From IMG/VR virus record IMGVR_UViG_2565956726_000008: 64,000 nucleotides of DNA. One strand, given 5' to 3'. Below, piece by piece: positions 1 to 64,000 of the stretch; the stretch's first letter is position 1, and each line of letters starts with the position of its first letter. The notes under the pieces are model-generated. The model was given only the letters and a program-made list of their open reading frames with translations. It did no database searches and was not told the DNA's origin. The stretch is from a virus (taxonomy: Duplodnaviria > Heunggongvirae > Uroviricota > Caudoviricetes). The translations under genes and the position numbers were made by a program.

Positions 1-98
1 CGCCAAGTGAACAGGCAGCGCCAGATCCGATCATCGCATACTGCCAGGAAGACGTAACCCTGGAAGCGGAAGATTTTATCCGCGTTCGCGTTGCTTAA
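1..98 (+). CDS. 3' end of an upstream phage head gene (partial; product unknown)
   Basis: Reading frame open from window start to TAA at 96-98 (...EDVTLEAEDFIRVRVA*), followed by RBS and the capsid gene; start codon lies outside the window. Confidence 0.35.
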   Translation, partial: PSEQAAPDPIIAYCQEDVTLEAEDFIRVRVA

Positions 99-115
99 TT
101 TAAAAGGGGAAAAAC

Positions 116-1180
116 ATGTACTTTACAAAAGAAAACCTTGCCACCAACGCCCGTATGCAGGGCCATTGGAAAGAACTGTGGGCGCAACGCAATATCTTCA
201 ACGAGCAGCACAACGCCATGATTGCAGCAAATCAGGCAAATATGACCGCTGAAATGTTGACCTGTAACGCCGTCGGCGGCTTCGCAAAAGAATTCTGGAA
301 AGAAATCGATAACCAGATTATCGAACTGAACACCGAAGAAATCGGTATTGAGATCGTAAACGACCTGATGGGTGTGCAAACCGTGCTGCCAGTCGGTAAA
401 ACGCTGAAAATGTACAACGTATCCGGTGACATCAATGATGAAGTTGTGATGTCTATGGATGGTCAAGCGCCACACGGCTTTGATCACACCGAATACGATA
501 GCGATGGCGACCCGATCCCGATGTTCGCGGCTGGTTACGGTGTTAACTGGCGTCTCGCTCAGGGCTTGAATACTGTAGGCATCGACCTTGCCCTGGATAG
601 TCAGCGCCTGAAACTGAAAAAATTCAACAAAGCACGCGTCCAGTTCTACCTGAATGGTAACGATCGCATCGTGGTTGATGGTCATAAAGCTATGGGTATT
701 AAAAACCACAAAAGCACCCAGCAGCTTAAACTAAAAACCGTCGCAAAAGTCGACCTGACTACTGCGGTTTTCGACAAGATCATTGACTTCTTCACCGTTG
801 GTGAGTTCGGCAAGCTGGCTCGCGCCAACTTCGTAGCTAAATACGACGTCATGTGGGTATCGCCTGAGATCATGGCTAACCTGGCCCGTCCACACATCGT
901 CAATGGTGCTGTAGTCGGTAGCGTGCTGAGCGTCATTATGCCGTTCGCTCCGGTTGGTGAGATTCGCCAGAGCTATGCATTGTCCGGCAACGAGTTCATT
1001 GCTTATCAGCGCAGCCGTAGCGTAATTACCCCGCTGGTTGGTATGACTACTGGTGTTGTACCGTTACCGCGCATGATGCCGACTGATAACTACAACTTCC
1101 GCATCATGTCCGCTGAGGGTCTGCAAATCACCCGTGACATGGAAGGTCGTTCAGGAGTGGTCTACGGCAGCAATACCTGA
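116..1180 (+). CDS. phage major capsid protein (prophage A), putative
   Basis: 354-aa ORF with RBS, first complete gene of a head-to-tail structural operon, followed by a strong terminator hairpin as expected for a highly expressed coat gene. Family not identified from memory. Confidence 0.55.
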   Translation: MYFTKENLATNARMQGHWKELWAQRNIFNEQHNAMIAANQANMTAEMLTCNAVGGFAKEFWKEIDNQIIELNTEEIGIEIVNDLMGVQTVLPVGKTLKMYNVSGDINDEVVMSMDGQAPHGFDHTEYDSDGDPIPMFAAGYGVNWRLAQGLNTVGIDLALDSQRLKLKKFNKARVQFYLNGNDRIVVDGHKAMGIKNHKSTQQLKLKTVAKVDLTTAVFDKIIDFFTVGEFGKLARANFVAKYDVMWVSPEIMANLARPHIVNGAVVGSVLSVIMPFAPVGEIRQSYALSGNEFIAYQRSRSVITPLVGMTTGVVPLPRMMPTDNYNFRIMSAEGLQITRDMEGRSGVVYGSNT

Positions 1181-1197
1181 TTGATATGTTTCTGTAG

Positions 1198-1229
1198 CTC
1201 CCCGGCGCAATGCCGGGGATTTTTTTTGT
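1198..1229 (+). terminator. rho-independent terminator after capsid gene
   Basis: GC hairpin ccccggc-gcaat-gccgggg followed by a run of 8 T. Confidence 0.6.
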
Positions 1230-1245
1230 ATGTGGAGAAAACAAA

Positions 1246-1632
1246 ATGGTTACCACACAACAGGCGCGGGAATATCTCGAAAGCCAGGGGATTGAAATAC
1301 CAGACGTGGTTTTATCTTTGCTGGTGGAGCAGGCAAATAGCGTTAATGAATGCCTTGATGCCAATTATCCGTCCTCCACTGCAACATTGATTCAGCTTTA
1401 TCTCATTGGCCTGTTAGGACTCAGCCAGGCTGATAAATACGTTTCCTCGCAGACTGGTCCGAACGGTGCAAGCCAGTCTTACCGCTATGTCGATTTTAAT
1501 AAGCGATGGAAGGCGGCCTATTCGTTGCTTTACTCACTGGACAAACACCATTGTACAGCCGAACTAATTCCACCAGATCCAGAAAACACCGTGCACGCCG
1601 GGCTGTGGATTGGTAAGAGCAGGAGGATGTGA
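1246..1632 (+). CDS. head-tail connector protein (gp6-like), putative
   Basis: 128 aa from internal ATG with RBS (the listed ORF 1210 start lies inside the terminator). N-terminus MVTTQQAREYLESQGIEIPDVVLSLLVEQANSV resembles gp6-type connector/DNA-packaging proteins; position right after capsid gene. Confidence 0.5.
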   Translation: MVTTQQAREYLESQGIEIPDVVLSLLVEQANSVNECLDANYPSSTATLIQLYLIGLLGLSQADKYVSSQTGPNGASQSYRYVDFNKRWKAAYSLLYSLDKHHCTAELIPPDPENTVHAGLWIGKSRRM

Positions 1633-1634
1633 CA

Positions 1635-1820
1635 ATGTGGAACGACCTGACATTACCAAATCCAGTATTGCCGAAACCATTTACCCGCGTGTGGGTTAAA
1701 ACGGATAGCGGACGCCAGGTGGCGGCCTACCTCAATGATGCTGGCTTATGGGTAATTCTTTGCCCGCGCGTGGCGAAAACTCATCCAAAGGTCATTAGCT
1801 GGAGTTACGGCTATGAGTAA
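1635..1820 (+). CDS. hypothetical phage neck-region protein
   Basis: 61-aa ORF whose start overlaps the stop of the previous gene and whose 3' end overlaps the next gene start (translational coupling within the structural operon). Confidence 0.35.
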   Translation: MWNDLTLPNPVLPKPFTRVWVKTDSGRQVAAYLNDAGLWVILCPRVAKTHPKVISWSYGYE

Positions 1821-2181
1821 GATTGCGCGATTCAGTTACAAGGCATTAGCCACCATCTACCCCGTAACGCATGACGACTGGACAAACGCCGACGTATACG
1901 GCGCACCATACCTGATTAACTGCGCATGGGAGCGCACCGACGGCACTGCAACAGACACAAACGGTAATGAGGTTAGCAATACAATAACCGTATTTACCGA
2001 ACTGCTTCATAATATGCAGCCAGTGCAGCGCCCGAAAAACGGCTGGATGATTGCCACTGGCGACACCACTAATATTTCCGACCCGCTGGTGGCTGGGGCC
2101 AACGTTATTACCGGGATCGTTGAATGGGATATGAGCATGTTTAACGACACGCCGGATTATAAGATCGTGACAGGGGGTTAA
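1813..2181 (+). CDS. head closure / head-tail adaptor protein, putative
   Basis: 122-aa ORF, start overlaps previous stop, canonical position in neck gene block. Confidence 0.4.
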   Translation: MSKIARFSYKALATIYPVTHDDWTNADVYGAPYLINCAWERTDGTATDTNGNEVSNTITVFTELLHNMQPVQRPKNGWMIATGDTTNISDPLVAGANVITGIVEWDMSMFNDTPDYKIVTGG

Positions 2182-2183
2182 TC

Positions 2184-2648
2184 ATGCCTATCAAGGGGGT
2201 TAAACGCGTCCGTGAGAGATTAAAGCAGGAACTAAAGGAAATCACCGATAAAAAGACGCACGAAGTTTTATGGCGCGTCGGTATGCTGGCTGGTGGCTTC
2301 GCGGCTAATATGACGCCAGTCGATACGGGCTTCTTAATTAACAGTCAGTTCCAGTACATAGGGAACACGGCGGACGGTATGCAATTACGCCTGGGATATA
2401 CGGCCCGCTACGCTGAATGGGTGCACAATATGCCGGGTACATTAAAAGGCCAGCCGCGCGAAGATTTCGGCAAAACGAATAACCTTTCAGATTTCGGACC
2501 GAAACAGGTAATTAGTTTTGGTGGTGGTACTGGAAAGGGTAATTATTGGGATCCAAATGCGGAGCCTGGATTCTTGCGTAAGGCATTCGAAGATCCTAAC
2601 CACGCCGATGATATTTATAAAGAAATTGTAGAAGGTTACAAAGTATGA
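2184..2648 (+). CDS. HK97 gp10-like neck / tail-completion protein
   Basis: 154-aa ORF; motif ANMTPVDTGFLINSQF resembles the PVDTG-L-S signature of HK97 gp10-family proteins; position. Confidence 0.5.
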   Translation: MPIKGVKRVRERLKQELKEITDKKTHEVLWRVGMLAGGFAANMTPVDTGFLINSQFQYIGNTADGMQLRLGYTARYAEWVHNMPGTLKGQPREDFGKTNNLSDFGPKQVISFGGGTGKGNYWDPNAEPGFLRKAFEDPNHADDIYKEIVEGYKV

Positions 2649-3031
2649 AACGCAGCGAAGTTTACGACGAAATAAGGGATTGGATTCAATCCCACGGATA
2701 CGATGAAGGCTATATTTTGCAGGCCCGTTTCTGGAATGAGCGAAGTAATTCGAATAATGACAGATACATCGTGATCCAGCAAAACGGCGGCGCGGCTGGT
2801 GAGGAAGCAATAACCCGTGATTATTTCCGCATCCTGGTTATTTCAGCGCGTAATGATGCAAATATCAGTGAGGTGGAAGACCTTGCCGATGCCATCCGTC
2901 AAAGTATGTTAACAGAATATAAAACTGATAAAATTACACACATGAAGCCAGTTGGCGCTATTCCTGCAATACAGACAAGAGAAGGGCGCTTTATTTTTAC
3001 CGTAGCCTTTCAAACCATCATATCAAGATAA
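2645..3031 (+). CDS. tail terminator-like protein, putative
   Basis: 128-aa ORF overlapping previous stop (ATGA), directly upstream of the tail tube gene. Confidence 0.35.
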   Translation: MKRSEVYDEIRDWIQSHGYDEGYILQARFWNERSNSNNDRYIVIQQNGGAAGEEAITRDYFRILVISARNDANISEVEDLADAIRQSMLTEYKTDKITHMKPVGAIPAIQTREGRFIFTVAFQTIISR

Positions 3032-3044
3032 GAGGTAAATTAAC

Positions 3045-3521
3045 ATGTCTCAGACTTGCGAAAAAGGCACGTTTACAGGCCGTGACGTTGCTGTATTCTT
3101 CGCTATCGCTTGTCCAAATGCGAAGCCGGAAGTTGGAGCGTACAAAGCGTTAGGCATGATGCGTGGTAAAACACTTTCCGTTGAATGGGAAACCGCTGAC
3201 GCCACCGCCGATAAATCAGCCGATTACACGAAAGAATCAATGGTTACTTACAAATCCGTTTCTTTCTCCGGCGACGGTGTGTCCCGCACTGAAGAAATCC
3301 ATAATCAGAAAGCGCTGAAACGCCACGTAATTACGCCAGGTGAAACCACCGGATCACAACCTTATGTATGGCTGAAGATCGTTTCTCCTGTAGACGTAAC
3401 TGAAGGCCCATTCCTTTGCACTTCCTTTAAAGAAGAAGATCCGCATGATGATGTTTCCACCTGGTCTATTGAGTGCGAAAGCGCTGGCAAGGTAACGGTA
3501 GGCGACGTTCCGCCAGCATAA
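3045..3521 (+). CDS. major tail (tube) protein, putative
   Basis: 158-aa ORF with RBS, followed by its own terminator hairpin; position between neck genes and chaperone/tape-measure genes. Confidence 0.5.
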   Translation: MSQTCEKGTFTGRDVAVFFAIACPNAKPEVGAYKALGMMRGKTLSVEWETADATADKSADYTKESMVTYKSVSFSGDGVSRTEEIHNQKALKRHVITPGETTGSQPYVWLKIVSPVDVTEGPFLCTSFKEEDPHDDVSTWSIECESAGKVTVGDVPPA

Positions 3522-3538
3522 CAGCCAATATTAACAAT

Positions 3539-3563
3539 CGGGGCCATTTGGCCCCTTTTCTTT
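3539..3563 (+). terminator. rho-independent terminator after tail tube gene
   Basis: Hairpin cggggccatttggcccc followed by TTTTCTTTT. Confidence 0.5.
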
Positions 3564-3567
3564 TAAG

Positions 3568-4254
3568 GTGAATACTATGATCCATGTTCGTACAGGACAA
3601 TTTGCTGCCGTGGTGAACGGTAAGCGCTATGAGTTTAATCCTTGCTTTGCTGCGATGGCTAAAATCGGCAACGATAGTGAGCTTGTCGAATATTTCGCAC
3701 TTATCCACGGCGGCAAATATCCATCACGATTGCCAGCAGATCCAGACCTCCGCAATCGCATTATGGCGCGGTGTTATGGTGAGATAGTACAAACGTCAAT
3801 GCGCATCCTGAAATGTTGCTCAGACGACGAAATAGCCCCGTTATTGGGTGAATGTAGGTCAACTTCTTCCGGCAAGTTACGACTAAAACCCGGACTGATG
3901 CCGACCAGTGACGTTATCACGCTGGCACAACATTGCATGTACCACGGTTTAATCGGTGACGGGCCAGAAGAAGACGCCGGAGAGATCCGGGAAGGGGAAT
4001 ATAAGCCGACTTTTAACGTGCTGGAATTCGTTTATTCTGCCGTAGCTCACCTGGGATTATCTGAATCAGAAGCGTGGAATATGACAATGACCGGATATAG
4101 GGCCGCTGTACGCGCTAAAACGCCGCCAGAAGCAAGAAACAAACAAAAACGCCCAAATGTATTGCTGGATAAAAAGGCTTATGACGATGGAATGAATGGT
4201 GCTATGGAGATACTAAAAAGAATGAAAAATCGCGAGCAAGAAAAAACCCGGTAG
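3568..4254 (+). CDS. tail assembly chaperone-like protein (G/GT position), putative
   Basis: 228-aa ORF (alternative start MIHV at 3577) between tail tube and tape measure genes; no frameshift signal recognised here, so assignment is positional only. Confidence 0.3.
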   Translation: MNTMIHVRTGQFAAVVNGKRYEFNPCFAAMAKIGNDSELVEYFALIHGGKYPSRLPADPDLRNRIMARCYGEIVQTSMRILKCCSDDEIAPLLGECRSTSSGKLRLKPGLMPTSDVITLAQHCMYHGLIGDGPEEDAGEIREGEYKPTFNVLEFVYSAVAHLGLSESEAWNMTMTGYRAAVRAKTPPEARNKQKRPNVLLDKKAYDDGMNGAMEILKRMKNREQEKTR

Positions 4255-4269
4255 ATCCGGGCGTTTTTG
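4241..4269. terminator. bidirectional terminator between convergent genes
   Basis: aaaaaa-cccgg-tagat-ccggg-cgttttt: short hairpin flanked by an A-run and a T-run, lying between the + strand chaperone gene and the - strand cassette. Confidence 0.45.
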
Positions 4270-4279
4270 TTAAGTTCGC

Positions 4280-4600
4280 TTATGCTATTTTTTCGTAAAG
4301 CACATTCATCTGGGTGCGAATCACTGTTAATATATTGATTGCTGCGTTCTTATTAATGCGTTTATTCGCTACTATTTTTGTTTTCCCATCAATAACAACC
4401 AGATCTGCGTGCAATACATGGTTGAAGTTGACAATGTAATAATACTGTTTATCGCCAACATGTTGAACATATGCACCATTTAGATTTCCTTTATACCCAC
4501 AATCACGCTCTGCGACACCGAAGTCAAATTCGCGGTTCATCTTGCGATTATATGCTACTTGTTTATGTTCCCATTTTCTCATCCATTCATCGCGTTTCAT
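4280..4600 (-). CDS. hypothetical protein (moron cassette 1, distal gene)
   Basis: 106-aa minus-strand ORF 9 nt downstream of the lipoprotein gene, antisense to the tail operon; no family recognised. Confidence 0.45.
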   Translation of the reverse strand: MKRDEWMRKWEHKQVAYNRKMNREFDFGVAERDCGYKGNLNGAYVQHVGDKQYYYIVNFNHVLHADLVVIDGKTKIVANKRINKNAAINILTVIRTQMNVLYEKIA

Positions 4601-4609
4601 GTTTCACCC

Positions 4610-5269
4610 TTAATTCCAGTTGCAAGCGTTTTTCACTTTGTCGATGTGGTTATAAAGACCATCAATGTTAAACACTGCTTTCTCAATGTCGCCAGCTTCC
4701 GGCACTGCTTCAATGATAAATTGTTTTTCGTTAACCAGTTTTTTAATCATTGGGATGGCTTTTTTGCCGTCCCATAATCCAAGAGCTTTATAATTAGTTG
4801 ACCGCCACCACTCAGTAGCTACAGCTTTGTGATCGCCGATCCGGTAGTTAATATAAGTAGTGTCCCCAGCGTCAGTTACATGGTTTGACCATGCTACGAA
4901 CATTTTTGTTTTATTACCCTGGCAAGCGATTGTTAATACAGGTTTGTTTTCATCCCGTGCTTTCAGTGTAGGGAAAGCATCAAGACTTCCGCTGAAATGT
5001 TCTGCTTTCACGAAAAGGAACACGTTTTTTGTGTCCTGCATATCATCTTTTCTTTCGACCACAAGCCACTGTTTACCAGCTTTTTCTTTTGCTAACTGTG
5101 CCTCATATGCGGCTTGTTTTGCTTGTTGTTCTGCAAGCCATTTAGCATTTTTCTCTGCTAATGCTTGTTGTTCTTGAGTGGTCACTATAGGCGCTTTTTC
5201 ATTATCCTCATTGCAACCAACCAGACCCAATACCGCCGCAATCATTGCCACTTTTGCTAACCGTTTCAT
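4610..5269 (-). CDS. lipoprotein (moron cassette 1), function unknown
   Basis: 219-aa ORF; N-terminus MKRLAKVAMIAAVLGLVGC has a signal peptide and lipobox (LVGC); GGTGGG Shine-Dalgarno upstream. Confidence 0.6.
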   Translation of the reverse strand: MKRLAKVAMIAAVLGLVGCNEDNEKAPIVTTQEQQALAEKNAKWLAEQQAKQAAYEAQLAKEKAGKQWLVVERKDDMQDTKNVFLFVKAEHFSGSLDAFPTLKARDENKPVLTIACQGNKTKMFVAWSNHVTDAGDTTYINYRIGDHKAVATEWWRSTNYKALGLWDGKKAIPMIKKLVNEKQFIIEAVPEAGDIEKAVFNIDGLYNHIDKVKNACNWN

Positions 5270-5315
5270 AACCCACCACGCTAACTTGATTTACTGACCA
5301 TTCCCTTTGGCTTCT

Positions 5316-5357
5316 TTATACAAAATGGAGTCGTTGAAGTAAAGCCATTTTGTATAA
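5316..5357. promoter_or_regulatory. 13-bp perfect inverted repeat in divergent intergenic region
   Basis: ttatacaaaatgg (5316-5328) and ccattttgtataa (5345-5357) are exact reverse complements, between the divergent lipoprotein gene and tape measure gene; TATAAA -10-like element at 5353-5358. Confidence 0.35.
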
Positions 5358-5396
5358 AATAGATACACAGATCACATTTTTGCATGAGGTTAAATC

Positions 5397-7739
5397 ATGG
5401 ATACCAGTGTAGGTACAATTTATTACGAAGTTGATGCGAAAACTAGTCAACTTCTCGTTGCACAACGACAGGCAGACCAGGCCTTTGGGCGTATAGAGCG
5501 CGGCGCAAAACAGGCTGACCGCCAGGTAAACACCCTGAAAACATCCATCAAGGCACTGACCAGGGTTATCCATTTGCTAATTGCTGCGGAGGCCGTGCGT
5601 CAATTCATGGATATGGCGGAGCAAGCAAAAATGCTTCGCGTAAAAATCAAAATGCTTACGGGCGATGCGGAGTCCGCCGGACGGGTTTTTGATGGCCTGA
5701 AAGCAATATCAAAAGAAACAGGCCAAAGCATGAAGGATACCGGGGATCTGTGGCAAGGCTTAGCTATCTCACTGAAGAACACGTCCGCCACTGAAGGGCA
5801 ATTGCTTAACCTGGTAGGTACGATTCAGAAAATGGGGGCATTAGGCGGCGCGTCAGCGGAACAGATGTCTAACTCAATGCGTCAATTCCGTCAGTCTATC
5901 GACGGCGGTGTTCTTCGTGCCGAAGAATTTAACAGCCTGCTTGAAAATACGCCGACCATCGTACAAACAATGGCCCGCCATATGGGATTATCAATGGGCC
6001 AGTTCCGCGCCGAAATGCTGGACGGCAAGATCACGGCTGAAAGGATGGTTAACGCAATACAGGCGGCTACGCAGGAAACAAACGATAAGTTTGCTCAGTT
6101 GCCGCGCACATCCGGCATGGCTATCAATGAGCTTAAAGTAGAAATTATGGGCCTTGTTGAGCAGTTGGATGATCTTTTTGGCGTGTCAGATGGCGTTGTT
6201 TCAGCTATCGACTTGATCACGAAAGGCGTTAAAGGGCTTGGCGATGGCGCTAAATTCGCTAAAACCTGCTTCGACACACTCAAAACGGCTGGTAGCGAAT
6301 TTATCGACATGTTTGATGATGTGGCTGTTAAGGCTGGAGAGGTGGCAGAGAAGATCATCGCAATGGTGACGCCAATCAAGGCGCTAATGGATGGCTATAA
6401 ATGGATGAAGGAGGTAGTAGGAGAGCAAACCGACGAATATAACAGCAACTACGAGAAGAAATACGGGAAGACCGTTGGCAAGGTCATGCAACTACAGGAT
6501 GATCTGACCGCAGCAATCCAGGCTACAGAAGAAGCAAGGAAAAATGAACAGAATGCTGCCAATGACGGAGCGATTACCGGATTCGACAAGCCAGTAGACA
6601 AGCCGAAAAAACAGAAAAAAGAGAAGAAATCGGAAGCTGATCGGCTTGGTGACAAAGGTATAAGCGTTTCTGATCAGTACAACAAAGACGCCGCCGCCAT
6701 GCGCAAAGCGTTGGAGAACGGCAAGGCCATTGATGCTGCATTTGCCCAGGGTAAAATCACGCTCCTTGAGTACCGCGCCGCGCAAAAAGGGATCGGCAAG
6801 GAACTGAAAGAAGAATTAGCACAAATTCCGGTAGATGAATTGCGTGATAAATGGTCACAAATAGTAAGCCCGATGGATCAGCTAAAAGGCGAAGTTGACC
6901 CCATCCAGCAGGCGCAAAATGAATGGGCCATCCGTAAGCAAATGCTTATAGACCTGGGCGCTACTGAAGCGCAACAGAAACAGGAATTGTTAGCCTATGA
7001 GCAACAGATCCGCGATCTGAAATGGGAACAATGGCAGGCGCAAAGCGACACAAACGGCCTTATCGGTGATTGTGTTAATGGCCTTAAAGGCGGAATGAGT
7101 AATGCGCTTGTTGGCCTGTTAAACGGCACTCAATCATTGAGTGATGTTTTTGCTAACTTAGGAAGCAATATACTCGGCAATATCGGTAACAGACTCTCAG
7201 ACATAGCTGCAAACTGGATAGCAGATCAGATCATGATGGAGACACAAAGCAAGGCCACGCAAACAAGTACAACAGCAAGCGCGGTAGCAGCTCAGGGAAG
7301 CATTGCTGCGGCGGCGGCCCCAGCAGCGGCGGCAACTGCGGCGTCAACTGGCGGTAGCTGGGCGGCGGCTGGTTCGGCGGCGCTCACTGCGATCATGTCG
7401 CTGGCTACGTCAATTTTCGGCGGCGGTCGCTTTAATGGTGGTAGCGTCATTGGTGGTAATATGTACCGCGTAGGGGAACACAACAGGCCGGAGCTATTCC
7501 AGACATCTAACGGCAATCAATATATGATCCCTGGCGAGAACGGCAGAGTTATTCCGGGCCGTGATATTGGCGGCGGTGGCGGTATTAGTATGCCTGTCAG
7601 TATCAGCATTCAGACCACGAACGGATTCAGCGACGAAGACAGCCGCAGACTTGAATTAACAATGGAACGTGTAGCCATGAAAATGATAACAAGGGAATCT
7701 CAAAGACCAGGCGGAATGTTGCAACCTCGCCGCAAATAA
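5397..7739 (+). CDS. tail tape measure protein (prophage A)
   Basis: 780-aa ORF, long predicted coiled-coil N-terminal part, Ala/Gly-rich C-terminal segment (AAAAPAAAATAASTGGSWAAAGSAALTA), position upstream of M-L-K-I-J. Confidence 0.8.
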   Translation: MDTSVGTIYYEVDAKTSQLLVAQRQADQAFGRIERGAKQADRQVNTLKTSIKALTRVIHLLIAAEAVRQFMDMAEQAKMLRVKIKMLTGDAESAGRVFDGLKAISKETGQSMKDTGDLWQGLAISLKNTSATEGQLLNLVGTIQKMGALGGASAEQMSNSMRQFRQSIDGGVLRAEEFNSLLENTPTIVQTMARHMGLSMGQFRAEMLDGKITAERMVNAIQAATQETNDKFAQLPRTSGMAINELKVEIMGLVEQLDDLFGVSDGVVSAIDLITKGVKGLGDGAKFAKTCFDTLKTAGSEFIDMFDDVAVKAGEVAEKIIAMVTPIKALMDGYKWMKEVVGEQTDEYNSNYEKKYGKTVGKVMQLQDDLTAAIQATEEARKNEQNAANDGAITGFDKPVDKPKKQKKEKKSEADRLGDKGISVSDQYNKDAAAMRKALENGKAIDAAFAQGKITLLEYRAAQKGIGKELKEELAQIPVDELRDKWSQIVSPMDQLKGEVDPIQQAQNEWAIRKQMLIDLGATEAQQKQELLAYEQQIRDLKWEQWQAQSDTNGLIGDCVNGLKGGMSNALVGLLNGTQSLSDVFANLGSNILGNIGNRLSDIAANWIADQIMMETQSKATQTSTTASAVAAQGSIAAAAAPAAAATAASTGGSWAAAGSAALTAIMSLATSIFGGGRFNGGSVIGGNMYRVGEHNRPELFQTSNGNQYMIPGENGRVIPGRDIGGGGGISMPVSISIQTTNGFSDEDSRRLELTMERVAMKMITRESQRPGGMLQPRRK

Positions 7740-7745
7740 ACTAAA

Positions 7746-7775
7746 TCCCGGTGCAATGCCGGGGTTATTTTTCGT
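7746..7775 (+). terminator. rho-independent terminator after tape measure gene
   Basis: cccggtgcaatgccgggg hairpin followed by TTATTTTT; near-identical hairpin sequence to the terminator at 1198-1229. Confidence 0.55.
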
Positions 7776-7825
7776 ATTTATAAACGACCATTCCGCGCGA
7801 TATATCCCCTTTCGAATATCTCGAC

Positions 7826-8080
7826 TCACTTATGAGTGCCTTTCACGCCACATAACTTGTTATAGGCATGGTGCTCAACAATTAACCAAACCTTCAAATC
7901 TTCGCTAAACAGCCTCCAATCAAGATTGATATCCATTTTGTATCCGTAACCGTCGCGTAACTTTTTGGGGTAAACTTCTTTTCTCAGAAAGGCTTTAAGT
8001 AATTCCTTACCTTTCTTGATGATCCGGTCCTGTGCGTTTTTCTGTGCTTTCAGATTTCTGTCAATCGCTACCAGTTTCAT
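7826..8080 (-). CDS. hypothetical protein, possible RelE/YoeB-like toxin (moron cassette 2, distal gene)
   Basis: 84-aa minus-strand ORF; loose resemblance to YoeB/RelE-type toxins (QDRIIKKGKELLK; DWRLFSEDLKVWLIVEHHAY). Assignment is weak. Confidence 0.35.
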   Translation of the reverse strand: MKLVAIDRNLKAQKNAQDRIIKKGKELLKAFLRKEVYPKKLRDGYGYKMDINLDWRLFSEDLKVWLIVEHHAYNKLCGVKGTHK

Positions 8081-8097
8081 AACTCACCCCATCATCC

Positions 8098-8253
8098 TTA
8101 GTTAAGTGCCTTCAGGAAGAAGTCCCGGTATTCATCTTCTTTCGCATTCATCATGAATTGACCGTATTTGAATGCGTCGTCGAAACCCTTAACGATTGCT
8201 ATTTCCACTTGTTCGAATGCGTTATTTAGCATTACTACTACATAGCGTTTCAT
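8098..8253 (-). CDS. small hypothetical protein (moron cassette 2, proximal gene; candidate antitoxin)
   Basis: 51-aa ORF not in the provided track (below 60 aa); ATG at 8251-8253 preceded by GGAGG at correct spacing; stop 17 nt upstream of the 84-aa gene start. Confidence 0.4.
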   Translation of the reverse strand: MKRYVVVMLNNAFEQVEIAIVKGFDDAFKYGQFMMNAKEDEYRDFFLKALN

Positions 8254-8420
8254 TTTGGGCCTCCTTCGTTGGTACTACTTTCTTCTTGCTTTCTATATAC
8301 ATCTTGTTGCGTGCTATGTGAAGCCATTTTGTAAACTAGCTATAATCATTGTGACAATGATCTTATTTTTCGCGTAGAAGCGCGTAAAGATATATACAAA
8401 ATGTAACTTGTGGGGGTTTT

Positions 8421-8774
8421 ATGCCGGAAGTGTTCAGATGGACGCCGCAAAGAAGCTACAGCGTGACCAGGAAGCCAGACGTATCTGTTGTTAAGCTGGG
8501 CGATGGTTATGAGCAAAGACAGGTAAAAGGTATCAATCCATTGCTTGATAGCTACACCCTGGTGTTTAAAGGCAGTAGCGCCGGATGTGGTGATGGTGGA
8601 AACGTAGCAATCCAGGCGGAAGCATTCTTGAGGGCGCGCGGCGCGGTCGAGGCTTTTTACTGGTCGCCGTCAATGGATAACGTGCAAAGGCTTTTTGTCT
8701 GTCGGCAATGGAGCATGACTAAAGACGGGCCTTTGTACACGCTAAACGCAACGTTTGAGCAAGTTGTTGGCTAA
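8421..8774 (+). CDS. minor tail protein M (lambda gpM homolog, divergent)
   Basis: 117 aa; shares lambda M hallmarks (FRWTP..., KLGDGYEQR, C-terminal FEQVVG). Confidence 0.8.
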   Translation: MPEVFRWTPQRSYSVTRKPDVSVVKLGDGYEQRQVKGINPLLDSYTLVFKGSSAGCGDGGNVAIQAEAFLRARGAVEAFYWSPSMDNVQRLFVCRQWSMTKDGPLYTLNATFEQVVG

Positions 8775-8971
8775 TGGGGGTTGTTATGTACGGGACTTGT
8801 GTAGTTGACAAAACTTACGCTTTTACATTGTTTGACGACTATGAGATCAACGACCTTACTGTAAAAGCTGACAACGGCGATATATGGTATCTTCACGACG
8901 TTGGTGATGGGTACGTTGGGTGTAGATCCCGGGAAGGGAAGGAGGTTTTATTTTTGGTTGATGGCGTATAA
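8774..8971 (+). CDS. hypothetical protein translationally coupled to M
   Basis: 65-aa ORF starting in TAATG overlap with M stop; no lambda counterpart between M and L. Confidence 0.4.
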   Translation: MGVVMYGTCVVDKTYAFTLFDDYEINDLTVKADNGDIWYLHDVGDGYVGCRSREGKEVLFLVDGV

Positions 8972-8975
8972 ACAC

Positions 8976-9003
8976 GACCCCGCGCGAAGCGGGGTTATTT
9001 TTA
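8976..9003 (+). terminator. rho-independent terminator
   Basis: ccccgcgcgaagcgggg hairpin followed by TTATTTTTATT. Confidence 0.5.
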
Positions 9004-9127
9004 TTCTATTTCCATTAATGCTATATTTTCTGCTATCGTTTTCCAGTCCAGATCTACAGCATGAACGCCAAATACTATCAACCCCATTATTATTAGCGCC
9101 AAAACTTCTATTTTTATAATCAGTCAC

Positions 9128-9376
9128 CTATAAGTTATCACGCAGATAATTAACGCCCTTATCAGTGACGAATGAATGGTTAACCTGGTTTTCATCCGTC
9201 ATGATGATGAATAACTTTTCATGTAGGTATTTCGCTTTCGGGTACAGCGTTAAACAGACCTGGTACAGTATCCCGCGCTCAATCAGCAAATCAATAAATT
9301 CGTGTTCATGATAACCGATGAGGCGGGCGGCCTGTTTCAACGTGTACACATAATCACCGTGATTGCGCCGCCCCAT
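9128..9376 (-). CDS. hypothetical protein with HTH-like segment (moron cassette 3, gene 3)
   Basis: 82-aa minus-strand ORF; YTLKQAARLIGYHEHEFIDLLIERGIL resembles MerR/excisionase-type helix-turn-helix. Confidence 0.45.
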   Translation of the reverse strand: MGRRNHGDYVYTLKQAARLIGYHEHEFIDLLIERGILYQVCLTLYPKAKYLHEKLFIIMTDENQVNHSFVTDKGVNYLRDNL

Positions 9377-9385
9377 GTTGCCGCC

Positions 9386-9733
9386 TTATTTATCGAATGC
9401 TGAAAGGTTATCGATACAGAAATCTTTCGCCGCTTTTTCGTATTCGCGTTTTGCTTCTGGATCGTCAGCCGGGAAACCTTTTGCGTGTATTTCACCAGGG
9501 CAAGACTGGTCCATAGAATCTGCATAATAAGCAGTGAAGCTACCATTAATATCTTTCGGGTTCATATCTTCCACCTCATCAACTATCTGTACCGGATTAG
9601 CAGCATATTTCACTGGATGGCCTAAACTACATTCAAGAATCCTGCCTTCTTCCAGGGCTACTTCTTCGCTATCAAATAATCCGAAACACTCCTTGCTACC
9701 ACTTAACCACACATCAAGACTGTATTTTTTCAT
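9386..9733 (-). CDS. hypothetical protein (moron cassette 3, gene 2)
   Basis: 116 aa from internal ATG (MKKYSLDVWLSG...); the 149-aa listed ORF would overlap the upstream gene extensively. N-terminus appears paralogous to gene 1. Confidence 0.45.
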   Translation of the reverse strand: MKKYSLDVWLSGSKECFGLFDSEEVALEEGRILECSLGHPVKYAANPVQIVDEVEDMNPKDINGSFTAYYADSMDQSCPGEIHAKGFPADDPEAKREYEKAAKDFCIDNLSAFDK

Positions 9734-9902
9734 TTTTGTTAGCCTCATATTTGACAGGTTCGATCTGGTATCCCAAAAGGCGGTCATCCTCAGCAAGTAA
9801 AAGCGCGTCAACCAATGCTTCACCCTCGTCGTCATACAGGGCGATAACCTTTTCCCTACCGTCTGTCATGAATACCGTCAACTTCCATAGCTTTTCAGTC
9901 AT
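9714..9902 (-). CDS. hypothetical small protein (moron cassette 3, gene 1)
   Basis: 62 aa from internal ATG (MTEKLWKLTVFMTDGREKVIALYDDEGEALVDA...); overlaps gene 2 by 20 nt. Confidence 0.4.
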   Translation of the reverse strand: MTEKLWKLTVFMTDGREKVIALYDDEGEALVDALLLAEDDRLLGYQIEPVKYEANKNEKIQS

Positions 9903-10031
9903 AACGCACCTCCGCGCCATTTTGTTAACTATGCTTCCGTTTGAGTAAAATATACATATTGTAAAAACCGCGATCAATCCATTTTGGTATGATTTAGCGT
10001 GACGCAGATCACAGAATGACAAGGTGAGAAA

Positions 10032-10736
10032 ATGCGCAATATTCCGAGAGAAATGATTATTGATTCCGTCGATGCCGGAGTCGGCGCGGTAATTGACTTG
10101 TTTGAATTAGACCTCACGCCCCTGGGTGGCGAGGTTATCCGCTTCCATTCCGGCGTGAATGGCTATTACGGCCCGGTTATCTGGAAGGGGGTGGCTTACA
10201 ACAGCTACCCTATCGAGGCCACTGGCTTCGAAATGAAAAACGAGGGTGTCTATTCACGCCCGCAAATGGTTGTAGCCAACATTGGCGGCCTAATCACCGG
10301 GATGAATAACGATTTCAACGACCTGCGAGGAATGAAAGTTACACGCCGCCAGGTGGAAGTAAAATACCTGGACGCCATCAACTTCCCCAACGGCAACCCG
10401 GATGCAGATCCGTCTATCGAGGCGGTGTCTTTTTACGTCGTTGAGGCGATGAGCGAAGAAACAGCCGACCAGGTGCAATATGAGCTGTCAACGCCAATTG
10501 ATGCTGACAAGGCGGTTATCCCAGGGCGCACAATCCTTGCTGACGTTTGCCAATGGCAATATCGCGGCGACGGTTGCGGATACAGTGGCGGCCCTGTAGC
10601 TACTGATAAAGACGAATCGACCAGCGATCCAAAGCTGGATAAATGCAGCCACCGCCTGAGCGGTTGCCGTTTACGTTTCCCGCGCCCGAATCCGTTACCA
10701 ATTTCATGTTTCCCAGGATCGAGCAAGGTGGGTTGA
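10032..10736 (+). CDS. minor tail protein L (lambda gpL homolog, divergent)
   Basis: 234 aa; alignable with lambda L (e.g. WQYRGDGCGYSGGPVA vs lambda WTYRGDECGYSGPAVA). Confidence 0.85.
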   Translation: MRNIPREMIIDSVDAGVGAVIDLFELDLTPLGGEVIRFHSGVNGYYGPVIWKGVAYNSYPIEATGFEMKNEGVYSRPQMVVANIGGLITGMNNDFNDLRGMKVTRRQVEVKYLDAINFPNGNPDADPSIEAVSFYVVEAMSEETADQVQYELSTPIDADKAVIPGRTILADVCQWQYRGDGCGYSGGPVATDKDESTSDPKLDKCSHRLSGCRLRFPRPNPLPISCFPGSSKVG

Positions 10737-10738
10737 TT

Positions 10739-11470
10739 ATGGCACTTGAAGATAAAATGATTCGCTATGCAGCAGCCCACCCGCGCGAGGAAGTGTGCGG
10801 GCTGGTGATAGATAACGATTATTTTTACCCGTGCGCTAACGTGTCTGAAACGCCGCACAACAGCTTTAAAATCTCGCCTGACGATTATATCAAAGCTGAC
10901 GAATTGGGCGTTATAACAGCCGTTTTCCACTCTCACGTTGAAGATATTCCGGTATTGTCGGCACGGGATCGACAACAGCAGGTTATTTCCGGCCTGCCGT
11001 GGTTTTTATGTTCCGGTGGCAGGGTTAGAAAATTCCGCCCGGTAGCGCACCTGTTAGGCCGAAAATTTGAGCACGGGAAAACAGACTGCTACGCGCTTTT
11101 CCGCGACGCATATCACCTTTGTGGCGTGGATCTACCGGACTTCGAGCGCCTTGATGGCTGGTGGCTGCGTGGGGAAAACCTGTACATAAAAAACCTGCCA
11201 TTGAACGGGTTTTTCATGGTTGATGCGCAAAGCATTCAGCCTGGTGACGTGATTATTCGCCAGCCGTTCAAGGGTGCTGACCCATGTCACGCGATGATTT
11301 ACCTGGGCGATAACACTGTTTTGCATCATGACAATGCCGGACTGCTAAGCCGCCGCGAGCAAATGCGGCCCGCGTATGTTCGACAAACGCATTCAATATG
11401 GAGATCTGACAAATGCTCAAATTTAGATTTACGGGCAATCTTCGAAGATATTACGGCAAAGTGTGTTTAA
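10739..11470 (+). CDS. tail assembly protein K (lambda gpK homolog; NlpC/P60 and JAB/MPN-like)
   Basis: 243 aa from MALEDKMIRYAAAHP; conserved HSH and C...H motifs as in lambda K; start 3 nt after L stop. Confidence 0.8.
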   Translation: MALEDKMIRYAAAHPREEVCGLVIDNDYFYPCANVSETPHNSFKISPDDYIKADELGVITAVFHSHVEDIPVLSARDRQQQVISGLPWFLCSGGRVRKFRPVAHLLGRKFEHGKTDCYALFRDAYHLCGVDLPDFERLDGWWLRGENLYIKNLPLNGFFMVDAQSIQPGDVIIRQPFKGADPCHAMIYLGDNTVLHHDNAGLLSRREQMRPAYVRQTHSIWRSDKCSNLDLRAIFEDITAKCV

Positions 11471-11943
11471 ACGTTGATACGCCAGCACAAGGACTTAGCC
11501 TATTGACCGCGCAGAATCAGGAGTTCAAGAAGGCTTTTTTAAATACACCTTTGCGGTTACGGATTGCCGGGAAAGATTATAACGAAAAGACGGCCCCGGC
11601 AGCGGTTAATAGTAAATACCCTGACGGAACTACCGTCATTATTGCGCCAGTAGTTGAAGGCGGTATTGCTGGGATTGGTGTTGTAGGCTGGATCCTGATT
11701 GGTGTTTCGGTGGTTAGCGTTGCGTTCTCAATCTTTATGTCCCGCAACATGAAGATAAAAACATCGGCAGAAAGCGCACAAGATAACACCATAACGAACA
11801 ACACCTACACCAGCATTGAAAACAAGGTGGGCCAGGGTAGACCAGTGCCAATACTATTAGGTGAAATGAAAATAGGTTCAAACGTCGGATCGTTAGGCAT
11901 AGACACAAGCAACAATAGAGACGCCTTAGACGTTGTAAGTTAA
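11413..11943 (+). CDS. tail assembly protein I (lambda gpI homolog, divergent)
   Basis: 176 aa overlapping the 3' end of K as in lambda; C-terminus LLGEMKIGSNVGSLGIDTS resembles lambda I LYGEMRVGSRVVSQEIST. Confidence 0.7.
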   Translation: MLKFRFTGNLRRYYGKVCLNVDTPAQGLSLLTAQNQEFKKAFLNTPLRLRIAGKDYNEKTAPAAVNSKYPDGTTVIIAPVVEGGIAGIGVVGWILIGVSVVSVAFSIFMSRNMKIKTSAESAQDNTITNNTYTSIENKVGQGRPVPILLGEMKIGSNVGSLGIDTSNNRDALDVVS

Positions 11944-11956
11944 CAGGAGAAAAACC

Positions 11957-14900
11957 ATGAGTAGCGGCGGCGGCAAAGCCAAAACACCAACATTATTGAA
12001 CGATAACCTGTATCACAAACAGTTTTATCGTGTTTTAGATATTCTCAGCGAAGGGCCGATATACGGTCCGGTAAACCAGAAAGCGCCATTGAATGACGTG
12101 ATGCTTAATGACACTCCTGTTACTGACGCAAACGGGAATACATCAATTCCGGGGATTAGTATAGCCTGGCGCAACGGCACGGCTGACCAATCGCCGATTA
12201 ATGGTTTTAACGCCATTGAGTCAACCGTTATTGTCAACGCAAAGGTAACTCACGACACACCAATAATCAGGACTGTTTCAGATCCAAACGTTACCCGCGT
12301 CAGGTTGAATCTTGGTGTTGATGCTCTCGTTCAGTCAGATGAAAAGGGCAATCAATATAATACATCCGTCATGTTGATGGTTGATGTTAAACCGTCATCA
12401 TCTTCTACGTGGTCGCTGATTAAAGACATACACATTGGCCCTGGTAAACAAAGCGGTGAATACCTGGAAGCTCACATCATTAAAGCGCCGGATGAAAAAC
12501 CGTTTGATATTCGCGTTCGTCGCATAACACCAGACAGCAACGGCGATCTATTGCGGAATGATACGCGGTGGAGTAGTTACAGCGAAATAATAGATGATAA
12601 TCTGTCTTATCCTCATACCGCTGTAGCTGGCGCCGTAATTGACCATGATCAGTATACTGATACGCCTACCCGCACCTATCACCTTCGCGGCCTGATTGTT
12701 GATGTGCCTGACAACTACAACCCTGAAACGCGCACATATTCAGGTTTATGGCTTGGTGGATTTAAAAAGGCGTATACCAATAACCCTGCATGGCTTTTCC
12801 GGTATCTGGTTAAAAACGAGCGCTTTGGACTTGCTCGACATGCTGGTTACATTGATGTTGATGATGGCGCTTTGTACGTGCTTTCTCAATACTGCGATCA
12901 GTTGGTTGATGATGGCTATGGTGGCCTTGAACCTCGCATGACGCTTAACGCTTACATTACGGAGCAAATGAGCGCCCGCGACCTACTGGATAACATCGCA
13001 GGTATGTTCCGTGGTATCGCGTTATGGGACGGACAACGTCTTACCGTGATGATTGATGCGCCACAAGATCCAATCGCCACCATCACAAATGCAAACGTCG
13101 TTGATGGCGCGTTTACTCGTTCAAGTATCGCACGCGCAGAATGCTACAACGCCGTGATCGTATCCTGGACTGACCCTGAAAACGGCTGGGAGCAATCAAA
13201 AGAATATGTCGCAGATGATAAACTAATCGCCCGTGATGGTTATAACGAAACCACGTTGGAGGCGTTCGGTTGCACTTCACGCGGGCAAGCGCACCGCGCT
13301 GGTAAATGGCTGATCGAAACAGCGAAACGCGAGCCGTCAAAATTCACATTTAAAATGGCCCGTGACGCCATTCACTTTACGCCGGGGGATATAATCGAGA
13401 TCCTCGATAATAATCGCGCAGGCGCTCGTTTAGGCGGTCGCATCGTGGCGAACAATGGCAGAGCGATCACGGTCGACAAGGTTGATTCTGAATATATCGC
13501 GGCTGGCGACACCATCAGCTTACTTGATAGCGATGGTAAATTTAAAAAACACCAGATCATCGGAGTTAACGGGAACATTATCACCCTTGCAGCCGCCCCG
13601 GCGTGGATTCGTAACGGCACTGTTTTTGCTGTATCAACCAACGCAGCAAAACCCGTTTTATGTCGAATCACCAGTGTAGCAGAAACAGAAAATAACAGCG
13701 TATACACCATCGAGGCCGCACAGCATGATCCACATAAGCAGGCCGTAGTCGATAATGGCGCAATCTTCGAGATCAATAACGACACGCTTAATCACTTCCG
13801 CGTGCCGAACATTGAAAATCTGAAGGTGTTAAACGTTGGATCTGAAACGGTTCAATGTCGCGCAACATGGGAAACACAGACGACAACGCGTCGCCTGACC
13901 TTTGAGATTCGCGTGTATAACGCCGAAGGCGCTGTAGTTAAAAGCTACGAAACCACGAATTACAGTTATGATTTTTATGGCATTGATGCTGGCAACTACT
14001 CATTAGGCATTCGTGGCAGAAATGACACGGGCATGAAGGGTGCGGAAAGCATTGTCGATCTGGTTATTGGCGCACCAGCGGCCCCAGTTGGCGTTAATTG
14101 GGTTCCCGGTGTATTCCAGGCTACAGTTTACCCGATCAGCAGAACAACGCTCACCACTGATACCAGTTACGAGTTTTATTACTCAGGTGAAACGCAGATC
14201 ACTGATCCGGCATCAATAACCACTAAAGCACAATATACCGGGCGTGGTCATCAGTGGACGTTTGGCGGCATGAATACAGGTCACACATATTACGTTTATG
14301 TGCGCGCGCGTAACGCTTTTGGTGTGTCTGACTTTGTGGAAGCGTCAGGTAAGCCAACAGAAAACTTTGATGAAATTACCGATTACGTCACCAAAGACGT
14401 AATGAATTCCAAACAATTTAAAGAAATGGTTGGTGACATTAAAGATCTAGGCGACCGCACTGATCTTATCGAAAGCGCTACGAATGACCTTAAAACTGCT
14501 ACTGACAACCTCAAAACTGCAACTGATAATCTGACCAACATAACTGACGATTTAAGGACTGAAACTGACAACCTAACCATAGAAACAGGATCAATAAAAG
14601 CTGATACTGATACGCTCAAAAAAGAAACGGAAGATCTTTATAAAAAAGTTAAGGAAAACGCCGATGATATTGGACAGCATGAGTCGAGAATCGACTCGCT
14701 GGAGGTGTCTAGCGAAAAAGTTGGCAGCGAACTGGCGCAAGCAAAAGCAAGTCTGCAAAACGCCTCACTTGCTCTTATTAATAACTCGCTTGCACAGACT
14801 AACACTCGCGTAACTCTTACCGCTCAGTACAAGAAAGGCAGGACAGAGACGAAAGCGGAAATTGACCGCATTGACAACGTTATCGCTGAAGAGAAAAAAG

Positions 14901-16819
14901 CGACAGCGGAATCACTGGAAACCATCACGGCAGAAATGAATGTGATGGACACAAACCTTAAAGGTCAGATCTCTAATGTGCAACGCGCAGTAGCTGACGA
15001 GGCCAGCGCCCGCGCTGAAGCTATTAACGGTGTAAATGCCTCAATAAGCAATCTTGACAAGAAAACTGACGCCAGCGTAAACCGTCTTGATCAGGCAATT
15101 GCAGACGAAACAAGTGCGCGTACTCAGGCTATCAGCGACGTGAACGCAAGTATCTCAACACTTGACAAGAAAACTGACGCCAGCGTTAAGCGCCTCGATA
15201 ATGCAATATCAGATGAAACGCAGGCAAGAAGCGACGCAATAACAGTGGTTAAAGCTGATTTAACAACGCTTGAAAATAACACAAATGCCAGTGTTAGCCG
15301 TCTTGATCAAGCTATCGCTGATGAATCAAGCGCACGTGCTCAGGCGATATCAGGTATCAGCGCGACGCTTGGCGGCGTTAAAAGTGAGGTTGATAAAAAC
15401 AGCGACGAGATAGATCAGGCGAAAGCAAGTCTGCAAAACGCATCTCTGGCGCTTATTAATAACTCAATGGCGCAAAGCAAGATGAGCACTGTTATTGAGG
15501 CGAAATACAGGAAAGGACAAACAAAAACAAAAGCGGAAATAGCAAGGGTAGACACAGCAATCGCAGATGAGGCGAGCGCACGCGCAGAAGCTATTAGCGG
15601 GGTTAATGCGTCAATTTCCACGCTCGATAGCAAGGTGACAAGCAACGTAACCAGGATGGATAAAGCGATCGCAGATGAGAAGAATGCACGCACTGACGCA
15701 ATCAGCAGCCTTAACTCATCGCTTACCAGTACGATTAATTCGAAAGTATCCGAAGTGTCAACTGCACTTTCTACGCATGAAACATCAAGCGCGGAAAAAT
15801 TTGGCCAGATCTCGGCATCTTTCGACGATGTAAACTCAAGCATCACGGAATGGTCACAGGCTATGGCAACGGCAGACGAGGCATTGTCAACCAGAATCGA
15901 CCAGTTGAAAGTAACTATTAACGGAAACACAACGGCGATAGAAACGACATCAAAAGCACTGACTGACTTCAAAGGTAACGTTGATGCGTCATATTCAATT
16001 AAGATTGCCACTGATAAAAACGGTATGAAATACGCTACAGGAATGTCGCTCGGCCTTACTGGTAGCGGGACTAACGTTCAATCGCAGTGTATTTTCCTCG
16101 TTGACCGTTTCGTGCTTATGACTGCGGCAGGTGGCTCCTATCAGACCCCGTTCTATGTTACTAACGGTGCTTGCTACATCCGTGATGCGTGGATCAGAGA
16201 CGCATCAATCACTACCGCGAAGATTGCGCAGCAAATTCAGTCAACCAACTATAAAGCTGGTTCGGCTGGCTGGATGCTAAATAAAAACGGCAATGCGGAG
16301 TTCAACAACGTCACTGTACGCGGTACGGTGTACGCAACATCTGGTAAATTCACTGGTGAGATTCAGGCCACAAGCGGGAAGTTTAAAGGTACAGTAGAGG
16401 CAAAGTCATTTGTCGGTGACGTTGCTAACATGGGGGTTGGTCCAGATCGAGTGCTTGGGCATAACGGAAGTTATAGCGCAACCATCACATATAAAGACAG
16501 CACGGATAATGCATTGACGAAATCAGTTATGCTTATGGCGACTATTTCATTAATGTCTGGTGAATATAGATCCACTTATAACGTAACGTTTAGTTGCGGA
16601 GATAAAAACAAAACAATTTCATATTACGTGCCTTATGGTGGATGCACATTAACAGTGCAATGCGCTTTTTCTGGTTTAAAAGCATCAGATATTATCGGGA
16701 AAATATATTGTCCTCAAACATCATCATCTGAAGGATACGCATATTGTACCGCGTTGTATTCTCCAACAATGATAGTAGCAAGAGGCACCGGATCATTTAG
16801 AACATCAACGACAGCATAA
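11957..16819 (+). CDS. host specificity / central tail fibre protein J (lambda gpJ homolog with extended repeat-rich fibre region)
   Basis: 1620 aa; N-terminal 1100 aa alignable with lambda J; followed by about 450 aa of coiled-coil-type repeats and a distinct C-terminal domain not resembling the lambda J LamB-binding end. Confidence 0.85.
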   Translation: MSSGGGKAKTPTLLNDNLYHKQFYRVLDILSEGPIYGPVNQKAPLNDVMLNDTPVTDANGNTSIPGISIAWRNGTADQSPINGFNAIESTVIVNAKVTHDTPIIRTVSDPNVTRVRLNLGVDALVQSDEKGNQYNTSVMLMVDVKPSSSSTWSLIKDIHIGPGKQSGEYLEAHIIKAPDEKPFDIRVRRITPDSNGDLLRNDTRWSSYSEIIDDNLSYPHTAVAGAVIDHDQYTDTPTRTYHLRGLIVDVPDNYNPETRTYSGLWLGGFKKAYTNNPAWLFRYLVKNERFGLARHAGYIDVDDGALYVLSQYCDQLVDDGYGGLEPRMTLNAYITEQMSARDLLDNIAGMFRGIALWDGQRLTVMIDAPQDPIATITNANVVDGAFTRSSIARAECYNAVIVSWTDPENGWEQSKEYVADDKLIARDGYNETTLEAFGCTSRGQAHRAGKWLIETAKREPSKFTFKMARDAIHFTPGDIIEILDNNRAGARLGGRIVANNGRAITVDKVDSEYIAAGDTISLLDSDGKFKKHQIIGVNGNIITLAAAPAWIRNGTVFAVSTNAAKPVLCRITSVAETENNSVYTIEAAQHDPHKQAVVDNGAIFEINNDTLNHFRVPNIENLKVLNVGSETVQCRATWETQTTTRRLTFEIRVYNAEGAVVKSYETTNYSYDFYGIDAGNYSLGIRGRNDTGMKGAESIVDLVIGAPAAPVGVNWVPGVFQATVYPISRTTLTTDTSYEFYYSGETQITDPASITTKAQYTGRGHQWTFGGMNTGHTYYVYVRARNAFGVSDFVEASGKPTENFDEITDYVTKDVMNSKQFKEMVGDIKDLGDRTDLIESATNDLKTATDNLKTATDNLTNITDDLRTETDNLTIETGSIKADTDTLKKETEDLYKKVKENADDIGQHESRIDSLEVSSEKVGSELAQAKASLQNASLALINNSLAQTNTRVTLTAQYKKGRTETKAEIDRIDNVIAEEKKATAESLETITAEMNVMDTNLKGQISNVQRAVADEASARAEAINGVNASISNLDKKTDASVNRLDQAIADETSARTQAISDVNASISTLDKKTDASVKRLDNAISDETQARSDAITVVKADLTTLENNTNASVSRLDQAIADESSARAQAISGISATLGGVKSEVDKNSDEIDQAKASLQNASLALINNSMAQSKMSTVIEAKYRKGQTKTKAEIARVDTAIADEASARAEAISGVNASISTLDSKVTSNVTRMDKAIADEKNARTDAISSLNSSLTSTINSKVSEVSTALSTHETSSAEKFGQISASFDDVNSSITEWSQAMATADEALSTRIDQLKVTINGNTTAIETTSKALTDFKGNVDASYSIKIATDKNGMKYATGMSLGLTGSGTNVQSQCIFLVDRFVLMTAAGGSYQTPFYVTNGACYIRDAWIRDASITTAKIAQQIQSTNYKAGSAGWMLNKNGNAEFNNVTVRGTVYATSGKFTGEIQATSGKFKGTVEAKSFVGDVANMGVGPDRVLGHNGSYSATITYKDSTDNALTKSVMLMATISLMSGEYRSTYNVTFSCGDKNKTISYYVPYGGCTLTVQCAFSGLKASDIIGKIYCPQTSSSEGYAYCTALYSPTMIVARGTGSFRTSTTA
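14455..14640 (+). repeat. tandem 21-bp (7-codon) repeats inside J
   Basis: Encodes ATNDLKTATDNLKTATDNLTNITDDLRTETDNLTIETGSIKADTDTLKKETEDL; repeated gctactgacaacctcaaaact-type units. Confidence 0.5.
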
Positions 16820-16822
16820 AAA

Positions 16823-16850
16823 ACGGGGCATAAGCCCCGTTTTTTTTTAT
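16823..16850. terminator. bidirectional terminator after J
   Basis: aaaaaacggggcataagccccgttttttttt: hairpin flanked by A-run and T-run between convergent genes. Confidence 0.6.
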
Positions 16851-16859
16851 GCATTGTTT

Positions 16860-17105
16860 TTATTTTTTACACCCATCATTTACACCAGAAAAATGGATAG
16901 GTAAATTACATTCACTGTCAATAATTTTACCTTGTAGTTGTTTTTCTTTCCATGAGTCAGTATTGAAATAACTCGAACGTTGGTTATCAAGGCCAGTATC
17001 ACCATATTGAGCAGTGCCAGCATCACTCTTATCTGTCGAATTTACAGAAGCAAAAGCACCAAAAGACAGAGCTGATAAGATGCAAGCAACAATTAGTTTT
17101 TTCAT
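16860..17105 (-). CDS. small secreted cysteine-containing protein (moron, lom/bor position)
   Basis: 81 aa from MKKLIVACILSALSFGAFA (signal peptide); three Cys in the last 20 residues; minus strand between J and the tail fibre gene. Confidence 0.5.
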   Translation of the reverse strand: MKKLIVACILSALSFGAFASVNSTDKSDAGTAQYGDTGLDNQRSSYFNTDSWKEKQLQGKIIDSECNLPIHFSGVNDGCKK

Positions 17106-17302
17106 TGTATTCACCTTACTGTTTGTTTTACTGTCATTTGTTGTTCGTGATGATCCACCCATCCGATGAGCAAATCACCGCAGAAGCTATCATTTCGTAT
17201 GTTGATATAGATCAAAAAATACACTATGTATAAGCCCAAAGTGTAACACAGATCACAAAATGGTAGAATTGTTTAGTTAATTAACAAAACGGAGTTATTG
17301 CG

Positions 17303-19099
17303 ATGATTTACACAACAGGCACTATAGCTGTTAGCGGAAACACAGTTACCGGGGCAGGGACTGAATTCAACGCCGCATTATCTCTGATCAGAGTGGGTTG
17401 CACTCTTATTGCCATTAGCGATCCGGTGCAGATTTTTTCAATCACAAAGGTAAAAAGCGCAACAAGTTTGTCGGTAACTCCTGCGGCAAGTCCGGCTATT
17501 CCGGCTGGAACTAAATTTAGCATCCTGCTTTCAGATTCGATCTCTGTGGATGGTCTTGCTCAGGATGTTGCCGAAACACTGCGTTACTACCAGGGCAAAG
17601 AATCAGAAATAGCTGACGCTGTGGAGTTTTTCAGCGACAACAAAGATGTGATTTCAGCATCAAAATTAGCATTAGCATCAGCTACCACTGCAACCAATGC
17701 GGCAACAACAGCGACAAGCGCCGCCGATTCAGCCAAGACATACAGAGACGAAGCCCACGAATACGCCAATCAGACCGCACAGCCTTACGCGTATGTTTTG
17801 CAACCGCTGCCGGACGTATGGATACCGTTTAACGATTCTCTCGATATGATCACGGGCTACGGCCCTGGTACTAAAAAAGTAACCATTAATGGGGAAGAAA
17901 AAACAATATCATCAGATAAAGTTGTTTCTTTCTCACGCGCAAGCACTGCTACTTACATTAACAAATCAGGTGTTTTAACTGTGGCTGGTATTAATGAGCC
18001 ACGTTTTGAACGCGAAGGATTACTGATTGAGGGGACGCGCACAAACCTGTTAATAAACAGTACAGACCCTTCGAAGTGGAATAAGTCAACTTCACTGGAC
18101 GTTACAGAAACAGGCACAGATAGTTTTGGGTTTAATTATGGCCGGTTTGTCGTACAGGATTCGATTGTTGGTACAAGTAAAGCGCATACCATTATCGGAC
18201 TGTATTCGAGTGCCGGAGGGGTTGATACTTCAGGGGACGAAAAGCATGTAACTATATCCTGTCGGGTAAAAAGTGAAGTTGATAATATCGCCGTTCGTAT
18301 TTTATTTGAACATTATGATGGGGAGGTAAGGACATCAATAGGAGCAGCAAACCTGAACCTTACCACCCGCATAATTAGCAAGACAGGTCAGACAAGCCGT
18401 GTTACAGCAAGGTCTGTTAAGGATGATGCAACTGGCTGGATATTTTTTGAGGCTACATTAAAAGCAGATACAACAGAAAATACGGTTGGTGGTTTCGTCC
18501 AGTATTCTCCGGATACAGGTCAGATGGTGGCATCAGGGGATTGTCTCGATGTAACCACTCCACAGATTGAGGCTGGTGCAGGCGCATCATCTTTTATTGT
18601 TACGGGGTCGGCACCAGCAACGCGGGCAAGCGATATGGTGACAGTCCCAATCAAGAATAACCTTTATAATCTTCCTTTTACGGTTCTTTGTGAGGTACAT
18701 AAGAACTGGTATAAAACGCCAAATGCAGCGCCGCGTGTTTTTGATACCGGCGGTCATCAAACCGGAGCGGCGATCGTAATGGGGTTTGGTTCATCAGGTG
18801 GGTACGACGGTTTTCCGTATTGTGATATAGGTGGTTCAAACCGACGAATAAATGAAAATGCCGGGCTGGAAAAAATACTTATTGGTATGCGGGTAAAGTC
18901 CGAACGGTCCACATGTGTAGTCAGTAACGGTAAGTTAAGCAGCGAAACAAAAACAACCTGGACTTATATTCAAAGCTCCGCAACTATTCGTATCGGTGGT
19001 CAGACAACGACAGGACAACGTCATTTATTTGGTCATGTTAGAAATTTTCGAGTATGGCATAAGGCATTAACTGATGCGCAATTAAGCGAAATTGTTTAA
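17303..19099 (+). CDS. tail fibre protein with LamG-like (jelly-roll) C-terminal domain, putative
   Basis: 598 aa; Ala/Thr-rich shaft segment (ASATTATNAATTATSAADSAKT); C-terminal NFRVWHKALTDAQLSEI resembles LamG-type domains in phage fibre proteins. Confidence 0.55.
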   Translation: MIYTTGTIAVSGNTVTGAGTEFNAALSLIRVGCTLIAISDPVQIFSITKVKSATSLSVTPAASPAIPAGTKFSILLSDSISVDGLAQDVAETLRYYQGKESEIADAVEFFSDNKDVISASKLALASATTATNAATTATSAADSAKTYRDEAHEYANQTAQPYAYVLQPLPDVWIPFNDSLDMITGYGPGTKKVTINGEEKTISSDKVVSFSRASTATYINKSGVLTVAGINEPRFEREGLLIEGTRTNLLINSTDPSKWNKSTSLDVTETGTDSFGFNYGRFVVQDSIVGTSKAHTIIGLYSSAGGVDTSGDEKHVTISCRVKSEVDNIAVRILFEHYDGEVRTSIGAANLNLTTRIISKTGQTSRVTARSVKDDATGWIFFEATLKADTTENTVGGFVQYSPDTGQMVASGDCLDVTTPQIEAGAGASSFIVTGSAPATRASDMVTVPIKNNLYNLPFTVLCEVHKNWYKTPNAAPRVFDTGGHQTGAAIVMGFGSSGGYDGFPYCDIGGSNRRINENAGLEKILIGMRVKSERSTCVVSNGKLSSETKTTWTYIQSSATIRIGGQTTTGQRHLFGHVRNFRVWHKALTDAQLSEIV

Positions 19100-19109
19100 G
19101 GTGGTTAAC

Positions 19110-19376
19110 ATGAAAGACGTTAGCTTGCAATTTACTGACAAACAGCAATACAACGACATTGTGATTAATAGCGGCTGGCTGGATGCCAATTGGTCAACCG
19201 TGTTTATTGATGATATCGGTTTTGTCCTTGTATTCGACGATCCAGAAAGCGAGACACCTGTACTTATTGGGAAAAAAGGTTATTACGTCAACGTGCGTAT
19301 AACTGGTGACGATGTTGATATTTCTCAGCTTGAGCCTTTCATCGTTCCAGATCCAGGCGTCCGCGCATGGGCTTAA
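19110..19376 (+). CDS. hypothetical protein downstream of tail fibre (possible fibre assembly/accessory)
   Basis: 88 aa from ATG at 19110 with AAGGTGG RBS, starting 11 nt after the fibre gene stop. Confidence 0.4.
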   Translation: MKDVSLQFTDKQQYNDIVINSGWLDANWSTVFIDDIGFVLVFDDPESETPVLIGKKGYYVNVRITGDDVDISQLEPFIVPDPGVRAWA

Positions 19377-19418
19377 TGATGCGGCAGTGATAGCATGGTG
19401 ATGTTGAAAGCATCGCCG

Positions 19419-19450
19419 AGAAACGAGGCTAACGCCTCGTTTCTTTTTGT
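19419..19450 (+). terminator. rho-independent terminator at end of prophage A late operon
   Basis: gaaacgaggctaacgcctcgtttc hairpin followed by TTTTTGT. Confidence 0.6.
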
Positions 19451-19823
19451 GTACCAAATAGTGACCAAATATCAAAAACTAAAATCAAAAACAACATAAC
19501 ATTATGTTTTATAAATGATTATTCGTTACACTAATCATTCCAGACAGGACTGGTGAGTAAGTCCAGGGTATTGAAGTTGTGCGTAATCATTGAGATCCCG
19601 TTATTTTTATCAATTTTTGTTGCTATCCGATCGCAAAAAAGCCACGTCATATGATCAGATAATTCTGATAATGATAGACGCTATTTAACACTTCACACGG
19701 TTTGTATATGGAAAAGCATTTTGCTTTTTGTATTCAATTTAGACAGAATTTTATTAATCATTTCAGGGTAATGGGGTGATGAGATGTTGCGTAACAGGGC
19801 CAGAAGGCTAGACTACAAAATAA

Positions 19824-20828
<1,005 letters not shown>

Positions 20829-20997
20829 CAAAAGCAATTTTTCCGGCTATCTGTATACAAAAACGCCGCAAAGTTTGAGCGAAGTCAATAAACTCTCTAC
20901 CCATTCAGGGCAATATCTCTCTTGCAGGTGAATGCAACGTCAAGCGATGGGCGTTGCGCTCCATATTGTCTTACTTCCTTTTTTGAATTACTGCATA

Positions 20998-21025
20998 GCA
21001 CAATTGATTCGTACGACGCCGACTT
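20998..21025 (+). terminator. rho-independent terminator downstream of zntB
   Basis: gccgactttgatgagtcggc hairpin followed by 8 T. Confidence 0.5.
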
Positions 21026-21102
21026 TGATGAGTCGGCTTTTTTTTGCCTGTTATTTATCAGCGTCTACCCTTTAAGAGTCCACCCAATGACCGGAGGGAA
21101 AT

Positions 21103-21276
21103 ATGACGACACTTATTTATTTGCAAATTCCTGTCCCTGAACCGATTCCTGGCGATCCTGTTCCAGTGCCCGATCCGATCCCTCGCCCGCAACCCATGCC
21201 TGACCCACCACCCGATGAAGAACCGATTAAATTGTCGCATCGTGAGCGTAGATCTGCGAGGATACGCGCCTGCTAA
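21103..21276 (+). CDS. proline-rich small ORF (57 aa) upstream of dbpA
   Basis: Not in the provided track (below 60 aa). ATG at 21103 preceded by GGAGGG; product MTTLIYLQIPVPEPIPGDPVPVPDPIPRPQPMPDPPPDEEPIKLSHRERRSARIRAC. Confidence 0.35.
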   Translation: MTTLIYLQIPVPEPIPGDPVPVPDPIPRPQPMPDPPPDEEPIKLSHRERRSARIRAC

Positions 21277-21305
21277 CTTTGCGTCGATGACCACGAGAAT
21301 AGATT

Positions 21306-22679
21306 GTGACCGCTTTTTCTACCCTGAATGTTTTGCCTCCCGCCCAACTCACGAACCTTAATGAGTTGGGTTATTTAACCATGACGCCGGTGCAGGCCGC
21401 CGCGCTTCCGGCGATCCTTGCCGGAAAAGATGTTCGCGTGCAGGCGAAAACCGGCAGCGGCAAAACGGCGGCTTTTGGCCTCGGCTTGTTACAGCAAATT
21501 GATGCGTCGCTATTTCAAACCCAGGCTTTAGTGCTGTGTCCTACGCGTGAACTGGCGGATCAGGTGGCAGGTGAATTGCGTCGGCTGGCGCGTTTTCTAC
21601 CAAATACCAAAATTTTGACGTTGTGCGGTGGTCAACCGTTCGGTATGCAGCGTGATTCGTTGCAACATGCGCCGCATATTATCGTGGCAACGCCGGGCCG
21701 TTTGTTGGATCATCTGCAAAAAGGCACGGTATCACTGGATGCGTTGAATACGCTGGTGATGGATGAGGCCGACCGCATGCTGGATATGGGATTTAGCGAC
21801 GCCATTGATGATGTCATCCGTTTTGCGCCAGCATCTCGACAGACGCTTCTGTTTTCGGCAACCTGGCCGGAAGCCATCGCCGCAATCAGCGGACGAGTGC
21901 AACGCGATCCTTTAGCGATTGAAATTGACTCAACAGATGCTCTGCCACCTATTGAACAACAATTTTATGAGACATCCAGCAAAGGCAAAATTCCGTTGTT
22001 GCAACGGTTATTAAGTTTACATCAGCCATCCTCTTGCGTGGTGTTTTGCAATACCAAAAAAGATTGCCAGGCTGTCTGCGACGCGCTGAATGAAGTAGGG
22101 CAAAGTGCATTGTCGTTACACGGCGATCTGGAGCAACGTGATCGCGATCAGACCCTGGTACGTTTTGCTAACGGTAGCGCCCGTGTACTGGTTGCGACTG
22201 ATGTTGCTGCGCGAGGTCTGGATATTAAATCGCTTGAGCTGGTGGTGAACTTTGAGCTGGCGTGGGATCCTGAAGTTCATGTACATCGCATCGGTCGTAC
22301 AGCGCGTGCAGGAAATAGCGGTCTGGCGATCAGTTTCTGTGCCCCGGAAGAAGCACAGCGGGCCAATATCATTTCTGACATGTTGCAGATAAAACTTAAC
22401 TGGCAAACGCCGCCAGTTAATAGTTCCATTGTGCCGCTGGAAGCCGAAATGGCAACGTTATGTATCGATGGCGGGAAAAAAGCCAAAATGCGCCCGGGTG
22501 ATGTATTAGGTGCGCTGACAGGAGATATCGGGCTTGATGGCGCAGATATTGGCAAAATCGCCGTGCATCCGGCGCATGTCTATGTCGCGGTGCGTCAGGC
22601 TGTTGCTCATAAAGCATGGAAACAGTTACAGGGCGGGAAGATTAAAGGAAAAACGTGCCGGGTGCGGTTATTAAAATAA
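21306..22679 (+). CDS. dbpA: ATP-dependent RNA helicase DbpA (DEAD-box)
   Basis: 457 aa, GTG start; Q-motif, Walker A (AKTGSGKT), DEAD, SAT and HRIGRTAR motifs; matches recollection of E. coli DbpA. Confidence 0.93.
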   Translation: MTAFSTLNVLPPAQLTNLNELGYLTMTPVQAAALPAILAGKDVRVQAKTGSGKTAAFGLGLLQQIDASLFQTQALVLCPTRELADQVAGELRRLARFLPNTKILTLCGGQPFGMQRDSLQHAPHIIVATPGRLLDHLQKGTVSLDALNTLVMDEADRMLDMGFSDAIDDVIRFAPASRQTLLFSATWPEAIAAISGRVQRDPLAIEIDSTDALPPIEQQFYETSSKGKIPLLQRLLSLHQPSSCVVFCNTKKDCQAVCDALNEVGQSALSLHGDLEQRDRDQTLVRFANGSARVLVATDVAARGLDIKSLELVVNFELAWDPEVHVHRIGRTARAGNSGLAISFCAPEEAQRANIISDMLQIKLNWQTPPVNSSIVPLEAEMATLCIDGGKKAKMRPGDVLGALTGDIGLDGADIGKIAVHPAHVYVAVRQAVAHKAWKQLQGGKIKGKTCRVRLLK

Positions 22680-22727
22680 TGAAATGTTGAATCGCAGGGT
22701 GCAAGAGTAAACATCTTATTCGGGATT

Positions 22728-22799
22728 GCCGGATGCGACGCTGGCCGCGTCTTATCCGGCCTCCATAAGAGTAGCCCGATAAGCTTGCGCATCGGGCGC
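22728..22799. repeat. REP (repetitive extragenic palindromic) element pair
   Basis: gccggatgcgacgctggccgcgtcttatccggcc and gcccgataagcttgcgcatcgggcgc in the convergent dbpA/ttcA intergenic region; classic E. coli REP consensus. Confidence 0.6.
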
Positions 22800-22807
22800 T
22801 ATCCGGG

Positions 22808-23743
22808 TTATTTCACTTCAACCACATTCAGTCGTAACTCATCCAACTGATTTTCATCTTCTTCAGGCTGCCAACCCGCCGGTTGTAGAGGGAGCTCTTC
22901 GCGATCAAACGCCAGATCACCCCCGTTAACCACTTCAGAACCGTGGGTAATGCCTTTGAAATCGAACAGGTTGGTATCGCACAGATGCGACGGCACCACA
23001 TTCTGCATCGCGCTGAACATCGTCTCGATACGCCCTGGATAACGTTTATCCCAGTCACGCAACATGTCAGCAATCACCTGACGTTGCAGGTTAGGCTGTG
23101 AACCGCACAGATTGCACGGAATAATCGGGAATGCTTTTGCATCGGCAAAGCGCTGAATATCTTTCTCGCGGCAGTAGGCCAGCGGACGAATCACAATATG
23201 TTTGCCATCATCGCTCATCAGTTTCGGAGGCATACCTTTCATCTTGCCGCCGTAGAACATATTTAAGAACAACGTTTGCAGGATATCGTCACGATGGTGA
23301 CCCAGCGCGATCTTCGTCGCTCCCAGTTCCGTTGCGGTACGGTAAAGAATTCCGCGACGAAGACGAGAACACAGTGAGCAAGTGGTTTTGCCCTCCGGAA
23401 TCTTCTCTTTCACGATACCGTAAGTGTTCTCTTCCACAATCTTGTACTCAACGCCCAGCTTTTCAAGATACTCGGGCAGAACGTGTTCCGGGAAGCCCGG
23501 TTGTTTTTGATCGAGGTTGACAGCCACCAGCGAAAAATTGATTGGCGCGCTTTGCTGCAAATTGCGCAGAATTTCCAGCATGGTATAGCTGTCTTTACCC
23601 CCGGAGAGGCAAACCATGATGCGATCGCCTTCTTCAATCATATTGAAGTCAGCAATGGCTTCGCCCACGTTACGACGCAGACGTTTTTGTAATTTGTTCA
23701 GGTTGTATTGTTCTTTCTTTGTAATTTGTTGATTTTCTTGCAT
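22808..23743 (-). CDS. ttcA: tRNA 2-thiocytidine biosynthesis protein TtcA
   Basis: 311 aa; PP-loop SGGKDS motif and CxxC pairs; matches recollection of E. coli TtcA (YdaO). Confidence 0.93.
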
Positions 23744-23794
23744 TATTTCAGTTCTCTGGTACTAAATGGGGCAAATTGGGGGCAAACTTTGCAA

Positions 23795-25030
23795 CTACGA
23801 TAACCGCGCATTCAACATGGCTATCTGTTCGTCGTTCATGTCATCAATCCACATACCGTAAATTTCATACACCATCTGCGCAGTTTCATGCCCCATTTGG
23901 CTGGCTATAAATGCCGGGTTCGCTCCTGCCGTCAACAGCCAGCAGGCAAAAGTATGCCGCGTATGGTACGGATTACGGCGGCGAATACCAGCACGTTTTA
24001 CTGCTGCATTCCACCTTGCCCCCAAACTGCTTACCGAGTAATAAGGTTTTTGTTTTCCGTTACACACCCTGGGCATGAAAACAAAATGCAGTTTTTGCTT
24101 TTCGGTTCTGCCGTACTCCCGATGATAAAAGGTGATTTCGCTTTTGCGATGATGCCCGGTCAGTTTGTATTGCTCCTTCAGTGCTTCAAGAGCAGGCTGC
24201 AGTAGTGTTACTGTTCGGATCCCGGCATTTGTTTTTGGGGGACCGAACATATCAAGTATCGTCAGGTTTCTTCTGACATTCACTATTCCCTTTTCGAGAT
24301 CCACATCCTCCCACGCCAGAGCTGCCAGTTCCCCGTGACGAAGTCCTGAGTAAACGGCAAATTTCCACAAGTTCTGGCTCTGTCCTTTTTCACTTTCCAT
24401 TAATGCATTGAATTCTGTTTTAGATAACGGATCAGGCTTTATTCTGTTTCGCTGTAATTTTTTTACTCCTTCAAATGGTTTGGTTGATATAAATCCCGAC
24501 TGATACGCAAAACGCAACAGCGAACAGAGCAGGGCGATATAGTTATCAACTGTGCGCACGGTTCTTCCTTTTTTGTTGGATCTTGGATTATCCAGGTAAA
24601 GCGTTTCTCCATGCAGCAGTTCATTCCGGTAGTTTAAGATATCGCTATAACGAATATGTGATATCGGGGTACTTTCACAAATTATTATTCTGAGTGTTTT
24701 TAATTGTGATTTCGTTTTCTTCATTGTGTTTGTTGTTAACTCTGTCTCTTTAATTTTTGTCCAGATATCACAAAGCTCTCCGAACGTTTTTATGACTCTC
24801 GTTGTCACCATTTTTGCCCCAGTGCTGGACTGGGGAAAACGTCTTAAATACTCAAATTCACCGGAGTTTATTTCATGAACTATCAGCGCTCTTAAATTTC
24901 CGGCCTTTTTAATATTACTGTTTGTAATCTCCCAGCCTTTTAATGTTTCCCGACATCGTTTTCCTCGAAACATGAACCAGATGCGAATGTATCTACCTCT
25001 AATCTCGACACCTGTTGGTAATTTAGACAT
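23795..25030 (-). CDS. intR: prophage integrase (tyrosine recombinase), Rac-type
   Basis: 411 aa; C-terminal catalytic region with R...HTRHT...Y residues; located next to ttcA as in K-12 Rac. Confidence 0.9.
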   Translation of the reverse strand: MSKLPTGVEIRGRYIRIWFMFRGKRCRETLKGWEITNSNIKKAGNLRALIVHEINSGEFEYLRRFPQSSTGAKMVTTRVIKTFGELCDIWTKIKETELTTNTMKKTKSQLKTLRIIICESTPISHIRYSDILNYRNELLHGETLYLDNPRSNKKGRTVRTVDNYIALLCSLLRFAYQSGFISTKPFEGVKKLQRNRIKPDPLSKTEFNALMESEKGQSQNLWKFAVYSGLRHGELAALAWEDVDLEKGIVNVRRNLTILDMFGPPKTNAGIRTVTLLQPALEALKEQYKLTGHHRKSEITFYHREYGRTEKQKLHFVFMPRVCNGKQKPYYSVSSLGARWNAAVKRAGIRRRNPYHTRHTFACWLLTAGANPAFIASQMGHETAQMVYEIYGMWIDDMNDEQIAMLNARLS

Positions 25031-25031
25031 A

Positions 25032-25247
25032 TCATGAGTCTTTGATAAACTGATTTATCTTTGGATAGTTGTACCAGATAATCCCTCGTTTGCTGTCTGG
25101 CTTACCTAAAGGAGATACTCGTTTGAAGTGGAAGCCCTCCACCCAACAGTTCTGGCGGTATGCTTCAATTTGTCTGGCCCCCAGACCAGTGCGAAGCATC
25201 AGGCCGTATTCAACCATCCACTCTTCATTAAAGATTACTTGTGCCAT
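25032..25247 (-). CDS. xisR: excisionase-like protein
   Basis: 71 aa from [10 protein letters not shown], directly upstream of int with 1-nt spacing; xis position. Confidence 0.65.
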
Positions 25248-25325
25248 CGCATCACCTCTGGCAGGCGCCAATGTTAGACTGAAATTGACGCCCGATGTTG
25301 ATTATTAATAATCAGCTATGAAGTT

Positions 25326-25535
25326 TTAATTTGAATACAATGCAATTCTCGAGGACTGAAGTTTCTCGCAATTAAAATTTATCAGTTTTACTTTCTGCTC
25401 TCTGGAAACGCCTGCTTCTTTTTTACCTGAGAGCATTTTTTCGCATTCTGATTTCGTTAGTTTAGATTTTGAATATCTTGTCCAGTTAGTAGGAGTGCCA
25501 CCTTCCTTTTCAATAGTGGCGGTAATTTTATACAT
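25326..25535 (-). CDS. ydaC: Rac prophage protein YdaC-like
   Basis: 69 aa from MYKITATIEKEGG; position between xis and ralR as in Rac. Confidence 0.65.
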   Translation of the reverse strand: MYKITATIEKEGGTPTNWTRYSKSKLTKSECEKMLSGKKEAGVSREQKVKLINFNCEKLQSSRIALYSN

Positions 25536-25719
25536 GAACACCTCCATTATTATTTCCAGTGGTTCGTTTATTCCATCTTTCGAGTGCTTCTTTTTCACTT
25601 CCACCATAACCGGTTCGGGATTCGCATCCGTTACACTTCGCTCGGTAATATCCTGAAATGGCTTTCACCGTTACTGATGGACAACCACAAAATGGACATG
25701 GTTTAACATTGTCATATCT
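25528..25719 (-). CDS. ralR: restriction alleviation protein Lar/RalR
   Basis: 63 aa from MRYDNVKPCPFCGCPSV; CxxC...CxxC zinc-ribbon; matches recollection of K-12 RalR. Confidence 0.8.
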   Translation of the reverse strand, partial: RYDNVKPCPFCGCPSVTVKAISGYYRAKCNGCESRTGYGGSEKEALERWNKRTTGNNNGGVHV

Positions 25720-25778
25720 CATAATTTTTCTCATAAAAAATATTTCAAGTTGGCGGTGCATTACACCGCCAGGCTGAA

Positions 25779-26588
25779 TTATTCCTCTGAATTATCGATT
25801 ACACTGTATTCCCCGGTTAATACAGAGGAATCTGCAGGATCGATTGTCAGTGGTTCCTTTTCATCCATTGATACTGCACGCTGGATCTCAATTGATACGG
25901 GCAGATATTTGAACAGGCGACGAATAGCCGTTTTCTTTGCCATTTCTTCCCAGTGAGTTACCCACGGCCCGTTATTACCAGCTTTACTCAGGCTGCGCAC
26001 CAGCTCAATCTGTTTGCGCGTCATAACTTCAAACTGAGTACCTCCGTCTTTCAGTCTTGCGACAGCATAGACGTGGGTAACCGGGGCATCTTCGTTTTCT
26101 CCCGGGCGGTGTATTAACTTTTCATCAAGGCCAAATTCGAAGCTAAACTCGTCACCTTCACGGACAACACGGGCTGACAGGCTGGCGATTTGACCAGAAC
26201 GGCGAGCCAGATCAATCATGCCGCGATAGCCAATGATTAGCTGAACGTTCTTTTTACCGCTCTTTTCGTTTTTATTACCAAAAGGCAGTAAATATGCATG
26301 ACCGAGGGCGCTACCTGGCTCAAGTCCGAGCTGTGAACACTGTACGATCGCACTGACAAAACTCATAGTGTCACAGTTTCCTAACGCCGGAACTTTACGA
26401 ATTTCTGTAGTGGCGATACGGATCATACGTTCAGCCGTCATATGGCGTGGAAGAGCTGCTGCCAGTTGCTCTTTCATTGATGGCTGGTTAATAAAACTAA
26501 TCACGTCGCTATTTTTAACTGCTGCTGGTGCACGGTTTCCCTGAGTTTTTTGCAGATCGGCTTTTGCGATTGGTGGTTGCTTAGTCAT
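25779..26588 (-). CDS. recT: recombinase RecT (single-strand annealing protein)
   Basis: 269 aa from [12 protein letters not shown]; matches recollection of E. coli RecT. Confidence 0.9.
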
Positions 26589-29181
26589 TTGCATATTCCT
26601 TAGCCCAGCGGGGCAGTGATAATGTCTTAATAGCTGGCCATTCATCGGTATTCAGGCAGTCAGACAGGGTTCGCAGATTGCGGTGATATTCCTGTTGACC
26701 TGCCAGTTTTGCTTCTTCGCCCATCATGAAAATTTCAACCGGATAACGTCCGCATTCAATAGTTGTGCTGGCAACCAGAAAAACGAAAGTTGGCTGCACT
26801 CCAAACAGTGCTTCATAACCGTCACTGTAGAATGCATCCTGAACGTGATAGCGGTAGTCGTAATAAGCGGTTTTGAATCGTTGAATATCCGCCGTAGTTT
26901 TCACGTCCATGATCCAGTGAAATTCAGGGATAATTTTGTCCGGACGGCACCGACACAAAATTCCTGTTTCAGGATCTTCCCAGTAAATTGATGATTCAGC
27001 GTGTCCGGCGCTTTCAACAAGCCATTGCCCCAGCGGCAAAGCCATAACGCTTTGATACATGAGTTCAATTTTCCGGCCTTCTTCCGCAGTGATAACCGTT
27101 TTTCCTGTGCTTGCGCATTCCATCAGAAACGCTTTCTCTTCTTCTTTTCCGGCGTTTGTACGGCGGTTAAATTCAGGTGCTACGATAAAGCGGTTACTGA
27201 ATTCTTCCGGTTCAAGTACCCGGCAGTGGAAAGCAGTTCCTAAATCGAGCGTTTTTGTCTTTGTGGTGTCCACGGGGGCATTTTTACGCCACAAATATAG
27301 TGCCGGAGTATCAGCAATGTCATCGAGCTGAGACTTACTGATACCGGGACCCGCGTGGTAATTCTCATTCGAAATTCCGTAATAAATACCTGGCTCTATG
27401 TCTTCTACGATTACGGGATCTGCGACTTCGCCAGTTTCATCACTGCAATCGTGATGCGGATCGCTGCCAGCATTCTCATTGTGCGGATGTTCAGCGCCTT
27501 CCATTTCCTCCGGATCATTTTCCTTAGCTTCAACCTGACTCTCTTCATCGAATGTTTCCTGGTATGTTGCGTCGCCCATCACCGCACCACAGTCAGGGCA
27601 GTTATCCCCGCCAGTCTGGCCGCAGGCATTGCAGGCTATTTCCGGTTCCTGTTGCACTACTGGCTCAGGTTGATTCATATCTGGGCTGGTTTTTTCCGTT
27701 TCTGGCTGGTTCTGGTACACACAATCGCGAGTCTGGATCCCCTTTACCCATTTCGGATCGTTCGGGTCGCTAATTCCGTCAACAAATTCACCACGTGATG
27801 CAGCAAGCAATTTATCGGCATCGACAGGATTTTTTGATGGAATGTTTTTCCGGGCTTCATGGAGTTCTGCCCGCAGTTCCTGATATTTCGCATCAACAGA
27901 ATTTACCTGTGACTGAGCATCCAGCGGCTGCGTGTCCTGATGATGTTCAGTTGCGTCCGGTTCCATTGTTTCAGCCTCTCCCTGTTCAACTGCCGTTGTT
28001 CCAGATGGTTGCGGTTTTTCTTCATCATCCTGTTTTCCTTCTTCTGTTACTCGCTGCGGCATCGGGGCAGAGGAGCGACTGCAGGCAATATCCACGATTT
28101 CCGGATCAGGGTTGGCATGATCGGTTTCAGTCAGTACTTTGTTCAGATATTCAGTGACGTGCGCGGGGATGACCTCGATCCCAATTGGTGCTTCTTTTAC
28201 GGACGCAACCACGATGGCGCGGGAATAATCCAGCCCGCCAGGCATGGTGATGAATTTGTCGCGGAAAACAGAAAAGGGCGGTTTATTTTCAGCGATAATT
28301 TCCTCAATGCGTTTAGCGTGTGCCGGATGAAGGTTATAGATGTCCAGATCCATTGAACGGGCCAGTACGCCAGTGGCTACGTCGCGCGCCAGTGACGTCA
28401 GATCGTGTACGAAACCTTCGCCGCGATCGGTGAGGTTTCCGCCGCCAGCATTAGCACCGGAAGCCGTGCGAGTGATGTGTGAAACACGATTACCCTTCAT
28501 CCACTCTTTTGTCAGCAGTCCTCGATCGGTGTAGTCAGCGTTCAGGTATGCTTCGAAAAAAGCAGTTATCAGTCCCAGGTTTGAATTACCAGGATTAGGG
28601 AAAACTTTGTCAGTGTCACGAACCAGTTTGTGGAGTTCGCGAATTTCCAGCGGGTCGAGCAGGCTGGTTTTGTGGGAAACAGCCAGGGCAGTAACAGCCG
28701 GTAGTTCTTCAGCCCGAGCAATGTGTAATGCCTGGAGTCCGTCGCGTGAAACGTGCGTTACCGGTTTTTCGCTGCCGTGTTGAGCAAGCCAACGAATGGG
28801 CAGTTCCTGGCCAGAAATTGGGAGTAGCATATTCTCCTCAATCTCAGTCATGTCTTCGCCGTTGACGTTGGTATTGCCTTGATAATGAGCGTTGTCTGGT
28901 GCTGCTCCCGGTTTTAGTTCCCATGTCATGGAGTCTTTGCTGAGTTGATAGCGTTCACTCCAGGTAAAATCGATCTCACCTTCAGCGGGCAGGTCATTAA
29001 CGACAGGAAAATTCGTGGCAACAGCTTTAAAATAGCTGCTCAGTTTTTTACCTGACTTAACGATCAGGTAGTCCAGAGTGGCACAGGTCGATTCAAAATC
29101 GTTGCTTGCCCACAGGACGACGTCAGGTTCACCGGATGATTTTTTCGCTTTCCGTAACAGGAAGAGTGGTTTTGTGCTCAT
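26581..29181 (-). CDS. recE: exonuclease VIII RecE
   Basis: 866 aa, same length as K-12 RecE; overlaps recT start by 8 nt as in Rac. Confidence 0.9.
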
Positions 29182-29282
29182 TGTTTTTTAACCTCAACTC
29201 AGATTAAAATTCGTTTTGTTCAGTGAATGATCTTGCCGGATACACACTGTTCATAGCCTGCGCCATACGCAGGCTATTTCTT

Positions 29283-29558
29283 TCAGATTTCACCTTTTAA
29301 TTTCATTGCAATTAGAGTTGCCAGAAATTCGGCTTTTTTTTCTGCGGGCAGATTCTTTCCGATATGCACCAGGCACATTTTTTTGACACCTTCATCAAGT
29401 GTTTTTACGTTGCCTGATGGACCATCGATATCAACCACAGTGAATGGGGTTTCTTTATTTTCTGTTTTAATTACGTAGCCAATGCGCTTTCCTTCCAGAT
29501 TCACCTCGTGAACAATGTCATCGGTAGTTACAACAGTGGCTTCATAATTGGTAATCAT
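29283..29558 (-). CDS. racC: Rac prophage protein RacC
   Basis: 91 aa from MITNYEATVV; matches recollection of K-12 RacC. Confidence 0.8.
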   Translation of the reverse strand: MITNYEATVVTTDDIVHEVNLEGKRIGYVIKTENKETPFTVVDIDGPSGNVKTLDEGVKKMCLVHIGKNLPAEKKAEFLATLIAMKLKGEI

Positions 29559-29632
29559 GTTTTTCTCCTTAATTAAGGTTGAGCGAATACCTGCCATTTC
29601 TGGCATAAATTCAGTTTCGAATAGTCAATTAA

Positions 29633-29809
29633 TTAAAGTTCATGTGCCATCTGGTCTTTTTCGGCACAAGCTTCACTGCAATATTTTCTCGGTTCGTCTT
29701 TTGATAAAATCCCGTGCATGAAGTGAAGCATTCTTTCAATAGCTTTGCTTTCTTCAACGTCTTTTTTGCAAAGGTGGTAAGCACATTTTATTTTCTTAGT
29801 CATCACCAT
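29633..29809 (-). CDS. ydaE: small zinc-ribbon-like protein YdaE
   Basis: 58-aa ORF absent from the provided track: [58 protein letters not shown]; sits between racC and kilR as in Rac. Confidence 0.6.
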
Positions 29810-30024
29810 GACTCCGCCTTTACAGGTAAACCATCACAACCGAGGAAGACTTTAATCATGCGGTCAGTAATGCATGTTTTTGTGGTCAGGTTACGAATAT
29901 ATAGTTTTCGCTTTTTAATATTGTTTGCCGAGGCAATATATGTCCGGCCTTCATGAAGAACATAATCGCCAGGAGTCACACACTGACGTGGTATTTCATC
30001 AGTTCCGAAGTGATGTGCAATCAT
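29803..30024 (-). CDS. kilR: cell-division inhibitor KilR (FtsZ inhibitor)
   Basis: 73 aa from [14 protein letters not shown]; matches recollection of K-12 KilR. Confidence 0.8.
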
Positions 30025-30465
30025 AATTATCTCCATTTTTACAAATGAATTTTGTTGATGCGGTGCCTGGTGCCTCCAGGTGACTGCAACCAGTTAACAA
30101 TTACAGTCGGCTTTCCCACCCAAACCAATAAGGACTAACATGACTTTTAACTGTGCCACGTGCGCTTAGCCGCATTCACCGCATCACAAAATTCACTTTA
30201 AAAAGGGCGGACATCAGCCGAACTTCAAGAAAAAAACTGATGCCGCCAGGACTACACACAGCAATGTCGTTATTTACAACCGGAGGCGCACTCCCACCAT
30301 TTAAATTTAACAGACAAGACCGACTCTTTATGGATATCGGAAATGCGCCTTCGTGTTGTGCCCGGTTTTATTTCACCACCTCCGGGCTTCGGTGGTCTCG
30401 GCTATACCCCTACAGCGAGAGCTTGTGTTAACATTTCAATACCCTTACAGTTGAGAGTTATTGAT

Positions 30466-30954
30466 ATGTTGGATGTATTTACTCCATTGTTGAAACTTTT
30501 TGCTAACGAGCCACTCGAAAGACTTATGTATACGATTATCATTTTTGGTCTCACTCTCTGGCTGATACCGAAAGAGTTTGCTGTCGCATTCAATGCTTAT
30601 ACTGAAATACCCTGGCTCTTTCAGATTATCGTTTTTGCCTTTTCTTTCGTGGTCGCTATTTCCTTCTCAAGATTGCGAGCACATATTCAAAAGCATTATT
30701 CATTGCTACCAGAGCAACGAGTATTGCTTCGTTTATCTGAGAAAGAAATCGCTGTATTTAAAGATTTCCTTAAAACAGGAAATCTTATTATCACTTCTCC
30801 TTGCCGTAACCCGGTTATGAAAAAATTAGAACGGAAGGGCATCATTCAACATCAGAGTGATAGCGCAAACTGTTCTTATTATCTCGTCACCGAAAAATAC
30901 TCCCACTTTATGAAGTTATTCTGGAACAGCAGGAGCAGGCGTTTTAATCGTTAG
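30466..30954 (+). CDS. sieB: superinfection exclusion protein SieB
   Basis: 162 aa from MLDVFTPLLKLFANEP with two TM helices; matches recollection of Rac SieB. Confidence 0.8.
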   Translation: MLDVFTPLLKLFANEPLERLMYTIIIFGLTLWLIPKEFAVAFNAYTEIPWLFQIIVFAFSFVVAISFSRLRAHIQKHYSLLPEQRVLLRLSEKEIAVFKDFLKTGNLIITSPCRNPVMKKLERKGIIQHQSDSANCSYYLVTEKYSHFMKLFWNSRSRRFNR

Positions 30955-31106
30955 CTTACTGTGTGCTTCTCCAACCATCGTCGTGCGCCAGCTTCGGTTT
31001 TAAACGTTTTGCTTTTGGTATACGTCATGGCAGTGAACGTTCCATCCTGGTTGGGGAACACGCCGCACACCAGGGATTCGTTATTGCCGAGGTCGATTTT
31101 TTGCAT
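30951..31106 (-). CDS. ydaG: small Rac protein YdaG
   Basis: 51-aa ORF absent from the provided track: MQKIDLGNNESLVCGVFPNQDGTFTAMTYTKSKTFKTEAGARRWLEKHTVS. Confidence 0.55.
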   Translation of the reverse strand: MQKIDLGNNESLVCGVFPNQDGTFTAMTYTKSKTFKTEAGARRWLEKHTVS

Positions 31107-31116
31107 TTTTCGCACC

Positions 31117-31251
31117 TCACATCTTGTTGTTGCGGATAGAGGCTTCTGCCTGCCAGAGATCCCAGTCGTTGCTGCGTAGAGCCTGTACAGCCTGGCTGTA
31201 AGTGATATCGCAACAATCCATCAAATACTGAACTACTTCGTAATGCACCAT
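31117..31251 (-). CDS. ydaF: small Rac protein YdaF-like
   Basis: 44 aa from MVHYEVVQYLMDCCDITYSQ with AAGGGGAGA Shine-Dalgarno; the listed 60-aa form (to 31299) is the alternative. Confidence 0.45.
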   Translation of the reverse strand: MVHYEVVQYLMDCCDITYSQAVQALRSNDWDLWQAEASIRNNKM

Positions 31252-31541
31252 CTTATCTCTCCCCTTAACGCCGGGTGGCGGAACTGAAACCTGCTGCACT
31301 GCAAAATCTGAACCCTGCCGTCATGTTCATACGCCTCGGGCTGGCTACTTAACCCCTGACCACTGCCTGGTAACTCGAAGTATTGCCCTGCGTTCTGTGG
31401 GGCGGGGTGGGTTGGTAGGTATATGATGTACTTTGTGTTCATTGATGTAAAGTACTTTAAGTACATTTTGTGTGTAAAAAAATGAGATGGGATAAAGTGA
31501 AGCACAAACCCGGAGGGGGGAGCTACCGGATTTATGCTGGT

Positions 31542-31961
31542 TTAAGAGGCTTTTTGTTTTTTCTTTCGTGCTAACTCTTCGTAAATTGCATTGTACTTCT
31601 GTTTTTTCTCCTCAAGAGTTTTTAAAAGTTCATCTGTCTCACTGTCAGGGAGCTCGTCCAGAAGGTCAATGATGATTTTTTGTCTTGGATTTAACTCCTG
31701 ATAGAAACGTACCTGTCCACTTTCTTCTGTATCCTCTCCCAAAAGATAGGTTGGTGTTGTTCCAATGAGTGTTGCTAATTCCCTTAATTTCTCTCGGCGA
31801 GGAATTGTTTCGCCATTAAACCATTTGCTAACCGCTTTTGGTGTTAATTTCATTCGACGGGCAATTTCTGCCTGCCTTCCATGTTGTTCATAACCAGCGT
31901 TTTCACAGGCTAGCGCAAGCCTACTGGCGAACTCTTTACGCGCTTTATCTTCATGAACCAT
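31542..31961 (-). CDS. racR: prophage repressor RacR (XRE-family HTH)
   Basis: 139 aa; HTH region QAEIARRMKLTPKAVSKWFNGETIP; divergent from the ydaS operon. Confidence 0.8.
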   Translation of the reverse strand: MVHEDKARKEFASRLALACENAGYEQHGRQAEIARRMKLTPKAVSKWFNGETIPRREKLRELATLIGTTPTYLLGEDTEESGQVRFYQELNPRQKIIIDLLDELPDSETDELLKTLEEKKQKYNAIYEELARKKKQKAS

Positions 31962-32040
31962 AAGTTCAATGATATTCGCTCTTGAATGTACTGTCAGTTC
32001 TGTTATAGCATGTACTCAAAGTTCACATTGTGAGGGTGAT
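31962..32040. promoter_or_regulatory. divergent racR / ydaS promoter-operator region
   Basis: 79-bp intergenic region between divergently transcribed repressor and cro-like genes, with repeated tgtact half-sites (atgtactgtcag, agcatgtactcaaag). Confidence 0.4.
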
Positions 32041-32295
32041 ATGAACCAGAAAACACTTGAAGATGTAATCAAAACTGTTCGCGTTTCTGTTGTGGCCGAC
32101 GTTTGTGGTGTCAGCCAAAGAGCAATCTACAAATGGATGGATAACGGAAAATTGCCTCGCACAGAATATACCGGCGAAACAAATTACGCTGAAAAAATCG
32201 CTCATGCATCAAACGGATTATTTTCTGCCGATGTAATTTTAACTATTGGCAGAAATAAAACTACTACGAAAAAGCTGATGGGAGTTGATTCATGA
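32041..32295 (+). CDS. ydaS: Cro-like HTH protein YdaS
   Basis: 84 aa from MNQKTLEDVIKTVRVSVVADVCGVSQRAIYKWM. Confidence 0.75.
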   Translation: MNQKTLEDVIKTVRVSVVADVCGVSQRAIYKWMDNGKLPRTEYTGETNYAEKIAHASNGLFSADVILTIGRNKTTTKKLMGVDS

Positions 32296-32714
32296 AAATC
32301 AAGCATGAGCACATCGAGTCAGTGTTGTTAGCCCTGGCAGCCGAAAAAGGGCAGGCATGGGTAGCCAATGCCATTACTGAAGAATATCTGCGCCAGGGGG
32401 GCGGCGAATTGCCCCTGGTACCAGGCAAGGACTGGAATAATCAGCAGAACATCTATCACCGTTGGTTAAAAGGTGAAACGGAAGCGCAAAGGGAAAAAAT
32501 TCAGAAACTGATCCCTGCAATTCTGGCAATCCTTCCGCGCGAGCTGCGTCACCGACTCTGCATCTTCGATACCCTGGAACGCCGTGCATTACTGGCGGCG
32601 CAGGAAGCGTTAAGTACGGCAATTGATGCGCATGATGATGCAGTCCAGGCCGTTTACCGGAAAGCGCATTTCAGCGGCGGCGGGTCTTCCGACGATTCTG
32701 TCATTGTTCATTAA
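32292..32714 (+). CDS. ydaT: Rac prophage protein YdaT
   Basis: 140 aa; ATGA overlap with ydaS stop. Confidence 0.8.
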   Translation: MKIKHEHIESVLLALAAEKGQAWVANAITEEYLRQGGGELPLVPGKDWNNQQNIYHRWLKGETEAQREKIQKLIPAILAILPRELRHRLCIFDTLERRALLAAQEALSTAIDAHDDAVQAVYRKAHFSGGGSSDDSVIVH

Positions 32715-32726
32715 GCAAAAGTTTCC

Positions 32727-33584
32727 ATGCTGTTTGTGCTTATTCTAAGCAACCGGGCAGCATCATACGGGGCAATTATGGCCGCATTACCATACATGCA
32801 ACTGTACATAGCTGATTACCTGGCTGACACCATGCATTTGTCAGCAGAGGAGCATGGTGCGTATTTGTTGCTGATGTTCAATTACTGGCAAACAGGAAAG
32901 CCAATACCTAAAAACAGGCTGGCAAAAATTGCCCGTCTGACTAACGAGCGATGGGCTGATGTTGAACCATCCTTGCAGGAGTTTTTTTGCGATAACGGCG
33001 AGGAATGGGTGCATCTTCGGATTGAGGAAGATCTGGCATCAGTCAGGGAAAAATTAACCAAAAAATCAGCCGCAGGAAAAGCATCTGTTCAGGCCAGAAG
33101 AAGCAGAAAGGAAGCAGATGTTCAAACAAAACAAGAGAGAAATTTAACAGGTGTTCAAACAGATGTTGAAGTGGTGTTTGAACATGATGTCAACACAAAG
33201 GCAACTAATAAAGATACAGATAAAGATCTAAAAACAGATCCCCCCCTAAATCCCCCCCGGGGGAATCGAGGTGTCAAAAAGTTTGACCCTCTGGATATTG
33301 CTTTGCCGAACTGGATTTCTGTCTCGCTTTGGCGTGAGTGGGTTGAATTTCGCCAGGCATTGCGAAAACCGATTCGAACGGAGCAGGGCGCTAACGGGGC
33401 GATACGGGAGCTGGAAAAATTCCGCCAGCAGGGTTTTTCACCTGAGCAGGTGATTCGACACAGCATCGCCAATGAATACCAGGGCTTGTTCGCGCCGAAA
33501 GGTGTTCGACCTGAGACGTTACTCCGACAGGTTAACACCGTCTCGTTACCGGATAGTGCGATCCCGCCAGGCTTCAGGGGGTAA
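32727..33584 (+). CDS. ydaU: replication-associated protein YdaU (DUF1376-like)
   Basis: 285 aa; position upstream of the DnaC-like gene, analogous to lambda O. Confidence 0.75.
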   Translation: MLFVLILSNRAASYGAIMAALPYMQLYIADYLADTMHLSAEEHGAYLLLMFNYWQTGKPIPKNRLAKIARLTNERWADVEPSLQEFFCDNGEEWVHLRIEEDLASVREKLTKKSAAGKASVQARRSRKEADVQTKQERNLTGVQTDVEVVFEHDVNTKATNKDTDKDLKTDPPLNPPRGNRGVKKFDPLDIALPNWISVSLWREWVEFRQALRKPIRTEQGANGAIRELEKFRQQGFSPEQVIRHSIANEYQGLFAPKGVRPETLLRQVNTVSLPDSAIPPGFRG

Positions 33585-33590
33585 CTGACC

Positions 33591-34337
33591 ATGAAAAATA
33601 TTGCGACAGGCGATGTTCTTGAACGTATCCGCAGACTGGCCCCGTCACATGTAACCGCGCCATTCAAGACGGTAGCGGAGTGGCGCGAGTGGCAACTTTC
33701 CGAAGGCCAGAAACGTTGTGAGGAGATCAACCGTCAGAATCGTCAGTTGCGGGTGGAAAAAATTCTGAATCGCTCTGGCATCCAGCCATTGCACCGCAAA
33801 TGCTCGTTTTCGAATTACCAGGTGCAGAACGAAGGGCAGCGATACGCGTTGAGTCAGGCGAAATCCATCGCTGATGAACTGATGACCGGGTGTACAAATT
33901 TTGCGTTCAGCGGAAAACCTGGTACCGGGAAGAACCACTTAGCGGCAGCTATCGGGAATCGCCTGCTGAAAGACGGTCAGACAGTGATTGTGGTTACCGT
34001 GGCTGATGTTATGAGTGCCCTGCACGCCAGCTATGACGATGGGCAGTCAGGCGAAAAATTTTTGCGGGAACTGTGCGAAGTGGATCTGCTGGTTCTTGAT
34101 GAAATTGGCATTCAGCGCGAGACGAAAAACGAGCAGGTGGTACTGCACCAGATTGTTGATCGCCGGACAGCGTCGATGCGCAGCGTGGGGATGCTGACAA
34201 ACCTGAACTATGAGGCCATGAAAACATTGCTCGGCGAGCGGATTATGGATCGCATGACCATGAACGGCGGGCGATGGGTGAATTTTAACTGGGAGAGCTG
34301 GCGTCCGAATGTCGTCCAGCCAGGAATTGCGAAGTAA
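33591..34337 (+). CDS. ydaV: DnaC-like helicase loader (IstB-type AAA+ ATPase) YdaV
   Basis: 248 aa; Walker [12 protein letters not shown] and Walker B LLVLDEIG. Confidence 0.85.
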
Positions 34338-34359
34338 TTTTTACCGGGAGAAAAATTTA

Positions 34360-35121
34360 ATGGAGACTGTTTTTGACGCACTGAAAGCAATGGGAAAAGC
34401 CACATCCATAGAACTTGCTGCGCGACTTGATATCAGTCGTGAAGAAGTGCTGAACGAACTATGGGAACTGAAAAAGGCTGGTTTTGTTGATAAAAGCGCG
34501 TACACCTGGCGTGTGGCTGATAACAACGTTCAGCAGGAACAGCCAGCGCAGGCAGAACTGCCGGAAGAAATCACCACAGCAACAGTAGCGAAAATCTCAG
34601 AGTGCGATTTAACCGCGACGATTGAACAACGAGGACCACAAACGGCTGATGAGCTGGCTACATTGTTTGGTACCACATCACGCAAAGTGGCTTCAACGCT
34701 GGCAATGGCAATCAGCAAAGGTCGTCTGATTCGCGTAAATCAGGGCGGTAAATTTCGTTACTGCATACCGGGCGATAATTTACCAGCAGAGCCGAAAGCA
34801 GCATCGGTAGCGGAAACTGATGGTAAGGCCTTTCCTCAGACCGCAGGTGTTGCGTTACCAGTACAGGAGGCTGCAACACAGGAAGATATTAAAACAGAAA
34901 CTGTGGCGGACATTGTGCAGTCGCTGCCATCGTTTACTGAAACGCGAGCGGATGACCTGGTTTTACCATCACTGCATATGGCAAACCGCGAACTGCGTCG
35001 GGCGAAAAATCATGTCCAGAAGTGGGAGCGTGTCTGCGCCGCGCTGCGTGAGTTGAACAAGCACAGGGATATTGTACGACAGATTACTGATTCTTCCCGC
35101 CATGTTGCATCGGAAAAGTGA
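34360..35121 (+). CDS. ydaW: YdaW-like prophage protein (full length)
   Basis: 253 aa from [14 protein letters not shown] (listed ORF begins at 34309, overlapping ydaV). Confidence 0.55.
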
Positions 35122-35136
35122 TTGCCGGAGGCACCT

Positions 35137-35559
35137 ATGGCAAAAGTATTTACACCAGAAGAGCGAGAAAAAATTAAAGGACAGGTTGTTGAACTTGTAC
35201 CTCTGAGCGGTCGCGAGACGTTACGGCAACTGGAAGCCAAGACAGGTGAGACAAGATATCTGATGAGTGTTCTCGCCAGTGAGCTGGTTGCCAGTGGCGA
35301 TGTATACAACTCTGGTTACGGGTTATTCCCGTCTGAACAGGCGCGTAAAGACTGGCAAAACGCCCGCAAAAAACTATCGAGGGCAAAGGTGAAGAAACCT
35401 GCTGTAGTTGATCCGGACCTTATCTGGTCATTACCAGACGGAGAAATACGCCGCTATGACAGGCGTCTGAATATAATCTGTCGCGAGTGCCGGAAGAGCG
35501 AAGTCATGCAGCGTGTACTGGCGTTCTATCAGGGTAATTTTCAGGATGTGCTGTTGTGA
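35137..35559 (+). CDS. hypothetical prophage protein
   Basis: 140 aa from MAKVFTPEEREKIKG; CxxC near C-terminus (ICRECRK). Confidence 0.45.
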   Translation: MAKVFTPEEREKIKGQVVELVPLSGRETLRQLEAKTGETRYLMSVLASELVASGDVYNSGYGLFPSEQARKDWQNARKKLSRAKVKKPAVVDPDLIWSLPDGEIRRYDRRLNIICRECRKSEVMQRVLAFYQGNFQDVLL

Positions 35560-35720
35560 GCCAAATTAACAATCAGGGAACTGCGTGAACTGAAAGAGAA
35601 ATCATAATCCAAATCTGAATAATTAAATTTAGCACTGTAAATAAAATTTAATCCTTAACCGGAGGGGGGGGCTGCACCCTCAAAATATTAGGAGGCGGCC
35701 CGAAAGGGCGGTAATGAAAA

Positions 35721-36224
35721 ATGACTGAATTAACCAAAAAGCAATTAATCGAAGAAGCTAAATTAAAAATAGCGATTGAGAAATGCCACCCCAATTCAGG
35801 GATGGCACGGGTAGAGGGCGAATTATTCAAAATTGCTCTGGCATCGCTGGAAGCAGAGCCAGTTGGTGATTTTTATGAATACAAACCGGATGACTGGTAT
35901 CAGCGTTCGGCTGGAGATAAAGCGCCAAAATGGACGCCACCCTATGCCGTTTTTCCAGCGCCCGTAGTGCCGGAAGAAATGGATTTGCTTACATGCCATC
36001 TCGATGGTGTAACTGAAACATATGCTGAGGGATGGAACGCTTGCCGCGCTGCCCTGCTTCAGGGCAAAGGGGAGCCCGGGAAACAAGTTCGCGAATTGAC
36101 AATGCTGGTTAAACAATTGGTTAGTCAACTGAAGAAACCGAAACCGGGCTGCAAATTGCCGGATAAAGTGATGGACTACCTGGAGCGAAGCGGACTTATA
36201 AGCGTGGAGGATGTTTTACGATGA
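35721..36224 (+). CDS. hypothetical prophage protein
   Basis: 167-aa ORF with AGGAGG RBS. Confidence 0.5.
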   Translation: MTELTKKQLIEEAKLKIAIEKCHPNSGMARVEGELFKIALASLEAEPVGDFYEYKPDDWYQRSAGDKAPKWTPPYAVFPAPVVPEEMDLLTCHLDGVTETYAEGWNACRAALLQGKGEPGKQVRELTMLVKQLVSQLKKPKPGCKLPDKVMDYLERSGLISVEDVLR

Positions 36225-36304
36225 CCTGGCCTGAAGCATTCACAACGGTAGGAATTGCGATGGCGGTGGCGCTGGTGGTGTATTCGATTTGCCGCTGGGG
36301 TTGA
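36221..36304 (+). CDS. small hydrophobic peptide (27 aa), translationally coupled
   Basis: ATGA overlap with preceding stop; MTWPEAFTTVGIAMAVALVVYSICRWG is a single predicted TM helix. Not in the provided track. Confidence 0.3.
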   Translation: MTWPEAFTTVGIAMAVALVVYSICRWG

Positions 36305-36317
36305 TAATACTAAATAA

Positions 36318-36336
36318 CCAGCCCTTATGGGGCTGG
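36318..36336. terminator. hairpin between convergent genes (possible terminator)
   Basis: ccagccc-ttat-ggggctgg stem-loop; only a weak U-run on either strand. Confidence 0.3.
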
Positions 36337-36344
36337 CTAATCAT

Positions 36345-37118
36345 TTAGAACTGTTCATTGCCATCGAGGTTAGGTAGCATAATTTTTTCAATCAAGGCGA
36401 GAGCCTTTTTGTCCCGGTCAGCGAAGTATTTCGGGGCATATTGCGGCAACCAAATATTGTTAAAATGTTCTTTGAAATCTGCTAAATATTCATTTGGGTA
36501 CAGCCTTGCAGGGTATACGCGACCATCGGGATATTCATGGTCATAGGTAGGGAATGTTTTGGGTTCTACGTTTCTATTATCTCTTAACCATTGTGAAAAT
36601 ACTCTTCCTTGTGAAATGTCAGGAACCATTTTTTCTGGGAGTGTGTACCCTGCTTGTTCAAGAGGTGCAACCAAGTTGAATGTCAGTTCATTAAGAATAG
36701 AAAAGTGCGTGTGAGGAATTCTACTACGATTAACCATGTACCGTTTTAAATGTACAGGCATTTCTGCTGTAGTTCTTTCCCCTGACATCCATTCACGAAC
36801 CCATCTTGAAACCTGGACTGCAAATTTGGGCGATAGCCACTGCGCTAGATTAATAGCGATGTCAGGATGCACCCATGTCCCTTGGTTTTCAGGTCTTCCA
36901 CCTTTAAATGATTGAATTAACTCCGATATGGGAATTCCCATATCGCGTGATAATTCGTCAAAAAACTCTTGAGTAGTTTTGAGTCTAGTGTAATCAGAGA
37001 GCAGTTTGCCCGCAGTTCTACACATTGATGTGGCGTTTATGTAACCATCTTTGGCACGTAAATGTATTATTTCGCCGTCAATTTCACGAGAAATCAAAGA
37101 TAATTGAAAGGATGTCAT
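36345..37118 (-). CDS. KilA-N domain protein with uncharacterised C-terminal domain
   Basis: 257 aa; N-terminal about 100 aa (EIDGEIIHLRAKDGYINATSMCRTAGKLLSDYTRL...WVHPDIAINLAQWL) matches the KilA-N DNA-binding fold pattern. Confidence 0.55.
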   Translation of the reverse strand: MTSFQLSLISREIDGEIIHLRAKDGYINATSMCRTAGKLLSDYTRLKTTQEFFDELSRDMGIPISELIQSFKGGRPENQGTWVHPDIAINLAQWLSPKFAVQVSRWVREWMSGERTTAEMPVHLKRYMVNRSRIPHTHFSILNELTFNLVAPLEQAGYTLPEKMVPDISQGRVFSQWLRDNRNVEPKTFPTYDHEYPDGRVYPARLYPNEYLADFKEHFNNIWLPQYAPKYFADRDKKALALIEKIMLPNLDGNEQF

Positions 37119-37640
37119 TGAAAATTCCTCAAGTTGGAGAGTTCTGGAACATTAAGGCGAGGTGGCAGTAATGCACCATCTGTAATCTTTTGATACTGAC
37201 GTAATCGGGCCTGATGTGCAACGCCTTGCAAGTATGTAACTCATTGAAAACGATCATTTTTATCTATTGACATCAAATGGCAAACTGTCATTGTGCGGCT
37301 ATGGCAAGTGGCAAATGCTTATAAATCATATGGATATAAATAGTACAGAAAGAGTTGTTTTCTCTAGGATATGAGTATACGCCCAATGCTGATTGGTTGA
37401 ATTTTGTTCTTGTTTTAAAGGGTAAGAGTTTAAAGTGTTGGCAGTGATGTATTGGATAGTTAGAATTGCTGTGGGTGCTTGAGGCTATCTGCCTCGGGCA
37501 TGAACACCAAAGGTAGATAGAGAAAAGCCCCAGTTAACATTACGCGTCCTGCAAGACGTTTAACATTAATCTGAGGCCATATCTATGCGACACATAGAGA
37601 TTAGCCTCTTACGGACCGAAAGGTCAAGGAGAAGCAGGCT

Positions 37641-37766
37641 ATGAAGCAGCAAAAGGCGATGTTAATCGCCCTGATCGTCATCTGTTTAACCGTCATAGTG
37701 ACGGCACTGGTAACGAGGAAAGACCTCTGCGAGGTACGAATCCGAACTGGCAGACGGAGGCTCTGA
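37641..37766 (+). CDS. Hok/Gef-family toxin homolog with divergent, truncated C-terminus (possible pseudogene)
   Basis: 41-aa ORF MKQQKAMLIALIVICLTVIVTALVTRKDLCEVRIRTGRRRL; first 37 residues match HokD/RelF-type toxins as I recall them, then the frame departs from the canonical ...TGQTEVAVFTAYE... end. Confidence 0.55.
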   Translation: MKQQKAMLIALIVICLTVIVTALVTRKDLCEVRIRTGRRRL

Positions 37767-37848
37767 TTCGTAGACTACTAATCTGAGTAAAAGACCCAGC
37801 GGGGAAAGAACCACGCCGGGACTAGTTAATAAGATATTTATAGCGTGG

Positions 37849-38190
37849 CTATTCTTTTTTTGCGGTATAGACTTTTTCGCCTGAGAAGTCTGGAGCTACC
37901 CAAAAGTTAATATTAAACTGAGCATCATCGCTTAGTTCAACACGGTGCCAGTATTGTGGTGGGCTTGTTGCAAAAGCGCCAGCATTAATGACTACTTTTA
38001 TCTCCGGTTCAGTAGCATTCTCATCAGCAAAACCATAATATGTTACAGTACCTTCCATCACGCATAACTGTCCAAAAACACCTGCTGCTGTATTATGATG
38101 TGTTAATAACGCTGAAGGTACGTTCTCTTTTGTGAAGAACGGAGTTGAGCGTTTGATTACCCAGTCTTTAGGAATTCTCTTGTGTGTCAT
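37849..38190 (-). CDS. YeaR-like cupin (DUF1971-type)
   Basis: 113 aa from MTHKRIPKDWVIKRSTPFF; alignable with my recollection of E. coli YeaR (RSTPF..., NIDFFVAP-type end). Confidence 0.5.
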   Translation of the reverse strand: MTHKRIPKDWVIKRSTPFFTKENVPSALLTHHNTAAGVFGQLCVMEGTVTYYGFADENATEPEIKVVINAGAFATSPPQYWHRVELSDDAQFNINFWVAPDFSGEKVYTAKKE

Positions 38191-38558
38191 AACCACCTCC
38201 CATAAAACATGCATTATAAATGCACCTTTTTGAGGGTTATGTCAAGCTGTTATGAAACACATAATTGATATGTTGATTAGAGGAGAAGATAGAATCAATA
38301 TGGTTGTTTTTCGTATAACTATTTGTTTTACTTTTAGTTTGTGCATTCTGTGTGTTAGGAATAACTTATTAAAGTTTAACTAAAAAATCTCGATATAGTC
38401 CGCATAGATTACTGTTACTGAATCTTATTGTGTGCATTAGTTGTGTTCTGAAATTTCAATTTAATTACTTATGATATATTTTTAACGATAAATGTTTTCC
38501 GGGTGAAAGACAGTGGGGGATGAGATAAGCAATATATCATTAATCTTGATTATTTCCA

Positions 38559-38618
38559 GGATGCCTTTACTGTGCATATAAATAAATCATATACGCATCA
38601 AATAATGTAAAGGCATCC
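38559..38618 (+). promoter_or_regulatory. 12-bp perfect inverted repeat followed by a T-run (hairpin / terminator-like)
   Basis: ggatgcctttac (38559-38570) and gtaaaggcatcc (38607-38618), 36-nt spacer, followed by TTTT. Confidence 0.35.
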
Positions 38619-39057
38619 TTTTAGATATATCTTATCAAATGTTAATGATTTGAGTGGGAAACATGATTCCAGAAACTAATCATGCGGCTACTTTATAAAA
38701 ATAATGCCCATATAAAACAGCCAGCGAAAAGGATTACGGATAAAAAAGGAGCGAGATGTGCATAGTTGTTATTTTCCATGTTTAACCACCTTAAATAATT
38801 GATGATGACGGGATGTGCATCTGTAATGCTTTTGTTGAAATGTTATGATAAAAAAGAACTTTTTCATAACATTAAAATGTAATTTATCTAATCGTTTTTA
38901 ATAATAAGTGTTGTATTTCTATCCTTGTATCAGCTATTTGATATGTAGTGTTTGTTCATGTTATGTGGAGCTTTACACCATAGCCAGTTTATTTATACTT
39001 TATTCGTCAGCCTGAACAACTGGCATCTGCTGCACTGCGCCATCGAGAGATTGAGAA

Positions 39058-39657
39058 ATGGCGCATATACAACTGGTCAAACAAACCTCTTCTGGACTAC
39101 TTCTCCCGGCGACGCCGGAGAGTTGCGATTTTTTGCATCAAATCAAAATAGGCGAGTGGATACACGCAGACTTTAAGCGTGTGCGTAACTACGCATTCCA
39201 CAAGCGTTTTTTCAAACTCCTGCAACTGGGATTCGATTACTGGACTCCGGTCGGTGGGGCGATCACGCCTCGCGAACGAAAGCTGGTTTCAGGATTCGTT
39301 GATTACCTATGTGAATCAGTAGGCCGGGAACATACGCCAGCTCTGAGCGAAGCCGCAGAGCAATATCTGAATACAGTTGCGACACGCAGAACCCGGGATA
39401 CGGCATTGCTAAAGTCGTTTGAGGCTTTCCGCGAGTGGGTAACCATTCAGGCCGGATTTTACACCGAGCATCTTTATCCTGATGGTAGCCATGGGCGTCG
39501 GGCGAAATCCATCGCTTTTGCGAATATGGACGAAACCGAGTTTCAGCAGGTTTATAAATCTGTTCTGAATGTGCTGTGGAACTGGATTCTGTTCCGTAAA
39601 TTTTCCTCTCCGGAACAAGTCGAAAATGTGACCGCGCAGCTGCTGGAGTTTGCGTAA
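39058..39657 (+). CDS. DUF1367-like prophage protein
   Basis: 199-aa ORF, first gene of the operon leading to Q; family recalled from lambdoid nin/Q regions, identity not verified. Confidence 0.5.
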   Translation: MAHIQLVKQTSSGLLLPATPESCDFLHQIKIGEWIHADFKRVRNYAFHKRFFKLLQLGFDYWTPVGGAITPRERKLVSGFVDYLCESVGREHTPALSEAAEQYLNTVATRRTRDTALLKSFEAFREWVTIQAGFYTEHLYPDGSHGRRAKSIAFANMDETEFQQVYKSVLNVLWNWILFRKFSSPEQVENVTAQLLEFA

Positions 39658-39947
39658 TGGTGGATTTACGTAAAGCGGCGCGGGGGCAGATGTGCACCGT
39701 CAGAATTCCTGGCTACTGCAATCACGATCCGGAAACGTCTGTGCTGGCGCATTACCGACTGGCGGGAACGTGCGGAACAGCGACAAAACCACACGATATG
39801 CAGGCGGCGATTGCCTGTAGCTCATGCCACGATCTAATCGACGGGCGGGTAAAAACCAGCGATTACACCAAAGAAGAATTACGCCTGATGCATGCAGAAG
39901 GTGTTTTTCGCACACAAGAAATCTGGAGAAAGGAGGGATATTTGTGA
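39657..39947 (+). CDS. YbcO-like putative nuclease (DUF1364)
   Basis: 96 aa; MVDLRKAARGQMCTVRIPGYCNHDPETSVLAHYRL...IACSSCHD closely resembles my recollection of DLP12 YbcO. Confidence 0.6.
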   Translation: MVDLRKAARGQMCTVRIPGYCNHDPETSVLAHYRLAGTCGTATKPHDMQAAIACSSCHDLIDGRVKTSDYTKEELRLMHAEGVFRTQEIWRKEGYL

Positions 39948-40486
39948 TTTACCCAACGAATACAGGAAAAAGCGGAGAACACCTTCGTCTCGCCACGCTG
40001 GAAAGTGTCTGGATTCAGGGCAAACTGCGTATGTGGGGGCGCTGGTCGTATATTGGCGGTGGCAGGTCAGGAAATATGTTCAATCAGTTGTTGGCATCCA
40101 AAAAATTGACGAAAACAGCCATCAATGAAGCCCTGCGCAGAATGAAAAAAGCGGGAATAGAGAAAGCTGAGCTGGAAGCGTTTTTGCGAGAGATGATCAA
40201 CGGCAAGCAAAAGAGCTGGCTGGCGCATTGTACTGATGCAGAGGCGTTATGTATTGATCGAGTCATAAGTGAGGTGCTGGCAGAGCATCCTGGATTGATT
40301 AGTGTCCTCCGGCAACGGTATGAAGGACGGGGGATGACTAAGCGCAAAATGGCTGAATTGCTAAATGATGCACATCCTGAGTGGTGTTTTAGCACATGCG
40401 AAAAGCGAATTGCTAATTGGTTGGCTGTTGCTGAGTATGCCCTATATATTCCCATGCGAGAATCATTTGCTCAAAAAATAGCTTGA
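39944..40486 (+). CDS. late-gene antiterminator Q-like protein, putative
   Basis: About 180 aa from GTG at 39944 (listed ORF starts earlier at 39824); last gene before the terminator and lysis cassette. Assignment is mainly positional. Confidence 0.4.
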   Translation: MIYPTNTGKSGEHLRLATLESVWIQGKLRMWGRWSYIGGGRSGNMFNQLLASKKLTKTAINEALRRMKKAGIEKAELEAFLREMINGKQKSWLAHCTDAEALCIDRVISEVLAEHPGLISVLRQRYEGRGMTKRKMAELLNDAHPEWCFSTCEKRIANWLAVAEYALYIPMRESFAQKIA

Positions 40487-40570
40487 TTTTTTACGCATAA
40501 ACTGCTTCAATTCCGGTATGCTTCGCAAAGCTGTATCGCGAGGCGAACCAAGCGCATGAACTTTACCAGA

Positions 40571-40598
40571 ACCCGCCATTGAGCGGGTTTTGTTGTTT
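40571..40598 (+). terminator. rho-independent terminator downstream of Q-like gene
   Basis: acccgc-cattga-gcgggt hairpin followed by TTTTGTTGTTT. Confidence 0.5.
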
Positions 40599-40707
40599 CT
40601 GGTACTGGTGAACCTGATGTTTCATTTCTGGAGCGCGATTCCTGGCGGAATACCTAGAATCGAGACATTCTGGTAAAATTGTTTTCAGTACAGGATGTGG
40701 AGGTGAG

Positions 40708-41277
40708 ATGAGAGAACTACCTAAAGATTATTTTTTAGGAGTAGATGATGAGCTCGTCGATTATCTTGAAAAACAAGGGGAAGAGACGATACGAGAGATT
40801 CATCTTTCTAACAAAACCAATGTTGAGAATGGATACAAACTTCTGAACATTCAGATTGTTGGAATTGGTTCATCTTTTTTATTGCTGACACAGAAAACTA
40901 ATTTCGATTTTCTCACCGCCGGAATTACCACATTTACATTACTATGGACATGGTGCGCCATTTACTTGGTATGTACTGGTTTATCTGTGAAGGTTAGGGG
41001 CCTGATCAATGCCCCTCCTGATCATATATATCATGAAAAATATAAGGATATGGAGCCCTCGAGCTTTAAAATATTCGCTGATGCAGGATATTTAGGACCT
41101 GATAAGTTATTGCCGCTTATACGAAGGTATCGCCTTGTTGACTTGAGTGATACAGCAAGAGAGTTACTGTTGGAAAATGAGAAAATCCGCACGAGTCTCG
41201 ATAAAGCAAGGATGTATACCATCCTTGCTCCGGTAGCGGCGATGTTTATCTCGGCTGTTTTTTTATATGTTCAATGA
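40708..41277 (+). CDS. predicted membrane protein (moron between Q and lysis genes), function unknown
   Basis: 189 aa; GGAGGTGAG RBS; hydrophobic helices (GIGSSFLLLTQ, FTLLWTWCAIYLVCTGL, ILAPVAAMFISAVFLYV); no family recognised. Confidence 0.5.
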   Translation: MRELPKDYFLGVDDELVDYLEKQGEETIREIHLSNKTNVENGYKLLNIQIVGIGSSFLLLTQKTNFDFLTAGITTFTLLWTWCAIYLVCTGLSVKVRGLINAPPDHIYHEKYKDMEPSSFKIFADAGYLGPDKLLPLIRRYRLVDLSDTARELLLENEKIRTSLDKARMYTILAPVAAMFISAVFLYVQ

Positions 41278-41407
41278 CTGAGTCGGCAGAATCTCCAACA
41301 AAAACACGACGTGTAGCAAAGTCTGTAGTACTTTGTGTTGGAGTTGGTTTTGGTGCCACGGGTTGCTGAGGTTTATTTTCACCTTGTGGTTTGTTTTTTT
41401 CAGACAT
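41246..41407 (-). CDS. small hypothetical protein (53 aa), convergent with the membrane-protein gene
   Basis: ATG at 41405-41407 with AAAGAGGA Shine-Dalgarno; low-complexity Pro/Gln-rich product MSEKNKPQGENKPQQPVAPKPTPTQSTTDFATRRVFVGDSADSVIEHIKKQPR; overlaps 3' end of 40708-41277 by 32 nt. Confidence 0.3.
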   Translation of the reverse strand: MSEKNKPQGENKPQQPVAPKPTPTQSTTDFATRRVFVGDSADSVIEHIKKQPR

Positions 41408-41500
41408 AAAAATCCTCTTTGTTTGAATTGTTACTTTTGGCGATTTAACGATATCAAACACGAGTATATACCGCCAGAAGCTTAATCTGGCACTCCATCT

Positions 41501-41527
41501 GGCCCCGGCATGTCCCGGGGCTTTTTC
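41501..41527 (+). terminator. rho-independent terminator upstream of holin (tR'-like)
   Basis: ggccccggcatgtcccgggg hairpin followed by CTTTTT, about 90 nt before the holin start. Confidence 0.5.
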
Positions 41528-41615
41528 GTTGTTAGGCTCTGGAAACATCCTCGACTTCTTGTTAGCAAGCCTGAGAGCCTGAATCTTACACTTAGCACCA
41601 TCCGAACTCTCGGAG

Positions 41616-41966
41616 GTGAGGCTTATGAAAATGCACAATGCCCCTCATTCCTGGCCTGACTTACTGGAACTCTTACAAAGTTGGTGGCGTGGAGATACGC
41701 CGCTGGGTGCAGTGGTTATGTCAATTATTATGGCTGGTTTGCGCATTGCCTATTTTGGCGGTGGCGGCGGCTGGAAACGAAAAACGCTTGAGATTCTGCT
41801 TTGTGGTGCTCTGACGCTGACCTTTGCATCCGCGCTTGAGTATGTCGGATGGCCTAAATCACTTTCTGTTGCCATTGGTGGTGGGGTGGGGCTGATTGGT
41901 GTTGATGCTATTCGTGGTGCGGCAATGAGGGTCATCGGTAACAAGTTCGGTGCCCATAAGGAGTAA
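41616..41966 (+). CDS. holin (lambda S-like, with dual-start motif)
   Basis: 116 aa; N-terminus MRLMKMHNAP offers alternative Met starts as in lambda S107/S105; hydrophobic helices; directly upstream of endolysin R. Confidence 0.6.
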   Translation: MRLMKMHNAPHSWPDLLELLQSWWRGDTPLGAVVMSIIMAGLRIAYFGGGGGWKRKTLEILLCGALTLTFASALEYVGWPKSLSVAIGGGVGLIGVDAIRGAAMRVIGNKFGAHKE

Positions 41967-41969
41967 TTA

Positions 41970-42446
41970 ATGCAGACACTTAATTCCCAGCGTAAAGCTT
42001 TCCTTGATATGGTGGCATGGTCAGAAGGAACAGATAACGGACGGCAGAAAACCAGAAATCACGGTTATGATGTTATTGTCGGTGGCGAACTGTTCACTGA
42101 TTACTCCGATCACCCCCGCAAACTTGTCACGCTAAATCCGAAACTCAAATCAACAGCCGCTGGACGTTACCAGCTTCTTTCACGCTGGTGGGATGCCTAC
42201 CGCAAGCAACTTGGCCTGAAAGATTTTTCTCCAGAAAGTCAGGATGCTGTAGCGCTGCAGCAGATTAAAGAGCGTGGCGCTTTGCCGATGATTGATCGCG
42301 GTGATATCCGTCAGGCTATCGACCGTTGCAGCAATATATGGGCTTCACTGCCGGGCGCTGGTTATGGTCAGTTCGAGCATAAGGCTGACAGTCTGATTGC
42401 AAAATTCAAAGAAGCTGGCGGAACGGTCAGAGAGATTGAGGTATGA
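41970..42446 (+). CDS. R: endolysin R (lytic transglycosylase)
   Basis: 158 aa; near-identical to lambda R as I recall it ([45 protein letters not shown]...). Confidence 0.93.
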
Positions 42447-42907
42447 GCAGAGTAACCGCGATTATCTCCGCTCTGGTTATCTGCATCGTCGTCTGCCTGT
42501 CATGGGGTGTTAATCATTACCGTGATAACGCCATCGCCTACAAAGAACAGCGCGACAAAAATGCCAGAGAACTGAAGCTGGCGAACGCGGCAATTACTGA
42601 CATGCAGATGCGTCAGCGTGATGTTGCTGCGCTCGATGCAAAATACACGAAGGAGTTAGCTGATGCGAAAGCTGAAAATGATGCTCTGCGTGATGATGTT
42701 GCCGCTGGTCGTCGTCGGTTGCACATCAAAGCAGTCTGTCAGTCAGTGCGTGAAGCCACCACCGCCTCCGGCGTGGATAATGCAGCCTCCCCCCGACTGG
42801 CAGACACCGCTGAACGGGATTATTTCACCCTCCGGGAACGACTGGTAATGATGCAGGCCCAACTTGAAGGTGCTCAGCAATACATAACCGAGCAGTGTTT
42901 AAAGTAA
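42443..42907 (+). CDS. Rz: i-spanin Rz
   Basis: 154 aa; N-terminal TM helix then coiled coil; near-identical to lambda Rz as I recall it. Confidence 0.9.
42663..42848 (+). CDS. Rz1: o-spanin Rz1 (embedded in Rz, +1 frame)
   Basis: 61-aa ORF inside Rz; lipoprotein signal [15 protein letters not shown] and proline-rich [15 protein letters not shown] as in lambda Rz1. Confidence 0.85.
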
Positions 42908-43044
42908 AATCTTAACTACAATATGATTCATTTTGATGATTGTTTCATAAGGAACAGTGAAGTAAGATCTAAGAGGAGTTAAATTTTATACAGTATAATC
43001 ATAATATTGCAGCAAGGTGGTTATAATTGAAAGAATATTTAGAT

Positions 43045-44502
43045 ATGAATACATCTCATGTAAGAGTTGTTACTCATATGTGTGGGTTCCTGGTTTGGCT
43101 CTATAGTCTTTCAATGTTGCCACCAATGGTTGTAGCATTGTTTTATAAAGAAAAAAGCCTGTTCGTTTTCTTTATAACTTTCGTTATATTTTTTTGCATT
43201 GGTGGCGGAGCGTGGTATACAACTAAGAAATCTGGCATTCAATTACGTACCCGTGATGGGTTTATTATAATTGTAATGTTTTGGATTTTGTTTTCTGTTA
43301 TTAGTGCATTCCCTTTATGGATTGACTCAGAACTTAATTTAACGTTCATTGATGCTCTGTTTGAAGGGGTTTCTGGAATAACAACAACAGGAGCAACTGT
43401 AATTGATGATGTTAGTTCATTACCTCGGGCATATTTGTACTATCGGTCACAGTTAAATTTTATAGGTGGTTTAGGAGTTATTGTTCTGGCGGTTGCTGTA
43501 TTGCCATTATTGGGTATTGGTGGTGCAAAGCTTTATCAGTCAGAAATGCCGGGGCCATTTAAGGATGACAAACTCACTCCCCGCCTGGCCGATACGTCAC
43601 GGACACTGTGGATAACTTATTCTTTATTAGGTATTGCTTGTATTGTCTGTTATAGACTTGCAGGAATGCCTTTGTTTGATGCTATTTGTCACGGGATTTC
43701 CACAGTTTCGCTTGGTGGTTTCTCAACTCATAGCGAGAGTATCGGATATTTTAATAACTATTTGGTTGAGCTGGTGGCTGGTTCTTTTTCCCTGCTATCG
43801 GCTTTCAACTTCACTCTTTGGTATATTGTTATTAGCAGGAAAACGATAAAACCTTTAATCAGAGATATTGAACTTCGTTTCTTTCTGTTAATAGCCTTAG
43901 GGGTGATCATTGTTACCTCTTTCCAGGTCTGGCATATAGGTATGTATGACTTGCATGGAAGTTTTATTCATTCGTTTTTTCTTGCCAGCTCCATGCTCAC
44001 TGATAATGGTTTAGCTACGCAGGATTATGCAAGTTGGCCCACGCACACGATAGTGTTTTTGCTGTTGTCAAGTTTCTTTGGGGGATGTATAGGTTCAACT
44101 TGTGGTGGAATTAAGTCACTTCGATTTCTTATACTTTTCAAACAAAGCAAACACGAGATAAATCAGCTTTCTCATCCCAGAGCGTTGTTGAGTGTAAATG
44201 TAGGAGGGAAGATAGTTACAGATCGTGTAATGAGGTCTGTATGGAGTTTCTTTTTTCTTTATACTCTCTTCACGGTGTTTTTTATACTGGTGTTAAATGG
44301 TATGGGATATGATTTTCTTACATCATTTGCAACAGTGGCTGCATGTATTAATAATATGGGATTAGGTTTTGGGGCTACTGCATCGTCATTCGGAGTGCTT
44401 AATGACATTGCAAAATGTTTAATGTGCATAGCTATGATTCTTGGTCGCCTTGAAATTTATCCTGTTATTATATTGTTTTCAGGTTTTTTTTGGCGCTCCT
44501 AA
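43045..44502 (+). CDS. trkG: Trk system potassium uptake protein TrkG
   Basis: 485 aa from MNTSHVRVVTHMCGFLVW; matches recollection of K-12 Rac trkG; AT-rich, multi-TM. Confidence 0.9.
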   Translation: MNTSHVRVVTHMCGFLVWLYSLSMLPPMVVALFYKEKSLFVFFITFVIFFCIGGGAWYTTKKSGIQLRTRDGFIIIVMFWILFSVISAFPLWIDSELNLTFIDALFEGVSGITTTGATVIDDVSSLPRAYLYYRSQLNFIGGLGVIVLAVAVLPLLGIGGAKLYQSEMPGPFKDDKLTPRLADTSRTLWITYSLLGIACIVCYRLAGMPLFDAICHGISTVSLGGFSTHSESIGYFNNYLVELVAGSFSLLSAFNFTLWYIVISRKTIKPLIRDIELRFFLLIALGVIIVTSFQVWHIGMYDLHGSFIHSFFLASSMLTDNGLATQDYASWPTHTIVFLLLSSFFGGCIGSTCGGIKSLRFLILFKQSKHEINQLSHPRALLSVNVGGKIVTDRVMRSVWSFFFLYTLFTVFFILVLNGMGYDFLTSFATVAACINNMGLGFGATASSFGVLNDIAKCLMCIAMILGRLEIYPVIILFSGFFWRS

Positions 44503-44639
44503 TATATGGCTGATTTATAATTGTGAGTTTAATATTATGTTGACTCACTCATTGATCCAATACCTAACTTTACCAGCAACACCTCCGTCCCCAGTAGCAC
44601 TGGCTGCTGGGGTGCGTTTTATTCATAAAGCAAGGCTGT

Positions 44640-45431
44640 ATGAGCGAGAAATTAAAGATAGTCTATCGCCCATTACAAGAATTGTCACCGTATGCGCACA
44701 ACGCCAGGACGCACAGTACTGAGCAGGTGGCACAACTGGTAGAAAGTATTAAGCAATTCGGCTGGACTAATCCGGTGCTGATTGACGAAAAGGGCGAAAT
44801 TATTGCGGGTCACGGTCGTGTTATGGCGGCTGAAATGCTCAAAATGGATTCTGTTCCGGTCATTGTTCTGTCTGGCCTGACGGATGAGCAGAAAAAGGCG
44901 TACCGCCTGGCAGATAATCGCCTGCCGATGAATGCTGGCTGGGATGAAGATCTGTTGCGGATGGAGCTGTCGGACCTAATCAATGCTGATTTTGATGTCT
45001 CCCTGACAGGCTTCATCCCGACAGAAATTGATGAACTGTTGACGGATGTTTTGCCCGGTACAGGAAATGAGGAGGAGCCGTATACGACGAAAATTGATAC
45101 GCCTGTTTATGAGCCGTCGGGCGGTAAACCGGATATCAGTGAACTGTACGACGATACGAAAACTCAGGAGCTGATCAGCCGGATACGTTCGGCGTCCCTT
45201 GAGCCTGATATTGAGAAATTCCTCCTGTGTGCGGCAGAACGTCACACGGTGTTTAATTTCAGCAGAATTGCGGACTATTACGCTCACGCCCCCTCTGAAA
45301 TTCAGTGTTTTTTCGAGGAGTCGGCGCTGGTGATCATTGATTATCAGCAGGCTATTGAAAATGGATTTGTCCGGATGACGCAGCGCATGGTGGAGATCAT
45401 GCATGGTGGTGAGGAGGAGGAATATGCGTGA
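44640..45431 (+). CDS. ParB-like nuclease domain protein (YnaK-like, full length)
   Basis: 263 aa; N-terminal ParB/Srx-like region (LKIVYRPLQELSPYAHNARTHS...ILIDEKGEIIAGHGRVMAA). Confidence 0.6.
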   Translation: MSEKLKIVYRPLQELSPYAHNARTHSTEQVAQLVESIKQFGWTNPVLIDEKGEIIAGHGRVMAAEMLKMDSVPVIVLSGLTDEQKKAYRLADNRLPMNAGWDEDLLRMELSDLINADFDVSLTGFIPTEIDELLTDVLPGTGNEEEPYTTKIDTPVYEPSGGKPDISELYDDTKTQELISRIRSASLEPDIEKFLLCAAERHTVFNFSRIADYYAHAPSEIQCFFEESALVIIDYQQAIENGFVRMTQRMVEIMHGGEEEEYA

Positions 45432-46356
45432 TGATTTTTGCGCCTTTATTCTGACTCACGGGCGACCGGACAAAGTTCTGACTTACCGGACGTTGCGTCG
45501 TGCTGGCTATACCGGGAAAATTTTTATCGTTGTTGATGATGAAGATAAGACACGGCATCAGTACATGGCTGAATTTGGTGAACAGGTGCTGGTGTTTTCC
45601 AAAGCCGATATCGCCAGTCGTTTTGACGAAGCCGATAATTTCTGTGACCGCCGCTCAATTTTTTACGCCCGTAATGCCTGTTTCGACCTGGCAAAACTGG
45701 TCGGGTGTAAATACTTCATTCAGCTCGATGATGATTATCACGAGTTCCAGTTTCGGGTGGATCGCAACTATGACCAGGCCTATTTTCCGATAAGGAAACT
45801 GGATGCGATCCTTTCTGAAATGCTGGCGTACTACGAATCAATACCTGCTCTTTCCATCGCTATGTCGCAGGGCGGGGATTTTCTTGGTGACAATGGCGGC
45901 CATGCTTCGTGGGTGAAACGCAAGGCAATGAACAGCTTTATCTGTTCGGTTGATCGACCGTTCTCATTCATGGGGCGCATTAACGAGGATGTGAATACGT
46001 ACACGAATCTCGGTCGCTGTGGTGAATTGTTTATGACGATCGGTGCTGTCCAGTTAGGGCAGAAACAGACGCAGAAAAACAGCGGCGGAATGACCGAGCT
46101 GTATCTGGATTCCGGAACCTACGTTAAAAGTTTTTACTCCGTCATGTATGCGCCGTCGTGCGTAAAAATCTCACTGATGGGTGCCAGCCATAAACGCATT
46201 CACCATCAGGTCACCTGGAACAACGCTGCAGTAAAAATCCTTCACGAAAAATACAGGAAGAAGACACCCTGCATATCAATGGGGGTGACAAATGATTCCG
46301 TATTCGAAAGTCGAGTCTCTGGCAGCGTGCCGGATGACTGCACAACAAATCGCTGA
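45424..46356 (+). CDS. GT-A-like (glycosyltransferase-fold) protein, putative; YdaY-position
   Basis: 310 aa from MRDDFCAFILTHGRPDKV; N-terminal region and DxD-like QLDDDY motif resemble GT-A glycosyltransferases; tentative. Confidence 0.4.
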   Translation: MRDDFCAFILTHGRPDKVLTYRTLRRAGYTGKIFIVVDDEDKTRHQYMAEFGEQVLVFSKADIASRFDEADNFCDRRSIFYARNACFDLAKLVGCKYFIQLDDDYHEFQFRVDRNYDQAYFPIRKLDAILSEMLAYYESIPALSIAMSQGGDFLGDNGGHASWVKRKAMNSFICSVDRPFSFMGRINEDVNTYTNLGRCGELFMTIGAVQLGQKQTQKNSGGMTELYLDSGTYVKSFYSVMYAPSCVKISLMGASHKRIHHQVTWNNAAVKILHEKYRKKTPCISMGVTNDSVFESRVSGSVPDDCTTNR

Positions 46357-46543
46357 CGTTCTGGATGTTGATCTGAACCGACTGAAAGAAAATCGGGAAG
46401 CAATGACAGATTTTTATGCGGCCATCCGTAAGGGCAGAGCGAAAGGTGAAGCCGAGTTACGAGCGGCATTGTTTAAGCTTGCCAGAAAAGGGGATGCCTT
46501 TGCTCTGCGCGAACTACTCAGGGTGGATAAAAATCAGGACTAA
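46334..46543 (+). CDS. small HTH-like protein upstream of terminase, putative
   Basis: 69 aa from MTAQQIADVLDVDLNRLKENREAM (listed ORF starts 46292); overlaps the end of the preceding gene. Confidence 0.35.
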   Translation: MTAQQIADVLDVDLNRLKENREAMTDFYAAIRKGRAKGEAELRAALFKLARKGDAFALRELLRVDKNQD

Positions 46544-46546
46544 CTG

Positions 46547-47641
46547 ATGAGCAGACCGGACTGGGGGGCGTTGCAGCAGGAGTATATTGCTGAATACACC
46601 CGCTCCGGTATATCTCCGGTGGCATGGTGTGAAGCAAGGGGACTGAATTACGCAACAGCCCGTCGTTACATCAAAAAAACTCCGAAAAATGCGCAGACAG
46701 AAATGTGCAAAACTGCGCAAAAAAGTGCGCAGAAAAAATCTGCGCAGACTGCACAAAAGCGGAACGAAAAATCTCAGGAAAAAAAGCCAGTATTCGATGC
46801 GGGCCTGAATGAGGGCGACGCGGAGGAATTTTCGTTCTGTCCCGATGAATTCGGCATTTCTGACCAGCAGGCTAAGTTTGCGATGCTTGTTGCTCAGGGT
46901 AAAAAGCCGACAGAGGCGTACCGACTAGCCGGTTATGAGGGGCAAGGTGCGACAGCTAATAGCAACGCCAGTCGTATGCTTAGAAATGCCAGGGTTTTTC
47001 GCGCTATCAGCTACTTCCGCAATCAGTACCAGAAACGCTATACCGCAGACCTGGATTTACTAGTGAGTCAGTTGATGGCCATTGTCCTGGCCGACCCCAA
47101 TCAGCTTGCACAATTTCGCCGTGTTAACTGCCGTTATTGCTGGGGCGAGAATCATCTCTACCAGTGGCGCGATATAGCAGAATTCGACAAGGCAGCGGCG
47201 CAGGCTTCCAGAGATGGCAAACCCGAACCGGAATATGGAGGCCTCGGCTTTGTTGATAACGCCATACCCAATCCGGACTGCCCGAAGTGCTGCGGTGAGG
47301 GAACGGGACAGCTTTATATGGCTGATACCACTCTGCTTGATGGGGATGCGCGGCAATTATATGCAGGGGCAAAATTCGGAAAATTCGGCGTTGAGATCCT
47401 GCTGGAGGATAAGGCTGCCGCCCGGCGTGAATTGTTGCGTTTGCTTTCTGCTGGCGGGGCTTTATGTGCAGATAAGCGGCTACAGGAACTGGAAATTGAA
47501 CGGCGCAGAATGGAAAACCAGAAGCTGCGCAAAGAGATCGAAACGGTGGAAGATAATGAACATCCCCAGCCTGTGGCGATCAATATTAATGTGGTTGATG
47601 CCAGAGTAAGGAGTGATGAAGATGATCTCTCCGACGCTTAA
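46547..47641 (+). CDS. terminase small subunit with Cys-rich insertion
   Basis: 364 aa; AKFAMLVAQGKKPTEAYRLAGYEGQGATANSNASRMLRN is a typical small-terminase HTH segment; additional CxxC...CxxCC cluster; contains a DNA repeat array at 46685-46765. Confidence 0.6.
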   Translation: MSRPDWGALQQEYIAEYTRSGISPVAWCEARGLNYATARRYIKKTPKNAQTEMCKTAQKSAQKKSAQTAQKRNEKSQEKKPVFDAGLNEGDAEEFSFCPDEFGISDQQAKFAMLVAQGKKPTEAYRLAGYEGQGATANSNASRMLRNARVFRAISYFRNQYQKRYTADLDLLVSQLMAIVLADPNQLAQFRRVNCRYCWGENHLYQWRDIAEFDKAAAQASRDGKPEPEYGGLGFVDNAIPNPDCPKCCGEGTGQLYMADTTLLDGDARQLYAGAKFGKFGVEILLEDKAAARRELLRLLSAGGALCADKRLQELEIERRRMENQKLRKEIETVEDNEHPQPVAININVVDARVRSDEDDLSDA

Positions 47642-48923
47642 TGTGCCTCAGGCGCGATTTCTTTCAATGCCCCATAAATTTAAAGCCTATATTGCTGGTT
47701 TTGGCTCGGGCAAAACATGGGTTGGGTGTGGCGGCATATGCAAGGGGATTTGGGAGCATCCAGGTATAAATCAGGGATATTTTGCGCCAACGTATCCCCA
47801 AATTCGCGATATTTTTTACCCTACAGTGGAAGAAGTTGCTGCTGACTGGGGATTGAACGTAAAAATTAATGAGGGAAATAAAGAGGTTCACTTTTATTAC
47901 GGACGCCAGTATCGGGGAACCACTATCTGCAGATCGATGGAGAAGCCACAAACGATCGTCGGTTTCAAAATTGGTAATGCGTTGGTGGATGAACTGGACA
48001 TTTTGCCGAAGGAAAAAGCCAGAACGGCGTGGCGCAAGATAATTGCACGTATGCGTTATAAGATTGATGGACTTCGCAACGGTATTGACGTTACAACCAC
48101 GCCGGAAGGATTCAAATTTGTCTACGAGCAGTTTGTTAAAGCCGTGCGTGAAAAAACAGAGCTGGCCTCACTGTATGGTCTGGTGCAGGCATCTACTTTC
48201 GATAATGAAAAGAACCTGCCAGCAGATTACATTCCTTCGCTTCTTGAATCATACCCTCCAGAGCTGATTAAAGCCTATCTTCGAGGACAGTTTACTAACC
48301 TGACAAGTGGTACTGTTTACCATCAGTTTGACCGGAAACTGAATAATTGCGAAGAAGTGGAGCAGCCAGGGGAGCCGATTTATATTGGGATGGATTTTAA
48401 CGTTGGAAAGATGGCGGGAATCGTCCATGTGCTGCGTTTGGGGCTTCCATGTGCGGTAACTGAAATCATCAATGCCTACGATACGCCGGATATGATCCGC
48501 ATCATTAAAGAACGCTTCTGGCTGTATGATGGGAATGATTACCGGAAAGTGAGGGAAATTTATATTTATCCAGATGCTTCCGGGGATTCCAGAAAATCAA
48601 GTAACGCAAGTACGACGGATATAGCCCAGCTTAAGCAGGCTGGTTTTAACGTTGTGGTGAACAGCTCGAACCCGCCAGTAAAAGATCGCGTTAACTCAAT
48701 GAATGCAATGTTCTGCAATGCCAATGGTGAGCGTCGCTATAAAGTTAATGTGAAGCGTTGCCCGTTATATGCCGAATCTCTGGAGCAACAGGTCTGGGAT
48801 GAGAAGGGGGAGCCTGATAAAAAATCTGGCAATGATCACCCGAATGATGCCGGAGGTTATTTCATCGTTAAGCAATTCCCTATTGTCAAACCGACCGGAA
48901 GAGTCACATCACTTCGGATTTAA
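47613..48923 (+). CDS. terminase large subunit
   Basis: 436 aa; Walker A (GFGSGKT) and C-terminal nuclease-type acidic motifs; follows small subunit. Confidence 0.8.
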   Translation: MMKMISPTLNVPQARFLSMPHKFKAYIAGFGSGKTWVGCGGICKGIWEHPGINQGYFAPTYPQIRDIFYPTVEEVAADWGLNVKINEGNKEVHFYYGRQYRGTTICRSMEKPQTIVGFKIGNALVDELDILPKEKARTAWRKIIARMRYKIDGLRNGIDVTTTPEGFKFVYEQFVKAVREKTELASLYGLVQASTFDNEKNLPADYIPSLLESYPPELIKAYLRGQFTNLTSGTVYHQFDRKLNNCEEVEQPGEPIYIGMDFNVGKMAGIVHVLRLGLPCAVTEIINAYDTPDMIRIIKERFWLYDGNDYRKVREIYIYPDASGDSRKSSNASTTDIAQLKQAGFNVVVNSSNPPVKDRVNSMNAMFCNANGERRYKVNVKRCPLYAESLEQQVWDEKGEPDKKSGNDHPNDAGGYFIVKQFPIVKPTGRVTSLRI

Positions 48924-48925
48924 TT

Positions 48926-50332
48926 ATGGCTGATATATCAACACCCAACCTCGACTATAACGATATGCTGGAGGCGTGGGATATTAACGACGCACTGATG
49001 GGCGGTACGCTTGAAATGCGCAGGCAGGGGGAAAATTATCTCCCAAAATGGCCTAACGAAGATGAAGACGCTTATAAAAAACGCCTGTCTGTGGCTACGC
49101 TACTTCCTGTGTATGAAGAAAGCATCAAGCAAAATATTGGGCGCATATTTGCAGAGCCGACAGTATTGAGTGAGGAAACGCCGGCAAAAATCAGGGAATA
49201 TGCAGAAAATATCGACATGGAGGGGAGCCGACTGGATGTGTGGGCGCAGCAATTTTTCAGCCTCGCATTTCAGTATGGTGTGGCACATGCGCTGGTGGAC
49301 TATCCACGAACGGATATGAAAGAGATTCGGACAAAAGCCGATGAAAACGCGGCCGGTGGTCGTCCGTACGTTACGATGCTGAATCCACGCCAGGTTATTG
49401 GATGGAAATCGAAAGTTGAAAAAGGGAAAGTTGTTCTCACTGATTTGCGTATAAAAGAGGTCATCATTATTGATGGTGATGATTTCGGGCAGAAGAAGGT
49501 GGAGCAGATCCGCCATATTATGCCCCGTCGAGTTGAAATTTATCGACGTAGCGAAGGCACTAATGGCGAATCTGTCTGGACGCTTCATGAGTCATGGAAT
49601 ACCAGCCGTGATGATATTCCTCTGGTAACACTGTACACGAAGAAAACAGGATTTATGCGTGGTACACCGCCATTGCTTAATCTTGGCTTGCTGAATATCA
49701 AGCACTGGCAAAGCCAGAGCGAGCAGGACAATATTCTTCATGTTGCCCGCGTTCCATTGCTGGTGGCCTACGGGCTGGACAGGAATGAAGAACTGACGGT
49801 TGGTGCATCCACCGCTACGATTTTTGAGGACAGAACAAAAAATGGCCTCGAATATGTTGAACATAGTGGCGCAGCGATAGAATCTGGCGAAACATCACTT
49901 GAGAAGCTGGAAAATCAGATGCGTCATGCCGGCGCTAAACTTCTGCGTGCTGAAAATACATCCACCAAATCTGTTGATCAGACTAATGAAGAGCGAATGC
50001 AGGAAAACTCGCCGCTTTATACAATGGCGAACTCCCTCGAAGATGCCCTCGATAATATTCTCCAGATAATGGCGGAATGGATCGGAGAGAGTTGCGGTGG
50101 CAATGTGGATGTGCGCACTGAACTGGATGTATCTGCCCAGGTGTTTGACTCATCCTCCGCGCTGGCTGTTCAGTCATTGCGTCAGGGCGGTGATATACGT
50201 CAGATTGATGCGGTTCGGGTGTTGCAGGCGTTGAAATTTATCGATCAGGATTCCCGTCCAGAGGAAGTGATCGATGAATTAAAAAATCAGAGTGTAATGC
50301 TGATGGAAATCAATGATGCAAACCGTGAATGA
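48926..50332 (+). CDS. portal protein
   Basis: 468-aa ORF immediately after terminase large subunit; size and position. Confidence 0.7.
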   Translation: MADISTPNLDYNDMLEAWDINDALMGGTLEMRRQGENYLPKWPNEDEDAYKKRLSVATLLPVYEESIKQNIGRIFAEPTVLSEETPAKIREYAENIDMEGSRLDVWAQQFFSLAFQYGVAHALVDYPRTDMKEIRTKADENAAGGRPYVTMLNPRQVIGWKSKVEKGKVVLTDLRIKEVIIIDGDDFGQKKVEQIRHIMPRRVEIYRRSEGTNGESVWTLHESWNTSRDDIPLVTLYTKKTGFMRGTPPLLNLGLLNIKHWQSQSEQDNILHVARVPLLVAYGLDRNEELTVGASTATIFEDRTKNGLEYVEHSGAAIESGETSLEKLENQMRHAGAKLLRAENTSTKSVDQTNEERMQENSPLYTMANSLEDALDNILQIMAEWIGESCGGNVDVRTELDVSAQVFDSSSALAVQSLRQGGDIRQIDAVRVLQALKFIDQDSRPEEVIDELKNQSVMLMEINDANRE

Positions 50333-51428
50333 ACGGCTGCGTGATGAATCAATTGCTCATGCAGTCTGGATATCCCGCTATAGCACTGGCGTGGCTGCCA
50401 GAATGGTGAAAATACTGAATGACAGCGATGCGGAACTTACTGCTCGCCTGCTGATAGCACTGGACAGCCTCGATCCAGGTAGTTTTACCGTTAAGCGCCT
50501 GGAGTCACTTCTGGCGAGCGTCAGAGAGGTTAACCGCACTGCTATTAACAGCATGTTTACCAGTCTCTCCGGAGAGCTGAACGAGCTGGCAATTTATGAG
50601 GCTGGTTATCAGTTAAGTCTGTTTGATTCTATGCTACCTGATTTTGTTGCTGATGTTCACCCTCTGGTTGGTATCTCTCCTGATGCACTTTATGCCGCTG
50701 CAATGGCGCGACCATTCCAGGGACGACTGCTCAGTGAGTGGGCCTCAGATCTTGAAGCGGATCGGCTCAGACGCATAACAAATACAGTGCGTCAGGGTTT
50801 TTTGCTGGGGGATACCAATGAGCAGATCGCAAGAAAAATTCGGGGACATGTCAGTAAGGGATTTCAGGATGGTGCATTGCAGATGAGCCGGGCTAATGCG
50901 GCCAGCATTGCAAAAACAGCGGTTGGACATCTTGCTGCTACTGCCCGTGAGAGTTTTGCCAGCGCGAATAATGATTTGATTAAGGGTAAGCAATGGTTAT
51001 CAACGCTTGATAATCGTACTACGCCACAATGTCGAATCAGGGATCGCCTCAAATATACGCTGAATAATAAACCTGTAGGTCACAGCGTGCCTTATTTGCA
51101 GGGGCCGGGAAAAATTCATTTCTGCTGCCGCTCAACGGAAACGTTCATTCTGAAATCAGCGAAGGAACTGGGTATTGATGTTCGCGATATTTCCCCGGCT
51201 GAGCGGGCCAGCATGGATGGCGTGGTGGCCGGAGATACAACCTACAGGGAATGGTTTTTGCGTCAGCCTTACACCAGACAAAAACAGATTGTGGGGGAAA
51301 CCCGAGCAAAGCTGATTCGGGATGGTGGTATGTCGCCAGATGAATTTTACACCGATAAAGGCGAATGGCTGACGCTGAAGCAGCTCCGTGAGCGTGATGC
51401 ACAGGTATTCAGAAAAGCAGGGATTTAA
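50313..51428 (+). CDS. head morphogenesis protein (Mu F / SPP1 gp7-like)
   Basis: 371 aa overlapping portal 3' end; position and size typical of F-like minor head protein. Confidence 0.6.
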   Translation: MMQTVNERLRDESIAHAVWISRYSTGVAARMVKILNDSDAELTARLLIALDSLDPGSFTVKRLESLLASVREVNRTAINSMFTSLSGELNELAIYEAGYQLSLFDSMLPDFVADVHPLVGISPDALYAAAMARPFQGRLLSEWASDLEADRLRRITNTVRQGFLLGDTNEQIARKIRGHVSKGFQDGALQMSRANAASIAKTAVGHLAATARESFASANNDLIKGKQWLSTLDNRTTPQCRIRDRLKYTLNNKPVGHSVPYLQGPGKIHFCCRSTETFILKSAKELGIDVRDISPAERASMDGVVAGDTTYREWFLRQPYTRQKQIVGETRAKLIRDGGMSPDEFYTDKGEWLTLKQLRERDAQVFRKAGI

Positions 51429-51444
51429 ATAAATCATTTATTAC

Positions 51445-51475
51445 AACAGGCTACCTTCGGGTGGCCTTTTTTATT
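51445..51475 (+). terminator. hairpin/terminator after head morphogenesis gene
   Basis: aggctacc-ttcg-ggtggcct hairpin followed by TTTTTATT. Confidence 0.45.
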
Positions 51476-51532
51476 GCTGCGATCCGGATGGTGAGCAGCG
51501 TAACTGTCGGAAGACTTAAACCAGGTACTAAT

Positions 51533-52297
51533 ATGAAACTGAAAACGGTCGAGATTAACGGAAAACAATACGCAGAAATTGATACTGCTGGCCTGCCAGT
51601 TTATGTGCACGACGATGGTAAAGAAATTGGCTTCGATGCACCGCTGGCGACAAAAAAAATTACAGAGCTTAATGGCGAGGCAAAAAATCATCGCCTGGCT
51701 AAAGAAGCTGCAGAGGAAAAACTGGCTAAGTTTGCCGCTATCGAAGACCCGAAGAAGGCGATCGAGGCACTGGAAATGCTGTCAAAAATCGACCAGAAAA
51801 AGCTGCTCGATGCGGGACAGGTTGACCAGGTTAAGGCAGAAATTACGAAAAATTTTCAGCAGCAATTAGATGAAGAAAAGCAACGCTCTCAGATGCTGGA
51901 GAAGCAGCTTTACGATTCTATGATTGGCGGTAGTTTTGCGGGTTCAAAATATATTGCCGATAAAATTGCGATCCCGGCAGATTTATTACAAGCCCGCTTC
52001 GGGCAGGCATTCAAAGTGGAAGAAGGGAGGATCGTTGCTTATGACGCTTCCGGCAACAAAATTTATTCCCGCGCGAAGCCTGGCGAACTGGCGCAGTTTG
52101 ATGAGGCGCTGGAGTTCCTTGTCGAAAATTACCCTCAGAAAGACTACATCCTGAAAGCCAGTGGCAACAATGGCGGCGGCTCCCGTCCGACACAGCATGA
52201 TATTGGTCAGAAAACGATGAAACGCTCTGCTTTTGATGCACTGGATGTTGCAGGTAAGCAAAACGCATTGAAAGACGGTATCACAATCGTTGATTAA
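51533..52297 (+). CDS. scaffolding protein, putative
   Basis: 254 aa from MKLKTVEINGKQY; charged, helix-rich; immediately upstream of the capsid gene. Confidence 0.5.
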   Translation: MKLKTVEINGKQYAEIDTAGLPVYVHDDGKEIGFDAPLATKKITELNGEAKNHRLAKEAAEEKLAKFAAIEDPKKAIEALEMLSKIDQKKLLDAGQVDQVKAEITKNFQQQLDEEKQRSQMLEKQLYDSMIGGSFAGSKYIADKIAIPADLLQARFGQAFKVEEGRIVAYDASGNKIYSRAKPGELAQFDEALEFLVENYPQKDYILKASGNNGGGSRPTQHDIGQKTMKRSAFDALDVAGKQNALKDGITIVD

Positions 52298-52395
52298 CAC
52301 ATTTGTCAGCTTCCGGATGGGAGCTGGTGTCAGGGCTGGATAGCTCATTACTCCATCTATTCACAATTACGCAAATTTTTAAGGAATATTTAATT

Positions 52396-53535
52396 ATGGC
52401 TGGAAATACCCTGACCGGGTTGATCCCGACTATTTATACCGCCCTGGATGTTGTATCCCGTGAGCAGGTAGGTTTTATCCCTGCGGTAGCAAAAAACGCA
52501 AAAGCTGACGCCGCAGCAAAAGATCAGACGGTAACCGCGCCAGTTGCGCCTGAGGCGAAAACCGAAGATATCGTACCGGGGCCGTCAGCTCCGAATACCG
52601 GTGATCAAAATATTGGCACTGTTGATGTAAAAATTACTAAATCCAAAATGGCACCGGTTAAATGGAATGGTGAAGAACAACTGGCTCTTGGCCCTTCAGG
52701 GACTTACAACACCATTCTGGCTGATCAGTTCAAGCAGGCTTTTCGCGCCCTTGCAAACGAGGTTGAGGCTGATCTTGGTGCGTTGTATTTCGGTGCTTCC
52801 CGCGCCGTGGGAACCGCAGGGACAACGCCGTTTGGTGTTAAAGATGATCTTTCTGATGCTGCTCTGGCTCGTCAGGTTCTGGAGGATAACGGCGCACCGA
52901 CAACCGATCTGCAGATGGTGCTTGGCTCCACTGCCATTGCTAATTTGCGCGGAAAACAGTCTGTATTGTTTAAAGTGAATGAATCCGGCACTGAACAGCT
53001 ACTGCGTGAGGGCGTGTTGGGGCGTCTGGAGGGATTCAATATTCACAGTTCGGCAGGTGTGAAACGAGCGCCAAAGGTTGCTGCAACTGGTTATCTCGTG
53101 AATGGAGAGAAAAAAGAAGGCGATGTTCTTATTTCCATTGATACTGGTTCGGGGAGTATTTCTGCAGGTCAGATTGTTACGTTCGCTGGTGATCCGAATC
53201 AGTATGTTGTGGCAGCAGCGACCAGCAATCTGATTACTCTTGCAGCGCCCGGACTGCGTCAGGATCTGGCCGATGATACTGCCATCACAGTTGTTGGGGC
53301 CTTTACTGCAAATATGGCGTTTGATCGCAACGCGTTTCTGCTGGCATCCCGTACTCCGGCAATGCCGGAAGGTGGCGATAATGCTGATGATGTAATGAAT
53401 GTTACGGACCCGATTTCAGGGATTACGTTCCAGATTGCACTGTATCGTCAGTATCGCCAGGTGCGCTATGAAGTTGGACTGGCATGGGGTGTTTCATCAG
53501 TGAAGCCGGCACATGGTTGTCTGATTCTTGGTTAA
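52396..53535 (+). CDS. major capsid protein (prophage B)
   Basis: 379 aa from MAGNTLTGLIP with AAGGAA RBS; followed by strong terminator; position after scaffold. Confidence 0.65.
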   Translation: MAGNTLTGLIPTIYTALDVVSREQVGFIPAVAKNAKADAAAKDQTVTAPVAPEAKTEDIVPGPSAPNTGDQNIGTVDVKITKSKMAPVKWNGEEQLALGPSGTYNTILADQFKQAFRALANEVEADLGALYFGASRAVGTAGTTPFGVKDDLSDAALARQVLEDNGAPTTDLQMVLGSTAIANLRGKQSVLFKVNESGTEQLLREGVLGRLEGFNIHSSAGVKRAPKVAATGYLVNGEKKEGDVLISIDTGSGSISAGQIVTFAGDPNQYVVAAATSNLITLAAPGLRQDLADDTAITVVGAFTANMAFDRNAFLLASRTPAMPEGGDNADDVMNVTDPISGITFQIALYRQYRQVRYEVGLAWGVSSVKPAHGCLILG

Positions 53536-53545
53536 ACATTCAAAC

Positions 53546-53566
53546 GGGGCTTCGGCCCCATTTTTA
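53546..53566 (+). terminator. rho-independent terminator after capsid gene
   Basis: ggggc-ttcg-gcccc hairpin followed by ATTTTT. Confidence 0.6.
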
Positions 53567-53577
53567 ATGGGGGGCAT

Positions 53578-53754
53578 ATGGCCGGATTAACTAAAGAGCA
53601 AAGAGCACAGCGTGAAGCCGCACAAAAAACGCAAATTGAGTTAGTGGTTATGGTGACCGATTATCAGATGTTTCCCGGCGCACCAACTATCGCTAATGTT
53701 CATCCTGATGAAGTTGACAACTGGAAGGCTATGGGCTGGAAAACTCAGGAGTAA
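53578..53754 (+). CDS. small hypothetical head-region protein (58 aa)
   Basis: Not in provided track; MAGLTKEQRAQREAAQKTQIELVVMVTDYQMFPGAPTIANVHPDEVDNWKAMGWKTQE; stop 3 nt before next gene. Confidence 0.4.
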   Translation: MAGLTKEQRAQREAAQKTQIELVVMVTDYQMFPGAPTIANVHPDEVDNWKAMGWKTQE

Positions 53755-53757
53755 CAC

Positions 53758-54153
53758 ATGATCACTTACGTGACCTGTGATGACGTTGATAATGCGTTTG
53801 GGAACGCCTGGACGAGTGAGAACGCTAAAAATAAAGCTGTTTTAATGGCTAATGCCTGGCTTAATGGCTTCAACCTGAAAATTAACCCATCCCGTATTCC
53901 GGAAGAGGTAAAACTTGCGGGAGCATATGCAGCCAGAATTGCCTCATTCGGTAAGTTGTTTCAGCAGAAAAATGATTCTGGCGTTGTTATCAGTAAAGCC
54001 GTGTCGGCTGACGGGGTCAGTGTATCGAAATCATTTTCTGAGTTGCCAGCAAACAGCACTGCATTGCTTGAACCCGATTTACAGCTTGCGATAGCACTGC
54101 TGAAACAGTACGGACTTAGTCGCTCACAAGTCAGGGTTGTGAGGGGGGGATAA
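53758..54153 (+). CDS. head-tail connector protein, putative
   Basis: 131-aa ORF, first of four short overlapping neck genes. Confidence 0.4.
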   Translation: MITYVTCDDVDNAFGNAWTSENAKNKAVLMANAWLNGFNLKINPSRIPEEVKLAGAYAARIASFGKLFQQKNDSGVVISKAVSADGVSVSKSFSELPANSTALLEPDLQLAIALLKQYGLSRSQVRVVRGG

Positions 54154-54536
54154 TGGGGCTTCGTGAAGAGATTCAGTCAGAGGTTGCCGCTGCTTTTGAT
54201 GAGGATTTAGCGGACGCCGTGAGTGATTTTTCTGGTTCTTACGTTACGCACCGGCACTGGGATCCTGTGACGGAAACTGGCGGCGAATCCACCGCAATCT
54301 ATACCGGGCGAGGCGTGTTGACACGTTATAAGCTGGGCAGAATTGATGGGATTAATATTTTGCATGGTGACCTTAAATTAACCGCTCTGGTATGCGAGGT
54401 TACGGATAAACCAGCTGTCGACCATATTATTGAGATTTATGATCCTGTATCAAGGCAGTTACAACGATACGAGGTAATTACAGCAAGTGTAGATCCTTCC
54501 GCATCAGTTTACTCTATCCAGTTAAGGAGAGCGTAA
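54153..54536 (+). CDS. head closure protein, putative
   Basis: 127-aa ORF, start overlaps previous stop. Confidence 0.4.
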   Translation: MGLREEIQSEVAAAFDEDLADAVSDFSGSYVTHRHWDPVTETGGESTAIYTGRGVLTRYKLGRIDGINILHGDLKLTALVCEVTDKPAVDHIIEIYDPVSRQLQRYEVITASVDPSASVYSIQLRRA

Positions 54537-54917
54537 ATGGCAAAGGCATGGGATATAGAACCGTCAATATTTGCCGGGATGATTGAGGAAGATGTAGGGC
54601 TGAAGATTCGCTACATCGCTATTCAGATTCTTACTGCTATTGATATTGCTGCTCCGGTTGATACCGGACGTTTCAGAAATAACAACCTGGTGTCGTTACA
54701 GCATCCCGATTTTGGTATATCTGATAACGTGGATCCGAACGGTACGATTGCTGTTCAGCGTGGGATCGGGGTTATTTCGAAAGCTGCAAATTACGGGGTT
54801 ATTTATATCCAGAATAACCTTCCTTATGCAGAGGCTCTTGAAAACGGTCATTCACAACAAGCGCCAACTGGCGTGTATGCCAACGCTTTTCATGGTGTTT
54901 TACAGGCTTACAAATGA
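54537..54917 (+). CDS. HK97 gp10-like neck / tail-completion protein
   Basis: 126 aa; APVDTGRFRNNNLVS matches the gp10-family PVDTG motif. Confidence 0.5.
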   Translation: MAKAWDIEPSIFAGMIEEDVGLKIRYIAIQILTAIDIAAPVDTGRFRNNNLVSLQHPDFGISDNVDPNGTIAVQRGIGVISKAANYGVIYIQNNLPYAEALENGHSQQAPTGVYANAFHGVLQAYK

Positions 54918-55306
54918 AGTTTACTGAAATCAGAAATACGGTTATTTCCAGAATGACGGCACAGACGATTATTGATGGAAAAGACGTATTGTATCCGAAC
55001 GGGCCAACGTTCGATCCTTCCGGTAAGTTAATCTGGGCGCGGTTAAGTAATATTCCCGGGCAAGCTGGAGTTAATGAAATTGGCGCGGGGCCGGTTGTTT
55101 ATCGCACGGGGATAATCATTATTCAGTTATTTGTCCCCGCAGGTTCTGGTTCAAAACTCATTACTGAGACAGCCGATAAATTGCGGGAACTGTTTGAGTT
55201 TCAGGATGACGATCGTCTCAGTTACCAGGCTGTTTCCTCAATAGCCGTCGGCGAAAAGAATGGCTGGTTCCAGCTTAATCTTCAAATTCCATATCGCGCG
55301 CTCTAG
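54914..55306 (+). CDS. tail terminator-like protein, putative
   Basis: 130-aa ORF overlapping previous stop, directly before major tail gene. Confidence 0.4.
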   Translation: MKFTEIRNTVISRMTAQTIIDGKDVLYPNGPTFDPSGKLIWARLSNIPGQAGVNEIGAGPVVYRTGIIIIQLFVPAGSGSKLITETADKLRELFEFQDDDRLSYQAVSSIAVGEKNGWFQLNLQIPYRAL

Positions 55307-55332
55307 CGCAATTAATGACATAGGAGGCTCCT

Positions 55333-56295
55333 GTGAGTTCAGGTGCAAAGGTTATCTCGGCATTTATCCGGGAGACAGTTGCAGGCACTACGCCAGCAAG
55401 TGGTGACTGGAGTTTATTAAAACGCACAAGCTGGGGAGTAAAACCCACCCAGAATAAAGGCGAAAATAATGAGATTGGTGGCTCCCGGATGGCTCAGGGG
55501 GCGACGCCTGGCACTGTGGATGTCGGCGGTGATGTTGGTACCAAATTTCGCTGGGGTCAACATGATGATTTTCTTGCATCCTGTTTCGGCGCGGAATGGT
55601 CAGGCGATTCTCTGACAATGGGGAATGAGCGAATAACATTTTCTCTGGCGACCTATGCGTCCGATGTCGGAATTGCCTCTGTCGTCAGAGGAGCGCAGGT
55701 TGGCTCATGGAAAATGCAGATCCCTAACGACGGCGATATTACAGCGACCGTAACCTTTGCCGGGCTGGGCTGGGAATCAAAGGCCGATGATACGAATTTT
55801 ATCAAAGGCGAACCTGTGGATAGTGCAGGAAAGTTACGCTATTCGTTTAAGGCGGTTTCAGCAGTAAGCCTGAATGGTGTTGCCGGAGGTAACGGTTTTT
55901 GTATCGACAGTTTTGATATTCAGTTCGATAACAAACTCCAGACACAGCGTTGTATCGGGACTGGCTCGCCTTATGCAGGAGCAAATATTCCGACTACTTT
56001 TACACCGTCCGGTACGGTGACGCTTTCATGGTCTAAAGCCGCGTGGGAAATCTGGAGTAAAACACTGACTGGAGAAACAGTTCCGTTCAGCTTCACGCTT
56101 TCGAATGGAGAGGGGGCATACACTTTCAGTTTCCCGAAGGTTCAGGTGTCAGGTGAATGGCCTGATGGGGGTAATACTGACATTATCCAGGTTCAATTGA
56201 GCATTACCGCAGCAGATGAAGCACCTACGATAACCAGAAAAAAATGCTCCCCGACTGCCGTGATCGCAAAAGCCAGTGCTGATGCGATTAGTTGA
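55333..56295 (+). CDS. major tail protein
   Basis: 320-aa ORF (GTG start), upstream of chaperone/frameshift pair and tape measure. Confidence 0.55.
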   Translation: MSSGAKVISAFIRETVAGTTPASGDWSLLKRTSWGVKPTQNKGENNEIGGSRMAQGATPGTVDVGGDVGTKFRWGQHDDFLASCFGAEWSGDSLTMGNERITFSLATYASDVGIASVVRGAQVGSWKMQIPNDGDITATVTFAGLGWESKADDTNFIKGEPVDSAGKLRYSFKAVSAVSLNGVAGGNGFCIDSFDIQFDNKLQTQRCIGTGSPYAGANIPTTFTPSGTVTLSWSKAAWEIWSKTLTGETVPFSFTLSNGEGAYTFSFPKVQVSGEWPDGGNTDIIQVQLSITAADEAPTITRKKCSPTAVIAKASADAIS

Positions 56296-56343
56296 TTTTC
56301 CGTTATTCCCCCTGTGGTACTGCACTACAGGGGGACGCATTGA

Positions 56344-56805
56344 ATGAGGTTATGGATGTTTATTCTTAATCAGAAAATTATCATCGGTGGAGAACGCTGG
56401 TTTACGCCAATGAAGGACTTAAAACCTATAGACGGGTTAAAACTGTTGGTGGCAAGCAGCGATAACGATCAGTATCGCTCCCGTAATGCATTAATCCGTC
56501 GTCACATTGAGAAAATGGATGCCAGTTTGCACGTCGGAACGAAGGAGTTTGATATTTCAAAGGTTTCCGAGGTAGATTCTGTTGATGATTTACTCATTGA
56601 TAATGCTGCTCGTTATCTGCTGAAAGACTGGAAAGGGGTTGGTGAACTGGTTAATGGTGCTGAGGTTGCACTGGAATATACGCCAGAACGAGGGATCGCG
56701 CTGCTTAAGCAGAATCCAGAGTTGTACTGGCAGATCCTTGCAGAAGCAGCCAGCATCGCCCAGGGTAAAGAGCAGCAGAAGCAGGATACGATAAAAAAGC
56801 CATAG
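56344..56805 (+). CDS. tail assembly chaperone (G-like)
   Basis: 153-aa ORF ending just after an A_AAA_AAG slippery heptamer; followed by overlapping -1 frame ORF. Confidence 0.6.
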   Translation: MRLWMFILNQKIIIGGERWFTPMKDLKPIDGLKLLVASSDNDQYRSRNALIRRHIEKMDASLHVGTKEFDISKVSEVDSVDDLLIDNAARYLLKDWKGVGELVNGAEVALEYTPERGIALLKQNPELYWQILAEAASIAQGKEQQKQDTIKKP

Positions 56806-57113
56806 CCGCCCAGCGGTGGTTATCGGAGTTCGGGGGAGAAAGGGGGGAAAAGGCAAGATGGAAGCGAGAAAAACTCAGGTTGCCACCGATACCGGAACCA
56901 GAAATAGACCCGGTGCTTAAGGAATTGTTGTACGCCTATTCGGTAATATCCCGTGCCCGACGTTATGCTGGAATGACCGGGGTGCCTTTGCCTTTATCTC
57001 TGACAGAGATAAATGAATATTTAGCCACTCATCCGGTATTGATTGAGCGCGATGAGTTTGAAGCAGTGATCTTTGCACTGGATGACCAGTATTTTCAGGA
57101 GCAGTGTGTGTAG
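56344..57113 (+). CDS. tail assembly chaperone GT-type fusion via programmed -1 frameshift (predicted)
   Basis: -1 frame is open from 56769 to stop at 57113 and overlaps the G-frame slippery site at 56793-56799. Confidence 0.5.
56793..56799 (+). other. -1 ribosomal frameshift slippery heptamer A_AAA_AAG
   Basis: aaaaaag with AAA (56794-56796) and AAG (56797-56799) in the chaperone reading frame. Confidence 0.55.
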
Positions 57114-57276
57114 TTGTTAATTACGTACACTCTGTTACAGAGATGTGATGGTGTCTTTAATTAAATCGATGATGCTCCTGGAGAAAAGCATTGCGTGGCC
57201 TCGTAATCGCTATATCTACTATTATGTCGCCTGAAACCCACTTCGGTGGGCTTTTTGTTGTCTGGAGTTTTAATAA

Positions 57277-60200
57277 ATGGCAGAGCAAACCTCGCGTCTC
57301 GCAATAATTATTGATAGCACTGGAGCAAAAAATAATGCTGACAATCTGACCTCCTCATTAGTCAAAATGACGCAGGCCGGGGAAACTGCTGCAAATAGCG
57401 CAGGGAAAGTGACTAAGGCAACAGAAGATGAGAAGAACGCGCTCGCAAAATTAAAAGCAGCTATTGATCCAGTTGGTGCCGCAATTGATACTGTCGGTCG
57501 ACGCTATTCTGAATTAAAGAAATTTTTCGATAAAGGGCTTATTGATAAAGAAGAATATGAATTTCTTGTCCGTAAACTTAATGAAACCACAGAGGAATTG
57601 AGCGGGGTTGCGCAAGCGCAGAGAGAAGCCGAGAAGGCCGGAAAACTTGCTGCCGCCCAGCAGGAAGCGCAGACTCAGGCCTTTCAAAGAATGCTGGACA
57701 AGATCGACCCTCTGGCTGCGGCGCTAAGAAATCTTGAACAACAGCAGGATGAACTTAATGCTGCGTTTGCATCCGGGAAAATAAATGGTTCTCAGTTTGA
57801 GAATTATAGCCGAAAAATACAGGAAACACGGCGAGAGCTTACCGGAGAGGCTCAGGCAGAGCGAGAAGCAGCAAAAGCGCATGATGAACAGGTTGCTGCT
57901 TTGCAACGTCTGATTGCTCAACTTGACCCTGTCGGAACTGCTTTTAATCGTCTGGTAGAACAACAGAAACAGCTCAATGAAGCAAAAGCTAAGGGGATGC
58001 TCTCTCCTGAAATGTATGAGGAACTTTCTGGAAAACTTCGTGCTATGCGGAGTGAGCTTGAGGTTACTCAATCTCAATTAAGCAAAACCGGAATGTCGGC
58101 AAAACAAACGGCTTTTGCTATGCGCATGTTGCCTGCACAAATGACGGATATTGTTGTTGGGTTGTCCACTGGTCAGTCGCCTTTTATGGTGTTAATGCAG
58201 CAGGGCGGCCAGCTAAAAGATATGTTCGGTGGGATTGGCCCGGCGATCAAAGGTGTTGGTTCTTATGTGCTGGGATTAATTAATCCTTTTACCCTGGCCG
58301 CAGCAGCCGTTGGCGTCTTAGGGCTGGCTTACTATAAAGGCTCTCAGGAGCAGGACGAATTTAATAAGTCTCTTATTCTTACCGGAAATCAGTTGGGGAC
58401 AACCAGCGGGCAATTGGCCGATATAGTTCAACGTGCCGGGAATGCGGCTGATTCGACAACTGGCGCTGCGGCGGCAGTATTAAACCAGCTTGTGCGTTCG
58501 GGAAAGGTAGCGAGCAGTTCGCTGGAGCAAGTGACGACAGCGATAGTAAAAACGAGCGAAGTAACAGGAATATCAACCGAACAACTGGTTAATGACTTCA
58601 ATGAAATTGCAAAGGATCCTGTCAGTGCCATATCAAAACTTAATGATCAGTACCATTTTCTGACAATTGCGACTTATAACCAGATTAAGGCGCTACAGGA
58701 TGAAGGGAACCAGCAGGAGGCCGCCCGCATTGCGACAGAAGCATACTCATCCTCAATGATCCAGCGCACCAACCAGATTAAAGAAAATCTTGGTTATCTT
58801 GAGACTGCATGGAAAGCTGTCGCAGACTCCGCAAAATGGGCATGGGATTCCATGCTGGATATTGGCCGTGAGGCCTCCCTTGATCAAAAAATCTCAGATG
58901 TTCTCCGTCAAATTGATGAAATAGAAAAAAATACCCGACCCGGAGTTTTCGGGTTAGGTGGCATTGGAGATGGCGGAGCTCAAAATAAAAGGCTGGCACG
59001 ATTAAAGCAGCAATTGGGCGTACTTCAAGCAGAAAAAATTGCTCAGGACGTACTAAATTCATCAATAAACGATTACAACAAGCGACAACAGGAAGGAATT
59101 GAACTCAGACAGAGAGCAGATGCCTTTTCAAAACAATATCAGACCCGGGAGCAGCAGAGAGCTAGTGAACTTGCAAAACTGGAAAAACTAAAGAGTCAGT
59201 ATTCAAAGGAAGAATATAATAATCTTATCGCTCAAATAAATGAGCGTTATAAAGATCCAAAGCAACCAAAGGCGAAAGGTTATTCGGATGATGCTGCCCA
59301 ACGAATGATTGATCATCTGAATCAACAGAATGCGTTACTAAGTTCACAAACTGAATTAACCGTTAAATTAAGTTCCTCTGAACAGGAACTGGTTAAGTGG
59401 CGTCAGCAGATTGCCGACCTGGAGTCACGACCGTCATCGAAATTAACCAAGGATCAGAAATCGCTTCTCTTACACCGGGAAGAAATAACCGCGTTGATGG
59501 AGAAAAATGTTGCGATTGAAAAAAATAACAGGCTAATCAAGGAATCCGCCGAAATAGCTGCATGGCGTGATTCATTGCAGGCTTCGATTGATAATCGTCA
59601 ACAGGGGTATGATATTCAGATTGCTGGTTATGGGGTTGGCGATAAAAATCAGCAACGCCAGCAGGAATTACTGCGGATTGAACGTGAATATAACAATCAG
59701 CGTCTGCAACTTGAACGTGACTATGCAGATAAATCCCGTGGGATGTCAAATCATGTTTTTCAGGAGAAAATGCAGGCTCTGAATGATGCTCTGGAACGAG
59801 AAAAAGAAATTGTCAGACAGAAAAACGAGCAGCTCGATATTCAGGCAGGAGACTGGGTTAGTGGTGCCTCCCAGGGATTCAATAACTGGCTGGATGACAC
59901 TAAGGATATCAGTGAGCAGATAAAATCAACCACGACTCAGATGTTTGATGGAATGACCGATGCGCTGGGTGATTTTGTCACGACAGGCAAAGCAAATTTT
60001 CGTTCTTTCGCTACTTCCGTGATTTCGGATCTTAGTCGAATAGCATTAAAGGCTTCAATTACTGGGATTTTCGACAGCATTAGTAACAGTTCTTCTGGGG
60101 GGATTTTAGGAACTATCGGGAGTGCTATTAGTAAATTTATTCCGAATGCAAAGGGCGGTGTTTATGAGTCTCCGTCATTGAACACGTATTCGAACGGTAT

Positions 60201-60510
60201 TTATGATTCCCCGCAATTTTTTGCTTTTGCAAGAGGGGCTGGTGTTTTTGGTGAGGCTGGTCCGGAAGCCATTATGCCATTAACACGAACTTCCGATGGT
60301 TCTCTTGGTGTCAGAGCTGTTAATAGTAAAAGTGGTAATGGAGGCGGAGATATTACCTATGCCCCTGTATACCAAATCACTATTCAAAATGACGGCCAGA
60401 ATGGAGAGATTGGCCCTCAGGCAATAAAAGCACTTATGGGGATGGTTGATCAGCGGGTGCAGGGCAATCTGTTAAATATGCGACGTGATGGGGGAATGTT
60501 AAGTGGCTAA
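57277..60510 (+). CDS. tail tape measure protein (prophage B)
   Basis: 1077 aa, predicted coiled-coil-rich, immediately upstream of M. Confidence 0.85.
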
Positions 60511-60841
60511 TACGGAAGAATTTCACTGGTTACCAGAGGATGGAATGAAAACAGAAAATAAACCATCGATAAAAACTGTAAGATTTGGCGATGGTTATGA
60601 GCAACGAAGTCCAAATGGACTTAATCATTCTCTGCGCGTTTTCACCTGTGATTTCAAAGTTGAGGCGAATGAACGTGATTCATTTGAAAAATTTTTAGCC
60701 CGGCATGAAGGCTATAAATCTTTTTTTTGGCGCCCGCCGGGTATTAACAGAAAAATCAGAGTGGTGTGTCGAACGTGGTCAGCGACAGAACATATCACCT
60801 ATACCGATTTTTCGTGTCAGTTTGACGAAGTGGTGATCTGA
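60503..60841 (+). CDS. M: minor tail protein M
   Basis: 112 aa; [18 protein letters not shown]...WRPPG...QFDEVV close to lambda M as I recall it. Confidence 0.9.
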
Positions 60842-61539
60842 TGCAGGACATACAACAGGAAACACTGAATGAATGCATTCGTGCGGAGCAGTCGGCCAGC
60901 GTGGTGCTCTGGGAAATCGACCTGACCGAGGTAGGCGGGGATCGCTACTTTTTCTGTAATGAGCAGAACGAAAAAGGTGAGTCTGTCACCTGGCAGAGTC
61001 GGCAGTATCAGGCCTATCCCATTCAGGGGAGTGGATTTGAGATGAACGGCAAGGGCAGTGCTGCCCGTCCGACACTGGCGGTCTCTAACCTGCACGGCAT
61101 GATCACCGGGATGGCGGAAGATCTGCAGAGTCTGGTCGGCGGAACGGTGGTCCGGCGTAAGGTTTACGCCCGCTTTCTGGATGCGGTGAACTTCGTCAAC
61201 GGAAACAGCGAAGCCGATCCGGAGCAGGAGGTGATCAGCCGCTGGCGCATCGAGCAGTGCAGCGAACTGAGCGCGGTCAGTGCCTCTTTTGTACTGTCCA
61301 CGCCGACTGAAACGGATGGCGCTGTTTTTCCGGGACGTATCATGCTGGCCAACACCTGCACCTGGACCTATCGCGGCGATGAGTGCGGTTATAGCGGTCC
61401 GGCGGTCGCGGATGAATATGACCAGCCGACGTCCGATATCACGAAGGATAAATGCAGCAAATGCCTGAGTGGCTGTAAGTTTCGCAATAATGTCGGCAAC
61501 TTTGGCAGCTTCCTTTCCATTAACAAACTTTCGCAGTAA
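60841..61539 (+). CDS. L: minor tail protein L
   Basis: 232 aa, almost identical to lambda L as I recall it ([12 protein letters not shown]...FLSINKLSQ). Confidence 0.95.
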   Translation: MQDIQQETLNECIRAEQSASVVLWEIDLTEVGGDRYFFCNEQNEKGESVTWQSRQYQAYPIQGSGFEMNGKGSAARPTLAVSNLHGMITGMAEDLQSLVGGTVVRRKVYARFLDAVNFVNGNSEADPEQEVISRWRIEQCSELSAVSASFVLSTPTETDGAVFPGRIMLANTCTWTYRGDECGYSGPAVADEYDQPTSDITKDKCSKCLSGCKFRNNVGNFGSFLSINKLSQ

Positions 61540-61544
61540 ATCCC

Positions 61545-62288
61545 ATGACAGAGACAGAATCAGCGATTCTGGCGCACGCCCGGCGATGTGCGCCAGCGGA
61601 GTCGTGCGGCTTCGTGGTGAGAACGCCGGAGGAGGAAAGATATTTTCCCTGCGTGAATATCTCCGGTGAGCCGGAGGAGTATTTCCGGATGTCGCCGGAG
61701 GACTGGCTGAGTGCAGAAATGCAGGGAGAGATTGTGGCGCTGGTCCACAGCCACCCCGGTGGTCTGCCCTGGCTGAGTGAGGCCGACCGGCGGCTGCAGG
61801 TACAGAGTGATTTGCCGTGGTGGCTGGTCTGCCGGGGGGCGATTCATAAATTCCGCTGTGTGCCGCATCTCACCGGGCGGCGCTTTGAGCACGGGGTAAC
61901 GGACTGTTACACGCTGTTCCGGGACGCTTACCATCTGGCGGGAATTGAGATGCCGGATTTTCATCGCGGGGATGACTGGTGGCGTAACGGTCAGAATCTC
62001 TATCTGGATAATCTGGAGGCCACAGGGCTGTATCAGGTGCCGTTGTCAGCGGCGCAGCCGGGCGATGTGCTGCTGTGCTGTTTTGGTTCATCGGTGCCGA
62101 ATCATGCCGCCATTTACTGTGGTGACAGCGAGCTGCTGCACCATATTCCTGAACAACTGAGCAAACGAGAGAGGTACACCGACAAATGGCAGCGACGCAC
62201 ACACTCCCTCTGGCGTCACCGGGCATGGCACGCATCTGCCTTTACGGGGATTTACAACGATTTGGCCGCCGCATCGACCTTCGAGTGA
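61545..62288 (+). CDS. K: tail assembly protein K
   Basis: 247 aa, near-identical to lambda K as I recall it (MTETESAILAHARRCAPAESCGFVV...). Confidence 0.9.
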   Translation: MTETESAILAHARRCAPAESCGFVVRTPEEERYFPCVNISGEPEEYFRMSPEDWLSAEMQGEIVALVHSHPGGLPWLSEADRRLQVQSDLPWWLVCRGAIHKFRCVPHLTGRRFEHGVTDCYTLFRDAYHLAGIEMPDFHRGDDWWRNGQNLYLDNLEATGLYQVPLSAAQPGDVLLCCFGSSVPNHAAIYCGDSELLHHIPEQLSKRERYTDKWQRRTHSLWRHRAWHASAFTGIYNDLAAASTFE

Positions 62289-62827
62289 AAACGGGGTCCG
62301 AAGCCATCCGGGCGCTGGCCATGCAGATCCCGGCATTTCGTCAGAAACTGAGCGACGGCTGGTACCAGGTACGCATTGCCGGGCGTGATGCAGGTGAAAC
62401 CGAATTGTCTGCCCGTCTTAATGAGCCGCTGGAAAATGGTGCCGTGATCCATATCGTGCCGCGTCTGGCAGGAGCCAAAAGTGGCGGTGTGTTTCAGGCT
62501 GTGCTGGGGGCGGCTGTTATGGCGGTTGCTATATGGATGCCGGGGGTAGGAATTATGGCGAGTAATCTGCTGTTTTCTCTCGGTGCCAGTATGACGCTTG
62601 GCGGTGTTGCACAGATGCTGGCCCCTAAACCCAAAACCCCCCGCACACAGACAACGGATAACGGCAAACAGAACACCTATTTTTCTTCACTGGATAACAT
62701 GGTTGCCCAGGGCAATGTTCTGCCGGTTCTGTACGGTGAAATGCGCGTGGGGTCACGCGTGGTTTCTCAGGAGATCAGCACGGCAGACGAAGGGGATGGT
62801 GGTCAGGTTGTGGTGATTGGTCGCTGA
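62186..62827 (+). CDS. I: tail assembly protein I
   Basis: 213 aa, near-identical at both ends to lambda I as I recall it (MAATHTLPLASPGMARICLYGDLQRFGRR...GGQVVVIGR); overlaps K 3' end. Confidence 0.9.
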   Translation: MAATHTLPLASPGMARICLYGDLQRFGRRIDLRVKTGSEAIRALAMQIPAFRQKLSDGWYQVRIAGRDAGETELSARLNEPLENGAVIHIVPRLAGAKSGGVFQAVLGAAVMAVAIWMPGVGIMASNLLFSLGASMTLGGVAQMLAPKPKTPRTQTTDNGKQNTYFSSLDNMVAQGNVLPVLYGEMRVGSRVVSQEISTADEGDGGQVVVIGR

Positions 62828-62887
62828 TGCAAAATGTTTTATGTGAAACCGCCTCCGGGCGGTTTTATCGTTTATGGAGCATGACGA

Positions 62888-64000
62888 ATGGGTAAAGGCA
62901 GCAGTAAGGGGCATACCCCGCGCGAAGCGAAGGACAACCTGAAGTCCACGCAGCTGCTGAGTGTGATCGATGCCATCAGCGAAGGGCCGGTTGAAGGTCC
63001 GGTGGATGGATTAAAAAGCGTGCTGCTGAACAGTACGCCGGTGCTGGACAGTGAGGGGAATACCAATATATCCGGCGTCACGGTGGTGTTCCGGGCCGGT
63101 GAGCAGGAGCAGACACCGCCGGAGGGATTTGAATCCTCCGGCTCCGAGACGGTGCTGGGTACGGAAGTGAAGTACGACACGCCGATTACCCGGACCATCA
63201 CGTCGGCAAACATCGACCGTCTGCGCTTTACCTTCGGTGTGCAGGCACTGGTGGAAACCACCTCAAAGGGGGACCGGAATCCGTCGGAAGTCCGCCTGCT
63301 GGTTCAGATACAGCGTAATGGTGGCTGGGTGACGGAAAAAGACATCACCATTAAAGGCAAAACCACCTCACAGTATCTGGCCTCGGTGGTGGTGGGTGAC
63401 CTGCCGCCGCGTCCGTTCAATATCCGGATGCGCAGGATGACGCCGGACAGCACCACAGACCAGCTGCAGAACAAAACGCTCTGGTCGTCATACACCGAAA
63501 TCATCGATGTGAAACAGTGCTACCCGAACACGGCACTGGTCGGCGTACAGGTGGATTCGGAGCAGTTCGGCAGCCAGCAGGTGAGCCGTAATTATCATCT
63601 GCGCGGGCGTATTCTGCAGGTGCCGTCGAACTATAACCCGCAGACTCGGCAATACAGCGGTATCTGGGACGGAACGTTTAAGCCAGCATACAGCAATAAC
63701 ATGGCCTGGTGTCTGTGGGATATGCTGACCCATCCACGCTACGGCATGGGGAAACGTCTTGGTGCGGCGGATGTGGACAAATGGGCGCTGTATGTCATCG
63801 GCCAGTACTGCGACCAGTCAGTGCCGGACGGCTTTGGCGGCACGGAGCCGCGCATCACCTGTAATGCGTACCTGACCACACAGCGCAAGGCGTGGGATGT
63901 GCTCAGTGATTTCTGCTCGGCGATGCGCTGTATGCCGGTATGGAACGGGCAGACGCTGACGTTCGTGCAGGACCGACCGTCGGATAAGGTGTGGACCTAT
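62888..64000 (+). CDS. J: host specificity protein J (5' part; continues beyond window)
   Basis: ATG at 62888; MGKGSSKGHTPREAKDNLKSTQLLSVIDAISEGP... is near-identical to the lambda J N-terminus as I recall it; no stop before window end, so absent from the ORF track. Confidence 0.9.
   Translation, partial: MGKGSSKGHTPREAKDNLKSTQLLSVIDAISEGPVEGPVDGLKSVLLNSTPVLDSEGNTNISGVTVVFRAGEQEQTPPEGFESSGSETVLGTEVKYDTPITRTITSANIDRLRFTFGVQALVETTSKGDRNPSEVRLLVQIQRNGGWVTEKDITIKGKTTSQYLASVVVGDLPPRPFNIRMRRMTPDSTTDQLQNKTLWSSYTEIIDVKQCYPNTALVGVQVDSEQFGSQQVSRNYHLRGRILQVPSNYNPQTRQYSGIWDGTFKPAYSNNMAWCLWDMLTHPRYGMGKRLGAADVDKWALYVIGQYCDQSVPDGFGGTEPRITCNAYLTTQRKAWDVLSDFCSAMRCMPVWNGQTLTFVQDRPSDKVWTY

Follow-up and report, generated by a model that had tools for sequence, protein, structure and literature searches.

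Only a small number of headful-packaging phages have known packaging-initiation (pac) recognition sequences. The pac site of P1 has been defined experimentally and consists of TGATCA/G hexamers within pacA, with cleavage at nt 276-285 (PMC10028697). We locate these hexamers at pacA nt 194-233 (HEX4) and 324-380, read in the frames x-D-H/Q and M-I-I / V-I-T. In SPP1/SF6, pac overlaps the start of terS and contains direct repeats, and its DNA, with A/T runs among GC or CG steps, has been modelled as wrapping around the HTH ring (PMC4737164). The HTH of SF6 is weak and non-specific, however, and the pac box repeats are not determinants (PMC4737164). Hence, as the pac boxes of SF6/SPP1 are not read by the HTH, repeats in a pac region are not by themselves proof of recognition. 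P22/Sf6 instead use one asymmetric site, ~22 bp long, that lies within gene 3 / gene 1 (PMC11260489).

The stretch of DNA analysed here, a 64-kb segment referred to as the window, derives from an E. coli Rac-type prophage, lambdoid and siphovirus-type with a P22-type capsid protein, which carries IS5 and is perhaps not fully functional. Its annotation lists no DNA methyltransferase. A first-pass annotation made from the sequence had pointed to clustered repeats near the 5' end of the small terminase gene, and the array is real, comprising four exact TGCGCA hexamers and two one-base variants over 66 bp (gene nt 144-209, Table 1). Five copies had been counted, and the five strings listed hold these six hexamers; six is also the family consensus, with exact TGCGCA at both variant positions in close relatives. 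The low-complexity linker peptide reported for the array, KTAQKSAQKKSAQTAQK, is likewise correct (aa 55-71 of the 364-aa product), as is the assignment of the gene carrying it: the protein scores 35.1 bits against Pfam Terminase_2 (PF03592; aa 122-321), above the gathering cut-off of 26.1, and matches phrog_51 with E 2.4e-76. No paper on this array, on TGCGCA in connection with a phage terminase, or on a Rac pac site was found in the literature.

Table 1. Features of the terminase region, in window coordinates.
Feature	Position	Strand	Remarks
Upstream ORF	46292-46543		83 aa; matches part of a PHROG annotated small terminase
terS, small terminase gene	46547-47641	+	364 aa; Pfam Terminase_2, phrog_51, RefSeq 'terminase small subunit'
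N-terminal PacA-like three-helix HTH codons	46547-46678	+	aa 1-44; putative recognition helix ...NYATARRYIKK
Eight A-tracts (A4-A7)	46673-46785	+	all on the coding strand; alternate with hexamers, period ~11.5-12 bp
K/A/Q-rich linker codons	46679-46825	+	aa 45-93; predicted flexible; DNA carries the array
Hexamer array, whole	46690-46755		six palindromic hexamers; start-to-start spacings 14, 10, 12, 15, 9 bp
TGCGCA, copy 1	46690-46695		codons aaT GCG CAg, N-A-Q
TGTGCA, decayed copy 2	46704-46709		other frame: aTG TGC Aaa, M-C-K; exact TGCGCA in most relatives, read M/V-R-K
TGCGCA, copy 3	46714-46719		T-A-Q
TGCGCA, copy 4	46726-46731		S-A-Q
TGCGCA, copy 5	46741-46746		S-A-Q
TGCACA, decayed copy 6	46750-46755		exact TGCGCA in several relatives
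Canonical small-terminase HTH and long helix codons	46841-47092	+	aa 99-182; start of the Terminase_2 body
CxxC...CxxC insertion in the terminase body	47129-47290	+	C195/C198 ... C245/C248; cysteines invariant in alignment A1
Lone TGCGCA	47526-47531		gene nt 980, conserved C-terminal ...KLRKE... helix; membership in the element uncertain
terL, large terminase gene	47613-48923	+	Pfam Terminase_6N E 3.7e-33, Terminase_6C E 3.4e-10

The canonical HTH of TerS begins at ~aa 99-108 and not at the extreme N-terminus, being preceded by a 95-residue extension that comprises a PacA-like HTH and a linker. The N-terminal HTH is homologous to the N-terminus of P1/D6 PacA (hhalign probability 97.9%, E 4.9e-13, 47 columns). 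Pairwise BLASTP of TerS against PacA reached only E 0.044, with no similarity beyond the HTH, and a PDB sequence search gave no match for the domain. A full-length AF2 model of TerS (mean pLDDT 52), which served for domain boundaries only, assigns a pLDDT of <50 to the linker (aa 45-93), 70-87 to the canonical HTH and long helix (aa 99-182), and low confidence to the CxxC...CxxC insertion, whose sequence is probably that of a zinc ribbon. Residues 108-158 align weakly to the Pam5 small terminase (PDB 21di, chain residues 9-55 of 134, E 0.23). Linker length and hexamer copy number differ between close relatives.

Across the window the number of TGCGCA sites is ordinary (29 observed, 28.6 expected), but their clustering is not. 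Four copies fall within 57 bp (P ~8e-5, a Poisson estimate corrected for the 29 sites), and outside the array the nearest pairs lie at least ~300 bp apart. When synonymous codons were resampled with the peptide fixed, using the phage's own codon usage in 200,000 trials, at least four TGCGCA arose with P = 2.6e-4 and all six relaxed matches with 4e-5. The window holds no second hexamer cluster, only scattered, unclustered one-mismatch hexamers; the 1.5 kb on each side of terS contain 0-2 copies, and the sole further copy within the gene, at nt 980, recurs in the same context in loci L084, L085 and L114. The A-tracts that alternate with the hexamers produce an AA periodicity at 11.5-12 bp matched by none of 2000 shuffles (0/2000), and the consensus flank of the hexamers in the array set is A-rich. 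These tracts may supply bendable DNA for wrapping.

Comparison with related phages, which the annotation had put forward as a check, shows the same N-terminal HTH followed by 3-9 exact hexamers in homologues from ~40 species. The arrays cannot be aligned copy for copy, and still the hexamer is exact. Copies are read in all three frames (x-A-Q, L/V/M-R-x and C-A) with spacings out of frame, the 96 unique arrays of the ARR type (defined below), taken from all loci collected, holding 441, 97 and 21 copies across the three. Start-to-start spacings in these arrays include 7, 10, 14 and 16 bp; hence, in-frame tandem duplication cannot be their source. Codon choice is equally skewed, as 129 of the 147 A-Q dipeptides in the array zone (88%) are coded T-GCG-CA, compared to 45 of 109 elsewhere in terS (Fisher P = 3e-15), with a T before the Ala codon in 137/147 and GCG in 132/147. 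The peptide varies (TAQ, SAQ, NAQ, PAQ, IAQ, TAH and others) while the hexamer is unchanged. Klebsiella phage homologues of ~70% nt identity hold six exact TGCGCA in three frames, and relatives of the Klebsiella/Enterobacter type are bipartite, with 5-6 copies at nt 138-196 and three at nt 348-386. In the defective Rac-SA53 gpO-terS fusion the HTH is absent and the downstream hexamer copies are decayed. A second protein search, with an N-terminal profile, returned mostly truncated ORFs of 44-88 aa and informs the domain model, not diversity. At the array, it is the DNA and not the peptide that is conserved.

These data bear directly on whether the repeats are simply a by-product of a low-complexity (T/S)AQK linker, arising through slippage or duplication together with codon bias, in DNA that has no function of its own. 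The linker is indeed K/A/Q-rich and predicted to be disordered, in-frame indels change the copy number among close relatives (loci L067-L069), and TGCGCA runs elsewhere in viruses do encode genuine tandem peptide repeats (AAQ, AAHD, GAQ). A peptide origin is, however, at odds with unrelated peptides in three frames (A-Q, L/V/M-R, C-A), with spacings that are not multiples of three, with the resampling and codon figures above, and with a hexamer that stays exact as the peptide varies and covaries with the HTH. Frame usage, spacings out of frame and codon statistics led us to reject the peptide-only explanation; it is largely refuted, and we leave it very little probability. The earlier suggestion that the DNA repeats rather than the peptide are functional thereby gains support, the hexamers being exact in three frames across ~40 species.

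Base 5 of the hexamer varies with residue 39 of the recognition helix: TGCGCA goes with R and TGCGAA with K. The 86 unique sequences with ARR[Y/H][I/V]K helices (ARR type) carry 2-9 TGCGCA and 0-1 TGCGAA, and the 10 with AKRYIK helices (AKR type) carry 4-8 TGCGAA/TTCGCA and 0-1 TGCGCA, counts that come mostly from the protein-first sequence set. In AKR-type arrays the motif is TGCGAAT, which is not palindromic and occurs in both orientations. The R/K state departs from the phylogeny of the HTH domain: outside the helix, enterobacterial AKR sequences share 88-91% identity with their enterobacterial ARR counterparts and 47-56% with the Pasteurella AKR sequence, and a Vibrio ARR sequence is distant, yet has TGCGCA. 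Scanning viral contigs for the motif first, TGCGCA yielded 120 stretches, 69 of them directly after the HTH and ~9 more on inspection; the TGCGAAT scan returned mostly unrelated A-N tandem repeats, with 8 of 120 stretches linked to the HTH, all AKRYIK. The module of HTH and array sits on at least three unrelated TerS bodies with differing TerL types, and the N-terminal HTH is the one partner of the array that stays constant across Escherichia, Klebsiella, Pantoea, Vibrio and Pasteurella. The array is strictly linked to the HTH, and HTH residue and hexamer covary.

The same observations help to judge an RNA-level element, in which hairpins between pairs of hexamers would modulate terS translation or, as a terminator, stop antisense transcription. 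The fold of 46670-46800 has z = -3.24, an 8-bp hairpin is formed at 46726-46746, and on the minus strand this hairpin is followed by a T run and scores terminator-like. Self-complementary copies pair in any case, however, so that such a signal is expected by construction. Moreover, copy spacing, number and partner differ between relatives while the hexamers stay exact, adjacent copies of the Klebsiella type, 7 nt start to start, would leave a 1-nt loop and are too close for folding, and the AKR-type motif is not palindromic. Rfam gave no match at the array. With a hairpin signal that is built in and not conserved, a structured RNA or terminator was rejected and appears very improbable.

Recognition by a protein other than TerS, such as a host factor, the product of the 83-aa ORF, a restriction or defence nuclease or a satellite protein, would leave the array a DNA element but change its reader. 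TerS binding is itself only deduced, the 83-aa ORF matches part of the small-terminase PHROG, and TGCGCA is a type II restriction site (FspI class). The ORF occurs, however, in only 4 of the 49 array-bearing loci, for which reason it was rejected as the binder, and no partner other than the N-terminal HTH is constant across the five genera. The motif switches with residue 39, and a host factor would not explain the change from TGCGCA to TGCGAA within Enterobacteriaceae. Another binder is thus highly unlikely.

A further question is what the complex of HTH and array is for, since conservation and covariation show a functional link between the two, not what their complex does. Binding of SPP1 TerS at pac also regulates expression. 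The same HTH might bind the array for terminase autoregulation or control of loading in cis, instead of or besides packaging; the site is intragenic and directly follows the codons of the HTH, a place at which a bound protein could block transcription or translation, and the pac region of SPP1 takes in promoters as well as the start of terS (PMC4737164). Against this, the hexamers of the homologous P1 system constitute its packaging site (PMC10028697), and no promoter-like site was found in 46000-47700. In addition, every module in the sets examined, truncated genes aside, sits at the N-terminus of a terminase subunit and none on a stand-alone regulator. We consider a regulatory role unlikely.

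We propose that the array is likely the recognition part of the pac site of this Rac-type prophage. The first-pass annotation had named it a candidate packaging-recognition site, and the PacA-homologous HTH, the P1 pac array at the same place and the covariation of hexamer and HTH residue all argue for this assignment at the level of sequence. TerS combines an extra N-terminal, PacA-like HTH of the transposase type (aa 1-44) with a ~50-residue flexible linker and a Terminase_2 body, and the linker-coding DNA contains 4-6 TGCGCA hexamers with A-tracts between them. In the suggested mechanism, oligomeric TerS would offer several tethered HTH domains, one for each hexamer, and the flexible tethers would tolerate the irregular spacing of 9-15 bp. 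The resulting multivalent, probably bent complex would mark phage concatemers and recruit TerL, the presumed nuclease and motor, which would cut nearby such that packaging begins. We infer terminase binding, the oligomer state, bending, cleavage, the cut position and headful packaging; for the last, since TerL has no close characterised relative, Pfam family membership is the sole basis, and a PDB sequence search returned no TerL relative with a solved structure. Contig and locus ends were rejected as a proxy for virion ends, as the boundaries are storage blocks or draft-assembly ends, and the vB_EcoS-... records are in-silico prophages.

The codons of the proposed reader and the hexamers share one stretch of ~210 bp and would therefore be inherited and exchanged together. 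Tentatively, it is possible that HTH and array form a portable, self-contained cassette of ~210-250 bp for packaging specificity, which moves between unrelated terminase bodies and follows a simple recognition rule linking residue 39 to base 5 of the hexamer. Such a transposase-like HTH, its translation only slightly preceding transcription of the array, might even be loaded in cis co-translationally. The bodies found with it are of the Terminase_2, 933W/RothD and PacA types, and hexamer variants containing GATC occur in Stx phages and P1. If true, the cassette predicts unknown pac sites in a large share of enterobacterial prophages (Rac-type, Klebsiella, Stx) and suggests a route to reprogram packaging specificity.

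The pac assignment, if correct, would allow packaging signals of Rac-type prophages to be predicted from sequence. DNA matching the array region is present in 1630 of 5426 complete E. coli genomes, and prediction would extend to prophages of Klebsiella, Enterobacter, Citrobacter, Pantoea, Vibrio and Pasteurella, perhaps also to Stx phages. Such a signal bears on which host genes generalised and lateral transduction mobilise, on the hijacking of these phages by satellites, and on the building of phagemids or transducing particles, for which P1 pac is the precedent. The match between HTH residue and hexamer base represents a natural specificity swap that is directly testable.

With respect to known systems, the array had been likened both to pac sites and to cosB R elements; the cosB comparison is weaker than that to P1 pac. 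In lambda, the R elements of cosB are present in multiple copies, bound by the N-terminal HTH of gpNu1 beside the cut site. They measure ~16 bp, are not part of the Nu1 coding region, are separated by an IHF site, and belong to a cos system with a lambda-type TerL, whereas the hexamers described here are intragenic and TerL is of the Terminase_6N/6C and not the lambda type (GpA). As in P22/Sf6, the proposed site would lie inside the small-terminase gene of a lambdoid, probably headful phage (PMC11260489); however, one non-repeated mid-gene site there contrasts with arrayed repeats in the first quarter of the gene here, and the sequences are unrelated. For ES18 the pac site is still unknown (PMC11260489), its TerS has 143 aa, and its TerL has no detectable similarity to the TerL of the window. 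SPP1/SF6 (G1P) share with our TerS a body of the same Pfam family, and the A-tract/GCGC pattern looks similar. The present system differs in its additional N-terminal HTH and in repeats that are exact, persist from genus to genus and vary in step with that HTH.

The closest counterpart is P1. Both systems place repeated palindromic T-NNNN-A hexamers in the 5' part of the small-terminase gene, downstream of the HTH codons: here the array at nt 144-209 follows an HTH of aa 1-44, and in P1 HEX4 at nt 194-233 follows an HTH of ~aa 10-44. In both, most hexamers are read as xxT NNN NAx and a few copies in a different frame, and the two clusters of P1 have their equivalent in the Klebsiella/Enterobacter-type relatives. 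On the other hand, the window holds one cluster, compared to two flanking the cleavage region in P1, and the TGCGCA motif contains no GATC, making control by Dam methylation impossible. P1-style methylation control was rejected on this ground and on a prophage annotation without a methyltransferase. A consensus scan for an IHF site detected no WATCAANNNNTTR match and no ATCAA-N4-TT core in 46300-47300; taken together with the lack of Dam sites, this means that the regulatory logic of P1 is not transferable. The TerS body, of Terminase_2 type with a CxxC insertion, is not that of PacA, TerL belongs to Pfam Terminase_6, and the element resides in a lambdoid siphovirus-type prophage, as opposed to the P1-like plasmid prophage. 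On sequence grounds, the array is best read as a P1-type pac recognition array that uses another hexamer, has no Dam sites, forms a single cluster and is joined to a Terminase_2-type body.

The window covers E. coli chromosome with a full-length Rac-type prophage at ttcA, whose gene order runs from intR via recET to the lysis genes, trkG, ynaK, glycosyltransferase, terS, terL, portal, P22-type capsid protein and lambda-like tail. The 364-aa ORF is identified as a small terminase by Pfam Terminase_2 (35.1 bits, cut-off 26.1) and phrog_51 (E 2.4e-76). Next come TerL, a large terminase of the Terminase_6 type for which no close characterised relative was found, and a DUF4055 portal. The terS body (query 550-1140) is 93% identical at the nucleotide level to Actinobacillus phage vB_Apl-pPE4 (PP818812.1), unexpectedly close for such distant hosts, which suggests recent transfer or contamination. 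The two genes between the trkG moron and terS (44640-46356), ynaK and the glycosyltransferase gene, may constitute a DNA-modification module in the Rac-type prophage; the pair was found beside terS only in three comparison loci (L084-L086).

Features of the terS region, in window coordinates
Feature	Position	Strand	Remarks
ynaK	44640-45431		ParB/Srx N-terminal-domain gene
'TET-associated glycosyltransferase' gene	45403-46356		PF20691 E 3.8e-35; phrog_842, beta-glucosyl-HMC-alpha-glucosyltransferase
83-aa ORF	46292-46543		overlaps glycosyltransferase 3' end; matches phrog_309 ('terminase small subunit') positions 145-218
terS	46547-47641	+	364-aa ORF; Pfam Terminase_2, phrog_51
Exact TGCGCA	starts 46690, 46714, 46726, 46741		
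One-base variants	TGTGCA at 46704; TGCACA at 46750		

The first-pass annotation had described a repeat array in the 5' part of terS, correctly as regards description, coordinates and encoded peptide, and both hexamers and ORF were located in the window. TGCGCA is as frequent overall as expected (29 observed, 28.6 expected), and four copies within 57 bp have a chance probability of ~8e-5. Interleaved with the hexamers are eight A-tracts, on a single strand only, with a period of ~11.5-12 bp. In most close relatives both variant positions read TGCGCA exactly, giving a consensus array of six copies, two of which the window allele, judged by this comparison, has lost. Owing to these decayed hexamers and an IS5 in the prophage, the window copy may be sub-optimal. 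The IS5 transposase gene is placed at ~35261-36241, in the early/regulatory region, by the RefSeq annotation of an identical genome; this insertion may keep the prophage from being fully inducible. A lone TGCGCA at 47526-47531 falls in the codons for a ...KLRKE... helix conserved at the TerS C-terminus; L084, L085 and L114 each have one in the same setting.

Four lines of evidence, namely codon choice, allele decay, divergent homologues and breadth, show that the conserved unit is the DNA hexamer and not the peptide, bearing out the earlier suspicion. When the peptide was fixed and synonymous codons were sampled according to the codon usage of the phage itself, four or more TGCGCA arose in 2.6e-4 of trials. 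A-Q dipeptides are written T-GCG-CA in 129 of 147 cases in the array zone versus 45 of 109 in the rest of terS (P = 3e-15), and the 1.5 kb flanking the gene on each side holds 0-2 copies. Comparison with related phages, as had been advised, reveals a hexamer kept exact while frames and surrounding peptide vary. In close relatives one variant position is read in another frame (aTG CGC Aaa, M/V-R-K), and Klebsiella phage homologues, with ~70% nucleotide and 44% protein identity, have six exact TGCGCA, read as T/P-A-Q, L-R-T (tTG CGC Act) and C-A (TGC GCA). Among 96 unique arrays accompanying the ARRYIK version of the putative N-terminal recognition helix (ARR-type), from 42 genome loci of distinct species, ~160 viral-contig loci and phage records, the three frames account for 441, 97 and 21 copies, and the flanking peptide changes (TAQ, SAQ, NAQ, PAQ, IAQ, TAH, VRT, MRK, CAE and others) around six constant bases. 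Start-to-start spacings in these arrays include 7, 10, 14 and 16 bp, and therefore in-frame duplication cannot be their source. A pure peptide-repeat origin was considered and is ruled against by the frame and codon data.

In phage Rac-SA53 (L001, 1490-1560), the annotated 'gpO-terS fusion by deletion' has its joint exactly at the first array hexamers; the fusion is without the HTH, and downstream hexamers have decayed to TTCGCA, TGCGCT and TGCCCA, which fits relaxed selection after HTH loss. Breakage at the array site may account for where the deletion ends. Locus L120 has a frameshift inside an array A-run (A8 in place of A9), and many database proteins of 44-88 aa (P0121-P0240; L120, L121, L123) comprise the HTH alone, ending in or just past the array region, because of homopolymer sequencing errors or else because terS is often genuinely inactivated at a slippery site.

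The sole constant neighbour of the array is a ~44-residue N-terminal domain (...DWG.LQ..F...HA..GISPK.WCEAQGLNYATARRYIKK). The TerS C-terminal body and TerL vary by locus (Terminase_2 body with or without a CxxC insertion, or 933W/RothD-type body), blastn homology blocks end within or directly past the array, and the 83-aa ORF is found in 4 of 49 array-bearing loci. When viral contigs were scanned motif-first for three closely spaced TGCGCA, 120 stretches came up; 69 of them lie directly 3' of the N-terminal HTH, as do ~9 more by inspection, and the remainder are true peptide tandem repeats or chance. Since nothing besides this HTH co-occurs with the array, it is very unlikely that some protein other than TerS binds it. 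Two viral contigs (L297, L318) combine another small-terminase N-terminus (…VDWE…SLR(E/Q)IA…) with three subsequent TGCGCA read as L/V-R-x, and may be remote relatives of the same HTH-plus-array design. Action of the array as RNA hairpins or terminator would accord with the RNA hairpins and minus-strand terminator-like motif present in it; the minus strand at 46726-46746 has TGCGCAGA-N5-TCTGCGCA and then a T run, a hairpin scored as intrinsic-terminator-like. However, such structures arise automatically from palindromic repeats, the terminator-like hairpin probably being a by-product of the palindromic hexamers, the hairpin spacing is not conserved and the array region has no Rfam match, and we give this role almost no credence.

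The N-terminal domain is predicted as a three-helix bundle (AlphaFold2, 46-sequence alignment, pLDDT 77). NCBIfam and Pfam yield transposase-type HTH matches below threshold, and profile-profile comparison with the P1 and D6 PacA N-termini (probability 97.9%, E 4.9e-13, 47 columns) shows homology to PacA. Confidence in the full-length model is low over aa 45-93, in keeping with a flexible linker, and a confident segment spans aa 99-182. Within it, aa 108-158 show weak similarity to the N-terminal portion of a small terminase of solved structure, which points to the canonical small-terminase HTH. Counting the N-terminal domain, TerS therefore contains two HTH modules, and the N-terminal one is an add-on.

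The putative recognition helix of this add-on covaries with the hexamer. In a mostly protein-first set, 86 unique sequences with A-R-R-[Y/H]-[I/V]-K have 2-9 TGCGCA and 0-1 TGCGAA, and ten with A-K-R-Y-I-K (AKR-type) have 0-1 TGCGCA together with 4-8 TGCGAA/TTCGCA, frequently in the form TGCGAAT or the palindrome TGCGAATTCGCA; the extended, partly motif-selected set gives 132/133 and 18/18. Outside the helix, enterobacterial AKR-type sequences are 88-91% identical to enterobacterial ARR-type, and only 47-56% to the Pasteurella AKR-type sequence; a distant Vibrio ARR sequence keeps CTGCGCAA repeats. By these alignments the R/K state is independent of domain phylogeny, and therefore at least two independent R/K switches are mirrored by the motif. 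Such matched switches are the strongest available argument for the N-terminal HTH as putative hexamer reader.

We propose, on comparative evidence, that in TerS, oligomeric as small terminases generally are, each tethered N-terminal HTH would take one hexamer, with specificity arising from multivalency. The flexible linker would accommodate the irregular 9-15 bp hexamer spacing, and the A-tracts may favour DNA bending, which has been proposed for SPP1/SF6 pac DNA (PMC4737164). TerL would then be brought in and cut nearby, presumably for headful packaging. That the HTH-array complex serves autoregulation instead of, or besides, packaging is unlikely, no promoter-like site having been found at 46000-47700.

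The pac site of P1 spans 161-162 bp within pacA, where seven TGATCA/G hexamers are combined with an IHF site and Dam control; phage packaging falls when these hexamers are recoded synonymously (PMC10028697). The P1 record places the hexamers at pacA nt 194-233 and 324-380, mostly in the xxT GAT CAx frame (I-D-H, N-D-Q, G-D-H) and otherwise in a second frame (M-I-I, V-I-T), with cleavage annotated at nt 276-285. The Rac-type element follows the same design with another word, T-GCGC-A for T-GATC-A. Klebsiella/Enterobacter-type relatives have two clusters like P1: the first, at nt 138-196, comprises 5-6 copies, and the second has its three copies at nt 348, 360 and 386, in two frames. The window terS has the first cluster only. 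In Klebsiella/Enterobacter/Citrobacter-type terS (among them L002, L003, L090, L092 and L094) the second mini-cluster, at gene nt 348-398, consists of three TGCGCA in V-A-Q, I-A-Q and I/L-V/M-R-T frames ~150 bp 3' of the main array, within canonical terminase HTH codons and in a layout resembling P1 HEX4/HEX3. The small terminase of Stx phages (VT2-Sakai orf49, L127) has the same N-terminal HTH class (...NYNTARTRIK), followed at nt 1130-1185 by four (C/T)GATCATGA repeats with an exact 12-bp period (KIDHEIDHKTDHEIDH); these include Dam sites, like the P1 hexamers, and are a candidate pac element of Stx phages. A search of a literature library returned no paper tying TGCGCA to a phage terminase and none on a Rac pac site. 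The P1-type hexamer-repeat pac site is an already known kind of element, from which the putative Rac-type variant differs in its hexamer, in being without Dam or IHF features, in its single cluster and in its fusion to a Terminase_2 body, and, as far as the compared sequences indicate, in its wide distribution and in motif switching with one HTH residue.

Follow-up and report, generated by a model that had tools for sequence, protein, structure and literature searches.

A predicted programmed -1 ribosomal frameshift linking the tail assembly chaperone gene ydaY to a start-less extension in a tailed phage

Introduction

A tail assembly chaperone gene that closes on AAA AAG CCA TAG, with a second open reading frame (ORF) running on in the -1 frame, raises the question of how that second frame is translated: from a start codon of its own, or by ribosomes that slip back from the first gene. 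Such a locus is present at 56356-57113 of a 64,000-nt stretch of Caudoviricetes DNA (IMG/VR record IMGVR_UViG_2565956726_000008), and the whole stretch that was analysed is hereafter called the window. The -1 frameshift that produces G and G-T in phage lambda has been described in detail (Levin, Hendrix & Casjens 1993; Xu, Hendrix & Duda 2004, 2013, 2014; summarised in PMC5009743), and G/GT frameshifting is widely conserved among long-tailed phages, with chaperones at this gene position (PMC5009743). The heptamer A_AAA_AAG is highly shift-prone in E. coli, much above other A/U-rich heptamers, and CC is the most shift-prone dinucleotide context 3' of the slip site (PMC5009743).

We predict from the sequence that this locus uses a programmed -1 ribosomal frameshift to make a 149-aa chaperone as its main product and a 252-aa fusion as the lesser one, a reading to which we assign a probability of about 0.87. 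The site appears to be a genuine but ordinary one of the G/GT type.

Results and discussion

Gene content of the locus

To describe the locus, the following features were delineated:

55333-56295, plus strand: tail tube gene, the upstream neighbour (Pfam Phage_tube_2, E=1.9e-32; phrog_290)
56356-56805, plus strand: 0-frame tail assembly chaperone gene, the 'G' analogue, named YdaY in RefSeq, 149 aa (phrog_313, synteny and N-termini)
56793-56799, plus strand: slippery heptamer A_AAA_AAG followed by CC (phase, conservation in relatives and the K148 column)
56799-57113, plus strand: -1 frame extension, the 'T' analogue, 104 codons and a stop, entered at G56799 (open frame, phrog_1189 and coding-type variation)
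56356-57113, plus strand: span of the predicted 252-aa G-T fusion, 56356-56799 joined to 56799-57113 (phrog_313 profile and alignment of fusions)
57277-60510, plus strand: tape measure protein gene, the downstream neighbour (Pfam TMP_2, TMP_4 and Tape_meas_lam_C; phrog_24)

The locus was compared with the criteria for G/GT membership of Xu, Hendrix & Duda 2004, which concern synteny, a second ORF overlapping the first in the -1 frame, a conserved in-phase slippery sequence, and the lack of independent initiation. As for synteny, both ORFs (56356-56805 and 56799-57113) are placed between the tube and tape measure genes. Homologues of the lambda genes M, L, K, I and J were observed 3' of the tape measure gene, at 60503-62827 and beyond.

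The chaperone start is most likely the ATG at 56356 and not the position 56344, because a GAGG is present at 56346-56349 and the N-terminus matches those of homologues (MFILNQ...). The chaperone alone matched phrog_313 ('tail assembly chaperone') with E=3.8e-46 over profile positions 15-149 of 258, and the conceptual fusion matched it with E=6.4e-51 over positions 20-246, a full-length family match. The phrog_313 profile thus already covers both parts. The extension matched phrog_1189 (E=1.7e-36) and scored 20.3 bits against Pfam Phage_TAC_18, which is below the cut-off of 27. The chaperone part had no match in the Pfam library searched, which lacks PF27119, the precomputed label carried by homologues. 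No match was obtained when NCBIfam was searched with the fusion, and a PDB sequence-profile search with the chaperone found nothing relevant. An AlphaFold2 model of the chaperone, built from an 18-sequence alignment, was of poor quality (mean pLDDT 55, pTM 0.39).

Slippery site and reading frames

The 0-frame context of the AAAAAAG at 56793-56799 on the plus strand is ...GAT ACG ATA AAA AAG CCA TAG. The heptamer is thereby read in the phase A_AAA_AAG, the canonical X_XXY_YYZ, with CC (56800-56801) directly 3'. Its AAG is the second-last sense codon of the chaperone gene, and the TAG stop occupies 56803-56805. In the -1 frame, sense codons run from 56769 up to a stop at 57111-57113; this frame takes in the listed ORF at 56880-57113 and overlaps the 0 frame by 37 nt. 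A preliminary description of this DNA had claimed both the heptamer near the end of the chaperone ORF and a -1 frame open from 56769 through the ORF at 56880-57113; coordinates and phase are as claimed, and the frame scan agrees. After a slip the reading would be GCC ATA GCC GCC CAG..., and the fusion would comprise 148 residues from the 0 frame and 104 from the -1 frame, 252 aa in all.

The bare heptamer is not special in the window, where AAAAAAG occurs 31 times on both strands together, against 20.2 +/- 4.9 in shuffles. All 31 copies were examined as though each stood in the canonical phase. Only the copy at 56793 combines 150 codons open upstream, a 0 frame closing 3 codons on and a -1 frame of at least 100 codons. 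An in-phase copy inside a long open frame at 46780 leads to a -1 frame that closes after 8 codons, which is the expected appearance of an adventitious site. The significance of the 56793 site therefore derives from its configuration and its conservation in relatives, and not from the motif itself. The abundance of AAAAAAG, and the existence of in-phase copies without a productive -1 frame such as that at 46780, would suit the view that the two ORFs are independent genes, the downstream one starting at TTG 56880 or, as in RefSeq, at GTG 56913, with the heptamer merely encoding Lys-Lys by chance; this view is taken up again below with the coding signal of the second ORF.

Conservation of the two-piece arrangement in relatives

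Tblastn of the fusion against a phage collection recovered relatives in phages of Klebsiella (about 65% identity), Erwinia (55%), Pseudomonas (32%) and Acinetobacter, and those that matched both parts always did so as two pieces. A scan of IMG/VR added 80 further loci. When the two halves were searched separately by tblastn, the extension proved to be in frame -1 with respect to the chaperone at 86 of 87 related loci. The exception (L009) carries a G6-to-G5 change inside the extension, which is a homopolymer indel and not an in-frame fusion. The window fusion aligns end to end with the conceptual fusions of the Klebsiella, Erwinia, Pseudomonas and Acinetobacter phages. When five conceptual fusions were aligned as proteins, only 18 columns were invariant, and the slip lysine K148 stands in one of them.

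Entries that could have been taken for natural fusions were rejected. P0001 (240 aa) is explained by a 35-nt deletion between GCAGAAGCAG repeats in one contig, and P0002, P0004 and P0011 are homopolymer indels or assembly artefacts by appearance. None of the four is evidence for or against slippage.

A possible origin of the split by decay was also considered, in which the chaperone gene had originally been continuous and was split by the loss of one nucleotide from a homopolymer in a defective prophage. Homopolymer indels do occur in database entries of the family (L009, P0002, P0004), and the gene owes its name to the cryptic Rac prophage of K-12, in which the tail module is degraded. However, phages that were induced and sequenced have the same split and the same site, and so do relatives across genera, with identities as low as 26-32%; in the relatives examined no continuous ORF extends over both parts, save in P0001 with its deletion. 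These observations make a decaying pseudogene scarcely credible.

The slip site was compared at the codon aligned with K148, where 25 distinct sequence contexts were available. A_AAA_AAG followed by CC was unchanged in 22 of them, which span 100% to 65% chaperone identity. In these 22 contexts the preceding Thr codon (acg/acc/aca) and the Ile/Val codon vary, and a Lys codon 17 codons downstream toggles between AAG and AAA. The 0-frame stop in relatives follows 1, 7, 25 or 35 codons past the heptamer, so conservation does not extend to its position; the -1 frame runs on for 104-117 codons in every case.

More distant relatives carry other heptamers at the same aligned codon. The homologous site of Erwinia phage Gungnir39 is C_GCA_AAG, with TAA following at once. 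Pseudomonas phages have G_GAA_AAG CCA, with a 0 frame reading ...ETLEKP as against ...DTIKKP in the window, and a -1 frame reading KAIARFQWESEW as against KAIAAQRWLSEFGG. In the Acinetobacter phage TRS1 the site is G_GGA_AAG, and the 0 frame goes on for another 26 codons behind it. The in-phase slippery sequence conserved in the Erwinia, Pseudomonas and Acinetobacter relatives is thus NNA_AAG, and the common denominator of the sites in this family appears to be A_AAG read by tRNA-Lys. The preliminary description had identified the ORF pair as a tail chaperone gene in a G/GT arrangement; phrog_313, synteny, the -1 frame and the kept slip site all agree with this identification.

These sites also bear on the possibility that the shift occurs during transcription. 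An RNA polymerase adding one A within the A6 run of the site would give rise to the same fusion (...IKKAIAAQ...), since the insertion of a single A yields an amino-acid sequence identical to that of a -1 ribosomal slip, and poly-A tracts are known for polymerase slippage (PMC3711429). Proteomics would for that reason be unable to exclude the RNA polymerase route. Such slippage is, however, productive in runs of more than 7 A (PMC3711429), whereas only 6 are present here, and the GCA_AAG, GAA_AAG and GGA_AAG of the distant relatives have no such run (3-4 A), the common feature being the ribosomal A_AAG motif. We consider transcriptional slippage most improbable and retain a ribosomal shift as the explanation.

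A start-less coding stretch behind the slip site

To learn how the second ORF could be reached, we analysed the 84 nt from G56799 (28 codons) in 24 distinct sequences of at least 65% identity. Variable columns were distributed over -1-frame codon positions 1, 2 and 3 as 10, 9 and 25. The ratio of synonymous to non-synonymous pairwise codon differences was 2462/1234 in the -1 frame, compared to 576/3411 in the 0 frame and 295/3613 in the +1 frame. As regards independent initiation, 17 of the 24 sequences had no ATG, GTG or TTG anywhere in the 28 -1-frame codons, and in the E. coli clade the sole start-type codon was a TTG in position 28. Ahead of this TTG (56880), the 27 codons are conserved as protein, with the pattern AI.AQ.WL.EFGGE.GEKA.W.REKL. 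Coding-type evolution that begins at the slip site, together with the absence of an initiation codon, indicates that this stretch would be reachable only from the upstream gene. Of the evidence against a second ORF translated on its own, we consider this start-less coding stretch the strongest.

Two independent genes are what RefSeq and GenBank present, with separate CDSs. Against this, the 27 codons before TTG 56880 vary as a -1-frame coding sequence, the heptamer is invariant while neighbouring synonymous sites are variable, and the -1 relation is held throughout the related loci with the single exception given above. Furthermore, a start-type codon is missing from the stretch in most of the distinct relatives, and no SD-like sequence is visible ahead of GTG 56913. 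Independent genes with an adventitious heptamer are accordingly very unlikely, and entry into the second ORF by frameshifting is the reading that we follow below.

Candidate stimulatory elements

The preliminary description had proposed a search for a downstream stimulatory RNA structure. Folding of the region gave one candidate:

56802-56823, plus strand: candidate hairpin AUAGCCGCC-CAGC-GGUGGUUAU (MFE and centroid structures of several folding windows; clade-specific)

The GC-rich part of this hairpin starts 5 nt past the heptamer, which is a reasonable spacing, and its folding energy is about -14 kcal/mol, which is not significantly below that of shuffles (z=-1.2). Single-sequence folds overall had z-scores from -1.2 to +0.5, and the Klebsiella and Erwinia equivalents formed no comparable hairpin (z=+0.2 and -0.6, respectively). 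RNAalifold on 23 distinct relatives gave a consensus of -3 kcal/mol with negligible covariation and no conserved structure. The RNAalifold result and the shuffle z-scores speak against a conserved stimulatory RNA structure, and the search suggested earlier was in this sense negative. The hairpin at 56802-56823 is specific to the E. coli clade, and a putative role for it is possible.

Upstream of the site, an AGGA is present at 56783-56786, 6 nt before the heptamer. It is conserved, though absent in Erwinia, and overlaps conserved Gln-Asp/Glu codons, by which its conservation is confounded. We take the signal to be the heptamer and its 3' context, plus at most a weak clade-specific hairpin.

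Proposed mechanism

According to the proposed mechanism, most ribosomes would translate 56356-56805 and terminate at the TAG, releasing the 149-aa chaperone. A minority would slip one nucleotide backward while decoding ATA AAA AAG. The one tRNA-Lys of E. coli forms a poor pair with AAG and re-pairs on AAA. Ribosomes that have shifted would read GCC ATA GCC and continue to 57113, giving the 252-aa fusion, in which the chaperone body is followed by a 104-residue C-terminal domain. By analogy with lambda gpG and gpGT, the shared N-terminal part may coat the tape measure protein, and the rarer extension may recruit the tail tube protein, with the ratio of the two products being set by the slip frequency. 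The slippage itself is inferred, as are, by this analogy, the binding roles of both domains. The slip frequency is probably a few percent, as expected from the behaviour of unstimulated A_AAA_AAG and from tail chaperone sites that shift at 6-7%.

The variation of the sites suggests a more general, tentative hypothesis for the family. The sites may be anchored on A_AAG, with an invariant Lys codon AAG after an A and a P-site codon that varies between AAA, GGA, GAA and GCA. Single-tRNA slippage on A_AAG would then be ancestral and sufficient, and A_AAA_AAG with CC would be a host-tuned upgrade that makes use of the single tRNA-Lys of E. coli. G_GAA_AAG (Pseudomonas) and C_GCA_AAG (Erwinia) are unable to support canonical tandem re-pairing, so they would have to act by single-tRNA slippage if they are functional. 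We think that this hypothesis is more probably wrong than right. If true, the family, including the silent Rac copy of K-12, would form a natural series on slip-site strength versus the chaperone:fusion ratio.

Comparison with known frameshift systems

The locus resembles lambda G/GT in that the major tail (tube) gene and the tape measure gene enclose a pair of overlapping ORFs, of which the second is start-less and in the -1 frame. Both also have, close to where the first ORF ends, a slip heptamer with A_AAG as its last four letters, and the tail genes downstream of the tape measure gene are lambda-like. The heptamer is A_AAA_AAG in the window, whereas lambda has G_GGA_AAG, and the window tube protein is of the Phage_tube_2 type, unlike lambda gpV. 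As neither half of the window pair matches the Pfam gpG or gpT families of lambda, the functional analogy rests on position and PHROG annotation. The element would work like lambda G/GT without being a member of its sequence family.

E. coli dnaX has the identical heptamer, and there too the single tRNA-Lys of this host decodes it. In dnaX the shift leads into a frame that stops almost at once and gives a shorter product, at about 50% with two stimulators, an SD-like element on the 5' side and a hairpin on the 3' side. The shift in the window, by contrast, would lengthen the protein by 104 residues. The window AGGA is weak and is placed 6 nt upstream, compared to 10 nt in dnaX, and the window hairpin is weak, clade-specific and without covariation support.

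Acinetobacter phage vB_AbaS_TRS1 (TRS1_18/TRS1_19) contains a distant homologue with 26% identity over the conceptual fusion. It occupies the same position after the major tail gene, and its slip lysine aligns with K148 of the window. Its site is of the lambda type (G_GGA_AAG), unlike that of the window, and its join is annotated as a two-piece CDS.

A further comparison is provided by the HK97-like tail chaperone cluster of Antonov et al. 2013, in which frameshifting was confirmed in reporters at 6-7% (PMC3711429). These are likewise prophage-borne tail chaperone genes annotated as two ORFs, and the 6-7% gives the expected order of magnitude for the window site. The cluster belongs to a different sequence family, and no YdaY/phrog_313 member was reported as tested there (PMC3711429).

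Occurrence and public annotation

The 1-kb region is identical or nearly so in ten deposited phage genomes, and the locus occurs in 1075 of the 5426 complete E. coli genomes searched, roughly one in five. RefSeq annotates 56446-56805 as 'ydaY: protein YdaY', the start being truncated, and lists 56913-57113 as a 'hypothetical protein' of its own. GenBank phage records contain the same two separate CDSs and no join. In the Rac cryptic prophage of K-12, ydaY (b1366) likewise ends in A AAA AAG CCA TAG, and the -1 ORF is intact there, yet unannotated. TRS1 was the sole relative found with an annotated two-piece CDS; the join is unannotated in the E. coli, Salmonella and Klebsiella relatives. No paper pairing ydaY with frameshifting was found in the literature searched; Gurvich et al. 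2003, said to be a survey of A_AAA_AAG in E. coli genes, was outside that literature.

The 56793 site is a so far unannotated case of the well-known G/GT frameshift. Its main value is for annotation, since recognition of the join assigns a function to each ORF and puts the gene models right; beyond the established G/GT paradigm it contains no new biology. A further use is offered by the natural slip-site variants at a fixed codon, which could serve for studying the product ratio.

The chaperone-position gene of Prophage A

The preliminary description had also pointed to the region called Prophage A, where it saw no equivalent site in the chaperone-position gene and suggested that this gene, a single ORF of 228 aa, might be a fused solution. 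The gene at 3577-4254 encodes 225 aa from its ATG and belongs to DUF6246 and phrog_791. It has a major tail protein gene (3045-3521) on one side and a tape measure gene (5397-7739) on the other, with two reverse-strand genes intervening before the latter. A terminator-like hairpin with a run of T stands at its end.

A scan of 3577-4254 for in-phase heptamers and NNA_AAG found no usable slip site, in line with the first of the two statements. CCCAAAT, the sole heptamer in phase, leads to 4 open codons in the -1 frame, and the one NNA_AAG site is followed by 2. The second suggestion is not supported: hhalign of the gene product against the YdaY-type family profile gave a probability of 0.4%, and a 'fused G-T' was rejected on this basis, the DUF6246/phrog_791 protein showing no similarity to the YdaY-type G-T family. 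Homologues of the protein in 328 phage records are single-piece matches, and one of them is annotated as 'tail assembly chaperone protein'.

Gene models at the chaperone/extension locus

The 5' ends of both RefSeq models at this locus look wrong. The model for the chaperone gene, "YdaY" (56446-56805), starts 30 codons 3' of the probable start codon, ATG 56356. The "hypothetical protein" (56913-57113) lies in the extension (the -1 frame ORF predicted to join the chaperone by frameshifting), and its GTG start at 56913 falls within the conserved -1-frame coding stretch.

A related gene, ydaY (b1366), is found in the Rac cryptic prophage of K-12, where it closes with A AAA AAG CCA TAG, as in the window.

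L090 2622-3289 (E. coli K-12 MG1655, NC_000913.3 1425621-1426288): Rac ydaY locus

Rac ydaY, labelled "putative uncharacterized protein" in K-12, is the chaperone gene's 3' portion and is joined upstream to ynaK. On its 3' side lies an intact -1 ORF that is homologous to the extension and is left unannotated in the K-12 record.

Candidate slip sites in distant relatives and elsewhere in the window

At the homologous slip position, Erwinia phage Gungnir39 (L005 1986-1995) carries C_GCA_AAG with TAA directly after it, and Pseudomonas phages Aurca01 and PSA-2T (L006 and L007, 1887-1893) carry G_GAA_AAG. Tandem re-pairing is poor at both of these non-canonical motifs, which suggests, from the sequences, single-tRNA slippage on A_AAG in these three phages. 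Their records annotate each of the two ORFs separately.

In the window, a second A_AAA_AAG in canonical phase was observed at 46780-46786; the open frame around it is long, with 79 codons on the 5' side and 286 on the 3' side. The -1 frame at this heptamer shuts after 8 codons. It is likely an adventitious shift-prone site, which would yield a truncated product at low frequency.

The chaperone position of Prophage A, another prophage in the window, is occupied by one 225-aa ORF (3577-4254; DUF6246, phrog_791), and no productive slip site was found in this gene, in line with the preliminary description, which had reported a single ORF lacking an equivalent site. Homologues were seen in 328 phage records, including many Salmonella and Klebsiella siphophages, and they too are single ORFs. 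The gene ends with a terminator-like hairpin, and two reverse-strand genes (4280-4600 and 4610-5269) lie between it and the tape measure gene.

Indels and deletions in database entries

One E. coli contig (P0001, NB16F79_39920) has lost 35 nt between two direct repeats of GCAGAAGCAG.

Window ~56737-56785: region equivalent to the P0001 deletion

The deletion joins the chaperone to the -1 frame 5' of the heptamer, giving a constitutive 240-aa fusion and no separate short product. This contig is probably a defective prophage.

Early in the extension, the G-rich tract GGGGGAGAAAGGGGGGAAAAGG (window 56831-56852) is an indel hot spot among database entries. Examples are the related locus L009 (1978-1993), in which G6 has become G5, and the frame-hopping Logan-derived proteins P0002, P0004 and P0011. 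These indels are likely homopolymer sequencing or assembly errors. G_GAA_AAG is also present in the tract, where it is read in the extension's own frame.

The lambda I-like tail assembly gene, an intact 213-codon ORF in the window (62186-62827), is listed as a frameshifted pseudogene in the annotation of E. coli 7/2 (L001 11986-12527), a strain identical to the window across the 1-kb query region (56300-57300 in window coordinates).

Hairpins flanking the chaperone/extension pair

A strong 12-bp hairpin, CCCCCUGUGGUA…UACUACAGGGGG, was observed at 56307-56335, in the 60 nt that separate the stop codon of the tube gene from the chaperone start. The fold of 56296-56360 has an energy of -24.2 kcal/mol (z=-2.8), and no T run follows the hairpin. 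It is a candidate modulator of relative tube/chaperone gene expression or of mRNA stability.

A hairpin resembling a terminator, T run included (CCCACTTCGGTGGG CTTTTTGTTG), was observed at 57237-57260, 17 nt 5' of the tape measure start codon and within the 163-nt gap between the extension and the tape measure gene. Klebsiella relatives (L003 2404-3239) have two additional genes in this gap, one of them annotated as a membrane protein, and the gap therefore looks like a moron insertion site.
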